Shown one piece after another: positions 1-64,000 of a stretch of 64,000 nt of DNA; the first letter of the stretch is position 1; the number at the start of each line of letters is the position of its first letter. Under the pieces are notes generated by a model, which made no database searches, was not told where the DNA came from, and saw nothing but the letters and a program-made list of their open reading frames with translations. The stretch is taken from NCBI GenBank assembly GCA_964016885.1, contig CAXHJY010001659.1, forward strand, positions 3,257 through 67,256. Direction: 5' to 3'. The stretch is from Eledone cirrhosa (Eukaryota). Position numbers and translations under genes: made by a program.

Positions 1-1464
1 ACATGTCTATTGAGCACTCTTATTCGATATGTGTTATTCCACATTTTCCCGAATATTTTTTGCGGATATAAAGGTTATCTCCCTTGCTGAAATCCATGTG
101 CGTATTTTCAGCCTGGGTTTTGTCTTTTCATCCGTTCGGACTAAAGCTCGTTGAAGAAATAACTCCAGTCCCCCGTCGTTTGTAAGTCTTATATTTTTAT
201 GTGAGCTGATAGAGGACGGTTTAAGGATTTACAGAAACCCAAGAAGCTAGATATACCATCTCTCTAGTGGGTCCGGGTATGCTTTTTACATTCATTTGAT
301 TTATTGATTTATTGATAATTTATCTGAGTGTCCCGAATCTTCCATATCGCAATTTTTCGGTTGTTTGGTTGATTGTAGACATATTCTACGTGTGACGGTA
401 TTTTAACGATAGTTATAGCTCTGATTTATTTGAATTATAGAGCCCTCTGCCGCTCATCTCGAATTTTGTTTATCGTGAACTCGTGCGCCGATTTTTCGAT
501 ACTCGATTATTCTACTATATATATATATACATATTTATATATAATTATGACTAATGGCTCTAGGAAATCCATGAACGACACCACATCTTTTAACTTTGAT
601 TTTGAAAGTAGGTTTATAATTATTAATATTCATTAAGGTTTTGTTGCTGCCTCGGCGGAATAGTTGGATGATTCATAGGCGGTGGTGATGCAGGTCTGAA
701 GTTCGATCCTGGTCCGGAGTAGGGTTCCCGGTAAACCTTTTCAATTTTTTTCTATGGGATGTAAAATATAAACTGAAAAAGATTACATGTACCTCTTGAC
801 CAGGATTGAACCCAAGACCAGGACCTCCACCGTATTTAGTACCTACCGCTGTGCCACAGAGTCAACTACGAAAGTCTTATGAGAATTCATACTTATAAAC
901 CTACTTTCAAATTTTCAACACAAAATGATGTGGTGCCGTTCATGTCTTTCTTAATGTTATTGCTCCTACTTAAGGTCCACTTCTAAATAATTTGGGTGTT
1001 CCATAAACTTTCTTTCTCTTAAACTTCAGGTATTTTTTGAAAGTTAAGCATTGGTCCCTAAAATACTACAGTGAGCCCTGCAATGTTACGGCAACCTGGG
1101 TATCCGGCCAGTCAGCCACTGACCATAAATACAGCTCAGGATCAGAGTCCCAGAGTTGTAGGATTGAATATGAGAGAATCGGTATTTATCAATGGACAGT
1201 TATATGTAAGTTGTTCACGAGTGGGAACACTTAGAAATCTTCATGTACTATGCACGAACAGTATAACGAAAGATCTGGTGTAACTGGAATTTTGGAGTAT
1301 TGTTTCATGCCACACACACACACACACCACGGTCTCGCCTCATACTATAAACCAAACAATGCATCGAATACAGTTGTTTTCTCTTCTACCTGTCTTTTAT
1401 CTATTTACCTGCATGAAGCTGGGTGCCTCAGCTAGTATCTCTCTCTCTCCATCTTGTCAATATC

Positions 1465-1745
1465 GTGTAAGACAGAACAAAAGGGAGACACAAAATAAAA
1501 ACCATATTCACTGAGGAGATCACAGAATGTGTGACGAAAGAGCTTTGACAATATATAAACAACCACCCGGTTATCGAACCAACCAATCAACCAACCAGCC
1601 AACCAACCGGAAATTTATAATAAATTGAAGTGAAAACCACAGGTGTGTCTCTTTTTGTTGGCAGCATGGCCCTCCCAAAGTATAGCAATATCTGTTTCAA
1701 CACACGTTTTCAGATAAGAAATCTTGCAAAGCAAATTCAAAAATG
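1465..1745 (+). mobile_element. Solo PLE pLTR fragment with HHR
   Basis: Colinear with 50940-51261 and with the reverse complement of 13983-14310. Ends at (TA)n. Confidence 0.75.
1506..1550 (+). ncRNA. Minimal type-I hammerhead ribozyme motif
   Basis: TCA-CTGAGGA-gaTCACA..TGTGAc-GAAA-gagc-TT-TGA. Confidence 0.6.
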
Positions 1746-2010
1746 ATGTATATATATATATATATATTTTCCCCTACTATATCTAGCGTAAAACTAATGA
1801 TATATTTTTTCATTGTACTGTTTCGTTTGCTTTGTATTTCTGTTTGTCTTTTGTATATACTGTATATATATATATATGGTCGGGATTTTACATCTCTCTC
1901 TATATATATATATTTTGTCTGGTGATCCTGTGAGTACACAGGTCAAACTACAAAGTAACAAGAATCTACTTCGGTATTAAGTACACATTCTCAGTCCGTC
2001 AACTTTATAC

Positions 2011-2098
<88 letters not shown>

Positions 2099-2103
<5 letters not shown>

Positions 2104-3264
2104 AGAAAGTAAGTCCATAGAATCATTTGATAAAATCTATACAGTATTTCTCCTCCCAATCAGCATAATCAACCACATAAAAAAAATCAATTAAACGAGG
2201 CTATAAGTTTAAAATGTACCTATGAAGAAACAATAGTAAATAAATGATAGCTATTTTATCCGCCATCCACGGCCACAGATTTACCTAGTATTTCTAATAG
2301 CACGTAGAAATTGACTAGACATATAGCTAACCATACACAATTAGGTACAAAATCAAAGTTAGAAGAAAAATGTAGATACACGTACCAAAATTATGTTTCT
2401 AACCCCGAAGGTTTCATTTGCTTTTTGGAAATATCCGATCATGGATAAATCAACGAGTTTCGAAATCACCAGGAAACAAACTCAATTGGACAAAGATTTT
2501 TCTTAAATGATCCCCGCCAGAAACAAATTCAAAATGGCTAATAATTGTCACATGGCCAGTGGTCAAGTCAGAAAGCTTGTGATTGGTGCCTGACGGCGAG
2601 TAGGCTGGCTGCTAGAAAGCGCAGCCGAATACTGCCTAAAGTTTTACTCAACCTTACGGGAGTATATAAAATATAGAGGTTTACATATACATAAACTAGA
2701 CAGAGCCATATATATATATATATATATATGTTTTTGGCAACCATTCACGGTGTGGCTCAATGACGAATTAATTAATTAAATATTCAACAATCAGAGCAAT
2801 ATATAAGAAAGTAAATCTATAGAATCATTTGATAAAATATATACAGTATTTCTCCTCCCAATCAGCATAATTAACCGCACAAAAAATCAATTAAACGAGG
2901 CTATAAGTTTAAAATGTACCTTTGAAGAAACAATAGATAAATAAATGATAGCTATTTTATCCGCCATCCACAGCCACAGAAGATTTACCTAGTATTTATA
3001 ATAGCCCGTAGAAATTGACTAGACATATAGCTAACCATACACAATTAGGTACAAAATCAAAGTTAGAAGAAAAAAATGTACATAAACATACCAAAATTAT
3101 GTTTCTACCCCCTGAGATTTCATTCGCTTTTTGGAAATATCCGATCATGGATAAATCAACGAGTTTCGAAATCATCAGGAAACAAACTCAATTGGACAAA
3201 GATTTTTCTTAAATGATCCCCGCCAGAAACGAATTCAAAATGGCTAAGAATTGTCACATGGCCA
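2099..3264. repeat. Partial tandem repeat, period ~700 bp
   Basis: 2099-2557 is repeated at 2801-3264. Bounded by (TA)n. Confidence 0.9.
3156..3180 (-). ncRNA. Ultra-minimal HHR-like motif with essentially no stem II; mutated twin at 2450-2474
   Basis: TC-CTGATGA-tttc-GAAA-ctc-GTT-GA on the minus strand. Confidence 0.35.
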
Positions 3265-3886
3265 TATATATATAACGAAGGAAGTGTGGTAAGGAACCAG
3301 GTGGACCATAACGCACCATAGTACTTGATACTTAGGTTAGTAGAGTGGGTATTAGGAAAAGAGTCAGGAGCCCGACGGCTGAGCTCCGGCCGTTTCGACG
3401 CTCAACCGTCGGACTCCTGACTCTTCCCCCCCCACACACACATATACACACATATATCTATATATATCTATATATATATATCTCTCTCTCTATATATATT
3501 TACATGGTAAGTATTGGATTCGTTTTTTCATGCAAGAATTTAGTTCCTCTGTTTGGCTCCTACTTCTGGGCAACATCGTTTCCATATCGTTATAACATCA
3601 AGATAAATGTGTTGGTCAGTTTAAGTGCACGTGCATGTGTGTGTGTATGCATGTATAGTTGCAAGTATATACGGGTGTAGGTGTATGTATATAGGAAATG
3701 GATATAAAATCGGGAAAGACATAGAGCGAGGGAGGCGGTGTAAGTGACGGATGAGAGAGAGAGATATATATAGATAGAGAGAGGGGGAGAGAAAGGGTTA
3801 GTAGAAGGGGTAAGAAAATAATTGATAGAGTGAGAGAGAGAGGTAATTTAAGTGGCAGGTAAGGGAGAAGAGAGAAAGAGAAAGAC

Positions 3887-3948
<62 letters not shown>

Positions 3949-4465
3949 TGTGTGTGTGTAAGAGAGTGAGAGAAAGGGTAAGTATGAGGGGTAAGAAAAT
4001 AATTGATAGAGTGAGAGAGAGAGGTGGTTTAAGTGACAGGGAAGAGAGAAAGAGGCAGACAGCGATAAAGGACAAAAAAGGGATAAAGATATGAAAGAAA
4101 GCGAATTTGAAAACATTTCATATCTCATATAAGCTATATATGTAAGTGTATGTGTGTGCACGTGTTTGTGTGTATGCGTATGTCGTGTAGAAAGAGAAAG
4201 AAAGGAGAGAAAAGAGAGCTATGGACAGAGAGGGAAAAAGAAATGACAAAAATAAAGAATAAGGAGACTAGGAAAGGGGTGTCGTGTGAGGTTTATGTAA
4301 AAGGGGTTGTTCTAAGAAAGAAAGGAAGAAAGAAAGCAATTTGAAACGAAAGAATGAAGACGGAAAGAAGAAAAGAAGATACCGATTTTCAAATCATTTT
4401 ATTTCTGCAGTAACCCAAGGCTAGCCAGCATTGATTATATGACAAAACAATATAATAATTCAAAT

Positions 4466-4500
<35 letters not shown>

Positions 4501-4566
4501 CACATATATATATATGTATATACATATATATATATGTATATATATGTATGTATATATACATATATG

Positions 4567-4627
<61 letters not shown>

Positions 4628-4891
4628 GTGTGTGTGTATGTATATATGTATGTGTATATATATATATATATTTCATTACACACACACATATATGTATATG
4701 TGTGTGTTTTTTCTTATGTATTCGTATATTTTCTTTTTATATATGTTTTTTATATTTGAAACCTTCAAATGGCAAATTGATAGCTTGATGGTAGAGACAC
4801 GATTATATCAATAATGACAGATTTTCGATTTACATATATAGACATTTCACTTCAATTACCTCTCTGAGAGCTAACATCATACTATACAAAG

Positions 4892-4980
4892 TGGGCGGGG
4901 AAGGGCCTTCTGACGTCAAGTCCTGTCCATCGATGATGCACTGGGTTCGCGGTTAAATCATTGTTTTACTGGCCCACTAA
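4892..4980. promoter_or_regulatory. Candidate cis-regulatory island
   Basis: GC box GGGCGGGG, full CRE TGACGTCA, TAAATCA and TTTTACTGGCC within 90 bp of non-repeat DNA. Motif evidence only. Confidence 0.25.
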
Positions 4981-5051
4981 CCTACCTGCTTTCTCTGATA
5001 GTTCTCTGATGTCGAATTTCACTTCAGTTGTAAGTATTGTCGTTGTTATTG

Positions 5052-5760
5052 TTAACCCTTTCATTACCATATTTCTAATGAAGTACACAGCCCAGTATTT
5101 TCAAATCATTTAAAATACAATAAAGAATTTAGAGTGATTTAGTAAAATAATTAACTTTCTCATTATTAAGCTCATCTTTGGAGCATAATTTAAAAATATT
5201 TAAATATAAAATTATGATGGAAAGTTTGTAGCTAAATTGATACTTTCGTAATGATATTTCTAATGAAAGACACTGCCTCTGATTTTCTAATAATTTTCTT
5301 ATATAATCAAGAATGTGGACGTATTCAGTAATATAACTAACTTTCTCATTATGATGCTAGTGTTTGGATCATAACAAAGCTTCCTACATACAATTATGGT
5401 GAAAGTTATGAGATAAATATAAAGAATTTTCGTTACTATATTTTCAATGAAGAGGAAAGACTGTGATTTTCAACTAATAAGAAAATTATAAAGAATTTGT
5501 AGGCATTTAGTAATATAACTTCCCACAAAGCTCGTGTTTCGAACGTAACTTAACAACATTCTTCCATAAAATTATGTGGAAACGTTTTTCGATAAATATA
5601 AACACTGCAACCCTTTTCTGCTCTCCATATTTTTATGTAAGCCACCGACTACTATTTTCAAATTCTTCTGAAAATAATCAAGAATTTGGAAATATTTATT
5701 TAGTAAACTTCTATGGGAATCCATAGTTATTCCATATAAATTTTAATTTCAAATCCAAAG
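5052..5760. repeat. Four degenerate ~185-bp AT-rich tandem units (TTAACCCT-start, MITE-like); single copy at ~31811-32020
   Basis: Recurring ccatatttctaatgaa..tagtaatataact..aagct..tttggagcataa at ~5053, 5241, 5425 and 5610. Confidence 0.65.
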
Positions 5761-6307
5761 AATACAGCTAAACCGTTGTCGTGCTTCTGACTAAATCTAC
5801 GCTACTGATTACATCACACTGAGTTCCACAGAAGAAAAAGAAGAAGAATTAACTCCAACACTAGTACTCTATTCATCGAGCTCATTATTTATCGAATTTA
5901 AAAGCATGAAAGGCAAAGTTGACTACGATTGGATTTGAATTCAGAGCACTGAAAGCAGGAACAAATACTGCAAGGCATTTTATCCGACGTTTTAAAGACT
6001 CTGTCAAATCACTGCCTATGTAGCTTATAACTTAACCTTCCAGCTCCATCTCCACCTCTAATCATTGCGCTTGTTCCTCATATAACTCGTTTGCTTCTTA
6101 ACACCCTCAGAACAAAAACTTTTAGTGTTTACTCAGGTCTCCATACAACATGACAACAGACACTTATTGAATGTTTTTGAGGGAAATTAACCTCCAAGGA
6201 CATGAACAAGTTATAAAATAAGACGTTTTATGTGGTATATACATACATATATATATTATATACACACATATATACATATATATACATATATATACACATA
6301 TATACAT

Positions 6308-6390
<83 letters not shown>

Positions 6391-6429
6391 GAGATGTTTA
6401 TCGGCCAAGTTCCGTTTATGTATGTATAT

Positions 6430-6466
<37 letters not shown>

Positions 6467-7083
6467 AATATACATACATAAACGCATCTTGGCCGATAAA
6501 CATCTCTACATAATTTAATTAAATCTTGAAAAGTATCTCATCCTTGGCTAAAATATATGAGTGTCTTAACTTCTCGCCCTCTCTTGGGATAACCAGAAAC
6601 GTCGTGCCTAGATTGGTCAAAAGTGTGAAGGGAATTAAAAGCAAAGAAAAAAGAAGAGCATTGTATTAGTTACCAGTGGAAACACGCATATAGAGGTACG
6701 TTGTACTTAATCATAAGGTTTAACGGGAATATTTTAAAAAAGCGACAGTTTTTGCTGGGGAAAACAGCACCGGTAGAAAAAAAGTCACTCTTTATTTAAA
6801 TATAAAAAAAAAAAAAAAAAAGGTCACTTTTGGATTGAAAGATTTTTTCACTTTTGGCTAGGAAAATACGTCACAATTTTGACGAGGAAAAAATATTATT
6901 CAAATACCATAAAACAAAACGTAATTTATGTAACATAATGGGAACGTAACTATAAATCTATAAGAAAAACAATTTCCATTCATAACACTTACATTTCTAT
7001 TAGGTCTAGGTTAGGTTTACAAGGAAACCAATATATATATATATATAGATTCTAAACATTGGTACAGCTTTATATATATATAT

Positions 7084-7111
<28 letters not shown>

Positions 7112-7115
<4 letters not shown>

Positions 7116-7450
7116 AAGAAAAAGAGATGAAATCGAAAATGCAACTGGAGTCTTATTTTTTTTTAAAATATATATATTTATTTGGTTCCTTTACCGGTTT
7201 CGCAGTTCTTCTGCTTTACAAAAGGTGAGTTGAGATGGAGGGTCTGTGGTTTTTCTCACGTGAGAAAAACCACAGACCCTCCATCTCAACTCACCTTTTG
7301 AAAAGCAGAAGAACTGCGAAACCGGTAAAGGAACCAAATAAATATATATATTTAAAAAAAAAATAAGACTCCAGTTGCATTTTCGATTTCATCTCTTTTT
7401 CTTTATACTTTCACTCGTGTAGGACACCTCGGTTATTTTTCATTTTGTAA
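7112..7450 (+). repeat. Palindromic (fold-back) HHR-bearing repeat; single arm also at 14613-14815
   Basis: About 147-bp arms centred on 7259/7260 with no spacer. Confidence 0.9.
7294..7331 (+). ncRNA. Type-I HHR with U3-A8 core variant
   Basis: CCTT-TTGAAAA-GCAG aagaa CTGC-GAAA-CCG-GTA-AAGG. Palindromic stem III ACCGGT. Mutated mirror copies at 7188-7225(-) and ~14747-14784(-). Confidence 0.7.
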
Positions 7451-7462
7451 AAAAACCCTCAC

Positions 7463-8346
<884 letters not shown>

Positions 8347-8416
8347 CGGAAAAAGTAAACATCAAACAATCTTTTAAATAAAATAAAATACGATTTAAAT
8401 ATTTACCTCTTGTAGT

Positions 8417-8496
8417 GCCATGACCGACGGTTTCGCTTATCAAAAGATTGGAAATTCAGAGAATTTCCAATGGAAAGATATAGCTCTTCAGATAGC
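8417..8496 (-). ncRNA. Type-I HHR with extended stem II
   Basis: GCTAT-CTGAAGA-GC..(TTGGAAATTC/GAATTTCCAA)..GC-GAAA-CCgtcG-GTC-ATGGC. Confidence 0.8.
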
Positions 8497-8874
8497 TTTT
8501 CCAAATCTACTAGACATAAGTCCGTATAGATGTAAATATATCACCCACTGCCCAGTGAATGAATCAAGCCGTTAAAATGACCCACACACTTATTGGACCG
8601 TTAGAGAAAGCGGGAATTATAGACTCGCTGATATTTCATGCATGATACAGCATGATTCAGCATTTTTTTCTCTACATTAAGGAGAATTAGATAAATGATA
8701 TAGATATCCTAGTAGGTACTAGGTACCCACGGAAATATATATGGTGTCTATAATAGTGGTTGTTCTATGGAACTAATTTGAGATACCAGAACTGTAAATA
8801 TGAGCGGAACAAGTAAATATTAAACAATCTTTTAAATAAATTAAAATACGATTTAAATATTTACCTCTTCTAGC

Positions 8875-8954
8875 ATCATGACCGACGGTTTCGCTTATCA
8901 AAAGATTGGAAATTCAGAGAATTTCCAATGGAAAGATATAGCTCTTCAGATAGC
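8875..8954 (-). ncRNA. Second copy of the same HHR, 458 nt away
   Basis: Identical core and stems II/III. Stem I is weakened. Confidence 0.7.
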
Positions 8955-8986
8955 TTTTCCAAATCTACTAGACATAAGTCCGTATA

Positions 8987-9081
<95 letters not shown>

Positions 9082-9513
9082 TCTTGGTATGATTTCCAGA
9101 TATAAGATATGACTCTTTATTATTATCATTTTTTATATGAAATAATGATTGATCTTCCTTGTATCCCATGTCTGATTTAGCCTTAGAGAATAGAATAGCT
9201 ATGTGTGTATATATACACATTTATTACGTTTTAATATCTCTGTGGGTGCATTGGTTGTGTATACATATGGCTATTCTTTTAATATCCAATTGAGTTCTTA
9301 TACACGTGGTTAATACCTAACAGGTTTAAATGACCAGCGTGTATATTGTTTTATTTTAAGATGACCTCCCTTTACCCTTTTGGGGACAGCGTGTATTTTA
9401 TCTTTGGGAGGACTGCTGGATTATCTAATCTACCAGTCTCTTCTTAGCGCTGAGCGAGACCATGACCATTCTATTAATGTCGATATAATTCTTATATCGA
9501 TATTATTTGGGCA

Positions 9514-9637
9514 TCCACTGATGAGTTTATAAGAACCCGCTTGTGTATAAAAGTATGGATTATATACAAGTTTCTACATAACCTGGAAATTATTTATCCC
9601 AAATTGTAAAAATCTTATAACGAAACTGCTGTCTGGA
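9514..9637 (+). ncRNA. Type-I HHR with ~95-nt stem II domain
   Basis: TCCA-CTGATGA-GtTTATAAGA...TCTTATAAC-GAAA-Ctgct-GTC-TGGA. Confidence 0.8.
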
Positions 9638-9815
9638 AGGAAAGAGATATTTATTTAATAATGTCTCATATGAAATAATACAACCAGCTATCCACGAAAT
9701 ACTGATTAGTTAGCACCCCAAACACTAAATTGGGATAATACTTAGGTATATCCTAATGTTTGTTGAGTGAGATGGAGTTGGTCGGAGTATCGCTTAAGGC
9801 TTTCTCTGTTTATGT

Positions 9816-9877
<62 letters not shown>

Positions 9878-9878
<1 letters not shown>

Positions 9879-10068
9879 CGAAGGAAATGTGGTAAGGAAC
9901 CAGGTGGACCATAACGCACCAAAGTACTGAATACTTAGGGTAGTAGAGTGGGTAACAGGAACGAGTAGGACCCCGACGGCTGAGCTCAAGCCGTTTCGAC
10001 GGCTAATTCAGTCCAGAATTAGCCGTCGAAACGGCTGGAGCTCAGCCGTCGGGGTCCTACTCGTTCCT
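9878..10068 (-). repeat. Short fold-back repeat family; copies at 3274-3425, 14828-15000, 28311-28457, 40841-40978, 49904-50098
   Basis: Shared aacgaagg..gtggaccataacgcacc..gtagtagagtggg..ccgacggctgagctc sequence. Each copy ends in an inverted duplication and abuts (TA)n. Confidence 0.88.
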
Positions 10069-10094
10069 ATATATATATATATATATATATACAT

Positions 10095-10191
10095 ATATAC
10101 ACTATTTATTCTTGTCTCTGTCTGCGCATGCGTTTGAGTGTGTGAGTAATGTTTGGTGTGTGTCTTTATATGTGTTTGTTGTTATTGTACT

Positions 10192-10222
<31 letters not shown>

Positions 10223-10500
10223 TTATTTATTTATATTTCCCTTAAGTCAGTACTGTTGGTTTGGGTATGGTTGTTGTTGTTATGCCATTCGTTCTTTCTG
10301 TTCAACCTAGGTCTTCTCAGTTCTATCTCAGTTGCTTCTCTGATTGCCAACCTGTTGAGTCATTGCGTTGCTTAGATATTATTTTAATTTCTATGTTGTC
10401 TATATTACCGTCATACCTTTGTTTGCCGTATTCATATAGTACTGAACTGTATATTTGATTCGACACACGATTTCATATCAAAAACCTTGCAAAACAAATA
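10095..10500 (-). mobile_element. PLE GIY-YIG 3' fragment with an inverted terminal piece
   Basis: 10250-10445 is similar to 62025-62220. 10450-10500 is the pLTR terminus (cgacacacgatttcatatcaaaaacc) in the opposite orientation. Confidence 0.7.
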
Positions 10501-10541
10501 TATATATATATATGTATATTGTATAGTGTATGTATTGTATG

Positions 10542-10628
<87 letters not shown>

Positions 10629-10767
10629 GTATGTATATTGTATGTATATATATTGTATGTATGTATATTGTATGTATGTATATTGTATGTATATATATAT
10701 ATGTATGTATGTGTATATGTATGTATGTATATGTATATGTGTATATATGTATGTATATATATATGTA

Positions 10768-11341
10768 TTCCAGTACAACCTGTCCCATGGTCAGGTCGTT
10801 GGCGACTAAACTGGCAACCCCACCAAGGTTTCTTGGTGAGGAGGGTGACTTTGGACATCCTGCAGGACTAAAAACAAAACCTGTCAAAGGCAAAGGAGCT
10901 CTTAAGAGTCAATGTCCATCCAAAATCACCGGGAGAGATGACCCCTTAGCCTTTGTCAAGGCAGAATTCTAGGAGAAGGAAAACTCTGATATAACACCTG
11001 CAACCCTGATGGTATCCAATGATGTTGACTTGTTCTTCTTTTTGGTAAATATCATCTTGGTTATGAGAGTGGGACTGGCTTTGTGCAGTGCCTTTGCTCA
11101 CTATAAAAGCTTCACGGCACAGGCATTGCTTTATATCTGGAGATCTCTCTACATTTGTCCTCACATGGTACCATGGGCCCAGCACTATGTGTCAGTAATT
11201 GTCACAGGTGTAGTGTTTGTACCAGCGTTTTCAAGTCGCTGGCTGGACTAAAAAGTCACACTCGTTCAGCGCATCGGTAGGGGTTCTCCTACATGGATAT
11301 AAAGTAGTGGCCGTACTCGAAGACGAGTTGGCAGCCACCAT
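10768..11341. repeat. Copy of the ~630-bp dispersed repeat
   Basis: Reverse complement of 57817-58390. Lies in (TA)n/(TATG)n. Confidence 0.9.
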
Positions 11342-11825
11342 ATATATATATATATATGATGGCTGCCGTCTCGTTATCGTGTAAGGCCATTGCACGATAT
11401 ACCATTATTAATAATTATTAATTAATTCTATCGTGTAATGCCTGTGCATGAAGATATTTTTTAAAGTGAGGCAAGACCTTTCACTGCGCCAATCCCACTC
11501 TCTGAGCGACAGTAGCTATAACCAGAAAAGAAGAAAATATCAGCATCATCGGTAACTACTGAGCTGCAGGTTTCGGTGTTATCCCAGTTTCCTGAGTTGC
11601 CTTCTCCTAGAAGAATGCCCTGACAAAGGCTAGGGGTCCTTCACTTCGAGTGGTTTAACTGCGCGATCGGGTGTCCAGCCCGGCTTTTTCTATGTCCCCC
11701 CCGCGCATATACATACACATGCACCCATGTATATACACATATACATATGTACATGTGTATATATATATTTACACACTTTTGGATGGTCGTTGACTCTTAT
11801 GAGTTCTTCCGCCCTCCTTTGCATG

Positions 11826-11957
<132 letters not shown>

Positions 11958-12475
11958 CATATATTTACAGTAAACATGTTGACTAATCAGGGTTGCGTAT
12001 GCAACATACCGATCAGTGAATAATTAGATTTAAGCATATAACCTCATGTGTTTTCTTCCAAATATAATTTGTTAATCCAAATATAATTTGTGACAGAGTA
12101 TATGTACAATAAACTTAATGGCGAAGGACCGATATGGTATTTTCGCTACGAAGGTCCAGCAAAAACATCATATCGGTCCACTCCCTTGACATTAGCTTAA
12201 TTTGTATTGAGAACGTAATCTTATTACCTAAGATGCTGGTACGGGCGGGCGTAACTTAACATTTAATACAACACAACATTAGACCTCGTAACAGCACTGA
12301 GTGTTTCCAACGGCGCACCGCCTGTAATTGTAGTTACACACGTGACTAACACACACATGACTAACGCACACACACACACACAGACGCGCGCGCGCGCGCA
12401 CACACACACACTCACACCTGAGCACTGTACATACTAATTTCATTTTTATTATTATATTATATAATATAACATATA

Positions 12476-12662
12476 GGGTGGTGGACTGGCAGTATCGGTA
12501 GAGCGTCAGACACCATGCTTTGCAGTACAGTTATGGCCATTTGCGTTCTGAGTTCAAATCCCGCCGAGGTTAACTTTGCCTTTCATCCTTACGAGGTCGA
12601 TAAAATAAAGTACCAGTGGTGCACTGGGGTAATCGCTGGCCTTGTGCCAAAAGTAGAAACTA
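12476..12662 (+). mobile_element. tRNA-derived SINE (same family also at 33643-33830, ~32150-32290, ~35835-35960, ~36470-36620 on +; 59141-59330, ~24230-24370, ~5870-6016, ~15320-15420 on -)
   Basis: A box TGGCAGTATCGG, B box GAGTTCAAATC, conserved body. Confidence 0.85.
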
Positions 12663-12699
12663 TTATTATATAATATATAAAAATACGTGATGGTGATAT

Positions 12700-13250
12700 A
12701 TGATGGCGATGACTTCAATATGAAGATAGCTAAAGGTTGGATCTCTTTCGTCTATTCTGCGTGCGTGCACGCTGGTGACTGATGTGGCGGATCGAAGAGT
12801 GGCAAGTCCGTCCACAGCAGTAGCAGCGACATGTCTCTGTTGTGCATGGCTCCACCCTGACACACCCTTTCAGCTGGGCTCTCCTCTCCTTTAGGCTGAA
12901 ACGATGATTTGCCTAAGATGCGCTGGTAGCCGGCCAAATGATACGGTGCCAAGCATTGCGGTCAGCAGCCTGGGTGGTCCACTAGTGGGGGTCAATGTTA
13001 CATATTTTGAAGGTCCTTTTTAGATTGTCTTTCTACCGCTTCTTGGGCGCACTACTGTTTCTACAGCCAGACAATCTTTCTCCGTAGAGTATAAACTTTG
13101 GGAGGCGATGCTCCACCACTTTCGAATCATGCCCCTCCCAGCGAAGCTGTATCTTCATAAGAGTGGCCTAAATAATGGTGGTCTGGGCTTTCTCTAGGAC
13201 CTCTGTGTTGGTGACATTGTCACTTCAGTTAATGTTTAATATGGTACACA
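12700..13250 (-). mobile_element. Decayed 3' fragment of an RTE-clade LINE
   Basis: Minus strand reads VTNTEVLEKA..QLRWEGH..RLPKFILYGE..PKKR*KDNLK..AADRNAW, the typical RTE/BovB ORF C-terminus, with stops. Confidence 0.8.
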
Positions 13251-13982
13251 CTAGAACGACTACACACATACCCAACACGCCAGCCGCTGTTACTTTTTAT
13301 ACAAGTCAGCTCTCTCGCACATAACCTACAACAACAGCCCTGTAACCTCACTATCCTCTAACACGCCTTACAACCTTCATACTCTCACAGGTTTATACTG
13401 ACAAATACACACACATACACAAGCACACGAGAATGAGAATTCAACACGATGCTTATCTCCCGTTTAATATTCTTAAATATATGACCTGCACTTTGCGAAA
13501 GTGGCTAACTACACACGAGTTTTCCTCTTGAAAAATCACAGCCCCCATTTCTTTCTTTTCTTGCTGTCATCTTTCTATTTCTACTCTCTCTTATTCCGTT
13601 CCGATGAAGCCTTAGCGTCCGAAAAGTTATGATTCTTTTTCTACTATATCAAGTATCAAACTAATATATATCATCATTGTACAGTATTGTCCTCCCGTGC
13701 TGCATTTGCTTGTTGGATTTTCAGATGCATCGGTTGTTAGTTGTCACGACACTGCATCCTTCAAAACCTCTATGCTTACAGAAATTCGCCAACACTACAT
13801 CTGATATTCCCCTTCCATACACACGCACGCATGTATTTGTGTGTATATCATGACTCATACACTGTTTATTTTCCTGACATTTGTACATTATTCTATGTAC
13901 TACACTTGCACCTTTGATGAGTTGTAGAGCTCCTGAGCACAGTACACAATAATATCATTATTATAATATATATATATATATA

Positions 13983-14600
13983 TTTCGTTTCTGAATTTGT
14001 TTAGCAAGATTCTTTATCTGAAATCGTGTGTTGAAACCGATATTGTTATACTTTGGGAGGGTCATGTTGCCAATAAGAAACACACGCACCAGTTGCTTTC
14101 ACTTCAATTTATTATATATTTATAAATTTATAAATTTACAAATCTACAAACTTATAAATTTCTGGTTGGTTGGTTGGTTCCACAACCAGATAGTTGTTTA
14201 TATATAGTCATAGTCCTTTCGTCACACACTCTGTGACCTCTTCAGTGACTGGGGATTCCTTTCTTTGTTTCTGTGCCTTTCATTTCTTCTGTCCTACGCC
14301 ATTTTGTTTCTGTGTGTGTGTTGTGTGCTCAGTTTGCGCATGCGCCACATCCGGGTGTCTGTGTGTGTTTGTGTTCATTTATCTATTTGTTTATTTATTT
14401 ATTTATTTATTTACATGTTGTTGGTTGGTTGTTTGTTCTATGTGTGTGTGTGTTTTCATTTTGTCCTTAATTGTAAGTTGTGATGTTGCTGTTCCACTCA
14501 TATTTTCTATTTAATTTTGGTTGTAATTCTTTTATGCTTACTGCCTCTGTAATTTGCCTAAACATTGCATCTTTTCTGTGTGTGGGTTCTATTTTTATTT
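13983..14600 (-). mobile_element. PLE 3' fragment (end of GIY-YIG + pLTR with HHR)
   Basis: Minus strand encodes HRKDAMFRQITEAVSIKELQPKLNRKYEWN. The pLTR is shared with 1465-1745 and 50940-51261. (TA)n on both sides. Confidence 0.8.
14206..14250 (-). ncRNA. Minimal type-I HHR in PLE pLTR
   Basis: AGTCA-CTGAAGA-gGTCACA..TGTGAC-GAAA-Gga-CTA-TGACT. Confidence 0.8.
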
Positions 14601-14998
14601 ATATATATATATTAGAAAATGAGATTTTTTTTTAACACAATGAAAAATAACCGGTGTCCTACACGAGTGAAAGTATAAAGAAAAAAAGATGAAATCGAAA
14701 ATGCAACTGGAGTCTTATTTAAAAAAATATATATATTTATTTGGTTCCTTTACCGATTTCGCAGTTCTTCTGCTTTTCAAAAGTAGAGTTGAGATGGAGG
14801 GTCTGTGGTTTTTCTATATATATATATAACAAAGAAGGTGTGGTAAGATACCAGGTGGACCCATAACGCACCAGGGTATTCGATACTTAGGGTAGTAGAG
14901 TGAGTAATAGGAAAAAAGTCAGGACCCCGACGGCTGAGCTCCGGCCGTTTCGACAGCTAGAGCTGTCGAAACGGCCGTCGGGGTCCTGACATTTTTCC

Positions 14999-15089
<91 letters not shown>

Positions 15090-15613
15090 CACTAGGGGAA
15101 CCAGTAATCTTTATTTACATTGCACCTTTTCGCTGCACGGCTCTCAGCTCACCGCAATGCAATATACCGACGCCACCTCGACGACGACGACCACCACAAT
15201 CAGCCGAATCGCCACTAGCTCCAACATCACCACAAGTACCTCACAACTAGAATATTGAAGTTTAGCATTAGCAGCATCACTTTAGATCACAAATATTTGT
15301 GGAAGAGCACAGTTGATTAAATATTTCATCTTACCCGGAATGATGAAAGGCTAAATTCTATCCCGGCGGGATTTTAACTAGAACTCAAAGGGGGTACTAA
15401 AAATACCGCTTAGCATTTATCATTTCTACGGCATATTACAATTTTAGCTCCCCCCCCCCCCCCCCCCCCTGTATCAAGACTCAAGAATATTACTAATATT
15501 ATTTATATAAATCTTTCTTTGATCTTTCCCAGATACGCAAGATCATTTGCAGATCTTCTGCTGATTCAGATAAGCAAGTTTTATTTAATTTTCACCCACA
15601 CGGACGCACGCAC

Positions 15614-15651
<38 letters not shown>

Positions 15652-15679
15652 GCACACACACGCGCAAACAGGCACACAG

Positions 15680-15797
<118 letters not shown>

Positions 15798-16069
15798 TTA
15801 TATAAACTCACACACAATTCTAATGACTCAACATCTATTGATAATCTTAAAAGCTCTTTACCTCGCACGCACAAACACATGCACATGCACATACACATGC
15901 ACATGCACATACACAAACAGTCATACGTTAAGACGCTTGATCTTGGATAATATGTTTCCGCGTTCAATTCTATTCGCTTAAAATACACTAGGACAGAGAT
16001 CCGAAAGCATCTGAAACCTGAGACCCCCTCATAGAATCTTTGATACCAAATTAACCTGGGCATGTACAA

Positions 16070-16135
<66 letters not shown>

Positions 16136-16228
16136 GTGTATGTAACAGGTAACCAGAAATAACAACACAAACAGTACAATATATGGAATGAATATATTAC
16201 TTTAACAATTGTAATAGCAGGAAGAAGG

Positions 16229-16264
16229 TCTTAACGTTTCAGACGCTAATCCTTCATCAGAAGA
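16229..16264 (-). ncRNA. Minimal type-I HHR; degenerate relative at ~13598-13632(+)
   Basis: TCTT-CTGATGA-aGGAttagcgTCT-GAAA-C-GTT-AAGA, with palindromic AACGTT. Confidence 0.7.
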
Positions 16265-16324
16265 AAGAATGAGAAATTAGAAAGATTGAGGGGATGGACA
16301 GAGTGGAATATATATATATTGTAT

Positions 16325-16357
<33 letters not shown>

Positions 16358-16461
16358 AATATATATATATTGTATATATATACATATTGTACACACACAC
16401 ACACACATATATATATATAATAACAATATGGATGAAGTGTTAGATTTTCATTAAATTTATT

Positions 16462-16552
16462 GAGGTGTGACGTGCGTTTCACGATTGATCAGCTAAAGGT
16501 TCGATCTGTATCTAACGGGCCCGAGTCTGTAATCAAAAGCGCATCGGACCTC
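16462..16552 (-). ncRNA. Degenerate HHR-like fold with CCGA core; relative at 49421-49506(-)
   Basis: GAGGT-CCGATGC (CCGACGA in the 49.5-kb copy), then TTGATT/GATCAA stem II, GAAA-CGcaC-GTC-acACCTC. Confidence 0.45.
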
Positions 16553-17487
16553 TGTTATATGTATATGAAAGTAAACGTGTTGAGTTTGAACAACTCAAGC
16601 GGTGGGGTCGTAAGGGCCCTGAGTTTGGTTTGTCTACGTTTCTTGGCATGCAGGTTAATTTAACTTGTAAATAATGTGGCCGGTTATGTCTAAGGAGGGC
16701 GGGCCTTGGAAGTCACCGGAGAAGCCACGTACACGGGGACACTGTCAGCTGTGCACTGTATGTCATTTCTGTTTATGGGAAATGTGGAAGAGAGTGTTCA
16801 TCAGTTGGTTGACTGAAATGTCATCTAAAAGTGCATCACAGCTGGACCGTAACACCTACTGCGAGAGGCCCCTATTGTTGCAACATCTGTACTGCTCATA
16901 CTTAGGTGTCAAGTTACAGTCACCATATGTATGTATATATATACAGATGAATATATATATATATTTTTTTCTTTCCCACACGCCACCTACATCCACAATA
17001 CGTATAAACACCACACATACGTGCGTACCCCCACATATTTACGCACTCAGCCTTCGGAATCCTCTCCCCCCTCCCCCACCCTCTGACCACTCCCCATCCA
17101 CACACGCACACACACACACACACCGACCTACACCCCACCCCACACACACCTTTTCCTGAACATGGAACCTCGTTCTTCCCCCAACTCTCACATTCACATA
17201 CACACACACACACACACGTACACCTACACACACACACCACCTTCAGCCCTCCCCGCTCGGACACCCCAACTCCCTCTCCCCGCTCCACCCGCCACCACCC
17301 CTACACGCCCACACCCTTCCACCACTTGTTTATCTTCATGTTTATTTTAATTTTTATTATTTTTATTATTTTTTTATATTTATTTTCATCTATTTTCATT
17401 TCCACCGTTTCCTCTCTCACCATTTTTTCTAAATGTCTCTCCCCCACTCCCCTACGCACCCTTGGAACTCTCTTCCCACACACTTTT

Positions 17488-17520
17488 CGCCTGAAGAAGG
17501 GCTTATGCCCGAAACGTCGT
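17488..17520 (+). ncRNA. Minimal HHR in the 5' pLTR of the PLE; the twin at 22265-22295 has lost GTC
   Basis: CTGAAGA-aGGGCttatGCCC-GAAA-C-GTC. Confidence 0.75.
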
Positions 17521-17989
17521 TCCCCCAACTCTCAAGAGCGTGAAACTAATAAACCTTTGTTCGTACTGCCTCTCTGTTTTGTTCCCGTTCCATTTTTCAC
17601 TATACAATACACGCTCCCACGGCTTCCATACCTCCTTGGAATACTACCTTGACTACCGGCTCAACCCCGATCTAATCCACCGTGACCACTCTCTGAACTT
17701 TCCCCACACCTTCCCACAACTTGTTTTTTCCTTTCTTTGCAATACTTTTTGATAGATTTATTTACTGTACTTGTTTATTTCTGTCTATGATTTTTTGTCC
17801 ATGATTGCCTGTGTTTTTACGTCTATGATTTTCCTGTGTATACTCTCCTCTCCTTACGTTATTTCTGTTTGATTTTCCCTCCCCCGTCTCTGCCTATCTT
17901 TCGCACTCACGCCTTCGTTCCACCCCCCCCCCCCCGCTTCACACACCTCCCTTCTCATTCCTCCCCCTGCTTTCACTCCACACCCACCA

Positions 17990-20754
17990 TTCCCAGCCTG
18001 AGATCCTTTCTCCACCAAATCCACAACGGCCTCAAACTTTTCCTCACCCCCTCCTCCTACCCTGCTATCTCCCCTCGGCCCTTCAACTCTCTACCTTCTT
18101 TTCGCCAAAACCCGGCACTCCAGCCACATCCATTTCCTCAGCCGCTGCCTCCACCTCCACCTTATCCTCCTCGGCTTCCGTCTACACTTCCACACCTCCC
18201 CCTCGCTTCCGCCTCCACCCAACGTATCCTCACCCGATCCTCGCGCCTCCTAATGCGCTACTCCCTCCGCACCTCCGCTCCACCGTCCGCAAACTTGACT
18301 ACCAACTGACCCCCACACTCCTCCGCCTTAACTCCGCCTGCCACCCCCTCCTCGCCCACTCCATCCTCCTCTTCATCCAAAACCTCAACCACGACCACTT
18401 CTCCTTCCTCACCTCCATCAAAGCCCTTAAGCTACACTCAATCCTCCCGACCACCCCCATCCACCCCCACCCATCCCTATGACTCCCCCCACTATCCACC
18501 CCTCCCCACGCCACACCTCTACCCGATCTCCACCCACCACCCCACTCTCACCACACCCTCCCCTCCTCCCTCACACACCCAAACCCCACCACTTGTTGTC
18601 ACCATACCCCCTGACCCCCCCCTCTCCGCACCTGAGCGTTCACTCCTCAGTAGAGGCCTTCGCTTCATACCCCACACTCCGCACAGCGACGAGTTCCGCA
18701 CCCGAACGGAAGTCGAGCGATTCGTGCGACGCACGAAGCTACAGGCACATTTCGATCAAACGCCCCAGACCCGTTTCTCGCCCTGGGCCGACGACCATCG
18801 TCTTGGACGCCGGCCCCAGGGTAATTTAGCACCCTGCTCATGTTCGTCGATGCCTGCCGTAGCGCAGTAAATCGCTTCGACTTCCGCCACCGGTCCCAAC
18901 GGAATAACATCACACGAGCGAACTCCTCGTTCTCCGCTCCCTCCGTAGCCGAGATGACATCGTCATAAAACCAGCGGACAAGGGAGGCGCCGTGGTGATG
19001 TGGTGTGCTGACCTCTACACGGCTGAAGCCCTCAGGCAGCTCCGTAACCCCCTCTTCTACCGCCCTCTACCCACTGATCCCACACCCCTCTACCAACAAC
19101 AAGTTCCCTCCACCATCCAACACCTTGTCTCCTCCTCCCTCTTTCCCCCACCGCTTCCCACCTCATCGTCCGCACCCCCCGCACCCCCACTATCTACTTC
19201 CTCCCCAAACTCCACAAACCCGACAACCCCGGCCGCCCCATCGTCTCCGCTTGCAACTGCCCCACCGAACTCATCTCCGCCTTTCTTGACACCATTCTCG
19301 CTCCCCTCGTCACCACCCTCCCCTCCCACATCTCCGACACCAACCACGCCCTTCGCCTATTCGACTCCTTCACCTTCCCACCCGCCCACAGCCCTTCCTC
19401 TTCACCCTAGATATCAAGTCGCTCTATACAGTTATCCCCCCACGCCGACGGCCTACGTGCCCTCAAGCACTACCCCGACCTTCGCCCCTCCCCCATCCCC
19501 TCCACTCACACCCTCCTTCGCCTCGCCGAGCTGGTCCTCACCCTCAACTATTTCTCGTTCTCGGGTGAGTTTTACCAACAGGTCTCGGGGGTAGCCATGT
19601 GCACAAGAATGGGCCCAAATTATGCCAACCTTTTCGTTGGCCCTGTTGAGGCCCAAAACTTTGCCCAGTACACCGGCCCCACGCCCGAACTGTACGGTCG
19701 TTACATGACGACTGTATCGGAGCCACGACCCTCACCCGAGAACAGCTCGACTCCTTTCTCTCCTTCTTCTGCTCCTTCCACCCCTCCCTCCACTTCACCA
19801 CCTTTATCTCCACCACCCACGTCCACTTCTTAGATATCTCCGTCGCCTTCTAACCCTACCACCACCCCCTCGTCACCTCCACCTCCTTCAAACCCACCGA
19901 CTCCCACTCCTACCTCGACTTCACCTCCTCCCACCCTACACACACAAAACACTCTATTCCCTACTCCCAACTCCTCAGGATCCGCCGCCTCTGTAGCCGA
20001 GATGCTGACTTTGAGTCCCAGGCCCTTTCCCTAGTCAGCCATTTCATCCGCAGAGGTTACCCCCACTCCCTCGTCCACACCGCCCTCACTCGCGCCCGTG
20101 CTGTCCACCGCTCCACCACTCTCACCCCACACACCGCACACCCACCCACCGTCTCCCCTTCCCCTTCACCTACCACCCCTCCACTCTACCCCTCCACCGC
20201 ACCATCCTCCGCCTCTTCCGACGACTCCAATCCGACCCCTCCACCTCCCACATCTTCTCAGCCCCACCACTCCCCTCCTTCAAACGCGCACGCAATCTCC
20301 GCACCCTCCTCGTCCGCAGCTCCCTACCCCCCCCCTCGGTTCCCTTCTCTGTTCCAGGCCTCGTTGTAACACCTGTCCCCACATCATCAACACCACCACC
20401 TTCCAGGGTCCCACCAGCCACTCTCTCTCTGTCCGGCACGCCTTCCACTGCACCTCCTCCAACCTAGTCTATGGACTTCGCTGCACGGAGTGTAGCGCAA
20501 CCTACGTCGGACAGACTGGACGTCGCCTGGCGGACCGTTTCACTGAACACCTCCGGGATATTCGTCTCGGCAGTAGTTCCCCCATCGCCCGCCACTCTGG
20601 CTGCCCAGGACATTCCGCGCACCACCTCACAGTCTGTGGCCTACTCCAATGCCACGGAACACCCGCCACCCTCCTCAGGGTCGAACAACACACCATCTTC
20701 ACCCTACAGACCCACACTCCCCTCGGCCTGAACTCCCCACCCCTATTCCTTTAG
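17990..20754 (+). pseudogene. Frameshifted PLE ORF (RT and GIY-YIG endonuclease; CxxxxCxxC linker suggests Neptune-like group)
   Basis: Motifs across frames: DIVIKPADKGGAVV, PKLHKPDNPGRPIVS, FTLDIKSLYT, GVAMxTRMGPNYANLF, a broken YIDD at ~19702, KPTDSHSYLDFTSSHP, SIPYSQLLRIRRLCS, CSRPRCNTCPHI, NLVYGLRC..YVGQTGR..RFTEH, PLGLN. Confidence 0.9.
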
Positions 20755-21303
20755 CCTTCGACCGCCGTGTTTCTTCCCCCACACACATATCCCCCACTAA
20801 CACCACTAACACACTCCTCCTTTTCACCGCCCAATCCACAACTAACAATACTAACACCCCCCCCCCCCCGACCGCCCGCCCCAACTAAAAATACTAACAT
20901 CCTTTTCCCCCCTTCTCTCTTCCCTTCCCCCTTCCCCTATCACGCACACACCCACCGGTACATATATACACGCACTCACACTAACCACACACCCTACTAC
21001 CACCACTAGCCCTCACCCACACATCCACTCCCACCACCCCACAACTAATACCACTAACATCCCCCCGACCCCACGCACACGAACCCCCCCCACTCACACC
21101 ACCCATTCGACACACCCTACCACCACTGACCCCCACTAACACACCCGCATTCAACCCTTTCCCCACCACCAGTATACTAACACCCACTAACACCCTCTTC
21201 ACCACACATACACTCATCCAAACACGCACACACACATCAGTACACTACACTCCCTCTATTGTCCCCACAACTTTCTCTCCCTCTCCCCGCTCCACCCACA
21301 CCC

Positions 21304-21368
<65 letters not shown>

Positions 21369-22386
21369 CCCACTAACACCTCTACTAATACACCCCCTCC
21401 CCCCACACAACCCCCTCACCACTCCATCTTTCACACCTACCCATCCTCTCGCCATGTCCACCGCACCTCCGCACACACTGACACACCGACTTTCTCCACC
21501 TGCCATTCTGCCCTGCTGCTGCTATGCCCTGACTCCCTGACCACCTCTCCGCACACACAGACACACAGCCCTCTCCACCTATCCTTCTCCTCTACCCTCC
21601 TCCTGCCTTGACCCTCTGACCACTCCCTGTTGTGCGCGCACCCGACATCTCCCCTCTTCCGACCAACCCAACCACGGATTACACACATTGGACATCGCTC
21701 CCACGAATCAACTCCATCACAACGAAAATATCCGGCAACCCACCACACCCTCTACGGAATTACCTTAGGAACTTACCCACGGACATACACTCACAACATT
21801 TTTTTTCCCACACGCCACCTACATCCACAATACGTATAAACACCACACACACGTGCGTACCCCCACATATTTACACACTCAGCCTCCGGAATCCTCTCTC
21901 CCTCCCCCACCCCACACACACCTTTTCCTGTACATGGAACCTCGTTCTTCCCCCAACTCTCACATTCACATACACACACACACACACACATAGATGTACA
22001 CCTACACACACACACCACCTTCAGCCCTCCCCGCTCGGACACCCCGCCTCCCTCTCCCCACTCCACCTGCCACGACCCCTACACGCCCCACACCCTTCCA
22101 CCACTTGTTTATCTTCATGTTTATTTTTATTTTTATTATTTTTATTATTTTTTTATATTTATTTTCATTTGTACCCCTTCCACCGTTTCCTCTCCCCCAT
22201 TTGTTCTTAATGTCTCTCCCCCACTCCCCTACACACCCTTGGAACTCTCTTCCCACACACTTTTCGCCTGAAGAAGGGCTTATGCCCGAAACGCCCCCCC
22301 CCACTCTCAAGAGCGTGAAACTAATAAACCTTTGTTCGTACTGCCTCTCTGTTTGTTCCCGTTCCATTTTTCACTATATATATATA

Positions 22387-23210
22387 TAAGGCTCTATTGA
22401 TTTTTCCCTTGATTTCTCTAAATTCTGTTGGATAAAGCTATATCCTGGTTCCTTTTGAATTGAGTCTGAATTATTTTTCCCATATCTTACGTTAACTATT
22501 TCCCCATTTTGACGCTATAGTCGCATATATGTTATGGAATACTGTTAGCTTCTCGCTACAACAATTTCTATACTTTTCATTTATATATATATACTCGGAT
22601 TTATTTCTTAGAGTGTTTAAATTATTTGTGACTAATGCCGGTATTTTTTTTGGAAAAAAACCGCGATGATATTGCTTTTTGCTGAACTCCTTTTGTAGAG
22701 TTTTCTTTCGGAATGTTTTTGACTGTTGTTTCATGTAAACAAACATTTGTCTCATTCTGATGTCACCAGCCCTGTTTTTACACATGTGCGTTTATTTTAA
22801 TAACCACGCATGATGTTAAACTAGCCTGCTTTTAAATTCCCTTTTTGGCATATTACCAGTGAGACCTTGGTTACCATGTTGAGCTCTGCTGAGGAACGAA
22901 ATCCAACCGTGACCATCTCCACTGAAAGTTTTTTTGAAATAGTCTTTTCAAGACTATACAGAGCATTTGAAGTTGTCCCAAATTGAAGGTTGAGTACTTT
23001 AGACTTTGTTTTATCATGAGTTAAGGCTCTATTGATTTTTCCCTGGATTTCTCTAAATTCTGTTGGATAAATCTATATCCTGATTCCTTTTGAATTGAGT
23101 CTGAATTATTTTTCCCATATCTTATGTTAACTATTTTCCCATTTTGACGCTATAGTCGCATATATGTTATGGAATACTGTTAGCTTCTCGCTACAACAAT
23201 TTCTATACTT

Positions 23211-23215
<5 letters not shown>
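22387..23215. repeat. Partial tandem repeat, period 635 bp; another unit at 54411-55050
   Basis: 22387-22579 is repeated at 23022-23215. A homologous monomer lies at 54.4-55.0 kb. Confidence 0.85.
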
Positions 23216-23285
<70 letters not shown>

Positions 23286-25247
23286 AGTGTGTGTGTGTGT
23301 TTACTTTCCCATTTGTTCATAACCCATACCTTTACGGTTTGAAAAATAGAGATCAATAAAATATGTAGATTTGAAAAATATACATTAAGGTTGATATGAC
23401 CGACTACAATATTTCTTGACCGCTCCCCAGTAGCATGGCCACAATTTAATGACTGAGATCAGTAAAAGAATTTGTAAAATGCTCTTTTTATGTGAGATTG
23501 ACCGTGTGTGCCTGTGTTGACCTCATAGGAATAAACGCTGACACCAGCTTGTGTAACAAGTAACAACACATGGCATTCTGCTACAGACCATAACACGAAG
23601 TTAAAAGCTCATCTGTTCGCCCACCATCAATATATCTCCAAGAAAAACCATAAAAAACAATACAATACGACTATAAACCGTTTTCTTCCTCTCACGAACA
23701 TACAATTAAACCTTCGCTCACACGAAAGCCAACAGAAATTGAAATCATGTAACTGAAATTAAGGCAGGTGTTGAGATGATGAGAATAAATAGATTCCATA
23801 TTGAAACGAACCAAAAACGGGGGGGGGGGCATTTCAAGCTAAGGGATTAAATTGGTTGTGCCAGCTGCCTATTGTGGAAAACTGAGAAGCCTTTAATTAA
23901 ATCTGGCCCCTTAAGACATTCAATTACGCGTGATTCACACACTGACCTTGCGGTTAAAGCCTGCCGAGAGAATCTTCTCTAAAAACACTTCAGATGCCAA
24001 CAGCTAACGCAAAGGTAGTTCTAAAAGAAATGTTTCAATATAAATACCCCAAACCATTAAATAAAAGGTTTGCACCTCTTTCTCACCTCTTGGAATATAA
24101 GGTGATAACAATTGGTATCGAAAGGAATTTCTTTAAAAATACAGAAAACAGGTTGTCAAAAATATTGATTTCTAATTTAAGCAAACGACCAACAAATTTT
24201 GAGGAAAGGAAAAGTTGATCAAAATCCAACCCGGTACATGACTGGTACTTTATTCTATCGACTGCGGAAGAATGAAATGTAAAGTTGACCTCGGCGAAAT
24301 TCGAACACAAATTAGTCAGAACAAACAATGCAATGATATTTCGTCTGATGCTTTAGCAATTCTGCCAATCCTCTACCCTAAAGTTGTTAAAAATATTAAT
24401 ATCTTTTGATTAGGCGAGGGCTAAATTTTGCAGTAATCGTTTGCAGTAATCTACTGAATTGCGTTATGGTTGTTATTTTATCTAACTATTTATTACAGAC
24501 AAGGAAAGATCATGTGGCTTGCCCCCCTATTTTCCCGCAACGTTAAAAAAAGTATAATAGTATAAATAGTATAAGCAAAACATTCTCAAACTCAGTCAAT
24601 AAAACGCTTTCCCATCATCCATAAATATAAGAAAAGTTTCAATAGAAAATGCATCAAGTTTGGCTACTTTTGCGCAAGAACCATGAAGGTGTTTATAACC
24701 TTAAAATGATTTAAATATACTTCTCCAGGTAGTTCCTGCAACAGAAAGCTTGGTAAATGCCCACTAAGCGGGGAATGTAACGTGAAATCTGGAGTATATT
24801 AAACAATTACCCCAACCATACTCCATTAAATGACCCCAAAATAGATCTATATAAGAGCGTTGGATAGTAAGTTCAAGAAACGCTTCTTTAAAGCTTCTTA
24901 ATTTACGAACGCGTTCTCTCAAATCTTGTAGGGCACAATATATCTAGTTCCATAATATTTGAGGAGGACGTGCACTAGCATTTTCGAAACATATGTAGCA
25001 TTCCAAATAAATACTGTATAAACACACACACACACACACATATACAGAAAGACACAGGCCCATGACATACATATATATATATACATAAAAACACAGACAC
25101 AGACACAGACCCCATCACATACATATATATATATATATATATACATACAAACGCACACACACACACACACACACATTCACATTCGCACACACACATTCGC
25201 GCGCACACACACACACACACACACATTCACATTCGCACACACACATT

Positions 25248-25317
<70 letters not shown>

Positions 25318-26104
25318 GTTATTATCTTTGAATCAATGTGGGAAGTTTGAACAACGGAACCGAGATAAGGCTCGTCTGAATGGTTTCATGAACAAGTAAA
25401 CTCTCGTGAATCAACCCGACCCACCATACATATCACCAACCTCACCATCCCTACCTCCTCTTCGTTTTCCTTCTCTTTTTTCGCCTCCTCATCCTCCTCA
25501 TTACCATCATGATCAGCAGGACAACAACCACCACTACCAACAACAACAACAACAACAACACCACCACCATCGGTGTTCAACATCATAAATTCTTCACCAC
25601 CAATAAAACCCTCCTGAAATTACTGACCACGGAAAAAGTAGTTCGACCTCCTGGTGTGTTATCAATGATATGTCAGTGGTCAACAACTACAGAGTAGGAG
25701 GGCGTGGTGGTGGTTATTGGTGAAGCGCGGGAACGGGACAGTTAGAAGTGGTGACGTTGTAGGCGGCCGTTCGGAAAGGCATTCGTCATAGTGAATTTTT
25801 TTTGTTTTATCCATTTCAGTAATTAATGCTATGCTGGACAGATAAGTGATATTAAAGCCACATTCGTCAGAAATAGTAAAAGCAATACACATCCCCTCTA
25901 CTATCACAACAACAACAACACCACCAACGTCTAATCTAAAAATAAAAATCCCATAGATAACAACATATCCGCTCCCACATAAGATTTAAAACTAAAAGTA
26001 AAAAAAAAAGGAAAACTCATATATAAAAAAGCAGAAAACCACGTTTAGTTTAGATTGCTGAAAAGCCATACTAGTTATGGTATTTGTTTATTTAGATATT
26101 GGCA

Positions 26105-26280
26105 TGAGCATGGCCTAGTGGTTAAGACCATAAAGTTATGGGTTCGATTCTTGGGGAGTGTGCCACGTTGTGTTCTTGAGCAAAACACTTCCATTCACGT
26201 TCCGCAAGTACACCCAGGTGAAAATGATTATCAACAATAACTAGGGGATTAACCCTGTGATGGACTGGCGTCCTGCTCAG
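26105..26280 (+). mobile_element. Second tRNA-derived SINE family; another copy at ~40420-40575(-)
   Basis: TGGCCTAGTGG A box, GGTTCGATTC B box, body gtgttcttgagcaaaacactt..cccaggtgaaaatg. Confidence 0.7.
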
Positions 26281-27333
26281 TGTATGTGTGTGTGCATGGG
26301 GGGAGTCTTGTATTCTCAGTAGTTAACGTCAATTAAACTGGGATAAGCACCGACCTGATTCACCTCCGAGTTTGAGATATTATAGCATAAGCTTAATGAA
26401 CTTTTCTATTTTTAAAAGAGTTTATATAACAATTTTTAGAAGATTTTGAATTTAAAGTTACTAGATTTAACATGTCTGAAAAATAGCTTAAGTTGGGCAT
26501 ATAAGCCCCTGGAGACGGAAGAAAATTGTACAGCGTTGCTTGTGGGACACGGAACCATACCTGAAATATCCAGTTTCACTGTGCTAGGCCTCGCGGTATT
26601 GTACAATTTTTTCCGACTTCAGACTATTTTTCGTCAAAAACGTTGAAGCTACTAACACACACATTATTGATTGATGTGAGAATGAGTATCGAAGTTGAAA
26701 TATTCTTTATTATAGCTAAGTGATGAGTCTTATTACTCGTGCACTCACGGGATTATCTGATATGATGATCCTGTAAATCACTGGTGAAACTGCGACAATG
26801 AGACCGAAACAATTCATGAGAGAAATGATAATATAGACCAAATGTTCTCAAACCGTTTCAGCCAAACGCCCCCTTTTGTCCCTCGAAATTCAATATATTA
26901 CTAATTTTGATATCAGTAGATTACTGGGCCAAATCAAGTTACGTTAGAATCTTTAAAAACTACTCGCACGAATTAAATACAAAAAAAGTTTCAGTCCAAA
27001 ACAAAAGCAAGCTGTTTCAAATTATATATTTTTGAAAAAAAAAAGATTTGATCTCAGTCGAAAAAGCTTTTTTTTTTTAAATTCTATATTTCACTGTTAG
27101 CTGTTGTAATATTTTGAGTGGATAGACAATTCTACAAAATACAAAACATGCAAAATATAAAGAATTTCTTACCTTTCTCTGAAATCACTAACTCAGAGGG
27201 AAAACAGTACCTTGCAAAATAAAATACCTCGTAGCAAAATAAAATACCTAGTAGCAACGAATGAATTGAGAAGATTGGAGAGAGTGAGAAAGCCATATCT
27301 GTATCCCTCATATATATATATATACATAGATAG

Positions 27334-27432
<99 letters not shown>

Positions 27433-27595
27433 AACGCGCACGCACGCGCACACACACACACATACATAACACTTACAAAGTTGTGTGTGTGTGCCTTGGT
27501 TTTGGTACAGAAAGAATTTGTCTCCAGTTTTAATTGCCAGGTCAAAGGCCACTGCTCTTTTCAACAACGCCAAATAACAACGCCATATATATATA

Positions 27596-28290
27596 TTGAA
27601 ACTAGTACATCGTTCCTTTGTCAGTGTTGAACAAAAGAGCAACGATGGTTGCTAAACACTGTACGGCTTAATTCGGGATGTTTGTTTACAAACACACTGA
27701 GCATTATAATAAATGTTCGGTAAATCCATACGTACATATATATATATGTGTGTGCATGTATGTAAATATATATACATACTACTGTACGTCTGTATACATA
27801 TATGTAAGTAGTATACATACTTATATTTAAGTAACAGCCGTACTAAGAGTGAGAAATGAAATTTCGTTTCATTTTTCCGTTATCGTTTTCGGTGCGCCCG
27901 GTCGATTAACTCACTCGATATGCAAATTAGGCTGCTCAGCCGTTAATATGCATAAGGAAAGTATATACTTTCAGACGTTCAATCATCTGGCAGGAAGGTA
28001 TACGGTGCTGACGATAGGTAATAAGCTTGAAACTAGTACATCGTTCCTTTGTCAGCGTTGAACAAAAGGGCAACGATGGTTACTAAACACTGTACGGCTT
28101 AATTCGGGATGTTTGTTTACAAACACACCGAGCATTATAATAAATGTTCGGTAAATCCATACATACATATATATATGTGTGCATGTATGTATATATATAT
28201 ACATACTACTGTACGTCTGTATACATATATGTATGTACGTATACATACTTATATTTAAGTAATGAAATTTCGTTTCATTTTTTCCGTTTA
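27596..28290 (+). mobile_element. Retrozyme-like 1.6-mer, period 431 bp, with HHR
   Basis: 27596-~27880 is repeated from 28027. HHR at 28002-28044. (TA)n flanks. Confidence 0.75.
28002..28044 (+). ncRNA. Minimal type-I HHR
   Basis: ACGGTG-CTGACGA-tAGG..CTT-GAAA-CTA-GTA-CATCGT. Palindromic ACTAGT. 6-bp stem I with one G-U pair. Confidence 0.75.
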
Positions 28291-28454
28291 TATATATATA
28301 TATATATATATAGGAACGAGTAGGACCCTGACGGTTGAGCTCAAGCCGTTTCGACGTCGGGGTCCTACTCGTTCCTATTACCCACTCTACTACCCTAAGT
28401 ATTGAGTACTTTGGTGCGTTATGGTCCATCTGGTTCCTTACCACATTTCCTTCG

Positions 28455-28512
<58 letters not shown>

Positions 28513-28582
28513 AAATGAAGAGAGAAAGAGGGAAGGACAGAGAGAGTAAGAAATGTGTATGTGTGTGTGTGTTTGGTACACG

Positions 28583-28644
<62 letters not shown>

Positions 28645-28742
28645 ATCTATCTATCTCCAACAGGGGCTCAAACATGGTAGACCAGACGGAAAAAAGAAAA
28701 CATATATATATATGTGTTTGTGTGTGTGAGTATTATATATAC

Positions 28743-28805
<63 letters not shown>

Positions 28806-28953
28806 CCTTACACACTTAAATATAAATGCATGTATATATACAAATGTATAAATGCATAGCTATATACATACGTAAATGTATGGTATGTATATATGTATGT
28901 ATGTATGTAGATTTATATATATATATATATTTAATATATTTAATATATAAATG

Positions 28954-28987
<34 letters not shown>

Positions 28988-29222
28988 CATACATATATAC
29001 ATTTATGTATATAGCTATGCATTTATACATTTGTATATATACGAGCATTTATATTTAAGTGTGTAAGGATGTTGACATGATTATTTATGGGTTTTTTAGG
29101 GGGTACGGAGAAAATTTTGTCTCCAGATTATATTACCTAGGGAGATTAAATACTACAGCTCTGGCTGAAAGCTGACCAGGTTCTCAACCTCATCAAACAC
29201 TAACGCAGGCCTGTGTGTGTAT

Positions 29223-29283
<61 letters not shown>

Positions 29284-29749
29284 TGTGTGTGTATGTATTT
29301 ACGTATGCATGATGCATGTGTGTGTATGTTCGTATGTATGTATATGTATACACCCACATCTTTCATCACCATTGCTTCTTTTTGTTGTCATTTCTGTTGA
29401 AGTTGCTCTTGTAACTGTTGTTAAAGTTGACGTCCTTATGTTCATTTTCTTTGATTTCTTTTACTTTTCTTTTATCTCCCTAGGGAATTCGTTGACAAGC
29501 TTCTTTTATTTATTTTCTTCGTTTTCTTCATTCAAATGCATTCACACTGGCTGTCTAAGAGACGTTCAAATATGACTTATAAAACTTACCAAACTAAAGG
29601 GGCTTCCAGCGCCCCAAAGCTTCAAACGCCCCCTTGCTGCCCCTCCCCCCAGGGGGAGGAGTATATTCCCCCCCCCCCGTTGAGAACCTTTGATATAGAC
29701 AGTTATGAAGTTGATGGTTTGGAGGGGATGCGGCAGATGTAAAACCTCC

Positions 29750-29862
29750 AGTATTCCGATGATTTGATCAGAGGTAAACACTGTATTTAAGGTCGAGTGA
29801 CGCAACTTCGAGTGATTAGTGGCCTTTAGACTCACCTGATCAATGAAACAATTGTTAATACT
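29750..29862 (+). ncRNA. Type-I HHR with U4C core and long stem II
   Basis: AGTATT-CCGATGA-tTTGATCAG...CTGATCAAt-GAAA-CAATT-GTT-AATACT. Confidence 0.7.
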
Positions 29863-29935
29863 AGAAATAAAACCTTTCTGTACAGCCGACCATTGAATTC
29901 TTCAATCTTTCACTATATATATATATATATATATA

Positions 29936-30765
29936 TTCCTCACTTTCTGTTGCTTCACCATTTTGTTTGTTTACCCTCGCGTCCCCTTTATTTACGTGTA
30001 CCAACGTCTTTTTTTAGCCGTTGCTCGCACCAACCGGAGGTATATGGTCTTTAAAGCGATGAAATGCCTATGATGGTTGGAAGATCACTGATGAAGGACA
30101 AACTTTTTTCATATGTAACCCATTTGCAACTCCGCAGCGCCCTTATTTTCCTATTTACACATATTTTTTCCTCTGCTGCTACCTGTCTTTTTCGTTCTAC
30201 GTATCTTTACCCTTTCTAGCAGTCTCTCTCTCTATGTTAGCCTCTTCCTCACCCTTCACTCACTCATTCTCTGTTACTACCTCTCCTCCTCCTCTTTCTT
30301 CCCGTTTGACCTGTATGTAATCCTTTTCTCCCGCACGCTGGTCAAGCTGGTATGAATTTTTTCTCTCTCTCGTCTACGATTTCACAGAACTTATGTTTAC
30401 CGAATTCGCAGACCAGACCCCTTCTTCCTCCCGTTAGACCTGTGCGAAATTCCTTCCTTGCTCACATTTCAACCAGGTTTAATGGTCTTTATTCTCTCGT
30501 TCACGATTTCACCGAATTTAAATTCATAGAAATCTGGGACTTGTCTCTTTCTTCCTCACTTTCTGTTGCTTCACCATTTTGTTTGTTTACCCTCGCGTCC
30601 CCTTTATTTACGTGTCCCAACGTCTTTTTTTAGCCGTTGCTCGCACCAACCGGAGGTATATGGTCTTTAAAGCGATGAAATGCCTATGATGGTTGGAAGA
30701 TCACTGATGAAGGACAAACTTTTTCATATGTAACCCATTTGCAACTCCGCAGCGCCCTTATTTTC
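29936..30765. repeat. Partial tandem repeat, period 616 bp
   Basis: 29936-30150 is repeated at 30552-30765. (TA)n flanks. Confidence 0.9.
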
Positions 30766-31569
30766 ATATATATATATATATATATATATGTAAATTTCAT
30801 TGTCTCACAGGTACACATCTTGGAAATATTTTCTCATTTAAATTAAGCTAACCTAGCAAAGCTCTCTCGAACCTGGCATACACGGCAGCTTCTGAAGTTT
30901 GTATTGTAAGTGAATGAAACTAATAAAAGACAAACAAGTTTTAAAAAATAAAGAAAACGGGGGGATTCGAAACTGGAGCAGACTCTACACACCCAGATTA
31001 CATTAAAATATAGATGATGTGATTGAAGTGCATTCAAGCTAGAATCAAGCTTTGTCTAGCCAAAGGCATACACACCCACAGAGAAAAATAGATAGATGAT
31101 TGTTAACGAAAGGTTGAGAGAGAGATATAGAGAGAGAGAGGGGGGGATGCATATATATATATATATATATATATGCTCTCTTACTAAGTAGTTCAGTGGC
31201 TGTGGCCGTCTTGGGGTAGAGGGAGAGAGAGAGAGAGAGATAGGGAGAGAGAGGCGGAGAGGGAGAGAGAGTGGGAGAGAAAGGGGGAGAGAGGGAGTGA
31301 GAGAGAGAAAGGGAGGGAGAATGAAGAATAGAGAGAAACGAGCTAATAAAATGAAACTATTACAGTGGTTCCAAAATTTTTACAATCGTGACCCATTTTT
31401 GATAAACCAATATTCCTGTAACGCACATTTTGTAAAGCATTTAAACAATAAAAAATGAATACCCCCCCCCCCCCCCCGCAAGAAAACGCCCACAATGATC
31501 CGCAAACTTAATAACATTTTAAATCGAAGTAAATGAGATATTACGCATAAATATCTTTAACTTTCATAT

Positions 31570-31621
<52 letters not shown>

Positions 31622-31665
31622 ATATATATACATACATATATATGTATATATATATTTATATAAAT

Positions 31666-31715
<50 letters not shown>

Positions 31716-32598
31716 TTATATATATATATGGTGTATGTGTGTTTGGAATATAACTTAATAAAAGATCTTACATAAAGTTATGATGGATGGCTCAGGGATA
31801 AATATTTCATCCCCTTTAGTTACCACATTTCTAATGTAAAATGCTGTCTATGATTTTCAAAAAAATTTGAAAATTACCGAGCTGGTATTTGGAGCATAAC
31901 TTAACAAATATTCTTACGGAAAAAAATATGATGGAAGATTTTTAGTTTATTACATTTTTCAATAAACAATTTTGTTTTATAAAACCGAGTGTGGTTTCAA
32001 TCAGATTGGTATAAAAAATGTTATTGGATATACTGTCTTTTTTACAGCCACTGTAGCTAATATAAGACGGACAGTATCCTTGTTAAATAGAAATATAAAC
32101 ATTTCATCAATGGTATACGTGTTTTTATGACTTACACTATTTCAAATAGACAGCGAATTGGCAGAGTTATTAGAACGTTGGATAGAATGCTTTGCGGTAT
32201 TCGTTCCGGCTATTTGCTCTCTGGTCAACTTTACCTTACATCCATTCAAGGTCAATAAAAAATGTGCTTGTCTAGTACTAGGGTCGATTCTTCCTCTATA
32301 TCTCTTTTCACTTTCATTCTCTCAATCTTTATCCTTCTTTGGAAAAAATCTACTATATTCAGACTTGGAGAGGAGATGGGTTACGCCAGGTTAAAAAAAA
32401 AGTCCTACAAACACCGTATGTCAATACGATGCCCCTACGACTCTTTCAGGAGTTACGGGTCCATATATAAATATTTCCAATGCTACAATATATGAAACTT
32501 CAATGGTGGTAAATTTTTCTGATAAGCTTCTCCACCGTTAAGCCAAACATATTTTTTCCTTTACCCCTTTTACCTTTTCGTTAAAAAAATTCACATCA

Positions 32599-33267
32599 TC
32601 TCCTTATAATATATAACCAGCAATTTCTCTGTCTGTCTGTCCGACAGTGGAAACACGTGCGCGCGTGCGAATGTTTTTTGCGCACGCGTTGAGAGAGAGT
32701 GAGAGTGAAAGAAAGAGACAGACTACGAGAGGGGGATAGCGGGAGGGAGAGAGGGAGAGAGAGAGAGTTAATAGACGCTAAAACACGTGCGCGCGTGCGA
32801 ATGTTTTTTGCGCACGCGTAGAGAGTGAGAGTGAAAGAAAGAGACAGACTACAAGAGGGGGATAGCGGGAGCGTGAGAGGGGGGAATTGAGGAGTGCTAC
32901 AGAAACATATATACATTTCTGTGTGTGTGTAATATATATATATATATATATACACACACAGAAATATATATACATTTCTGTGTGTGTAATATATATATAT
33001 ATATATATATATGCACAGACATAAGTATATATACATTTCTGTGTGTGTAATATATATATATATAGAGAGAGAGATTACAATAATCAAAGTTCAGTTTAAA
33101 TCATTTATTTGCTTACAATTGTATCCTCTAAACCGAGGTTTGGATTCTTCGGAGCAACTATTTAGTGATCTATAACATACTTGACCTCCTTTTCAACACA
33201 AGAGATATATAAAAACATATGCATATATATATATATATATATACACACACAGAAATATATATATATT

Positions 33268-33302
<35 letters not shown>

Positions 33303-34629
33303 TACACACACAGAAATGTATATATATTTCTGTGTGTATATATATATATATATTACACACACAGAAATGTATATATATATATACACACAGAAATATATAT
33401 ACATCCCTTAGCTACTGTACTGTATCTGTTGCTATCTCTCTCTCTCTCTCCAGCTATCCCTCTCTTTTAGTCTGTCTGTTTCTCTCACTCTCACTCTTTC
33501 TCTTTGTAACACACTAACATTCCTCCCCTCTATCGCTGTGACGAATGGGGAGATGGAGGAGGAGGAGGAGAGAGTCACTTCGTCACTTCACCTCTGCCTT
33601 TCTTTCTCTCCCCTCTCACTCCTTCATTACGTACAGACATTAGGGCGGTGGATTGGCAGAATCTGTAGAGAGTCGGACACCATTCTTCATAGCATGGAGT
33701 TACGTCCCTTTACGGTCTGAGTTCAAATACCCCCGAGGTTAACTTTGCCTTTCATCCTCACGGGGTCGATAAAATAAAGTACCAGTAATGTACTGGGTAA
33801 TAGCTGGCCTTGTGCCAAAAGTAGAAACAATTATTAGAAACATTGCTTCATTCAAAAGTAATTTTTCAATTCCAATTGTTATGAACAGCAAAACATTAAT
33901 AATAATTTTGTTCTAAGAAATATATATACATTTCTGTGTGTGTAATATATATATATACACACAGAAATATATATACGTTTCTGTGTGTGTAATATATATA
34001 TATATACACACACAGAAATATATATACATTTCTGTGTGTGTAATATATATATATACACACAGAAATATATATACATTTCTGTGTGTGTAATATATATATA
34101 TATATATACACACACACAGAAATATATATACATTTCTGTGTGTGTAATATATATACACACACACAGAAATATATGGGTATTTCTCTGTTTGTCTGTCTGT
34201 CTGTCTGTCTGTCCGTCCCTAAAACTCAAATGTAGGTGCTACAGAAATATTACCTTCCCCTTCCTTTCTCCACTTTGGTACTACCAAGAGAAACACTGTT
34301 GCTATAGAAACATTACCTTCCCCTCTCCAGTGACATTGGTCACTGAGGCCGAGGGGATCGCTGGTTGCTATAGAGACACCTTGCACGAGCCAGAAGTAAC
34401 CAGTTCGAGGCGGTTCTGACTTGACACCATGCCAAGGACCATTTGAAGAAGGTTGCTGCTGATGAGGTAATTTATTAATCAGATTGCGCAGTTCCATAAC
34501 CTCAGTCTGGAGCTGCGGGATTTGATTAATACGTTTGATTTGTTCAATTTCTCATCCAAATCTCAACAATATCAGTATATACACTAGATTTGCTAGCAGA
34601 AAACCGCCCACCGGGTGGTTTTCTGCTAG
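32599..34629 (+). mobile_element. Non-autonomous Helitron-like element(s) carrying a minisatellite
   Basis: 5' TC...ataatatata..(CTGT)n start, with a similar start motif at ~34180. 3' GC hairpin ending in CTAG followed by T. Internal ~40-bp repeat. A SINE is inserted at 33643. Confidence 0.55.
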
Positions 34630-35271
34630 TCTATATATATAAAACTGAGGATGTCTGTCTGTGTGTATGTGTGTGTGTGTCTGTGAGTTTGAATCCCTAA
34701 AACTCGAGAAGTGCCCAACCGATGGCTCTCAAACTTTACATGTGTATTACTTATGTTTCAGGGAGTGTTATGCACATAAAAAATTTCACTTTTTGATCCC
34801 CTAGGGCCCGGATTAGGTGAAAAACTGCGTTTTTTCAGCTCTCTAGGGTTTTTTTGAGGCGTTACGCCAGACCGATTTCCTTGAAACTGTAACTATGTAT
34901 TAGTCAGTCTCTTTTTCATACCGTGAGCAAAGAAAATCCAACTTTTTTTATGGCCTAGGTGAAAAACTTCATCTTTTCAGCTTTTTAGGGCTTTTTTGAA
35001 GCGTTACGTCTAGCCGATTTCCCCGAAATTTTAAGGCATATTATGCACATAAAACAATTCATTTTCTTGATCCCCTAGGGCCCGCATTAGTTGAAAACCT
35101 GCATTTTTCCTGCTTCATCGAGGACAATCTTAAAGATTATCCAGCCATCAGAGTATTCGGTTTATTTTCTTTACATATTTGTCCAGGCATGCAGTTTTTC
35201 CACGATTAGGTCTGTTGGCGGTCCGCGTTCCAAAATATCCTATCCCGTGCAACGCCGGGTACCACTGGTAG
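34630..35271 (+). mobile_element. Non-autonomous Helitron-like element
   Basis: Starts TCTATATATATAAAA..GTCTGTCTGT. 3' hairpin CCCGtgcaacgcCGGG is followed ~10 nt later by CTGG/GTAG and then T. Internal duplicated blocks. Confidence 0.7.
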
Positions 35272-38192
35272 TAATCCATAAATTTGTTCTGGTTTGTATT
35301 TAAATACCGTTGCAATTTTGTTTGGTTTAATGATTCATTGGTAAAAACTGACATACACATCATATTACGGCCTTTCTACTCATGAAATGTGTTGCTAGAC
35401 CTTCGTTAGTTCCCCCACCGAGCGTTCCAATTAAACTATTAATGGAACAGCCTGCTCATGAAATTACCGCGTAAGCAACTGAGATGTATCCTTAATGTAA
35501 TTCTCAGAGAGATTCAGCGTAACACATTGTGTGTAAAGGCTGGCTCCTATAGCTACAGGTATGACTCATTTTTGCCAACTGAGTTGATTGCAGCAACACG
35601 AAACCAAACGCAATAACCATGGATGTAAAGCCAAATGTTTTTATTCATCTATTTTCGATTCATCTGTAAAGAAGATATATTTATACTTATAATGCAGACT
35701 TATACACTTAAATCTTCAACCATCCACATATCGTATTATGCCTTTCAATGGTGTTCTTGAGTCTCTCAGCGTTCTTACGTGCTGCAGTAACTACTTTATG
35801 AATCAACGATCTACCGTATGAGAAAACAAACTGGCAGTCGTTAGGTAGTGAGTTAAAATGATTCGTGGAATTTATTTTAACTCCCCACGCTCTCAGCTCA
35901 AATCCTGCCGAGGTCAACTTTGACGGTCAATAAATTAACTACCAGTCCAACGCTATGTTCGATCTTTCCTCTTCCTCATATCTCTTAATTTTTCTTCTCA
36001 TTCTTTCTTGGGTTGATTCCTCCTGTATATCTTTTTTTTTTTACTCTCTTTCTCTTCCACTCTCTCTATCTCCGTTCCCTCTCTCTCTTTCTCTGAAAGT
36101 TATCGGTTATCCCGATGGCACTAAGAGAGGTTAAGGGTTTGTGAACAGCATGTGATCGGCACAGATGGATGGATCTACAGTTTTGTGTTTACTAAAACCC
36201 TGTAAATACTCTTTGTACATGACATTTTTCTTTTTTCTTTTAGTTTTATTTTCAAGGTTCCAATATTTGTGTTTTATCATTGTCATCAATTTTACATCAA
36301 AATGCATTTAAAATATATCGATTTTGTTTTAATGCTTTCAACATCCAAACTTTCGGCAATTAATTTGGTAATTTGTGTGAAAAGTTTGAATTTTACATAA
36401 CGTAATATTAATTCACACGATTTAAGGTTTGATCGCTGACGATATTTCGGTGGGCGGTAGTATAAGTAGAAGTCAGTAAATTGGTAGAGTTGTTAGAACG
36501 TCGGATATAATGCTTTGCTGTATTCCTTCTTGCTCTGAGTGAGTTCCAGTCCTACCAAGGTAAACTTGCCTGTCATGCTTTCTAAGTTGATAAATAAAGC
36601 ACTAATCTAGTACTGCGGTTGAATCTATTTCTCTTTCCCAATTCTCCCCGCCCTCTCTCTCTCTCTCTTTTTTTTTAGAAATCAGCTTTGTACAGCCCAA
36701 GTGTGAAATGGGCTCCGCCAGTCGTAAATGCCCAAGTTTAATTGTCACAAAGGAGCTGCTACAATTCCATTCAGGAATACGTTTATTCTTTTATTCATTT
36801 ACTGGTTTGGTGCTACTTTCCTTCCTATCTCCCTTACACCTGTCTCGGAGGTAATGAAATTGGCCTTGGGCACTGCCCTTCCCTTCCTGATTAAATATAA
36901 AATCATCAACAACAACAACAGAATGTATTTGAAAAAAATATTGTCTTGTATGCCGGCCTCAGTTACATTAGTACTAATGTGTAAACGTAAGTTCTCTGTG
37001 GATAGAAAAGGGATTAGAGATGTGAGCAGGAATGTTGAAGTGTTGGGTTGCAGGTTTCATTTATTTAGGCATCTTCGTGACTTTTTCGTTGACAGAGAGA
37101 AACAAAAAAGAAAAAGAAAAACTGAAACATCATTCGAATAGATGAGGAATATAAAGAAAACAATAAATTAATTAATAAAACAATAAAATTCGACGAAATA
37201 ATTATACCTAGAATTTTAATGTTTTTAATTTTAAAGGAGCTGTCAATAAATTATTTTTCTTTTAAAAAGCCCAGCAAAAACAAAGGAAACAACAATACTT
37301 TTATACAGGACGGCAATCTTTCTGCCATTTTTTCACTTATTTTCCTTTTCTTCTTGAAAAAATAAATATTTTTTCACCAAATTGTATTATGGCTTGGGTC
37401 GTTTAACCGACATCACTTTGGCCGAGTGGACAACACGAAGTTGCTAAAGCTAATAAAAAGTTGTAAGATTTTATCACAGTTTTATTTCAACTCGGAACAT
37501 TTAACATGGCGGTCGAAAAAAGAAAATCTCCTCCATGACATAACCAAGTACGGATGAACCAATCAAACGTCAGCAAGTGTTCAAGTATTTTCTGTTTTTT
37601 TTTAACACTTTTTTTATTTATTCATTTCTTTTCTTGTGTTTGTTGGTAGTTTATGATTTTTTTATGGATGGTGTTGGTGGTGGTATTTTAGCTACCAGAG
37701 TGTCATATCATAAAAATAAATGACACAGAATTTTTATACTCCTCTGATTTTCGTGACAAAATTTTCCCACCTTTCCAAAAAAAAAACAAAACAAGAAAAA
37801 CTGCCTTGCAATAAACAAAACAAAACATAAACTTATGCATTTATGTTATAAAATTTTCGTTTTTTCTTTTCGTTTCAAGGTGAATCTTCAATAACATTGA
37901 GTAAAGGAGGAAAAGATAAGAGAAACCAGAAGACACGAGTGAGAAAGTAAAAGTAGAAAATAAAAAAAAAAACAATAGATTTCGTTTGTCTTGTCGAGAG
38001 TTCTTGGTTTAATTTAAAATTTCAATTTCTATCAGTCTGTAAATTTCCATAAAAGGTAAAGAGAAGGTTCGGCCGAAATCGTAAAACGCTGTCGGAGACC
38101 CGCTTAATGGTTAATGTTTTAAATTACTAATATAACTCTTATGTTTAAAAAAACCTCAACCGTAACATTAAAATATAGTTGACTTTCTTGTT

Positions 38193-38212
38193 GCAGCAGT
38201 AGTAGTAGTAGC

Positions 38213-38277
<65 letters not shown>

Positions 38278-38686
38278 CAGTGTAGTAGTAGTGTAGTAGT
38301 AGTAGTAGTAGTAGTATCAGAAGCAGTAGTAGCAGCAGTCGTAGTAGTATAAGCAGCAGTAGTAGTAGTAATAGTAGCAGCAGTAGTAGTAGTAGCAACA
38401 GCAGCTGTACTAGCAGTAGTAATAGTAGTAGCAGCGGCAACAGTAGTAGTAGTAGTAACAGCAGCAGTAGCAGTAGTAGTAGTATCAGTAGTATTAGTAG
38501 TAGTAGTAGCAGCAGCAACAGTAGTAGTAGTAGTAGCAGCAGCAGCAGTAGTAGTAGTTTTAGTAGTAGCAATGTGGTAGTAGGAAGTAGTAACAGCAGC
38601 AGCAGTAGAAGCAGCAGTCGTAGTAGTAGTAGTAGCAGCAGTAACAGCAGCAGTAGTAGTAACAACAGCAGTAGTAGTAGCAGCAG
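38193..38686. repeat. (AGT)n/(AGC)n trinucleotide microsatellite
   Basis: Direct reading. It explains the poly-Leu ORF. Confidence 0.97.
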
Positions 38687-38941
38687 AGGTAGTTGATGCT
38701 GGTACTGCTACAGTTTAATTAACATCCCTTTATTTCTTGGTGATGCAACACGATGAAATACTGTCGCTGACAATTTAACTACATCACATTACAGTTAATA
38801 ATTATTCCATCGACCTTGGAATGAAACAAAATTAAGTTAACCACTGAAATATTTGACAAGAGTGAGATAAGAATCAATATGGCCGGACGAACGAGAAGGG
38901 GTTATTAAACTAGAGCGGTTTTATTATTGTTTTAGATATTA

Positions 38942-40085
38942 AGGGCGGTGGATTGGGCAGTATCGGTAGAAGGTCGGACGCCATGCTTTGCAGCATAGAG
39001 TTACGGCTCTTTATGATCTAAGTTCAAATTCCGCCTAGGTGGCTTTGCCTTTCATCCTTACGGGGTCGATAAAATAAAGTACCAGTCACGCACTGGGGTC
39101 GATTTAATCGACTTTCCCTCCCCCAAAATTGCTGGCCTTGTGTCTATATAAGAAACCATTATTGTTTTAGTTATTAAAGGCGGTGGATTGGCAGTATCTG
39201 TAGAGGGTCGGACGCCATGCTTTGCAGCATAGAGTTACGCCCCTTTATGATCTGAGTTCAAATCCCTCCGGGGTTGGCTTTGCCTTTTATCCTTACGGGG
39301 TCGATACTGCCAGTTCACCGCCGTCACCACCCTTAATAATGATTTCTAGTATAGGCACAAGGCCAGTAATTTTTTTTTTGGGGGGGGGGGGGAGAGGTGT
39401 CGATTAAATCGACCCCAGTGGTGTCCGACTCTCTACCGATACTGCCAATCCACCGCTCTTGTAATAATAATTATTATTCTCATTGTAAGGGTGGTGAATT
39501 ATCAGGATTGGTAAAGCGTCGGACGCCATGCTTTGCAGCATAGAGTTACGCCCCTTTATGATCTGAGTTCAAATCCAGCCGAGGTTGGTTTTGTCTTTCA
39601 TCCTTACGGGGTCGATAAAATAAAGTACCAATCACGCACTGTGTCGATTTAATCGACTTTCCCTCCCCACAAATAGGCCTTATGCTTATATAAGAAACCA
39701 TCATTTTCATAGTTATTAGGGTCGCTGGATTGGTAGAATCGTTAGATAGTCAGGCAGATGCTTTGTGGTATTTATTACGGCTCTTTACATTCTGAGTCCA
39801 AATTCTGTCGAGGTCAAATTTGTCTCTCATGTTTCAGGTATCGATAAAGTACCAGGCAAGTACTTGGGTTGATTTAAGCGACTTTCCCATCCATCATATG
39901 ACTGACATTTTGCCTAAATTGGAAACAATTTTTAAGTTAAGCGTTCATATCCCAACAGTGTCAACTTTGACCTTTATCCATCTGGGGTTGATAAAATAAA
40001 TAACCAGCTAAGTACTGGGGTCGGTTTGATCGGCTACTCCTCACCCCATCCAAATACTGGTTCGTGCCGAAAGTAGAAATCATTG
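38942..40085 (+). mobile_element. Cluster of at least 5 tRNA-derived SINE copies, one rearranged/inverted
   Basis: Repeated ggcggtggattggcagtatcggtag..gagttcaaatcc (A/B boxes) ..tttgcctttcatcc..gtcgataaaataaagtaccag. Confidence 0.85.
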
Positions 40086-40810
40086 TTATCGTTATTTGTT
40101 CTTTTACGTCTGTTTTTTTTTCATGTTGGCACAGGCAGGAGGTAATTCCAAGCTTGTGTTTCCAGTTAAGTGTTTAAAAGCCATTTAACGTGCAGTCTAC
40201 TTTTTTATTTACTCATTAGCATAATGTATACTTGATCATTTACACTTTAGTGTGCGGTCGACCTTGTCATTTATATTTACTGTGTGGTCTATCTAGCCAT
40301 TCAACTAACAAAAAATGTAATCCTAACTGTAACCCTAACCCAGTCATTACACAACGTAGATTATGATTGCTATAGTATATCGTAATCTAACGTAGAACTT
40401 AATGCTTCTCCTCCATTCCCTGACGCCAGTCCGGCGGCTATTAATCATTTTCAGGTGAGCAAAATGAGGCAACGTAAAATGAAGTGTAACGCTCAATGAC
40501 AACACTTCACCCGGTTTGGAAATCGAACAATAAAACTCATGATCGTGAGTCTCAAATCCCAAAGCCATTAGACTACGTTTTTGCCGTCACCAACAGTCAC
40601 TAGTAAAAATTGGATGCTCGGATTTTTAAATGCTTCAATTCCTCAAGATCTATTAAATCAAACAAGCTTTCGAGGTGAAAAATATAGACTCTGAGACGCT
40701 AAATTCTCTGTCTCAGAAAGTGTTTAACCAACATTAATACACACATACACACTCACGCACGTACGTACACACCCAGGAAGAACCCCGCCCCATAAATATA
40801 TAAGTATATG

Positions 40811-40841
<31 letters not shown>

Positions 40842-41240
40842 GGAAAAAGTATGACCCCGACGACAGAGCTCAAGCCGTTTCGACGGCTATTTCTGGACTA
40901 TTTCCCACTCTACTACCCTAAGTATTGAGTACTCTGATGCGTTATGGTCCATCTGGTTCCTTGCCACAATTCCTTTGTAAATATCTATATCTATCTATCT
41001 ATCTATCTATCTATCTCTCTATCAGTCGTGTGTCACTTCGCGGAGAAGTTTCCGTTAATTTATGTAAGGAAAAAACGTGAGTTTTTAGTTCAATTTTATA
41101 TCATTGTGTAACTTGACCACCCGTCTGGACCTTCAGGTGGTGGGTCAACTCATTTTCGCCCCTTCAGGGGCGGAATATCCATTTAAAAAATTTTTCTCCA
41201 TCGAATCTTGGAAAAAATATTGTAAAATTTTGATTACGTT

Positions 41241-43157
41241 ATGAACGCTGCGTCCAACGATAATGGTGGTGGAGAGGCGGTAAGACTACAAAGCTCGCAG
41301 TCAACAACGTCTTCTTCACTAGATACTATAGAGATGGAAAGACAAAATGAAAATAAAAAAACGAATTCACATCCAAACAACACAAATGACACCAAACAGC
41401 TCAATGACAACAAAAATAACAGCAAAACCAATAATGATGATAAAAGCAACAATGATAACAACAACAAAGAAAAAAATAATGACAACGCCAATAACACCAG
41501 CATCAAAGACAACAACAACACCAAGGAAAATACGGATGATACCAACATCGGTGACAACAAGAATAACAACAAGAATAACAACAATAATGACAACACCACC
41601 AATACGGATTCCACAAAGAAACCAAAAATCTCCTTTGCGGAGAAAGTTCAAAAGAAAGAACAATTGATATATCTCGACATAACAAATGCTGAACACCTTT
41701 TAAAGGACGCTAAGAGATATGTCACCTTCGAAAAAAATGGTGCTTTCAGCATCAATTCTCCGGTAGAAATTCGCAAGGAAACTGCTCTCAAAACGATAGT
41801 TTTTAGGACAGTTTCCAATTCTACCCGAAAACCAGTCCAATTGTCACAGAAAGATATTGAACTGGTTTTCAAAGATTCAATGAATGATATTGCATTCATT
41901 CAAAGAAGCAAACTTTTTGGGAGTATTTCGGTACTGATGAAGGATCAATTGACGGCCCAAAATTACTCTGTGTCGCCAATTGTATCCAACCTGTACACCT
42001 TTTTCCCTACATACATGGGAAAAAGGACACAAAAGATCAGAATCACAAGTGTCACACCAAAGGTGAACATATGGTGGATACTGTGCGGCTTCATCAATTT
42101 TGATGAAGACAGAATACTGTCAGTAGGCAAGTCCCCCAGAGATGTATTCAATGGGACTAGCATTGAAGTTCTGGTGCAAATGAGCCCAGAGCGAATAGCT
42201 ATGATCCCACAGCGTGTACTCCTGGACGGACTTACCTACATAAACCTTTCGGTTGAGGGTAGGCGGCCTTCATGTTACCATTGCTTTAGCAGGGGTCACC
42301 TGAGGGCTTCCTGTCCTAAACTAATGAACCAAAAAAAGGCTCTTCTGCCAACACCCATCAAAACAACACAACCACCAACACCACCACTACAACAACAACA
42401 CCAACACACAAAAATAACCACAACAAACACAGTCCCACCCAACCTCACTCCACCTAAAACCACTGCAAAATCACATACAGACACAACAGCTCCCCAAGAC
42501 ATACCCCTCCCCAATCACACAGACGATACAACAGATGAGGCTATCTCGCCATCACCCAGTGAAGACGAGGGAGAACCCCATCGCTCGAAAAGAAAGAAAA
42601 GACATCACAAAAGCAAAAAACCAGTAAACACTACCACAAACATACAACCACCAACACAAACAACAAAAATATCACAAACAAAACCCCCACTTCCTGAAAA
42701 CAAAATACCTACAACAAAACGAAAGCACACACAAGAACTACAGACAAAAACAAACACAACACAAGAAAATTACACTTACACTTACATAAACACTGAAAAC
42801 AAAACACTAATGGAGACCATTACGAACGACCCTTCGGTTTTCACCGAAGGGAAAACTTTCGCCCACTCTATAAAAAATAGCAAAAAAATGAACCTAAAAC
42901 TGATTAGGGTCCCTATACAAACTTATAGGTCCCTAAAAGAAACATTTGAGAAGGATGTGGGGAATTCCTGCGTGAAACCACTCAACCGCGTCCTTCTCAA
43001 ATGCCTCCCCACCCCAGACACCCCCATCCCACCAGACCCCACCCCACCAAACATCTGCGTCCCCACCCCACCGGAAACCACCACCCATCCAGACAACCCC
43101 TCCAACACCCCCATGGAAATCGTGCGGCCTGGTCCCCAGGAGGCGAAGGGTGAGTGA
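41241..43157 (+). CDS. Tx1/L1-clade LINE ORF1 (gag-like nucleic-acid chaperone)
   Basis: 638-aa ORF with Asn-rich N-terminus, KISFAEKV motif, CCHC zinc knuckle CYHCFSRGHLRASC and Thr/Pro-rich tail. Lies directly upstream of an APE-RT ORF. Confidence 0.9.
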   Translation: MNAASNDNGGGEAVRLQSSQSTTSSSLDTIEMERQNENKKTNSHPNNTNDTKQLNDNKNNSKTNNDDKSNNDNNNKEKNNDNANNTSIKDNNNTKENTDDTNIGDNKNNNKNNNNNDNTTNTDSTKKPKISFAEKVQKKEQLIYLDITNAEHLLKDAKRYVTFEKNGAFSINSPVEIRKETALKTIVFRTVSNSTRKPVQLSQKDIELVFKDSMNDIAFIQRSKLFGSISVLMKDQLTAQNYSVSPIVSNLYTFFPTYMGKRTQKIRITSVTPKVNIWWILCGFINFDEDRILSVGKSPRDVFNGTSIEVLVQMSPERIAMIPQRVLLDGLTYINLSVEGRRPSCYHCFSRGHLRASCPKLMNQKKALLPTPIKTTQPPTPPLQQQHQHTKITTTNTVPPNLTPPKTTAKSHTDTTAPQDIPLPNHTDDTTDEAISPSPSEDEGEPHRSKRKKRHHKSKKPVNTTTNIQPPTQTTKISQTKPPLPENKIPTTKRKHTQELQTKTNTTQENYTYTYINTENKTLMETITNDPSVFTEGKTFAHSIKNSKKMNLKLIRVPIQTYRSLKETFEKDVGNSCVKPLNRVLLKCLPTPDTPIPPDPTPPNICVPTPPETTTHPDNPSNTPMEIVRPGPQEAKGE

Positions 43158-43190
43158 TCTCTTTTCCTCTTTTAACTTTTCAGCACCAAC

Positions 43191-46100
43191 ATGGCCAATA
43201 TAAGAGTTGGATGTGTGAATGTACGCGGCCTGGGGATGCCCTGGAAACAGGGCAAACTCTTAAACGACCTCAGGTCGCACAGTTTGGATGTGGTAGCCAT
43301 TTGCGAGTCCAGGATCCACGGCGAGCGACAGCTGGCCCCCATCTTCGATGACTTTGAGATCTACGCATCTCTCTGTCAACCGGGGGGTGGGGGCGGAGTT
43401 GCCGTTTTGCTGCGGAAACACCTGGGCCTCGTAACACAGACGGTACATCTGGACCCGGAGGGTCGACTGGTGGTCCTAGACGTTGACGGTAGTGAAGGTG
43501 GAGCGTTCAGGCTGGTGGCCGCATATGCCCCATCCGGGACACCGCGGCCAGACTTCTTCAAACGTCTAGAGACTTTTCTGGGAACGTCCCGCTCCTTGCT
43601 TTTAGTGGGGGACTGGAATGGAATCCTAGATGCACGTTGGGACTATGTGGGAGCATGTCCCGATAAAGGGGGGTGTAACAGCCTCAAACAGTTAATCGAC
43701 CGATTTGACCTGGCCGATAGATATCGACTAGATTTTCCGACTGCGCCACTGTGGACGTGGAGTAATCGTAGCGGAACATCTAGATCGTACCTAGATAGGG
43801 TTCTAGTTAGAAATAAGGATAGGGACATGTTAAGCTGTCCACAAATGTTCATGGTTGCCTATTCAGATCACAAACTAGTGACCTGCATGGCCAACCTTGA
43901 TAGAACCCATAGACAAGGACCCGGCTACTGGAAGCTGAACTTGTCGTTACCGACAAGCAAAGCCTACAGTAGACGGATTAGCACTTTAGTTAAACAGCAC
44001 TTGACAGGGGCCATTGTCAACAACAGATGGTGGTACTCTCTCAAGAGGGCAGTTAGATTAGACTCGATAGTTTTTAGTAAAGAATTAGCGTTAGATAGAA
44101 ATAGAACCGAGAAGGAACTGGTAGATAAAGTAGAAGAGGCAATTAGAAGTGGCAACGTAGCCAGCGTGCTAGCAACGAGAACGGCCTTGGACCAGTTCTT
44201 CGACGCAAAGCACGAGGGCTGCGTTGTCAGAAGCAAAATACGTGCTCTGGGAAACGAGGGAGCCAAAGCTGTTAGCTGGGCCCGAGTGACGGAGGCAAAA
44301 AGTGGCAACAAGTCCACGATTCGGTCTTTGAAGGACCAAAACGGACGCGTGATACGTGAGCCGAAGCAGATGTGTGCGGCTTTTCAGCGGCACTTTGCTC
44401 GGCTGTTCGGGGGGAGCGGCGCGCCGGGAGAGGCTATGGATTTCGGTCCATACCTCGACGGCCTACCGCGACTCTCGGACAGCGAGGCGAAGTTCTGCGA
44501 AAAGCCGATTTCAGCCACTGAGATAGGGGACGCGCTGAGCCAATGCGGCAAACGCAAATCTCCAGGTCTCGACGGTCTACCCTACGAATTTTACGTAGCA
44601 ATGCCGGACTTATTCTCCGGTCTCCTGGAAGCGGTCTACTGCAACTGGCAACAGAACGGGAGAATTCCCAGTTCTGTAACCGGGGGCGTGGTCACACTAA
44701 TCAGGAAGGACGAGAATAAGGGGGATGACATAGGCAACTTCCGGCCCATAACTCTGCTAAACACAGAGTTACAGATTTTGGCCAAGGTGTTGGCAAAGAG
44801 GCTGGCGCTTGTCGTCGAGAACCTGGTGGGAGAAGCGCAGACATGCGCGATCCCGACCAGGTCCATACACGACAACCTCCACCTCATGCGATACATCATA
44901 GAGAGGGTAGGGTGTAAACCCGGCTTCGGTGGGGCCCTGATCAACTTGGATCAGTCTAAGGCTTTCGATAGGGTTGACCATCGTTACCTGGATGCGGTGC
45001 TCGAGGCGGCAGGCTTCGGACCCGTGTTCAGGGGCTGGATTGCTGCAATGCACAACAGCAACATCTGCTCAAGGGTCAAGGTGAACGGTTACCTCTCGGA
45101 GCCGTTCCATATTACGCGATCCATTCGACAGGGATGCCCTCTCTCCTCCCTTCTGTACGTACTGACTCTCGAGCCACTACTGCGGAAGCTGGAGCTATTG
45201 CAGGGCATCCCTCTGGAACCGGGACTGCGGAAAGCGGCGTCGGCCTACGCCGACGACGTGACAGTAATGGTGTCGAGCGCCTCGCAAATCGAGGAAGTCG
45301 GCACCTTACTAAAGGAATACGAAAGTCTCACAGGAGCGAAGCTGAACCGGGACAAGTCCATCGGTTTGCAACTCGGATCGTGGAGAGGCAGACCGATGCC
45401 TTCCGATGGCGTCGTCGGACGCTGGACGGAAGGACCGGTAAAGCTGCTCGGGGTCTGGTTTGGTCCGGACCTCCAGGTGGAGAAGAACTGGAACGAAGTG
45501 ACGGCCAAGGTGTTTGCACTCACCCAGAAGTGGGCCGAGTGCAAACTATCCTTGAAAGGTCGAGCGGAGGTGGCGAACACTTTTATAGCGTCCGCCATCT
45601 ACTACCGCTTGACCGTCGTGCCTTGTCCAGCCAAAACGCTCGCCAAAATGGAGCGCGCCCTCTTCCGATTCCTTTGGAAGAGGCGGGCTCCTTTGGTAAG
45701 AAGATCCATCTGCTGCCAACACCCTTCTAACGGAGGGCTGGGGATGCCGTGGTTGACGATGCGCAAACACGCGCTCAGGCTGCGGCATCTCTACGTATTC
45801 CTCACCGGACAACCGGTGTGGGCCCCGTTCGTGAGGCGAGCCTTCCCACGACTCGTCTCGCTGACCGAGCTGCAGTCCTGGGTCAAGCAGAGACCGAGGA
45901 AAATGGGCGACTGGCACATCGAATGTGCTCAGGCGCTCACAGCCCTCTGGCAGGCGGACCCGGCGATCAGTGGAGACTCCACTTCGTCATTCTATAGAGG
46001 GTTGGTCCGCAGCAAGTGCGACGACGCGCTCGGTGAAACTCTAGGCGTGGAGGAAGATGAACTGGCCAGTCTGTTCGGTAGGACCTTCCGCCCGGGACCG

Positions 46101-46628
46101 ATGGACAACTTCCAAAAGTCCCTGGCCTGGCAGTGCTACCGAGGAGCTCTACCAGTTCGAGACAAGCTCTACAGACATGGGCGCCCGGGCAGGGACCCTG
46201 CAAAAAAGATCTGTCCGAGGTGCGTGCGAGACGAAGAAACCGTCGCGCACGCATTCATACACTGCCCGGGCGTCACTGACCTGTGGGGCTATGTAGAACG
46301 ACTATTGTCGCGGGTGGGACCAATCCAGTTGACCACCGAGTCCATTGTCATGATCAAACCGCCACCCTCCTTCAAAAACGAAGGAGAGGCGGTTTTCCTT
46401 TGTGTGATAGCTATGGCGAAAGAGGTTGTATGGTGGACAAGGTTGAAAGGGCTGAGGTCAGACACCTTTCTCTCCGGCCAACAACTGATTCTTTTTTTCA
46501 AATACCACTTTGGAAGAAGAATCAGGATGGAGAGAGAGGTGCTGTACCCCAGCAAGTTTTATGAAAGGTGGGTGAAAGTGGCGAGAATGGCCCGAGTGAA
46601 TGGGCCTTCTCTCTATATCAGCCTGTAG
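43191..46628 (+). CDS. Tx1/L1-clade LINE ORF2 (APE endonuclease + reverse transcriptase + C-terminal Zn finger)
   Basis: Uninterrupted 1145 aa. APE motifs NVRG, GGGVAVL, YAP, GDWN, YLDRV, SDH. RT motifs KSPGLDG, FRPITLLN, DQSKAFDRV, RQGCPLS, YADD. C-terminal CPRC..ETVAHAFIHC. GPGYWKLN after the EN domain is typical of Tx1. Confidence 0.96.
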   Translation: MANIRVGCVNVRGLGMPWKQGKLLNDLRSHSLDVVAICESRIHGERQLAPIFDDFEIYASLCQPGGGGGVAVLLRKHLGLVTQTVHLDPEGRLVVLDVDGSEGGAFRLVAAYAPSGTPRPDFFKRLETFLGTSRSLLLVGDWNGILDARWDYVGACPDKGGCNSLKQLIDRFDLADRYRLDFPTAPLWTWSNRSGTSRSYLDRVLVRNKDRDMLSCPQMFMVAYSDHKLVTCMANLDRTHRQGPGYWKLNLSLPTSKAYSRRISTLVKQHLTGAIVNNRWWYSLKRAVRLDSIVFSKELALDRNRTEKELVDKVEEAIRSGNVASVLATRTALDQFFDAKHEGCVVRSKIRALGNEGAKAVSWARVTEAKSGNKSTIRSLKDQNGRVIREPKQMCAAFQRHFARLFGGSGAPGEAMDFGPYLDGLPRLSDSEAKFCEKPISATEIGDALSQCGKRKSPGLDGLPYEFYVAMPDLFSGLLEAVYCNWQQNGRIPSSVTGGVVTLIRKDENKGDDIGNFRPITLLNTELQILAKVLAKRLALVVENLVGEAQTCAIPTRSIHDNLHLMRYIIERVGCKPGFGGALINLDQSKAFDRVDHRYLDAVLEAAGFGPVFRGWIAAMHNSNICSRVKVNGYLSEPFHITRSIRQGCPLSSLLYVLTLEPLLRKLELLQGIPLEPGLRKAASAYADDVTVMVSSASQIEEVGTLLKEYESLTGAKLNRDKSIGLQLGSWRGRPMPSDGVVGRWTEGPVKLLGVWFGPDLQVEKNWNEVTAKVFALTQKWAECKLSLKGRAEVANTFIASAIYYRLTVVPCPAKTLAKMERALFRFLWKRRAPLVRRSICCQHPSNGGLGMPWLTMRKHALRLRHLYVFLTGQPVWAPFVRRAFPRLVSLTELQSWVKQRPRKMGDWHIECAQALTALWQADPAISGDSTSSFYRGLVRSKCDDALGETLGVEEDELASLFGRTFRPGPMDNFQKSLAWQCYRGALPVRDKLYRHGRPGRDPAKKICPRCVRDEETVAHAFIHCPGVTDLWGYVERLLSRVGPIQLTTESIVMIKPPPSFKNEGEAVFLCVIAMAKEVVWWTRLKGLRSDTFLSGQQLILFFKYHFGRRIRMEREVLYPSKFYERWVKVARMARVNGPSLYISL

Positions 46629-46865
46629 GTTGAGGAAAAGGAGGAGGAGAGGAAAGGAGTACAAGCTCTTCGTACTCCTGGAGATGAGGGTTGCACATTT
46701 TTTTCGGGGGTCTGTGTTACCCATATAAACTGTCTCCCTCTATTGGGGAAAATCGACTAACTTTTAAATTCCATCTGTGATAACATTTTACACGTTTTTA
46801 TTGTATGTAAACTTCCCCCTTTGTATTTGTCCCCTTCTTTTGTGCCCCTGTGGCTAATAAAGAAA

Positions 46866-47710
<845 letters not shown>

Positions 47711-48258
47711 CAAAGAAAACAAAACACAAGAAATATAACTGGTTAAGCTGCCAAATGTTTTGGACATTGGCATGCAGAGTTGTTAAAGAGAATGTGCTGC
47801 TATTTAGGAGGTACGAATATATAAAACAAGTCAGCTAAAATATAAATGTTACCTTCTATATACCTACGTAACATAACGTAAAGCAGAACTTTGTGTGGCT
47901 AAAACGAGAGGAGAATTTACAAGTACGTTTTGACAATAAAACAATATGGGAAAAGAAGCCAATAAATTTGAGTGACGTTAACTGGGCTAGGCGAAAAATA
48001 TATTGATTTCGTGTGGTTTTTCTATCGAATTGTTAACATAGTCATCTGTTCTGTCTACTAGCGTCTAAAAATTTACTTCGTCCGTCCGCCGTATTGCTTT
48101 ATGTTAGATATACGTAAGATTTGTCATGTTCATTTTTTTATTTTTATTTTTGTCTAATTTTCCTTCCAAATCATTCTTCTATGATATGACAAAAAACATC
48201 AAGAACAATAAATAGCAGTAGGAGTGGTAATAATAATAATAATTCTCATTGATACATA

Positions 48259-48345
<87 letters not shown>

Positions 48346-48350
48346 ACCCC

Positions 48351-48412
<62 letters not shown>

Positions 48413-48763
48413 GTAATTCCAACATCTGGAAGTAGCTTTATCAAGTCTATACATTTATCACGCAATAGTTATTTTGATATGCATACAAGCTTATACATAC
48501 GTACATACAAGCTTATACATACATACATACATACATACATACATACATACATACATACACACATACATACATACATACATACATACATACATACATAAAT
48601 AAATGCATACATACATAACTTTGATAAATTTTGGCCGATGTTAGCCTAAGCCATGTCTAACATAATAATATGTATATATAGATAGGTGTAAATCCCATAG
48701 TCATTCGTGGCCGAAGTGAAGTCTTTATATGTATGTATATATATATATATATCTATATATATT

Positions 48764-48868
48764 TAGTCCAAACCTGAGGGGTCTCTTGATAAGCTCTAAG
48801 CCCCATGGATAATACCAAGATCGGACATATCCACAAACTACGAGCGAAACTATCGATAGTCTGGACTA
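48764..48868 (+). ncRNA. HHR with U3-A8 core, long stem II and an insertion between stem I and the core
   Basis: TAGTCCA-(15 nt)-TTGATAA-GCTC..TGGATA/TATCCA..GAGC-GAAA-CTATCGATA-GTC-TGGACTA. Confidence 0.65.
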
Positions 48869-49281
48869 GAGGAATTTTGGTAAAGTTTATATGCATTTTT
48901 TCTTCTAACTTATATTTTAGACTTAGCTCCGTTTAATTGATTATTTGTCTAGTTAATTTCTACGGACTAAGAGGAAAGACTGGATAAATTTTATCTGACT
49001 GTTCCTCGCGGAAAATAGTCTGTGTCGTTTATCTATTATTTCTTCATAGTTACATTTTAAACTTATAACTCCGTTTAAATGATTATTTATCTAGTTGATT
49101 TCTACGGACTAGGGTGAAGAAAGACTGGATATATTTTATCTAATAATTCTTCAAACTTTCAATTTTATATATATATATATAGTTAGCAATATGCAGCATA
49201 GCAATATAAGGTTGCACTTACCAATGAAACGGTCGTAAATACCTGGATAAAATCCTTCTCTTAATGCTTACCTGTGTTTTC

Positions 49282-49382
<101 letters not shown>

Positions 49383-49725
49383 GTTCGATTTGTTATATCT
49401 TCATTACGTTTATTGAGTAATGACAGCGCGTTTCTCTATTGATCAGCTCAAGGTTCAATCTGTACCGATCTGGCCCGACTCTGGAATCAAAAGCTCGTCG
49501 GACCTCTGTTGTGGTAATGACAGAATGAACCGCTTAGGGCTTTGAAATAGTATATAACGATTCACATTCATTTATGGTGGTCATTTTAAATTTCTTTTGA
49601 TTGGTGGTGATTTTTCTAGAAGGAATGTTTGGGCATGTGTGATAGGTGAGGGGGAGAATTATAATGAATCCCTAAATATCTAATCAGATTAGAGCAAACA
49701 TCACGGACACTCTATCTCAAAATTA

Positions 49726-49761
49726 TTTTTGAAAAGCATTAGAAATGCGCAACCGGTAAAA
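49726..49761 (+). ncRNA. Decayed U3-A8 HHR motif
   Basis: TTT-TTGAAAA-GCATTagaAATGC-GCAA (GAAA mutated)-CCG-GTA-AAA. Confidence 0.45.
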
Positions 49762-49869
49762 CTTAAAACCAAAACTGAATACTAACCAATACTATTACTA
49801 ATTCTCACTTATTCCTAATTAAACTATTTTTCACTGTGAACAATTTGTCAGCATTTTCTTTTCCGTTTA

Positions 49870-49905
<36 letters not shown>

Positions 49906-50194
49906 AAAAGATTCAGGACCCTGACGACTGAGCTCCGGGTGTTTCGACAGCTAGTTCTGAACTCAGACACAGCTGTCGAATAGGCCGGAACTTAGCCGTC
50001 CGGGTCCTGACTTTTTTCCTGTTACCCACTCTACTACCCAGTATCGAGTACTTTGGTACGTTATGGTCCACCTGCTTACTTATCACACTTCATTCGTTTT
50101 AAATATATATATATATATATATACATATATGTATATATATATATTGTTATACACGATTTCAGATAAAGAATCTTGCTAAACAAATTCAGAAACG

Positions 50195-50237
<43 letters not shown>

Positions 50238-50343
50238 TAGTATATCTACCAACATATGTATACAGATGTATACCCATGCTAGCAAATATATATGTTTTGT
50301 CTTAGTACCTTTGTGGTTCTATGCAGGGGGATGCAGAACAATT

Positions 50344-50927
50344 ATATGAAAGACGTAAAATAAGAAAATTTTAAAAATTAAAAATTAACTTACTTACTAA
50401 AATTTTCACTCCAACTAATTAATTTCTGTAAGGGGATAAATATAGTTAAGTAACGTAACTATAGAGAATTCCTTACGTCATCAGGGAGTCTATTCTCAGC
50501 TAAGTTCCCAGGCAATGCGCGGACACTAGGAACCCATATAAAAATAATAATTCAGTGGATGGAATAAAGCTAGCGGGGACTAAATTCCAAAGCACTGAAA
50601 AAATTCACTGCCTCCTTGGTCAGTGGCAGATTCTAAAGAATCAATCACGTGACACTGAGGTTAATCAGTGAGGAGTGGGGTGGTATTATGACAAGAGCCT
50701 ACTACTACCATGAATCACAGTTATTATTTTTATATGGGTTCCTAGTGTCCGCGCTTTGCCCGGGAACTTAGCTGAGAATAGACTCCCTGATGACGTAAGG
50801 AATTCTCTATAGTTACGTTACGTAACTATATTTATCCCCTTACAGAAACTAATTAGTTGGAGTGAAAATTTTAGTAAGTAAGTTAATTTTTAAATTTTAA
50901 AATTTTCTTATTTTACGTCTTTCATAT
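50344..50927. repeat. Inverted repeat with ~205-bp arms, each holding an HHR
   Basis: 50344-50550 is the reverse complement of 50722-50927. Confidence 0.9.
50782..50863 (+). ncRNA. Type-I HHR with extended stem II; mirror copy at ~50408-50489(-)
   Basis: ACTCC-CTGATGA-cGTAAGG..(TATAGTTACG/CGTAACTATA)..CCTTACa-GAAA-CTAATTA-GTT-GGAGT. Confidence 0.8.
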
Positions 50928-50939
50928 ATATATACACAC

Positions 50940-51261
50940 ACACAGAAACAAAATGGCGTAGGACAGAACAAAGGAGAGGCACAGAAACAAAGAAAGGAAT
51001 CCCCAGTCACTGAAGAGGTCACAGAGTGTGTGACGAAAGAACTATGACTATATATAAACAACTATCTGGTTGTGGAACCAACCAACCAACCAGAAATTTA
51101 TAAATTTATAAATTTATTATAAATTTATTATAATAAATTGAAGTGAAAGCAACTGGTGCGTGTGTTTCATATTGGCAACATGACCCTCCCAAAGTATAAC
51201 AATATCGGTTTCAACACACGATTTTAGATAAAGAATCTTGCTAAACAAATTCAGAAACGAA
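50940..51261 (+). mobile_element. Solo PLE pLTR fragment with HHR
   Basis: Near-identical to the reverse complement of 13983-14310. Confidence 0.8.
51005..51049 (+). ncRNA. Minimal type-I HHR in PLE pLTR
   Basis: AGTCA-CTGAAGA-gGTCACA..TGTGAC-GAAA-Gaa-CTA-TGACT. Confidence 0.8.
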
Positions 51262-51277
51262 ATATATAAAGATATAT

Positions 51278-52538
51278 TTCTATTTATTGCCACGAGGGCG
51301 CAAAAGAAGGGGACAAATACAAGGGGGGATTTTACACAAAAAGGCGAGTAAAGAAAACAAATAACAAATATAAAATTAACAATAAAGTCCTCAATAGGGA
51401 GGAAGCGTTTTGAGGGTCGCGCACACCCCCGAAAAAAGAGTGCAACCCTTCTCCTCAGGAGCACAGAGAGAGGGTGCTCCCTCGCTGCTTCATCTTTTCC
51501 ATCTACAGGCTGATGTAGAGAGAAGGCCCATTCACACGGGCCATTCTCGCCACTTCACCCACCTTTCATAAAAACGACTGGGGTGGAGCACCTCTCTCTC
51601 CATCCTGATCCTTCTTCCGAAATGATATCGGAAGAAACGGATCAGTTGTTGGCCAGAGAGAAAGGTGTCTGACCTCAGTCCTTTCAGACGCGTCCACCAT
51701 ACAACCTCTTTCACTATGGCTATTACGCACAGAAACACCGCCTCTCCTTCATTTTTGAAGGGGGGAGGCGGCTTAACCGTTACAATGGCTTCGGTGGTCA
51801 ACCGGATCGGTCCCACCCGTGACAGCAGTCGTTCAACATAGCTCCACCAATCGGCTACGCGCGAGCAGTGTACCAATGCGTGTGCAACGGTTTCCTCGTC
51901 GCACACGCATCTGGGACAGATCTTTTTGGCGGGATCCCTACCCGGGCGCCCGTGTCTGTAGAGCTTTTCTCGAACGGGTAGAGCCCCTCAGTAGCACTGC
52001 CAGGCTAGGGACTTCTGGAAGTTGTCCATAGGTCCCGGGCTGAATGTCCTACCGAACAGGCTGGCCAGTTCGTCTTCCTCCATGTCTAGGGCTTCTCCGA
52101 GGGCGTCGTCGCACCTGCTGCGTAACATCCCTCTATAGAATGTCGAGGTGGAGTCTCCACTTATAACCGGGTCCGCTTGCCAGAGGGCCGTGAGCGCCTG
52201 GGCACACTCAGTGTGCCAGGCGCCCAGTTTTCTCGGTCTTTGCTTGACCCAGGATTTCAGCTCGGTGAGTGAGACGAGTCTGGGAAAGGTTCGTCTCACA
52301 AACCGGGCCCACACCGGTTGACCGGTGAGGAATACGTGGAGGTGCCGTAGCCTTAATGCGTGTTTATGCATCATTAGCCACGGCATACCCAGCCCTCCTT
52401 TCGAAGGGTGTTGACAGCAGATGGATCTCCTCACCAAAGGAGCCCGCTTCTTCCAAAGAAATTGGAAGAGTGCGCGCTCCATCTTGGCGAGTGTTTCTCT
52501 TGGGCAAGGTACGACGGTCAGGCGGTAGTAGATGACGG
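51278..52538 (-). mobile_element. 5'-truncated, decayed Tx1-like LINE related to the 41-46 kb element
   Basis: Minus-strand ORFs 51988-52482 and 51532-51906 match the ORF2 C-terminus ([24 protein letters not shown]). 3'UTR has AATAAA. ATATATAAAGATATAT is duplicated at 51262-51277 and 52539-52554 (TSD). Confidence 0.92.
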
Positions 52539-52546
52539 ATATATAA

Positions 52547-52677
<131 letters not shown>

Positions 52678-53913
52678 TATATATAAAGGTTACCGTTTAA
52701 CATAACATAACCGGAAAACTAGCTCAACGATATATTGCAAAAATAAAAAAAAAACAATACCTCAACGATATACTGCAAAAAAAAAAAAGGAAACAAAATG
52801 CCAACAAGAACACTGATGGGAACACACAACAGAAATTGTAGCTAATTTTGCCTCAAATTACACAATAGCTTTTAATGAATTGCTTGACGCTCCTGAAAAT
52901 GACTTGACGATTGGGGCTGAAATGATACAATATAAACAACATTGATTACATTCTTCCAACTACGTGTATGTATTGGTTAATTTTTCTAACAATATAGAAA
53001 GCGTCGGTTTGGAATGCTTAGCCGTACTTATTCGGGTTCTAGCAGACTTCTTATACACCTCTATTATGAATCACGCTATATTAGTGTTACTACTAATTAA
53101 TCATAGCTATGTAAAGCATGCACTATATGCAAATTAATTCACAGGCATATGTTTTATATTGAAAATGTATATAAGCTATAGCTTATTCTTCTTTCAGTAC
53201 CGAGTGAGTAAACGTCACTGTTGATGGCTCAACAAATACCGAAACAACAATGTATGGTCTCACACGGCAACTAAGAGAGCTGTGACATGATCACAATTTA
53301 AAACATTCACAACGAAACTTCATTATTTATTACATATAAACATCTATAAACCTTGGTATATTAGTGTTACAGCTAATATATATATCCACACATATATATA
53401 TATATGCAAATATATATATCCATATATACATACACCCCCACCACACACCCATATATATAATATATATCATATACATGGTGGCTGCCAACTCGTTTTCGAG
53501 TACGGCCACTACTTTATATCCATGTAGGAGAATCCCTACCGATGCGCTGAACGAGTGTGACTTTTTAGTCCAGCCAGCGACTTGAAAACTCTGGTACAAA
53601 CACTACACCTGTGACAATTATTGACACATAGTGCTGGGCCCATGGTACCCTGTGACGACAAGTGCAGAGAGATCTCCAGATATAAAGCAATGCCTGTGCC
53701 GTGAAGCTTTTATAGTGAGCAAAGGCACTGCACAAAGCCAGTCCCACTCTCTTAACCAAGATGATATTTACCAAAAAGAAGAACAAGTCAACATCATTGG
53801 TAACCACCAGGGTTGCAGGTGTTATATCAGAGTTTTCCTTCTCCTAGAATTCTGCCTTAACAAAGGCTAAGGGGTCATCTCTCCCCATACATACATACAT
53901 ACATACATACATA

Positions 53914-53981
<68 letters not shown>

Positions 53982-55051
53982 GAAATTGTCGAAAAGAAAT
54001 GATTTAAAGTAAATCTCGTTTCGTTTTCAGTTCGTTCTAATTTATTTTTTCTGTGATATTTATGAGAAATAATTTTTGAGAAAATACTTTTGGGGAATGA
54101 AGTTTTGATAAAACGTTTATATACCCTTCAACTCTATAAAACATTGTCCACCATTAACGGATCTTGGAACTGTTGGAGATAAAATACAAGAGGCTTGTTT
54201 GTGCCTTCATTTATGTGTGTCGCTATGTATGTATTTGAGTGAATATCAGTGTTTGTGTGTATTTATGTGAGTGTCTTGGCGAGTGTGTGCTTCTGTGTAT
54301 GTGTTTGTATAAATAAATATATATATTTTTATGTATGTGTGCGTGTGTATGTGTCTGTGAGAGTGAATATCTAAGCATGATGTGTATGTATATATATATA
54401 TATATATTCATTACGTCTCATTTATATTTATACTCGGATTCTTTTCCTAGAGTGCTTAAACTATCTGTGACTAATCCCGGTTTTTTTCATAAAAACTGTG
54501 ATAATTATTGCTATTTTGCTGAACTCCTTGTAGAGTTTTTTTCAGAATGTATTTGACTGCTATTTCTTGTAAATAAACATTCACTTCCATCCTGACGTCA
54601 CTAGCCCCGTTTTTTCCTCATGTGCTTTTTCATAAATACACATGAAGGCGAACTAGCCAGTTTTAGAATTCCCTTTTTCGGACTATATTACTGTGAGAGC
54701 CCTGGTTTTCTGTTGAGCTCTGCTGATGAATGATATTCCAACCGTGACCATCTCCACTGAAAGTTTTCATGAAATAGTCTTTTAAGACTATACAGAGCAT
54801 TTGATGTTATTCCAAATTGAAGGATAAGTGTTTCAAACTTTGTTTTATCATGAGTTAAAGGTCTATAGATTTTTCCATGGATTTTACTAAATTCTGTGGA
54901 TGAATTTGTATCCTGATTCTCTTTTGAGATGAGTTTGAGTTATTTTTCCTAAATCTTTCGTTAACTACTTTTCCCATCTTGACGTTATAGTCGCATATAT
55001 GTTATAGAATGCCGTTAGCTTCTTGCTAAAACAATCTCTATACGTCTCATT

Positions 55052-55084
<33 letters not shown>

Positions 55085-55557
55085 GTATATATATACATAT
55101 GTAATATATATATGTATATATATGTTTATGTGTGTGTGGACGTGTGGTTGGGACTGTCACTATGTTTATGTGTGTATGCACTTTAGTAAGGTAAGCATTA
55201 TGAATGATGTACTATGCTGCTGTGATATACTTTGTGTGGGGCGAACTATTTATCCCAGTTTTGTTTTATACTATAGATAAAGCTATTCCGTTTAAATTAT
55301 TTCTCAACATTTCTCAGACAGCATCTTAAGCTGATAATGGCAACATTCAAGTATTTATACTAGAAGACACACACACACAAACTCACACATTATCCCCCAA
55401 ATAGACTTCCATAAATATATATGTATATGTGCATACATACATACATGCACACACAGACACACACACACACACACACAGACGCGCACACACACACACATAG
55501 ACACACACACGTGCACACACACACACACATTCACATACACACACACACATATATATA

Positions 55558-55591
<34 letters not shown>

Positions 55592-55941
55592 CTTATAAAT
55601 ATATGTATGTAGGAATGTATGGATGCCTGTATCTATGCAAGAATGTATGCATGCATCTATGTATGTAAATATGTATATACGTATGTATGTATGTATGTAT
55701 GTATGTATGTATGTATGTATGTATGTATGTATGTATGTATGTATGTATGTATGTATGTATGTGTATATATATGTACGTATGCCTCTATATATAAACACGT
55801 ATGATTCTGTTTGTGGATAGGTTTATGTACACGTGCTTATCTCTTTTAACTCTTTTACTGGTCTCCGCCCAGTGGTTATAGCCGTAATATGTGAAACTAC
55901 AGATCTTACCCCCTCTCAGTCTTTCTCTCTCTCTCTATCCC

Positions 55942-56037
<96 letters not shown>

Positions 56038-56748
56038 TGGATCTGCGTGTGTGTGTGTGTGTGTGTGTGTGTCAGAAAATAGATCTGTGCCAATCAGGCT
56101 CAGTGACTTTCGATGAGAAATCGTTTAAAGAAGAAATAAAATGTTGCCTTGTAAATTTTAATGATTGCAGTCAAACACGTCTGAATAGTTCCATAATAGA
56201 ATTTATCTCGCTCACAATACGAAATCACACACACACACACACACACACACATATGGACATACGCACACACACACGCCCGTGCGCACACACAAGCTCGCGC
56301 GCACACACACACACACACGCAGACACATACGCACGCGCGCACGCACACAGAAACACATACAGAGACACACACATGAAAACACATATAATATTTATTCCAT
56401 CTTTTATCTTATAACATGTTCAATGTTTCCGCTATCGAAAGCTGTCATCTTTGAAGAAGTTTTTTCATAGCCGAAACAATCTGCTTTTTGTCAGGAAAGT
56501 TGAAGTAAATCTTGTCTGTTCTCATTTTAACGTTAGCTGCTTTTAGAAATGTGCCGGTTTCCTAGACAGACGATTAGGTCACCCGAATTATAGATGTATG
56601 ATCATAGAGATGAAGTGTTTGAATTTAATTTATGATTGATGTTGTACGGTTTTGGCGATAGGGTTGATTGTAGGATTGTGTATTGCGCTGGCTTGGATTC
56701 GCGACCGGCATACGTTTTGTCTGGGTTTGTTTGCATTGTAGTTGCTTT

Positions 56749-56852
<104 letters not shown>

Positions 56853-56896
56853 CGAATGTAGAAAAGTAACACACGAGTTGACATATATATATATAA

Positions 56897-57372
56897 AAAC
56901 AAATAGTAGAAAGGTTCTTTCAGTAGAAAATGTTGAAGAGACTTTTTTCAGGGAGATATCAAAACATTACTTTATTTACAATACCAGTTTCAGCATTAAA
57001 TGCATTGTCAATTGCGGATATGCAGAATATTGTTAAGTTGCTTATTTGTCTGTCCTACTCTGCTTCTGGAAATCAGAAGCAGAGTAGGACAGACACAGAG
57101 AAATGACTTCTCCGAAAGAACATGTATGTGAAAATTAATTAATTTTTTTTTCTTCTCCTTTTTATTTTATTTTCATTACCTTTATCATTATTATTACTAT
57201 TATCACTATTTGTACAAATTTGCAACTTAACAATATTCTGCATATCCGCAATTGACAATGCATATAATGCTAAACTGGTATTGTAAATAAATTAATGCTT
57301 TCATATCTCTCTGAAAAATATATTTTCAACATTTTCTCCTCAAAGAATCTTTTTCCTTTCTACTATTTGTTT
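56897..57372. repeat. Diverged inverted repeat with a nested 22-bp perfect hairpin (57047-57095)
   Basis: 56897-57042 pairs with 57221-57372. TGTCTGTCCTACTCTGCTTCTG / CAGAAGCAGAGTAGGACAGACA. Confidence 0.8.
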
Positions 57373-57434
57373 ATAAATATATATATTTATATATATATAT
57401 ATTTATATATATATATACATACAGTTGGATAGTC

Positions 57435-57485
57435 GGCTTCCTGATGATTTCTCTCGAATGAAACATTTCTAGTCCTGTAGAAGCC
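57435..57485 (+). ncRNA. Type-I HHR
   Basis: GGCTTC-CTGATGA-tTTCtctcGAAt-GAAA-CA..T-GTA-GAAGCC, with a perfect 6-bp stem I. Confidence 0.75.
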
Positions 57486-57566
57486 ATTTCTATATTAAAT
57501 ATTTATACTCTGTTGTGTATTGAGTTACTTACTTACTGTGATTACCCCCGATTGAACCCGGGACAA

Positions 57567-57660
<94 letters not shown>

Positions 57661-57816
57661 GTTCTGTATAAGCAAGGGATGGTCACCTGAATTTTCATTG
57701 CCTACAACAGGACAACTCGTTTAATCCATATAGCAGGGAAGAATGGACGCAAAATGGTAATGATGATTTATATGTACATACACACTCGCATACATACAGA
57801 TCACATTTATACATAC

Positions 57817-59010
57817 ATGGTGGCTGCCAACTCGTTTTCGAGTACGACCACTACTTTATATCCATGTAGGAGAACCCCTACCGATGCGTTGAACGAGTGT
57901 GACATTTTAGTCCAGCCAGCGACTTGAAAACTCTGGTACAAACACTACACCTGTGACAATTATTGACACATAGTGCTGGGCCCATGGTACCATGTGACGA
58001 CAAGTGCAGAGAGCTCTCCAGATATAAAGCAATGCCTGTGCTGTGAAGCTTTTATAGTGAGCAAAGGCACTGCACAAAGCCAGTCCCACTCTCTTAACCA
58101 AGATGATATTTACCAAAAAGAAGAACAAGTCAACATCATTGGATACCATCAGAGTTGCAGGTGTTATATCAGAGTTTTCCTTCCCCTAGAATTCTGCCTT
58201 GACAAAGGCTAAGGGTTCATCTCTCCCGGTGATTTTGGATGGCCATTGACTCTTAAGAGCTCCTTTGCCCTTTTGACGGGTTTTGTTTTTAGTCCTGCAG
58301 GATGTCCAAAGTCACCCTCCTCACCAAGAAACCTTGGTGGGGTTGCCAGTTTAGTCGCCAACGACGCGACCATGAGACAGGTTGTACTGGGATACATGTT
58401 ACCAGTAGCACCAACTGGTGACCTGACATAATATACATACATACATACATGGTGGCTGCCAACTCTTTTTCGAGTACGACCACTACTTTATATCCATGTA
58501 GGAGAACCCTTACCGATGCGCTGAACGAGTGTGACTTTTTAGTCCAGCCAGCGACTTGAAAACTCTGGTACAAACACTACACTTGTGACAATTATTGACA
58601 CATAGTGCTGGGCCCATGGTACCATGTGATGACAAGTGCAGAGAGATCTCCAGATATAAAGCAATGCCTGTGCCGTGAAGCTTTTATAGTGAGCAAAGGC
58701 ACTGCACAAAGCCAGTCCCACTCTCTTAACCAAGATGATATTTACCAAAAAGAAGAACAAGTCAACATCATTGGATACCATCAGGGTTGCAGGTGTTATA
58801 TCAGAGTTTTCCTTCTCCTAGAATTCTTCCTTGACAAAGGCTAAGGGGTCATCTCTCCCGGTGATTTTGGATGGTCATTGACTCTTAAGAGCTCCTTTGC
58901 CCTTTGAAAGGTTTTGTTTTTAGTCCTGCAGGATGTCCAAAGTCACCCTCCCCTCCAAGAAACCTTGGTGGGGTTGCCAGTTTAGTCGCCAACGACCCGA
59001 CCATGAGACA
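57817..59010. repeat. Dimer of a ~630-bp dispersed repeat; other copies at 53475-53885 and inverted at 10768-11341
   Basis: 57817-58430 is repeated at 58449-59010. The recurring spurious ORFs MVSNDVDLFF/MLGPWYH mark four copies. Confidence 0.92.
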
Positions 59011-59477
59011 TACATACATACATACATACATAGAAACATACATACATACATTCATTCATACATAGTTAAACAAATATACAACACGAAATACGATGTTAAA
59101 TGATGTTCAGAAACGTCTAAGGAATCGCGCCGCGTAATTAATTGTTTCTACTTTTAGCACAAGGCCAGCAATTACCCAGTGCATTACTGGTACTTGAATT
59201 TATCAACCCCGTAAGGATGAAAGGCAAAGTTAACCTCGGCGGGATTTGAACTCAGAATGGCAAGGGCCGTAACTCTGTGCGTCAAAGCATGGCGTCCGTC
59301 CCTCTACCGATACTGCCAATCCACCGCACCTCGTAATTAATGTATACTGTTCACCTACATATACTAATACACTAAGCATAGCGGTCGAGAGCACTTTTCC
59401 TTGTGATATCTTGTGTGTATCAATACATTATTTATAACTGTCATACACAATCTAAACAATATAATTATATATATATA

Positions 59478-60799
59478 TTCTTTGAAGCCTTAGAGAAGAA
59501 CGTCCCACCCAACCATAGGTATAGGAAAATCCTTAATAGGAACAATATAAAAATATCCTTCTCTACTACTCCTAACCTAGCGGACATCATAGGAACGACT
59601 AATCACATTAAGATCATCAAGACACAGCACTTTAGGACAGGCGCACCTACACCTGAAAATAACTATATAGGCCTTAACGACTCCCTAGCAGCATCCAATA
59701 GTGCTGGCAACAGCCTCTACTGACACAACCAGCATAACCGCGACATGACTGGGGAATATGCAGGTGACCCGCACGGGTCACCAGGCGGCAAAGGAAGACG
59801 ATGCTGCGTGCGGAATAATAATGGTACCGCCCCGCGCACTGTGGGTTGTAATGGTGCTAACGACAGGTGTGGGAGCGTAGGTAACAACGTAGTTCGCAAT
59901 AATAATAGCCTTACCGTGGGAACTAGAAGGGACCGCGACTGAAATTGCAACTGCCGCGACAGGGGACGCTTCCCCCTTAGGGGAACCTGCTTGACTTATA
60001 GGGTTATATATAGGTGCACTGTAACTATCCACAATAACGTTAAACATTATGTAGGGGCTACCTCTGGCCCGTTCAAAATTAGGTTTCGAAAACATCTCCA
60101 CTCTTTCGCAAATAAGAAATTAAGACACTCCACTTCGCTCGCGAACTACATCACATCATTAAAAGACTTAAACATCAGCTTCTCCACGCACTGGGAAACT
60201 GTCGGCAGGGCTGCACCGTACAACTTCAAGAGGAAGTGCGATCTTTGACTCATGGAGCTCTACCACATCATAACGGCACCCCACGAGCTCATCAACAGCA
60301 GAGCTGAATCGACGATAAGCTGTACACACTGCTTAAAAATATCCTACTTCAGATGGAATAAGAACGAGGAGTGAAACAGTATACCGGGCGGGCAGGTGCT
60401 GCAAAAAACATCCGGAAACTAACCGGCTTCAATTGACCCAGGCAGGCAGGTGCAGAAAAAAAAGGCCTCAAAACAAACGTTGCATACCTGACACTGTGGT
60501 ATCGACTATGGTAAGGTTGTAACCACATCTTGTAACGGATAAAAAAAATTTGTCCGGGAAAGAATGCCCTAACACCGGCCAGAGTTACCTCCCTTGACCT
60601 ACTGCAAAATCAAAACACGCTTCTTTGCGAAAAATGAACTCTGACGTGAACTTATCTCTAAAAACACATTCCGGGCTGTGTAAGGAGTACTTTTTAGTTA
60701 TTTATGCTCTTGAGAAGCCCATTCGGGCGAAACGTACGTAGGTGGTATTGTAAATAAACATGTTTTAACTATCTGTTCTCCTATATTTTACTTTTCCAC

Positions 60800-60800
<1 letters not shown>
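59478..60800 (+). mobile_element. 3' part of a second PLE family (RT thumb/linker, CNC motif, GIY-YIG, 3' pLTR with HHR)
   Basis: PPNHRYRKILNRNNIKISFS, CNCR..PLRGTCL, VIYRC..YVGATSGPFKIRFRKH, KCDL*LME, LINSRAE..CTH lie in one frame (59478-60374) with three internal TGA. HHR-like motif at ~60710. Flanked by (TA)n. Confidence 0.85.
60698..60746 (+). ncRNA. Minimal U3-A8 HHR in PLE 3' pLTR
   Basis: TTGAGAA-GCCCattcGGGC-GAAA-CGTAC-GTA, with palindromic ACGTACGT. Stem I is weak. Confidence 0.6.
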
Positions 60801-60827
<27 letters not shown>

Positions 60828-60835
<8 letters not shown>

Positions 60836-61100
60836 ATATTAAGTAAATGGAAACTATTTTTCTAAAGTGTGTTTTATAAATGTTCACATAACCAATGAGA
60901 ATATACCTTTACGGTTCAAGTTATCCAAGGATAACTTGAACCGTTAGGGTATATTCTCCTTGGTTATGTCAAAATTTATAAAACACACTTCGTATTTTAT
61001 CTGATGATAGCGTACCAAAATTTGGTACCCTTGAAATATATATAATAGAATAAATATGGTTTTATAAATATAGTTCCCATTTATTTAATATCATTGTATA
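60828..61100. repeat. Fold-back palindrome centred at ~60927, with an HHR in one arm only
   Basis: 60865-60926 mirrors 60929-60990. 60828-60860 mirrors 61068-61100. Confidence 0.85.
60993..61052 (+). ncRNA. Type-I HHR
   Basis: TATTTTAT-CTGATGA-..GTACCAAA/TTTGGTAC..-GAAA-TATAT-ATA-ATAGAATA. Confidence 0.7.
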
Positions 61101-61172
61101 TTATACTCCAGAAAACCTGTAGAATGCTCTGAATCAGTAATAAATATTTATATTTGTTGAATATCCCTTCTG

Positions 61173-61255
<83 letters not shown>

Positions 61256-61424
61256 CGGCGATGAATTAGTTTTGCGAGGTCTTTGATATGAAATCGTGTG
61301 TCGAAACAAATATTGTTATATATATATATGGATGTTATTTATTCATTCTGACGACTGAAGACAGGCATAACATCAGCCTTCAAGAAACCACTGGTAAATG
61401 AAATAATTATCTTATTCATCGCCG

Positions 61425-61469
<45 letters not shown>

Positions 61470-61470
<1 letters not shown>

Positions 61471-62715
61471 CGGCGATGAATTAGTTTTGCGAGGTTTTTG
61501 ATATGGAATCGTGTGTCGAAACAAATATTGTTATACTTGGGGAGGGTCATATTTGTGTAATACTATTGCCAGAATTAATAACATAACACACTCACTGGTT
61601 GGTTGGTTTTCGCTTCTGTGTCCTTTATATCGGTTAATTTAATTTATTCGCTCCTCAATGTTGCCATTGACTGACAACTGTCAAAAATACAGATACAATA
61701 TAGACACAAACACATATATATAGTCTATCAAAGTTCTTTCGTTGAACATCTGCAACATCGTTAGTGTTGCTATTATGTTTCCTCCCGTTGCATTGTATGT
61801 TTACGCCATCTTTATTTAGTCTGTTTATTTATTTATTTATTTGTTTATTTTTTTGTCTCCTCTGCGCATGTGTTTGCGTATAGTGTTTTGTTTGGGTGAC
61901 TGTGTATTGGTTAATGTATTCTATCTTAGTTTACTAGTGTGTGTTTATATGTGTTTGTTGTTATTGTGCTTGTGTATGTATTTATCTATTTATTTTTTTA
62001 ACAATCTATCTATTTATACTTCTCTTAGGTCAGTGTTGTTTGGGTGTTGTTGTTATTCCATTCATTTTTTTCTGTTTAAACTTGGCCTTCTAAGTTCTAT
62101 TTCGCTGGCCTCTCTGATTTGCCTATCTGCTGGGTCATTTCTATGTTTAGATATTATTCTAACTTCTATGTTGTTTATGTTACCGTTGTGTTGTTGTCTG
62201 GCATATTCCTATAGTACTGAACCGTTTCTTCGTCCTGTTAGTTCCCGCCAGTGTTGGTCTATCCTTTCACTTATGCTACGAGCTGTCTCGGCTATGTATG
62301 TTGTTGTCATGTTTCTGCAAGTACCCTCTGTACATCTTATGCTATAGACTACGCTTCTAGTTTTACAGTTTATCCGGGGGTTTACTCTACATATGATAAA
62401 TTTCCTATTAGTACAGTGGGATTTCTTAAAAGGGTAGGTTTTGCTGATCAGGGATTTTATGGTGGTTCCTGGCTTTTCTACCACCTTAACCTTTAAGTGG
62501 GTCTTTCTCAGTGCCTTTCTACACTGGTAAGCTAATTTCCCTCCAGCGGTAGTGTCCACAAACATGACACTCTGGTATCTCTGGTTGTCGTACCATGATG
62601 TGGCTTTCCCTATCTTATGTCTAGCCCTATCTAAGCTATTCCAAGATTTGCTCCTATATAATGGGCAAATTCCTTTCATGTCCAGTTCTATGAGGGTCTT
62701 ATACTTTTCCATGGC
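61470..62715 (-). mobile_element. Inverted copy of the same PLE 3' end (GIY-YIG + pLTR)
   Basis: 62037-62715 is the reverse complement of 63317-64000 (ORF 62209-62736, MEKYKTLIELD...YIAETARS). It continues into a pLTR with a degenerate HHR at ~61727-61768 and ends at (TA)n. Confidence 0.88.
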
Positions 62716-64000
62716 AATGAGAAAATCTACACCCAAAATGAGGGAGCAGCCATCGGCGTCAGCATAGCTGGTGATGTTGCCAACCTTTTCATGGTATGGT
62801 GGGAAAGGAGACTTAAAGATCTCCTTAATGAAAGTTCCATAGACCTCATCATGTACTCTCGTTATGTAGACGATATCAATATAGTTATAAGAACACCCCC
62901 ACTAGAGAGCACTAACAAGTTTGATTTAGAACGTAGCACGATGGAAAGCATCCAGCAGATAGCTAATTCCATACACCAGAGTATAACTGTAACTATCGAC
63001 TTCCCTTCCAAACACCCTAACAATAGACTACCTGTATTAGACACAGAACTCTGGATTAACACTATAGACGAGAGAGCCCAAATTCTCCACTCACACTATA
63101 CTAAACCCATGGCCTCCAAATACCTGATACTCAAAAACTCAGCAATGTCCAGTAGTGCTAAGTTTAATATTCTGATCGCAGATTTGGTACGAGTGATGAA
63201 GAATGTGTCCAGCATGTGCGACCCAACAGAAATGGAAAGATACATCCAACACTTCATCAACCGCATGCAGTTCTCTGGCTACAACCAAAGAGACAGAGTC
63301 AGAGTATACGAAGGAGCCATGGAAAAGTATAAGACCCTCATAGAACTGGACATGAAAGGAATTTGCCCATTATACAGGAGCAAATCATGGAATAGCTTAG
63401 ATAGGGCTAGACATAAGATAGGGAAAGCCACATCATGGTACGACAACCAGAGATACCAGAGTGTCATGTTTGTGGACGCCACCCCTGGAGGGAAATTAGC
63501 TAACCAGTGTAGAAAGGCCCTGAGAAAGACCCACTTAAAAATAAAGGTGGTAGAAAAGCCAGGAACCACCATAAAATCCCTGATCAGCAAAACCTACCCT
63601 TTTAAGAAAACCCACTGTACTAATAGGAAATGTATCATATGTAAGGTGAACCCCCGGATAAACTGTAAAACTAGAAACGTAGTCTATAGCATAAGATGTA
63701 CAGAGGGTACTTGCAGAAACATGACAACAACATACATAGGTGAGACAGCCCGTAGCATAGGTGAAAGGATAGACCAACACTGGGGGGAACTAAAAGGACG
63801 AAAAAACGGGTCAGTACTATACGAACATGCTAGACAACAACATGACGGTAACATAGACAACATAGAAATTAGAATAATATCTAAACATAGAAATGACCCA
63901 GCAGATAGGCAAATCAGAGAGGCCAGTGAAATAGAAATTAGAAGACCAAAGCTAAACAGAAAGAATGAGTGGAACAACAACAACACCCAAACAAACAACA
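62716..64000 (+). CDS. 5'-truncated PLE ORF fragment (RT motifs to GIY-YIG), appears open to the window end
   Basis: Hand translation: YTQNEGAAIG, ANLFMVWW, RYVDD, LPVLD, HYTKPMAS, VMFVDATPGGKL, NVVYSIRC..YIGETARS, RQIREA, LNRKNEW. Absent from the ORF track, presumably because no stop falls within the window. Confidence 0.85.

What the first reader, a model, noticed from the sequence alone, without database searches (positions are those of the whole stretch)
8341..8992. 458-nt unit delimited by two HHRs: candidate circular-RNA retrozyme
Seen: a 194-bp direct repeat with an HHR (GUC site) in each copy, 458 nt apart, with no ORF, between (TA)n tracts. Inference: a minus-strand transcript would self-excise a 458-nt monomer able to circularise, and reverse transcription around the circle would regenerate a 1.x-mer like this one.
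Basis: partly seen in the sequence, partly recalled or inferred. Interest (0 to 1): 0.75.

Follow-up and report, generated by a model that had tools for sequence, protein, structure and literature searches.

The report
Hammerhead retrozyme with Penelope insertion marks
This is one ageing copy of a small non-coding jumping repeat that carries a predicted self-cutting RNA motif and sits at more than a thousand places in this animal genome; the way its copies start, end and share mutations suggests that a Penelope-type transposon enzyme likely copies one RNA circle round and round into TA repeats.

Summary
Observation confirmed: two 194-nt repeats 458 nt apart (8 mismatches), each with a minus-strand type I hammerhead (GUC site), no ORF, between (TA)n tracts. 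It is not a local duplication but one copy of a dispersed family (units 455-470 nt, 69-97% alike) whose ribozyme stems covary. Copies start at TWO fixed sites 111 nt apart, not one; 5' ends vary; 13 of 20 two-armed insertions use one site per arm, none the same defined site twice: the Penelope-like-element (PLE) 'tail' footprint. 78 of 84 passes run through the cleavage site. A young sister subfamily forms arrays of up to ~19+9 and ~41 units, with insertion-private mutations in every unit and both arms, implying a unit-length template copied repeatedly. Verdict: a new member of the known animal non-LTR retrozymes, probably mobilised by a PLE on an RNA circle. Cleavage, circles and the partner PLE are not shown; this copy's upstream ribozyme has a private stem I change and may be weak. 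The scan has reported this kind of element many times elsewhere in this genome.

The parts
8341..8992 (-). Whole insertion: single arm, 1.42 units of a 458-nt non-coding retrozyme unit; RNA sense is the minus strand
8341..8534 (-). 194-nt repeat, 3' copy in RNA sense (pseudo-LTR-like overlap)
8799..8992 (-). 194-nt repeat, 5' copy in RNA sense; ends at the variable 5' truncation, next to an AT-rich stretch where other copies also end
8417..8496 (-). Type I hammerhead, family-typical; 5-bp stem I, core 8491-8485, long stem II 8484-8435, GAAA 8434-8431, 3-bp stem III, predicted cut 8422|8421
8875..8954 (-). Second hammerhead; core intact, stem I altered by a private 3-nt change at 8874-8876; predicted cut 8880|8879
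8422..8879 (-). Predicted 458-nt cut-to-cut monomer (candidate circle), 34% GC, folds better than shuffles (z -4.2, measured on the 1-nt-shifted 8421-8878)
8341..8343 (-). Fixed start site S1 of reverse transcription (3' end of the insertion), about 81 nt downstream of the cut site in RNA sense
   Evidence: 72 of 100 arms start here
8685..8689 (-). Internal copy of the second fixed start site S2, 111 nt beyond S1; used by the second arm of two-armed copies, not used as an end in this copy
   Evidence: 17 of 100 arms
8762..8792 (-). Hairpin-forming stretch just 3' of S1 in RNA sense, in the part best kept between subfamilies; candidate recognition signal (inferred)
   Evidence: folded in this form in the sister subfamily
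8668..8686 (-). Small predicted hairpin just 3' of S2 in RNA sense, present in both subfamilies folded
8303..8343 (.). (TA)n target tract at the fixed end
8983..9080 (.). (TA)n tract at the truncated end

Best explanation
This is one copy of a dispersed, non-coding, hammerhead-bearing repeat family with two fixed ends and variable truncation, likely a non-LTR retrozyme that a Penelope-like element (PLE) protein would copy from a unit-length, probably circular, RNA into (TA)n tracts. Steps: (1, inferred) a copy with two ribozymes is transcribed on the minus strand, cut at both sites and ligated to a ~458-nt circle. (2, inferred from ends) A PLE endonuclease nicks a (TA)n tract and its reverse transcriptase starts inside the RNA at S1, 81 nt downstream of the cut; in about a quarter of insertions the other strand is extended from S2, 111 nt further on, giving a second, inverted arm. 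(3, shown in DNA) Synthesis runs through the ribozyme junction without gaps and stops at variable points, often at AT-rich microhomologies, giving 0.1-2 units in this subfamily and up to ~19 units per arm in a young sister subfamily. The window copy is an S1 single-arm 1.42-mer, about 2.5% from the family majority, probably now a weak or dead source.
For: Dispersed copies on many contigs (2618 candidates, 39 scored; 266 exact 20-mer hits, 0 control). Census of all 97 such hits on contigs C1 and C2: 100 arms, 72 start at S1, 17 at S2, 11 elsewhere; 78 insertions: 52 single S1, 2 single S2, 13 convergent S1+S2, 7 convergent with one defined start, 3 single other, 1 divergent; none with two defined identical starts. 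Sister subfamily: 6 of 6 two-armed insertions S1+S2. (TA)4 within 20 nt of an end in 76 of 78, background 257 of 2631. Two adjacent internal starts downstream of the ribozyme and inverted truncated arms are the PLE signature (PMC11167929, PMC8557442). 78 of 84 passes cross the cut site; 0 of 154 aligned crossings have a gap at the bond. Unit-length template: in the sister subfamily 5 of 15 insertions carry strictly private variants in every unit (28/28 and 29/29 over both arms of the ~19+9-mer; 4/4; 3/3), a sixth nearly private 40/40; in the window's subfamily 14 rare variants are shared by both copies of an overlap against 0.5-0.8 expected. Ribozyme under selection: core and stem III invariant in 22 hand-picked sequences (which were found by the motif), 9 of 26 pairs with double changes against 4.8 in shuffles, covariation 0.171 against at most 0.065 for slid controls. 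6 arms end at the cut site against 1.4 expected. Young (TA)n-flanked PLEs with a 1217-aa frame exist in the genome.
Against: No cleavage, RNA or circle was observed. No partner PLE found by sequence (0 of 95 TA-free 5' flanks join PLE sequence, the 3 hits being unrelated repeats). The catalytic fold is 3.3-4.9 kcal/mol above the minimum in all subfamilies folded and 6.6 in this copy's upstream ribozyme. In PMC11167929 ribozyme mutants did not affect PLE insertion in vitro and uncut RNA was the main template; in bioRxiv 10.64898/2026.07.22.740005 8 of 9 predicted dimers did not cleave. The excess of ends at the cut site is matched by AT-rich sites (5 vs 1.4 near q199; 7 vs 0.55 at q455-458), so it may be microhomology. 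The ~41-mer starts at neither S1 nor S2 and holds a repeated 6-unit block, so DNA-level expansion or assembly error contributes to long arrays. One two-armed copy (L172) may be S1+S1 with an eroded end. The covariation set was related sequences chosen by me, which inflates control (a).
Confidence: 0.7

Rival explanations
1. Same PLE-mobilised element, but the template is an uncut linear read-through transcript of a tandem copy; the ribozyme is dispensable for insertion and no circle is needed.
For: PMC11167929: uncut RNA was the dominant substrate and ribozyme mutants inserted normally. Tandem arrays long enough to act as masters exist in the sister subfamily. Gap-free junctions fit this too. 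Catalytic fold is not the minimum-energy fold.
Against: Private variants fixed in every unit differ from one insertion to the next and rare variants are shared within overlaps 14 vs <1 expected; a linear parent would pass on unit-specific differences. The recurrent position-specific differences I inspected were alignment artefacts (L014/L028) or came from a pair with the same flank (L015/L018). No array longer than ~2.1 units of the window's subfamily was seen (only 100 of 245 paired hits listed).
Confidence: 0.15
2. The template is a cleaved linear monomer that the reverse transcriptase copies repeatedly by jumping from its 5' end back to its 3' end.
For: Explains unit-length homogeneity and the small excess of ends at the cut site (6 vs 1.4).
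Against: 0 of 154 crossings have an insertion or deletion at the bond; about 27 exact jumps would be needed for the ~19+9-mer. That jumps are usually imprecise is recalled knowledge.
Confidence: 0.08
3. A satellite or local duplication spread at the DNA level (unequal exchange, DNA circles); the ribozyme look is incidental.
For: A repeated 6-unit block and scattered shared variants in the ~41-mer.
Against: Dispersed single insertions with two fixed starts, one per arm, in (TA)n; covarying stems.
Confidence: 0.03
4. The copies are only 5'-truncated 3' ends (pseudo-LTR remnants) of an autonomous PLE.
For: Same end signature as PLEs; the 2026 preprint derives retrozymes from pseudo-LTRs.
Against: Going 5', copies return to their own unit after 455-470 nt and never run into a reading frame; no similarity to sampled PLE loci (30 of 150 scored endonuclease loci and 19 loci of one family only).
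Confidence: 0.04

Closest known systems
Metazoan non-LTR retrozymes (Cervera and de la Pena 2020, PMC7229834; Li, Clavereau and Pollet 2026, bioRxiv 10.64898/2026.07.22.740005)
   Same: Non-coding tandem unit with one type I hammerhead per unit, GC below 50%, monomers to multimers, short palindromic stem III suited to dimeric folding, PLEs in the same genome; proposed copying of a circle into tandem cDNA.
   Different: Unit 458 nt (above the 170-400 nt tested there, inside the 51-972 bp of the preprint); stem II about 50 nt long; no Rfam match; insertions mostly partial and (TA)n-targeted, with two fixed starts and inverted arms, which the sections read do not describe; circles not shown here; no pseudo-LTR relative found.
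Penelope-like elements: Poseidon of Anolis (PMC11167929); Neptune/Naiad structure (PMC8557442)
   Same: Two internal starts downstream of the ribozyme ('tail'), AT-rich target, 5' truncation, partial tandem, inverted arm; both strands extended in vitro.
   Different: No ORF; tail 111 nt rather than 30-40; ribozyme has a 3-bp stem III and long stem II rather than the minimal form; many rounds per arm.
Non-autonomous Chlamys elements such as MRC1 (PMC8557442, passage)
   Same: Non-autonomous PLE passengers with pseudo-LTRs and head-to-tail multicopy insertions.
   Different: Those mostly lack hammerheads and resemble their partner at the 3' end; none found here.
Plant LTR retrozymes (PMC4918200, search listing; features as summarised in PMC7229834)
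   Same: Two ribozymes flanking a monomer that circularises.
   Different: Type III ribozyme, true LTRs, PBS/PPT, 4-bp TSD, Gypsy partner; none of these here.

Membership tests
Metazoan non-LTR retrozyme | Type I hammerhead with full core in each unit | tested here: met
   Rfam models do not detect it
Metazoan non-LTR retrozyme | Tandem head-to-tail units of a few hundred bases, multi-copy, at least two consecutive ribozymes in some copies | tested here: met
   (7 of 89 arms)
Metazoan non-LTR retrozyme | No protein coding; GC below 50% | tested here: met
Metazoan non-LTR retrozyme | No true LTRs: the terminal repeat is a variable-length overlap | tested here: met
   overlap length varies or is absent; PBS/PPT were not searched
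Metazoan non-LTR retrozyme | Target duplications, when present, longer than 4 bp | tested here: inconclusive
   2 of 78 with a 24- and a 43-nt duplication, 0 of 78 control; hidden in (TA)n elsewhere
Metazoan non-LTR retrozyme | Self-cleavage of the RNA | not testable with these tools
   only folding and covariation
Metazoan non-LTR retrozyme | Expressed as linear and circular monomers | not testable with these tools
   needs RNA data or a blot
Metazoan non-LTR retrozyme | Autonomous PLEs in the same genome | tested here: met
Metazoan non-LTR retrozyme | Sequence kinship to a PLE pseudo-LTR (2026 preprint; found for 24 of 57 Xenopus families against known TEs) | tested here: inconclusive
   none in the PLE loci sampled; sample incomplete
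Autonomous PLE | ORF with reverse transcriptase and GIY-YIG endonuclease | tested here: not met
PLE-type insertion (works like) | Two fixed 3' ends (tail), 5' truncation, inverted arm, microsatellite target | tested here: met
Plant LTR retrozyme | Type III hammerhead in fixed LTRs with 4-bp TSD | tested here: not met
   type I topology, variable overlap

The most novel reading that the evidence does not exclude
A PLE reverse transcriptase extends both strands of one (TA)n cut from two different internal sites of a single retrozyme RNA circle and rolls round it up to ~19 times or more per arm; each array is then a fossil read-out of one RNA molecule, and the array-private sites that recur in scattered units of both arms (6 of 28; 10 of 41 in another array) record repeated miscoding at one damaged or modified base.
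Probability: 0.4. Interest if true: 0.72.

Novelty: new member of a known kind. Interest (0 to 1): 0.5.

Why it matters
That animal retrozymes spread by PLE-driven reverse transcription of RNA circles is proposed in PMC7229834 and in the 2026 preprint, which states that the life cycle has little empirical support. This family keeps the insertion marks: two start sites, one per arm, seamless junctions and whole arrays homogeneous for private mutations. They name exact start positions and a template, so an in vitro assay like that of PMC11167929 can test circle against linear RNA directly. The window copy itself is an ordinary, ageing member.

Tried and rejected
Rfam: no match at gathering score in the window, no ribozyme family at E<=10 in 7000-10500. 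Sequencing runs: no RNA holder listed; the three holders are contigs of one sample and only show further subfamily variants; no evidence on expression either way. Partner search: unit against the 1217-aa PLE family and the window's C-rich PLE gave only AT-rich 12-26-nt matches; against 30 endonuclease loci none for the window unit and a 49-nt AT-rich antisense match for the sister unit, judged chance; a profile of 45 family segments gave best E 0.42; short-stem-II pattern gave 20 hits, 19 internal deletions of this family and one unrelated short insertion; hybrid junctions 0 of 95, the three hits being a SINE-like and a MITE-like repeat by position. Two same-strand hits 5.6 and 8.7 kb apart were separate short insertions. 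Pfam found nothing on the whole 1217-aa frame, a weak RVT_1 on its middle part. Bacterial promoter scan is not informative for an animal. A first motif script was mis-specified and missed the family, redone. Three arm ends at q300 are alignment breaks of a variant, kept in the counts. Literature searches for a description of two-armed multimeric retrozyme insertions or of this taxon's retrozymes listed none; supplements of PMC7229834 were not opened and those of the preprint are closed, and they may bear on this. Earlier findings by sequence and near this place: none.

Full report
Observation. The stretch 8341-8992 holds a 194-nt direct repeat at a spacing of 458 with 8 mismatches, between (TA)n tracts at 8303-8343 and 8983-9080. 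On the minus strand each copy has a type I hammerhead: 5-bp stem I, CUGAAGA, a stem II of about 50 nt (basal pairs, internal loop, 11-bp hairpin), GAAA, a 3-bp stem III and a GUC site. The cuts would fall at 8880|8879 and 8422|8421, 458 nt apart. There is no reading frame of note. Rfam does not recognise the motif, probably because of the long stem II (inference).

Family. The window lies in a 3.0-Gb animal-type genome; earlier scan notes call it a cephalopod, which I did not test. The element has 2618 first-look candidates (39 scored); a 13-nt piece of the ribozyme occurs 1790 times against 637 for the control. Relatives fall into subfamilies 69-97% alike with units of about 455-470 nt. In 22 sequences that I picked across subfamilies the core and stem III are invariant (they were found by that motif), and 9 of 26 pairs change on both sides against 4.8 in shuffles; slid controls score at most 0.065 against 0.171. 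The catalytic fold lies 3.3-4.9 kcal/mol above the minimum in all subfamilies folded; the near-palindromic stem III pairs with itself at -11.5 kcal/mol, which fits the dimeric folding described for short-stem-III ribozymes in PMC7229834. The window's upstream ribozyme has a private 3-nt change in stem I (1 of 154 junctions) that raises the gap to 6.6 kcal/mol; so this copy is a poorer source of monomer than the family norm (prediction).

Ends. For a sample not biased to long copies I took all 97 exact hits of a 20-mer on contigs C1 and C2, of 266 in the genome. Of 100 arms, 72 start at S1 (window 8341), 17 at S2 (equivalent to 8688, 111 nt further), 11 elsewhere. Of 78 insertions, 52 are single S1 arms, 2 single S2, 13 convergent pairs with one S1 and one S2 arm, 7 convergent with only one defined start, 3 other singles, 1 divergent; none has two defined identical starts, though L172 may be an eroded S1+S1. 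76 of 78 have a TA tract at an end against a 10% background; 2 of 78 show long target duplications. The other end is variable, 0.1 to 1.6 units; only 7 of 89 arms hold two ribozyme cores. Two internal starts downstream of the ribozyme, an AT-rich target and extension of both strands are what PMC11167929 showed in vitro for a PLE (abstract and main text read); partial tandems, inverted arms, tails and (TA)n bias are PLE features in PMC8557442 (passages read).

Template. Both starts lie 81 and 192 nt inside the 5' end of a cut monomer, so any longer copy must cross the cut site. 78 of 84 passes do; 6 end there against 1.4 expected, but AT-rich sites elsewhere show equal or larger excess. None of 154 aligned crossings has a gap at the bond; two have 5-6-nt deletions starting 2 nt away. 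A young 457-nt sister subfamily, 69% like the window unit, forms arrays: about 19 units plus an inverted 9 (L200/L201) and about 41 units (L202-L204), others 2-6. Of 15 such insertions, 5 carry strictly private variants in every unit, three of them across both arms, and a sixth a nearly private one in 40 of 40; all 6 two-armed ones are S1+S2. In the window's own, older subfamily (median 3.4% from majority) 14 rare variants are shared by both copies of an overlap against 0.5-0.8 expected. This implies a unit-length bottleneck followed by repeated copying; a ligated circle is the simplest form, exact template jumping the alternative. Against a pure reading: the 41-mer starts at neither site and repeats a 6-unit block, so DNA-level expansion or assembly error also acts; and PMC11167929 found uncut RNA to be the main template of its PLE.

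Partner. The genome has a young family with a 1217-aa frame, weak RVT_1 match, PLE-like Atlas neighbours at 0.97, a C-x4-C-x2-C linker as described for Neptune, a minimal hammerhead-like core, (TA)n flanks and two 3' ends about 45 nt apart in the two copies read, and further endonuclease families. None of the loci sampled shares sequence with the unit, and 0 of 95 TA-free 5' flanks join PLE sequence. Small hairpins lie just 3' of S2 in both subfamilies and 3' of S1 in the sister subfamily, loosely in line with another note.

Comparison and verdict. By ribozyme type, tandem unit, lack of coding and PLE co-occurrence this is a non-LTR retrozyme as defined in PMC7229834 (results and discussion read, supplement not) and bioRxiv 10.64898/2026.07.22.740005 (abstract to discussion read; supplements closed). 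Cleavage and circles, part of the definition, are untested; the preprint found cleavage in only 1 of 9 predicted dimers. The class and the proposed mechanism are known; what the family adds is DNA evidence for how insertion works. My searches listed no paper that describes the two-start, two-arm multimers. The scan has noted the same architecture many times in other pieces of this genome; I had the two starts, inverted arms and private-variant argument before reading those notes, and took from them the lead to count one start per arm. New member of a known kind; interest 0.5.

Noticed in passing
window 7575-8302: A second, unrelated non-coding family with the same build: 614-nt unit, 1.19-mer here, fixed start, (TA)n flanks, 3499 candidates. 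No canonical hammerhead; only a core-like UUGACGA...GAAA stretch on the minus strand in relatives. It may carry a variant ribozyme.
   Followed up: partly
window 7112-7468: Perfect palindrome with 148-nt arms; the same sequence with the same centre occurs in 3 of the 30 endonuclease loci L225-L254, so it is a repeated foldback element ending in TA.
   Followed up: partly
window 17461-22320: C-rich decayed PLE with reverse transcriptase-like and GIY-YIG pieces (weak Pfam hit) between two minimal hammerhead motifs at 17491 and 22268.
   Followed up: no
window 62209-62901 (-); full copies L076-L079: Decayed copy of a young, high-copy PLE family with a 1217-aa frame that holds a long asparagine-rich insert.
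   Followed up: partly
window 41226-46628 (+): Apparently intact LINE: 643-aa frame followed by a 1150-aa endonuclease/reverse transcriptase/zf-RVT frame.
   Followed up: no
window 1511, 14245, 16260, 22889, 28008, 51010, 54723, 57441, 61348: Further hammerhead-core-like motifs from several repeat families.
   Followed up: no
window 9878-10068: Small palindromic MITE-like repeat between TA tracts, also seen beside several fetched loci.
   Followed up: no
L200/L201 unit position 346; L202-L204 unit position 325: Array-private variants that recur in scattered units (6 of 28, both arms; 10 of 41): repeated miscoding on one RNA, gene conversion or assembly error. Unexplained.
   Followed up: partly
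L255-L274: 19 family copies with deletions inside the stem II hairpin, as if the polymerase skips the hairpin between short repeats.
   Followed up: no
L042:187-1160, L072, L046, L118: Another long-stem-II hammerhead family with about 588-nt spacing in the flanks of fetched loci.
   Followed up: no
window 8497-8503 and 8469-8475 (-): The bases 5' of stem I are complementary to the stem II internal loop in most subfamilies: a possible tertiary contact or an inhibitory fold that would protect a circle.
   Followed up: partly
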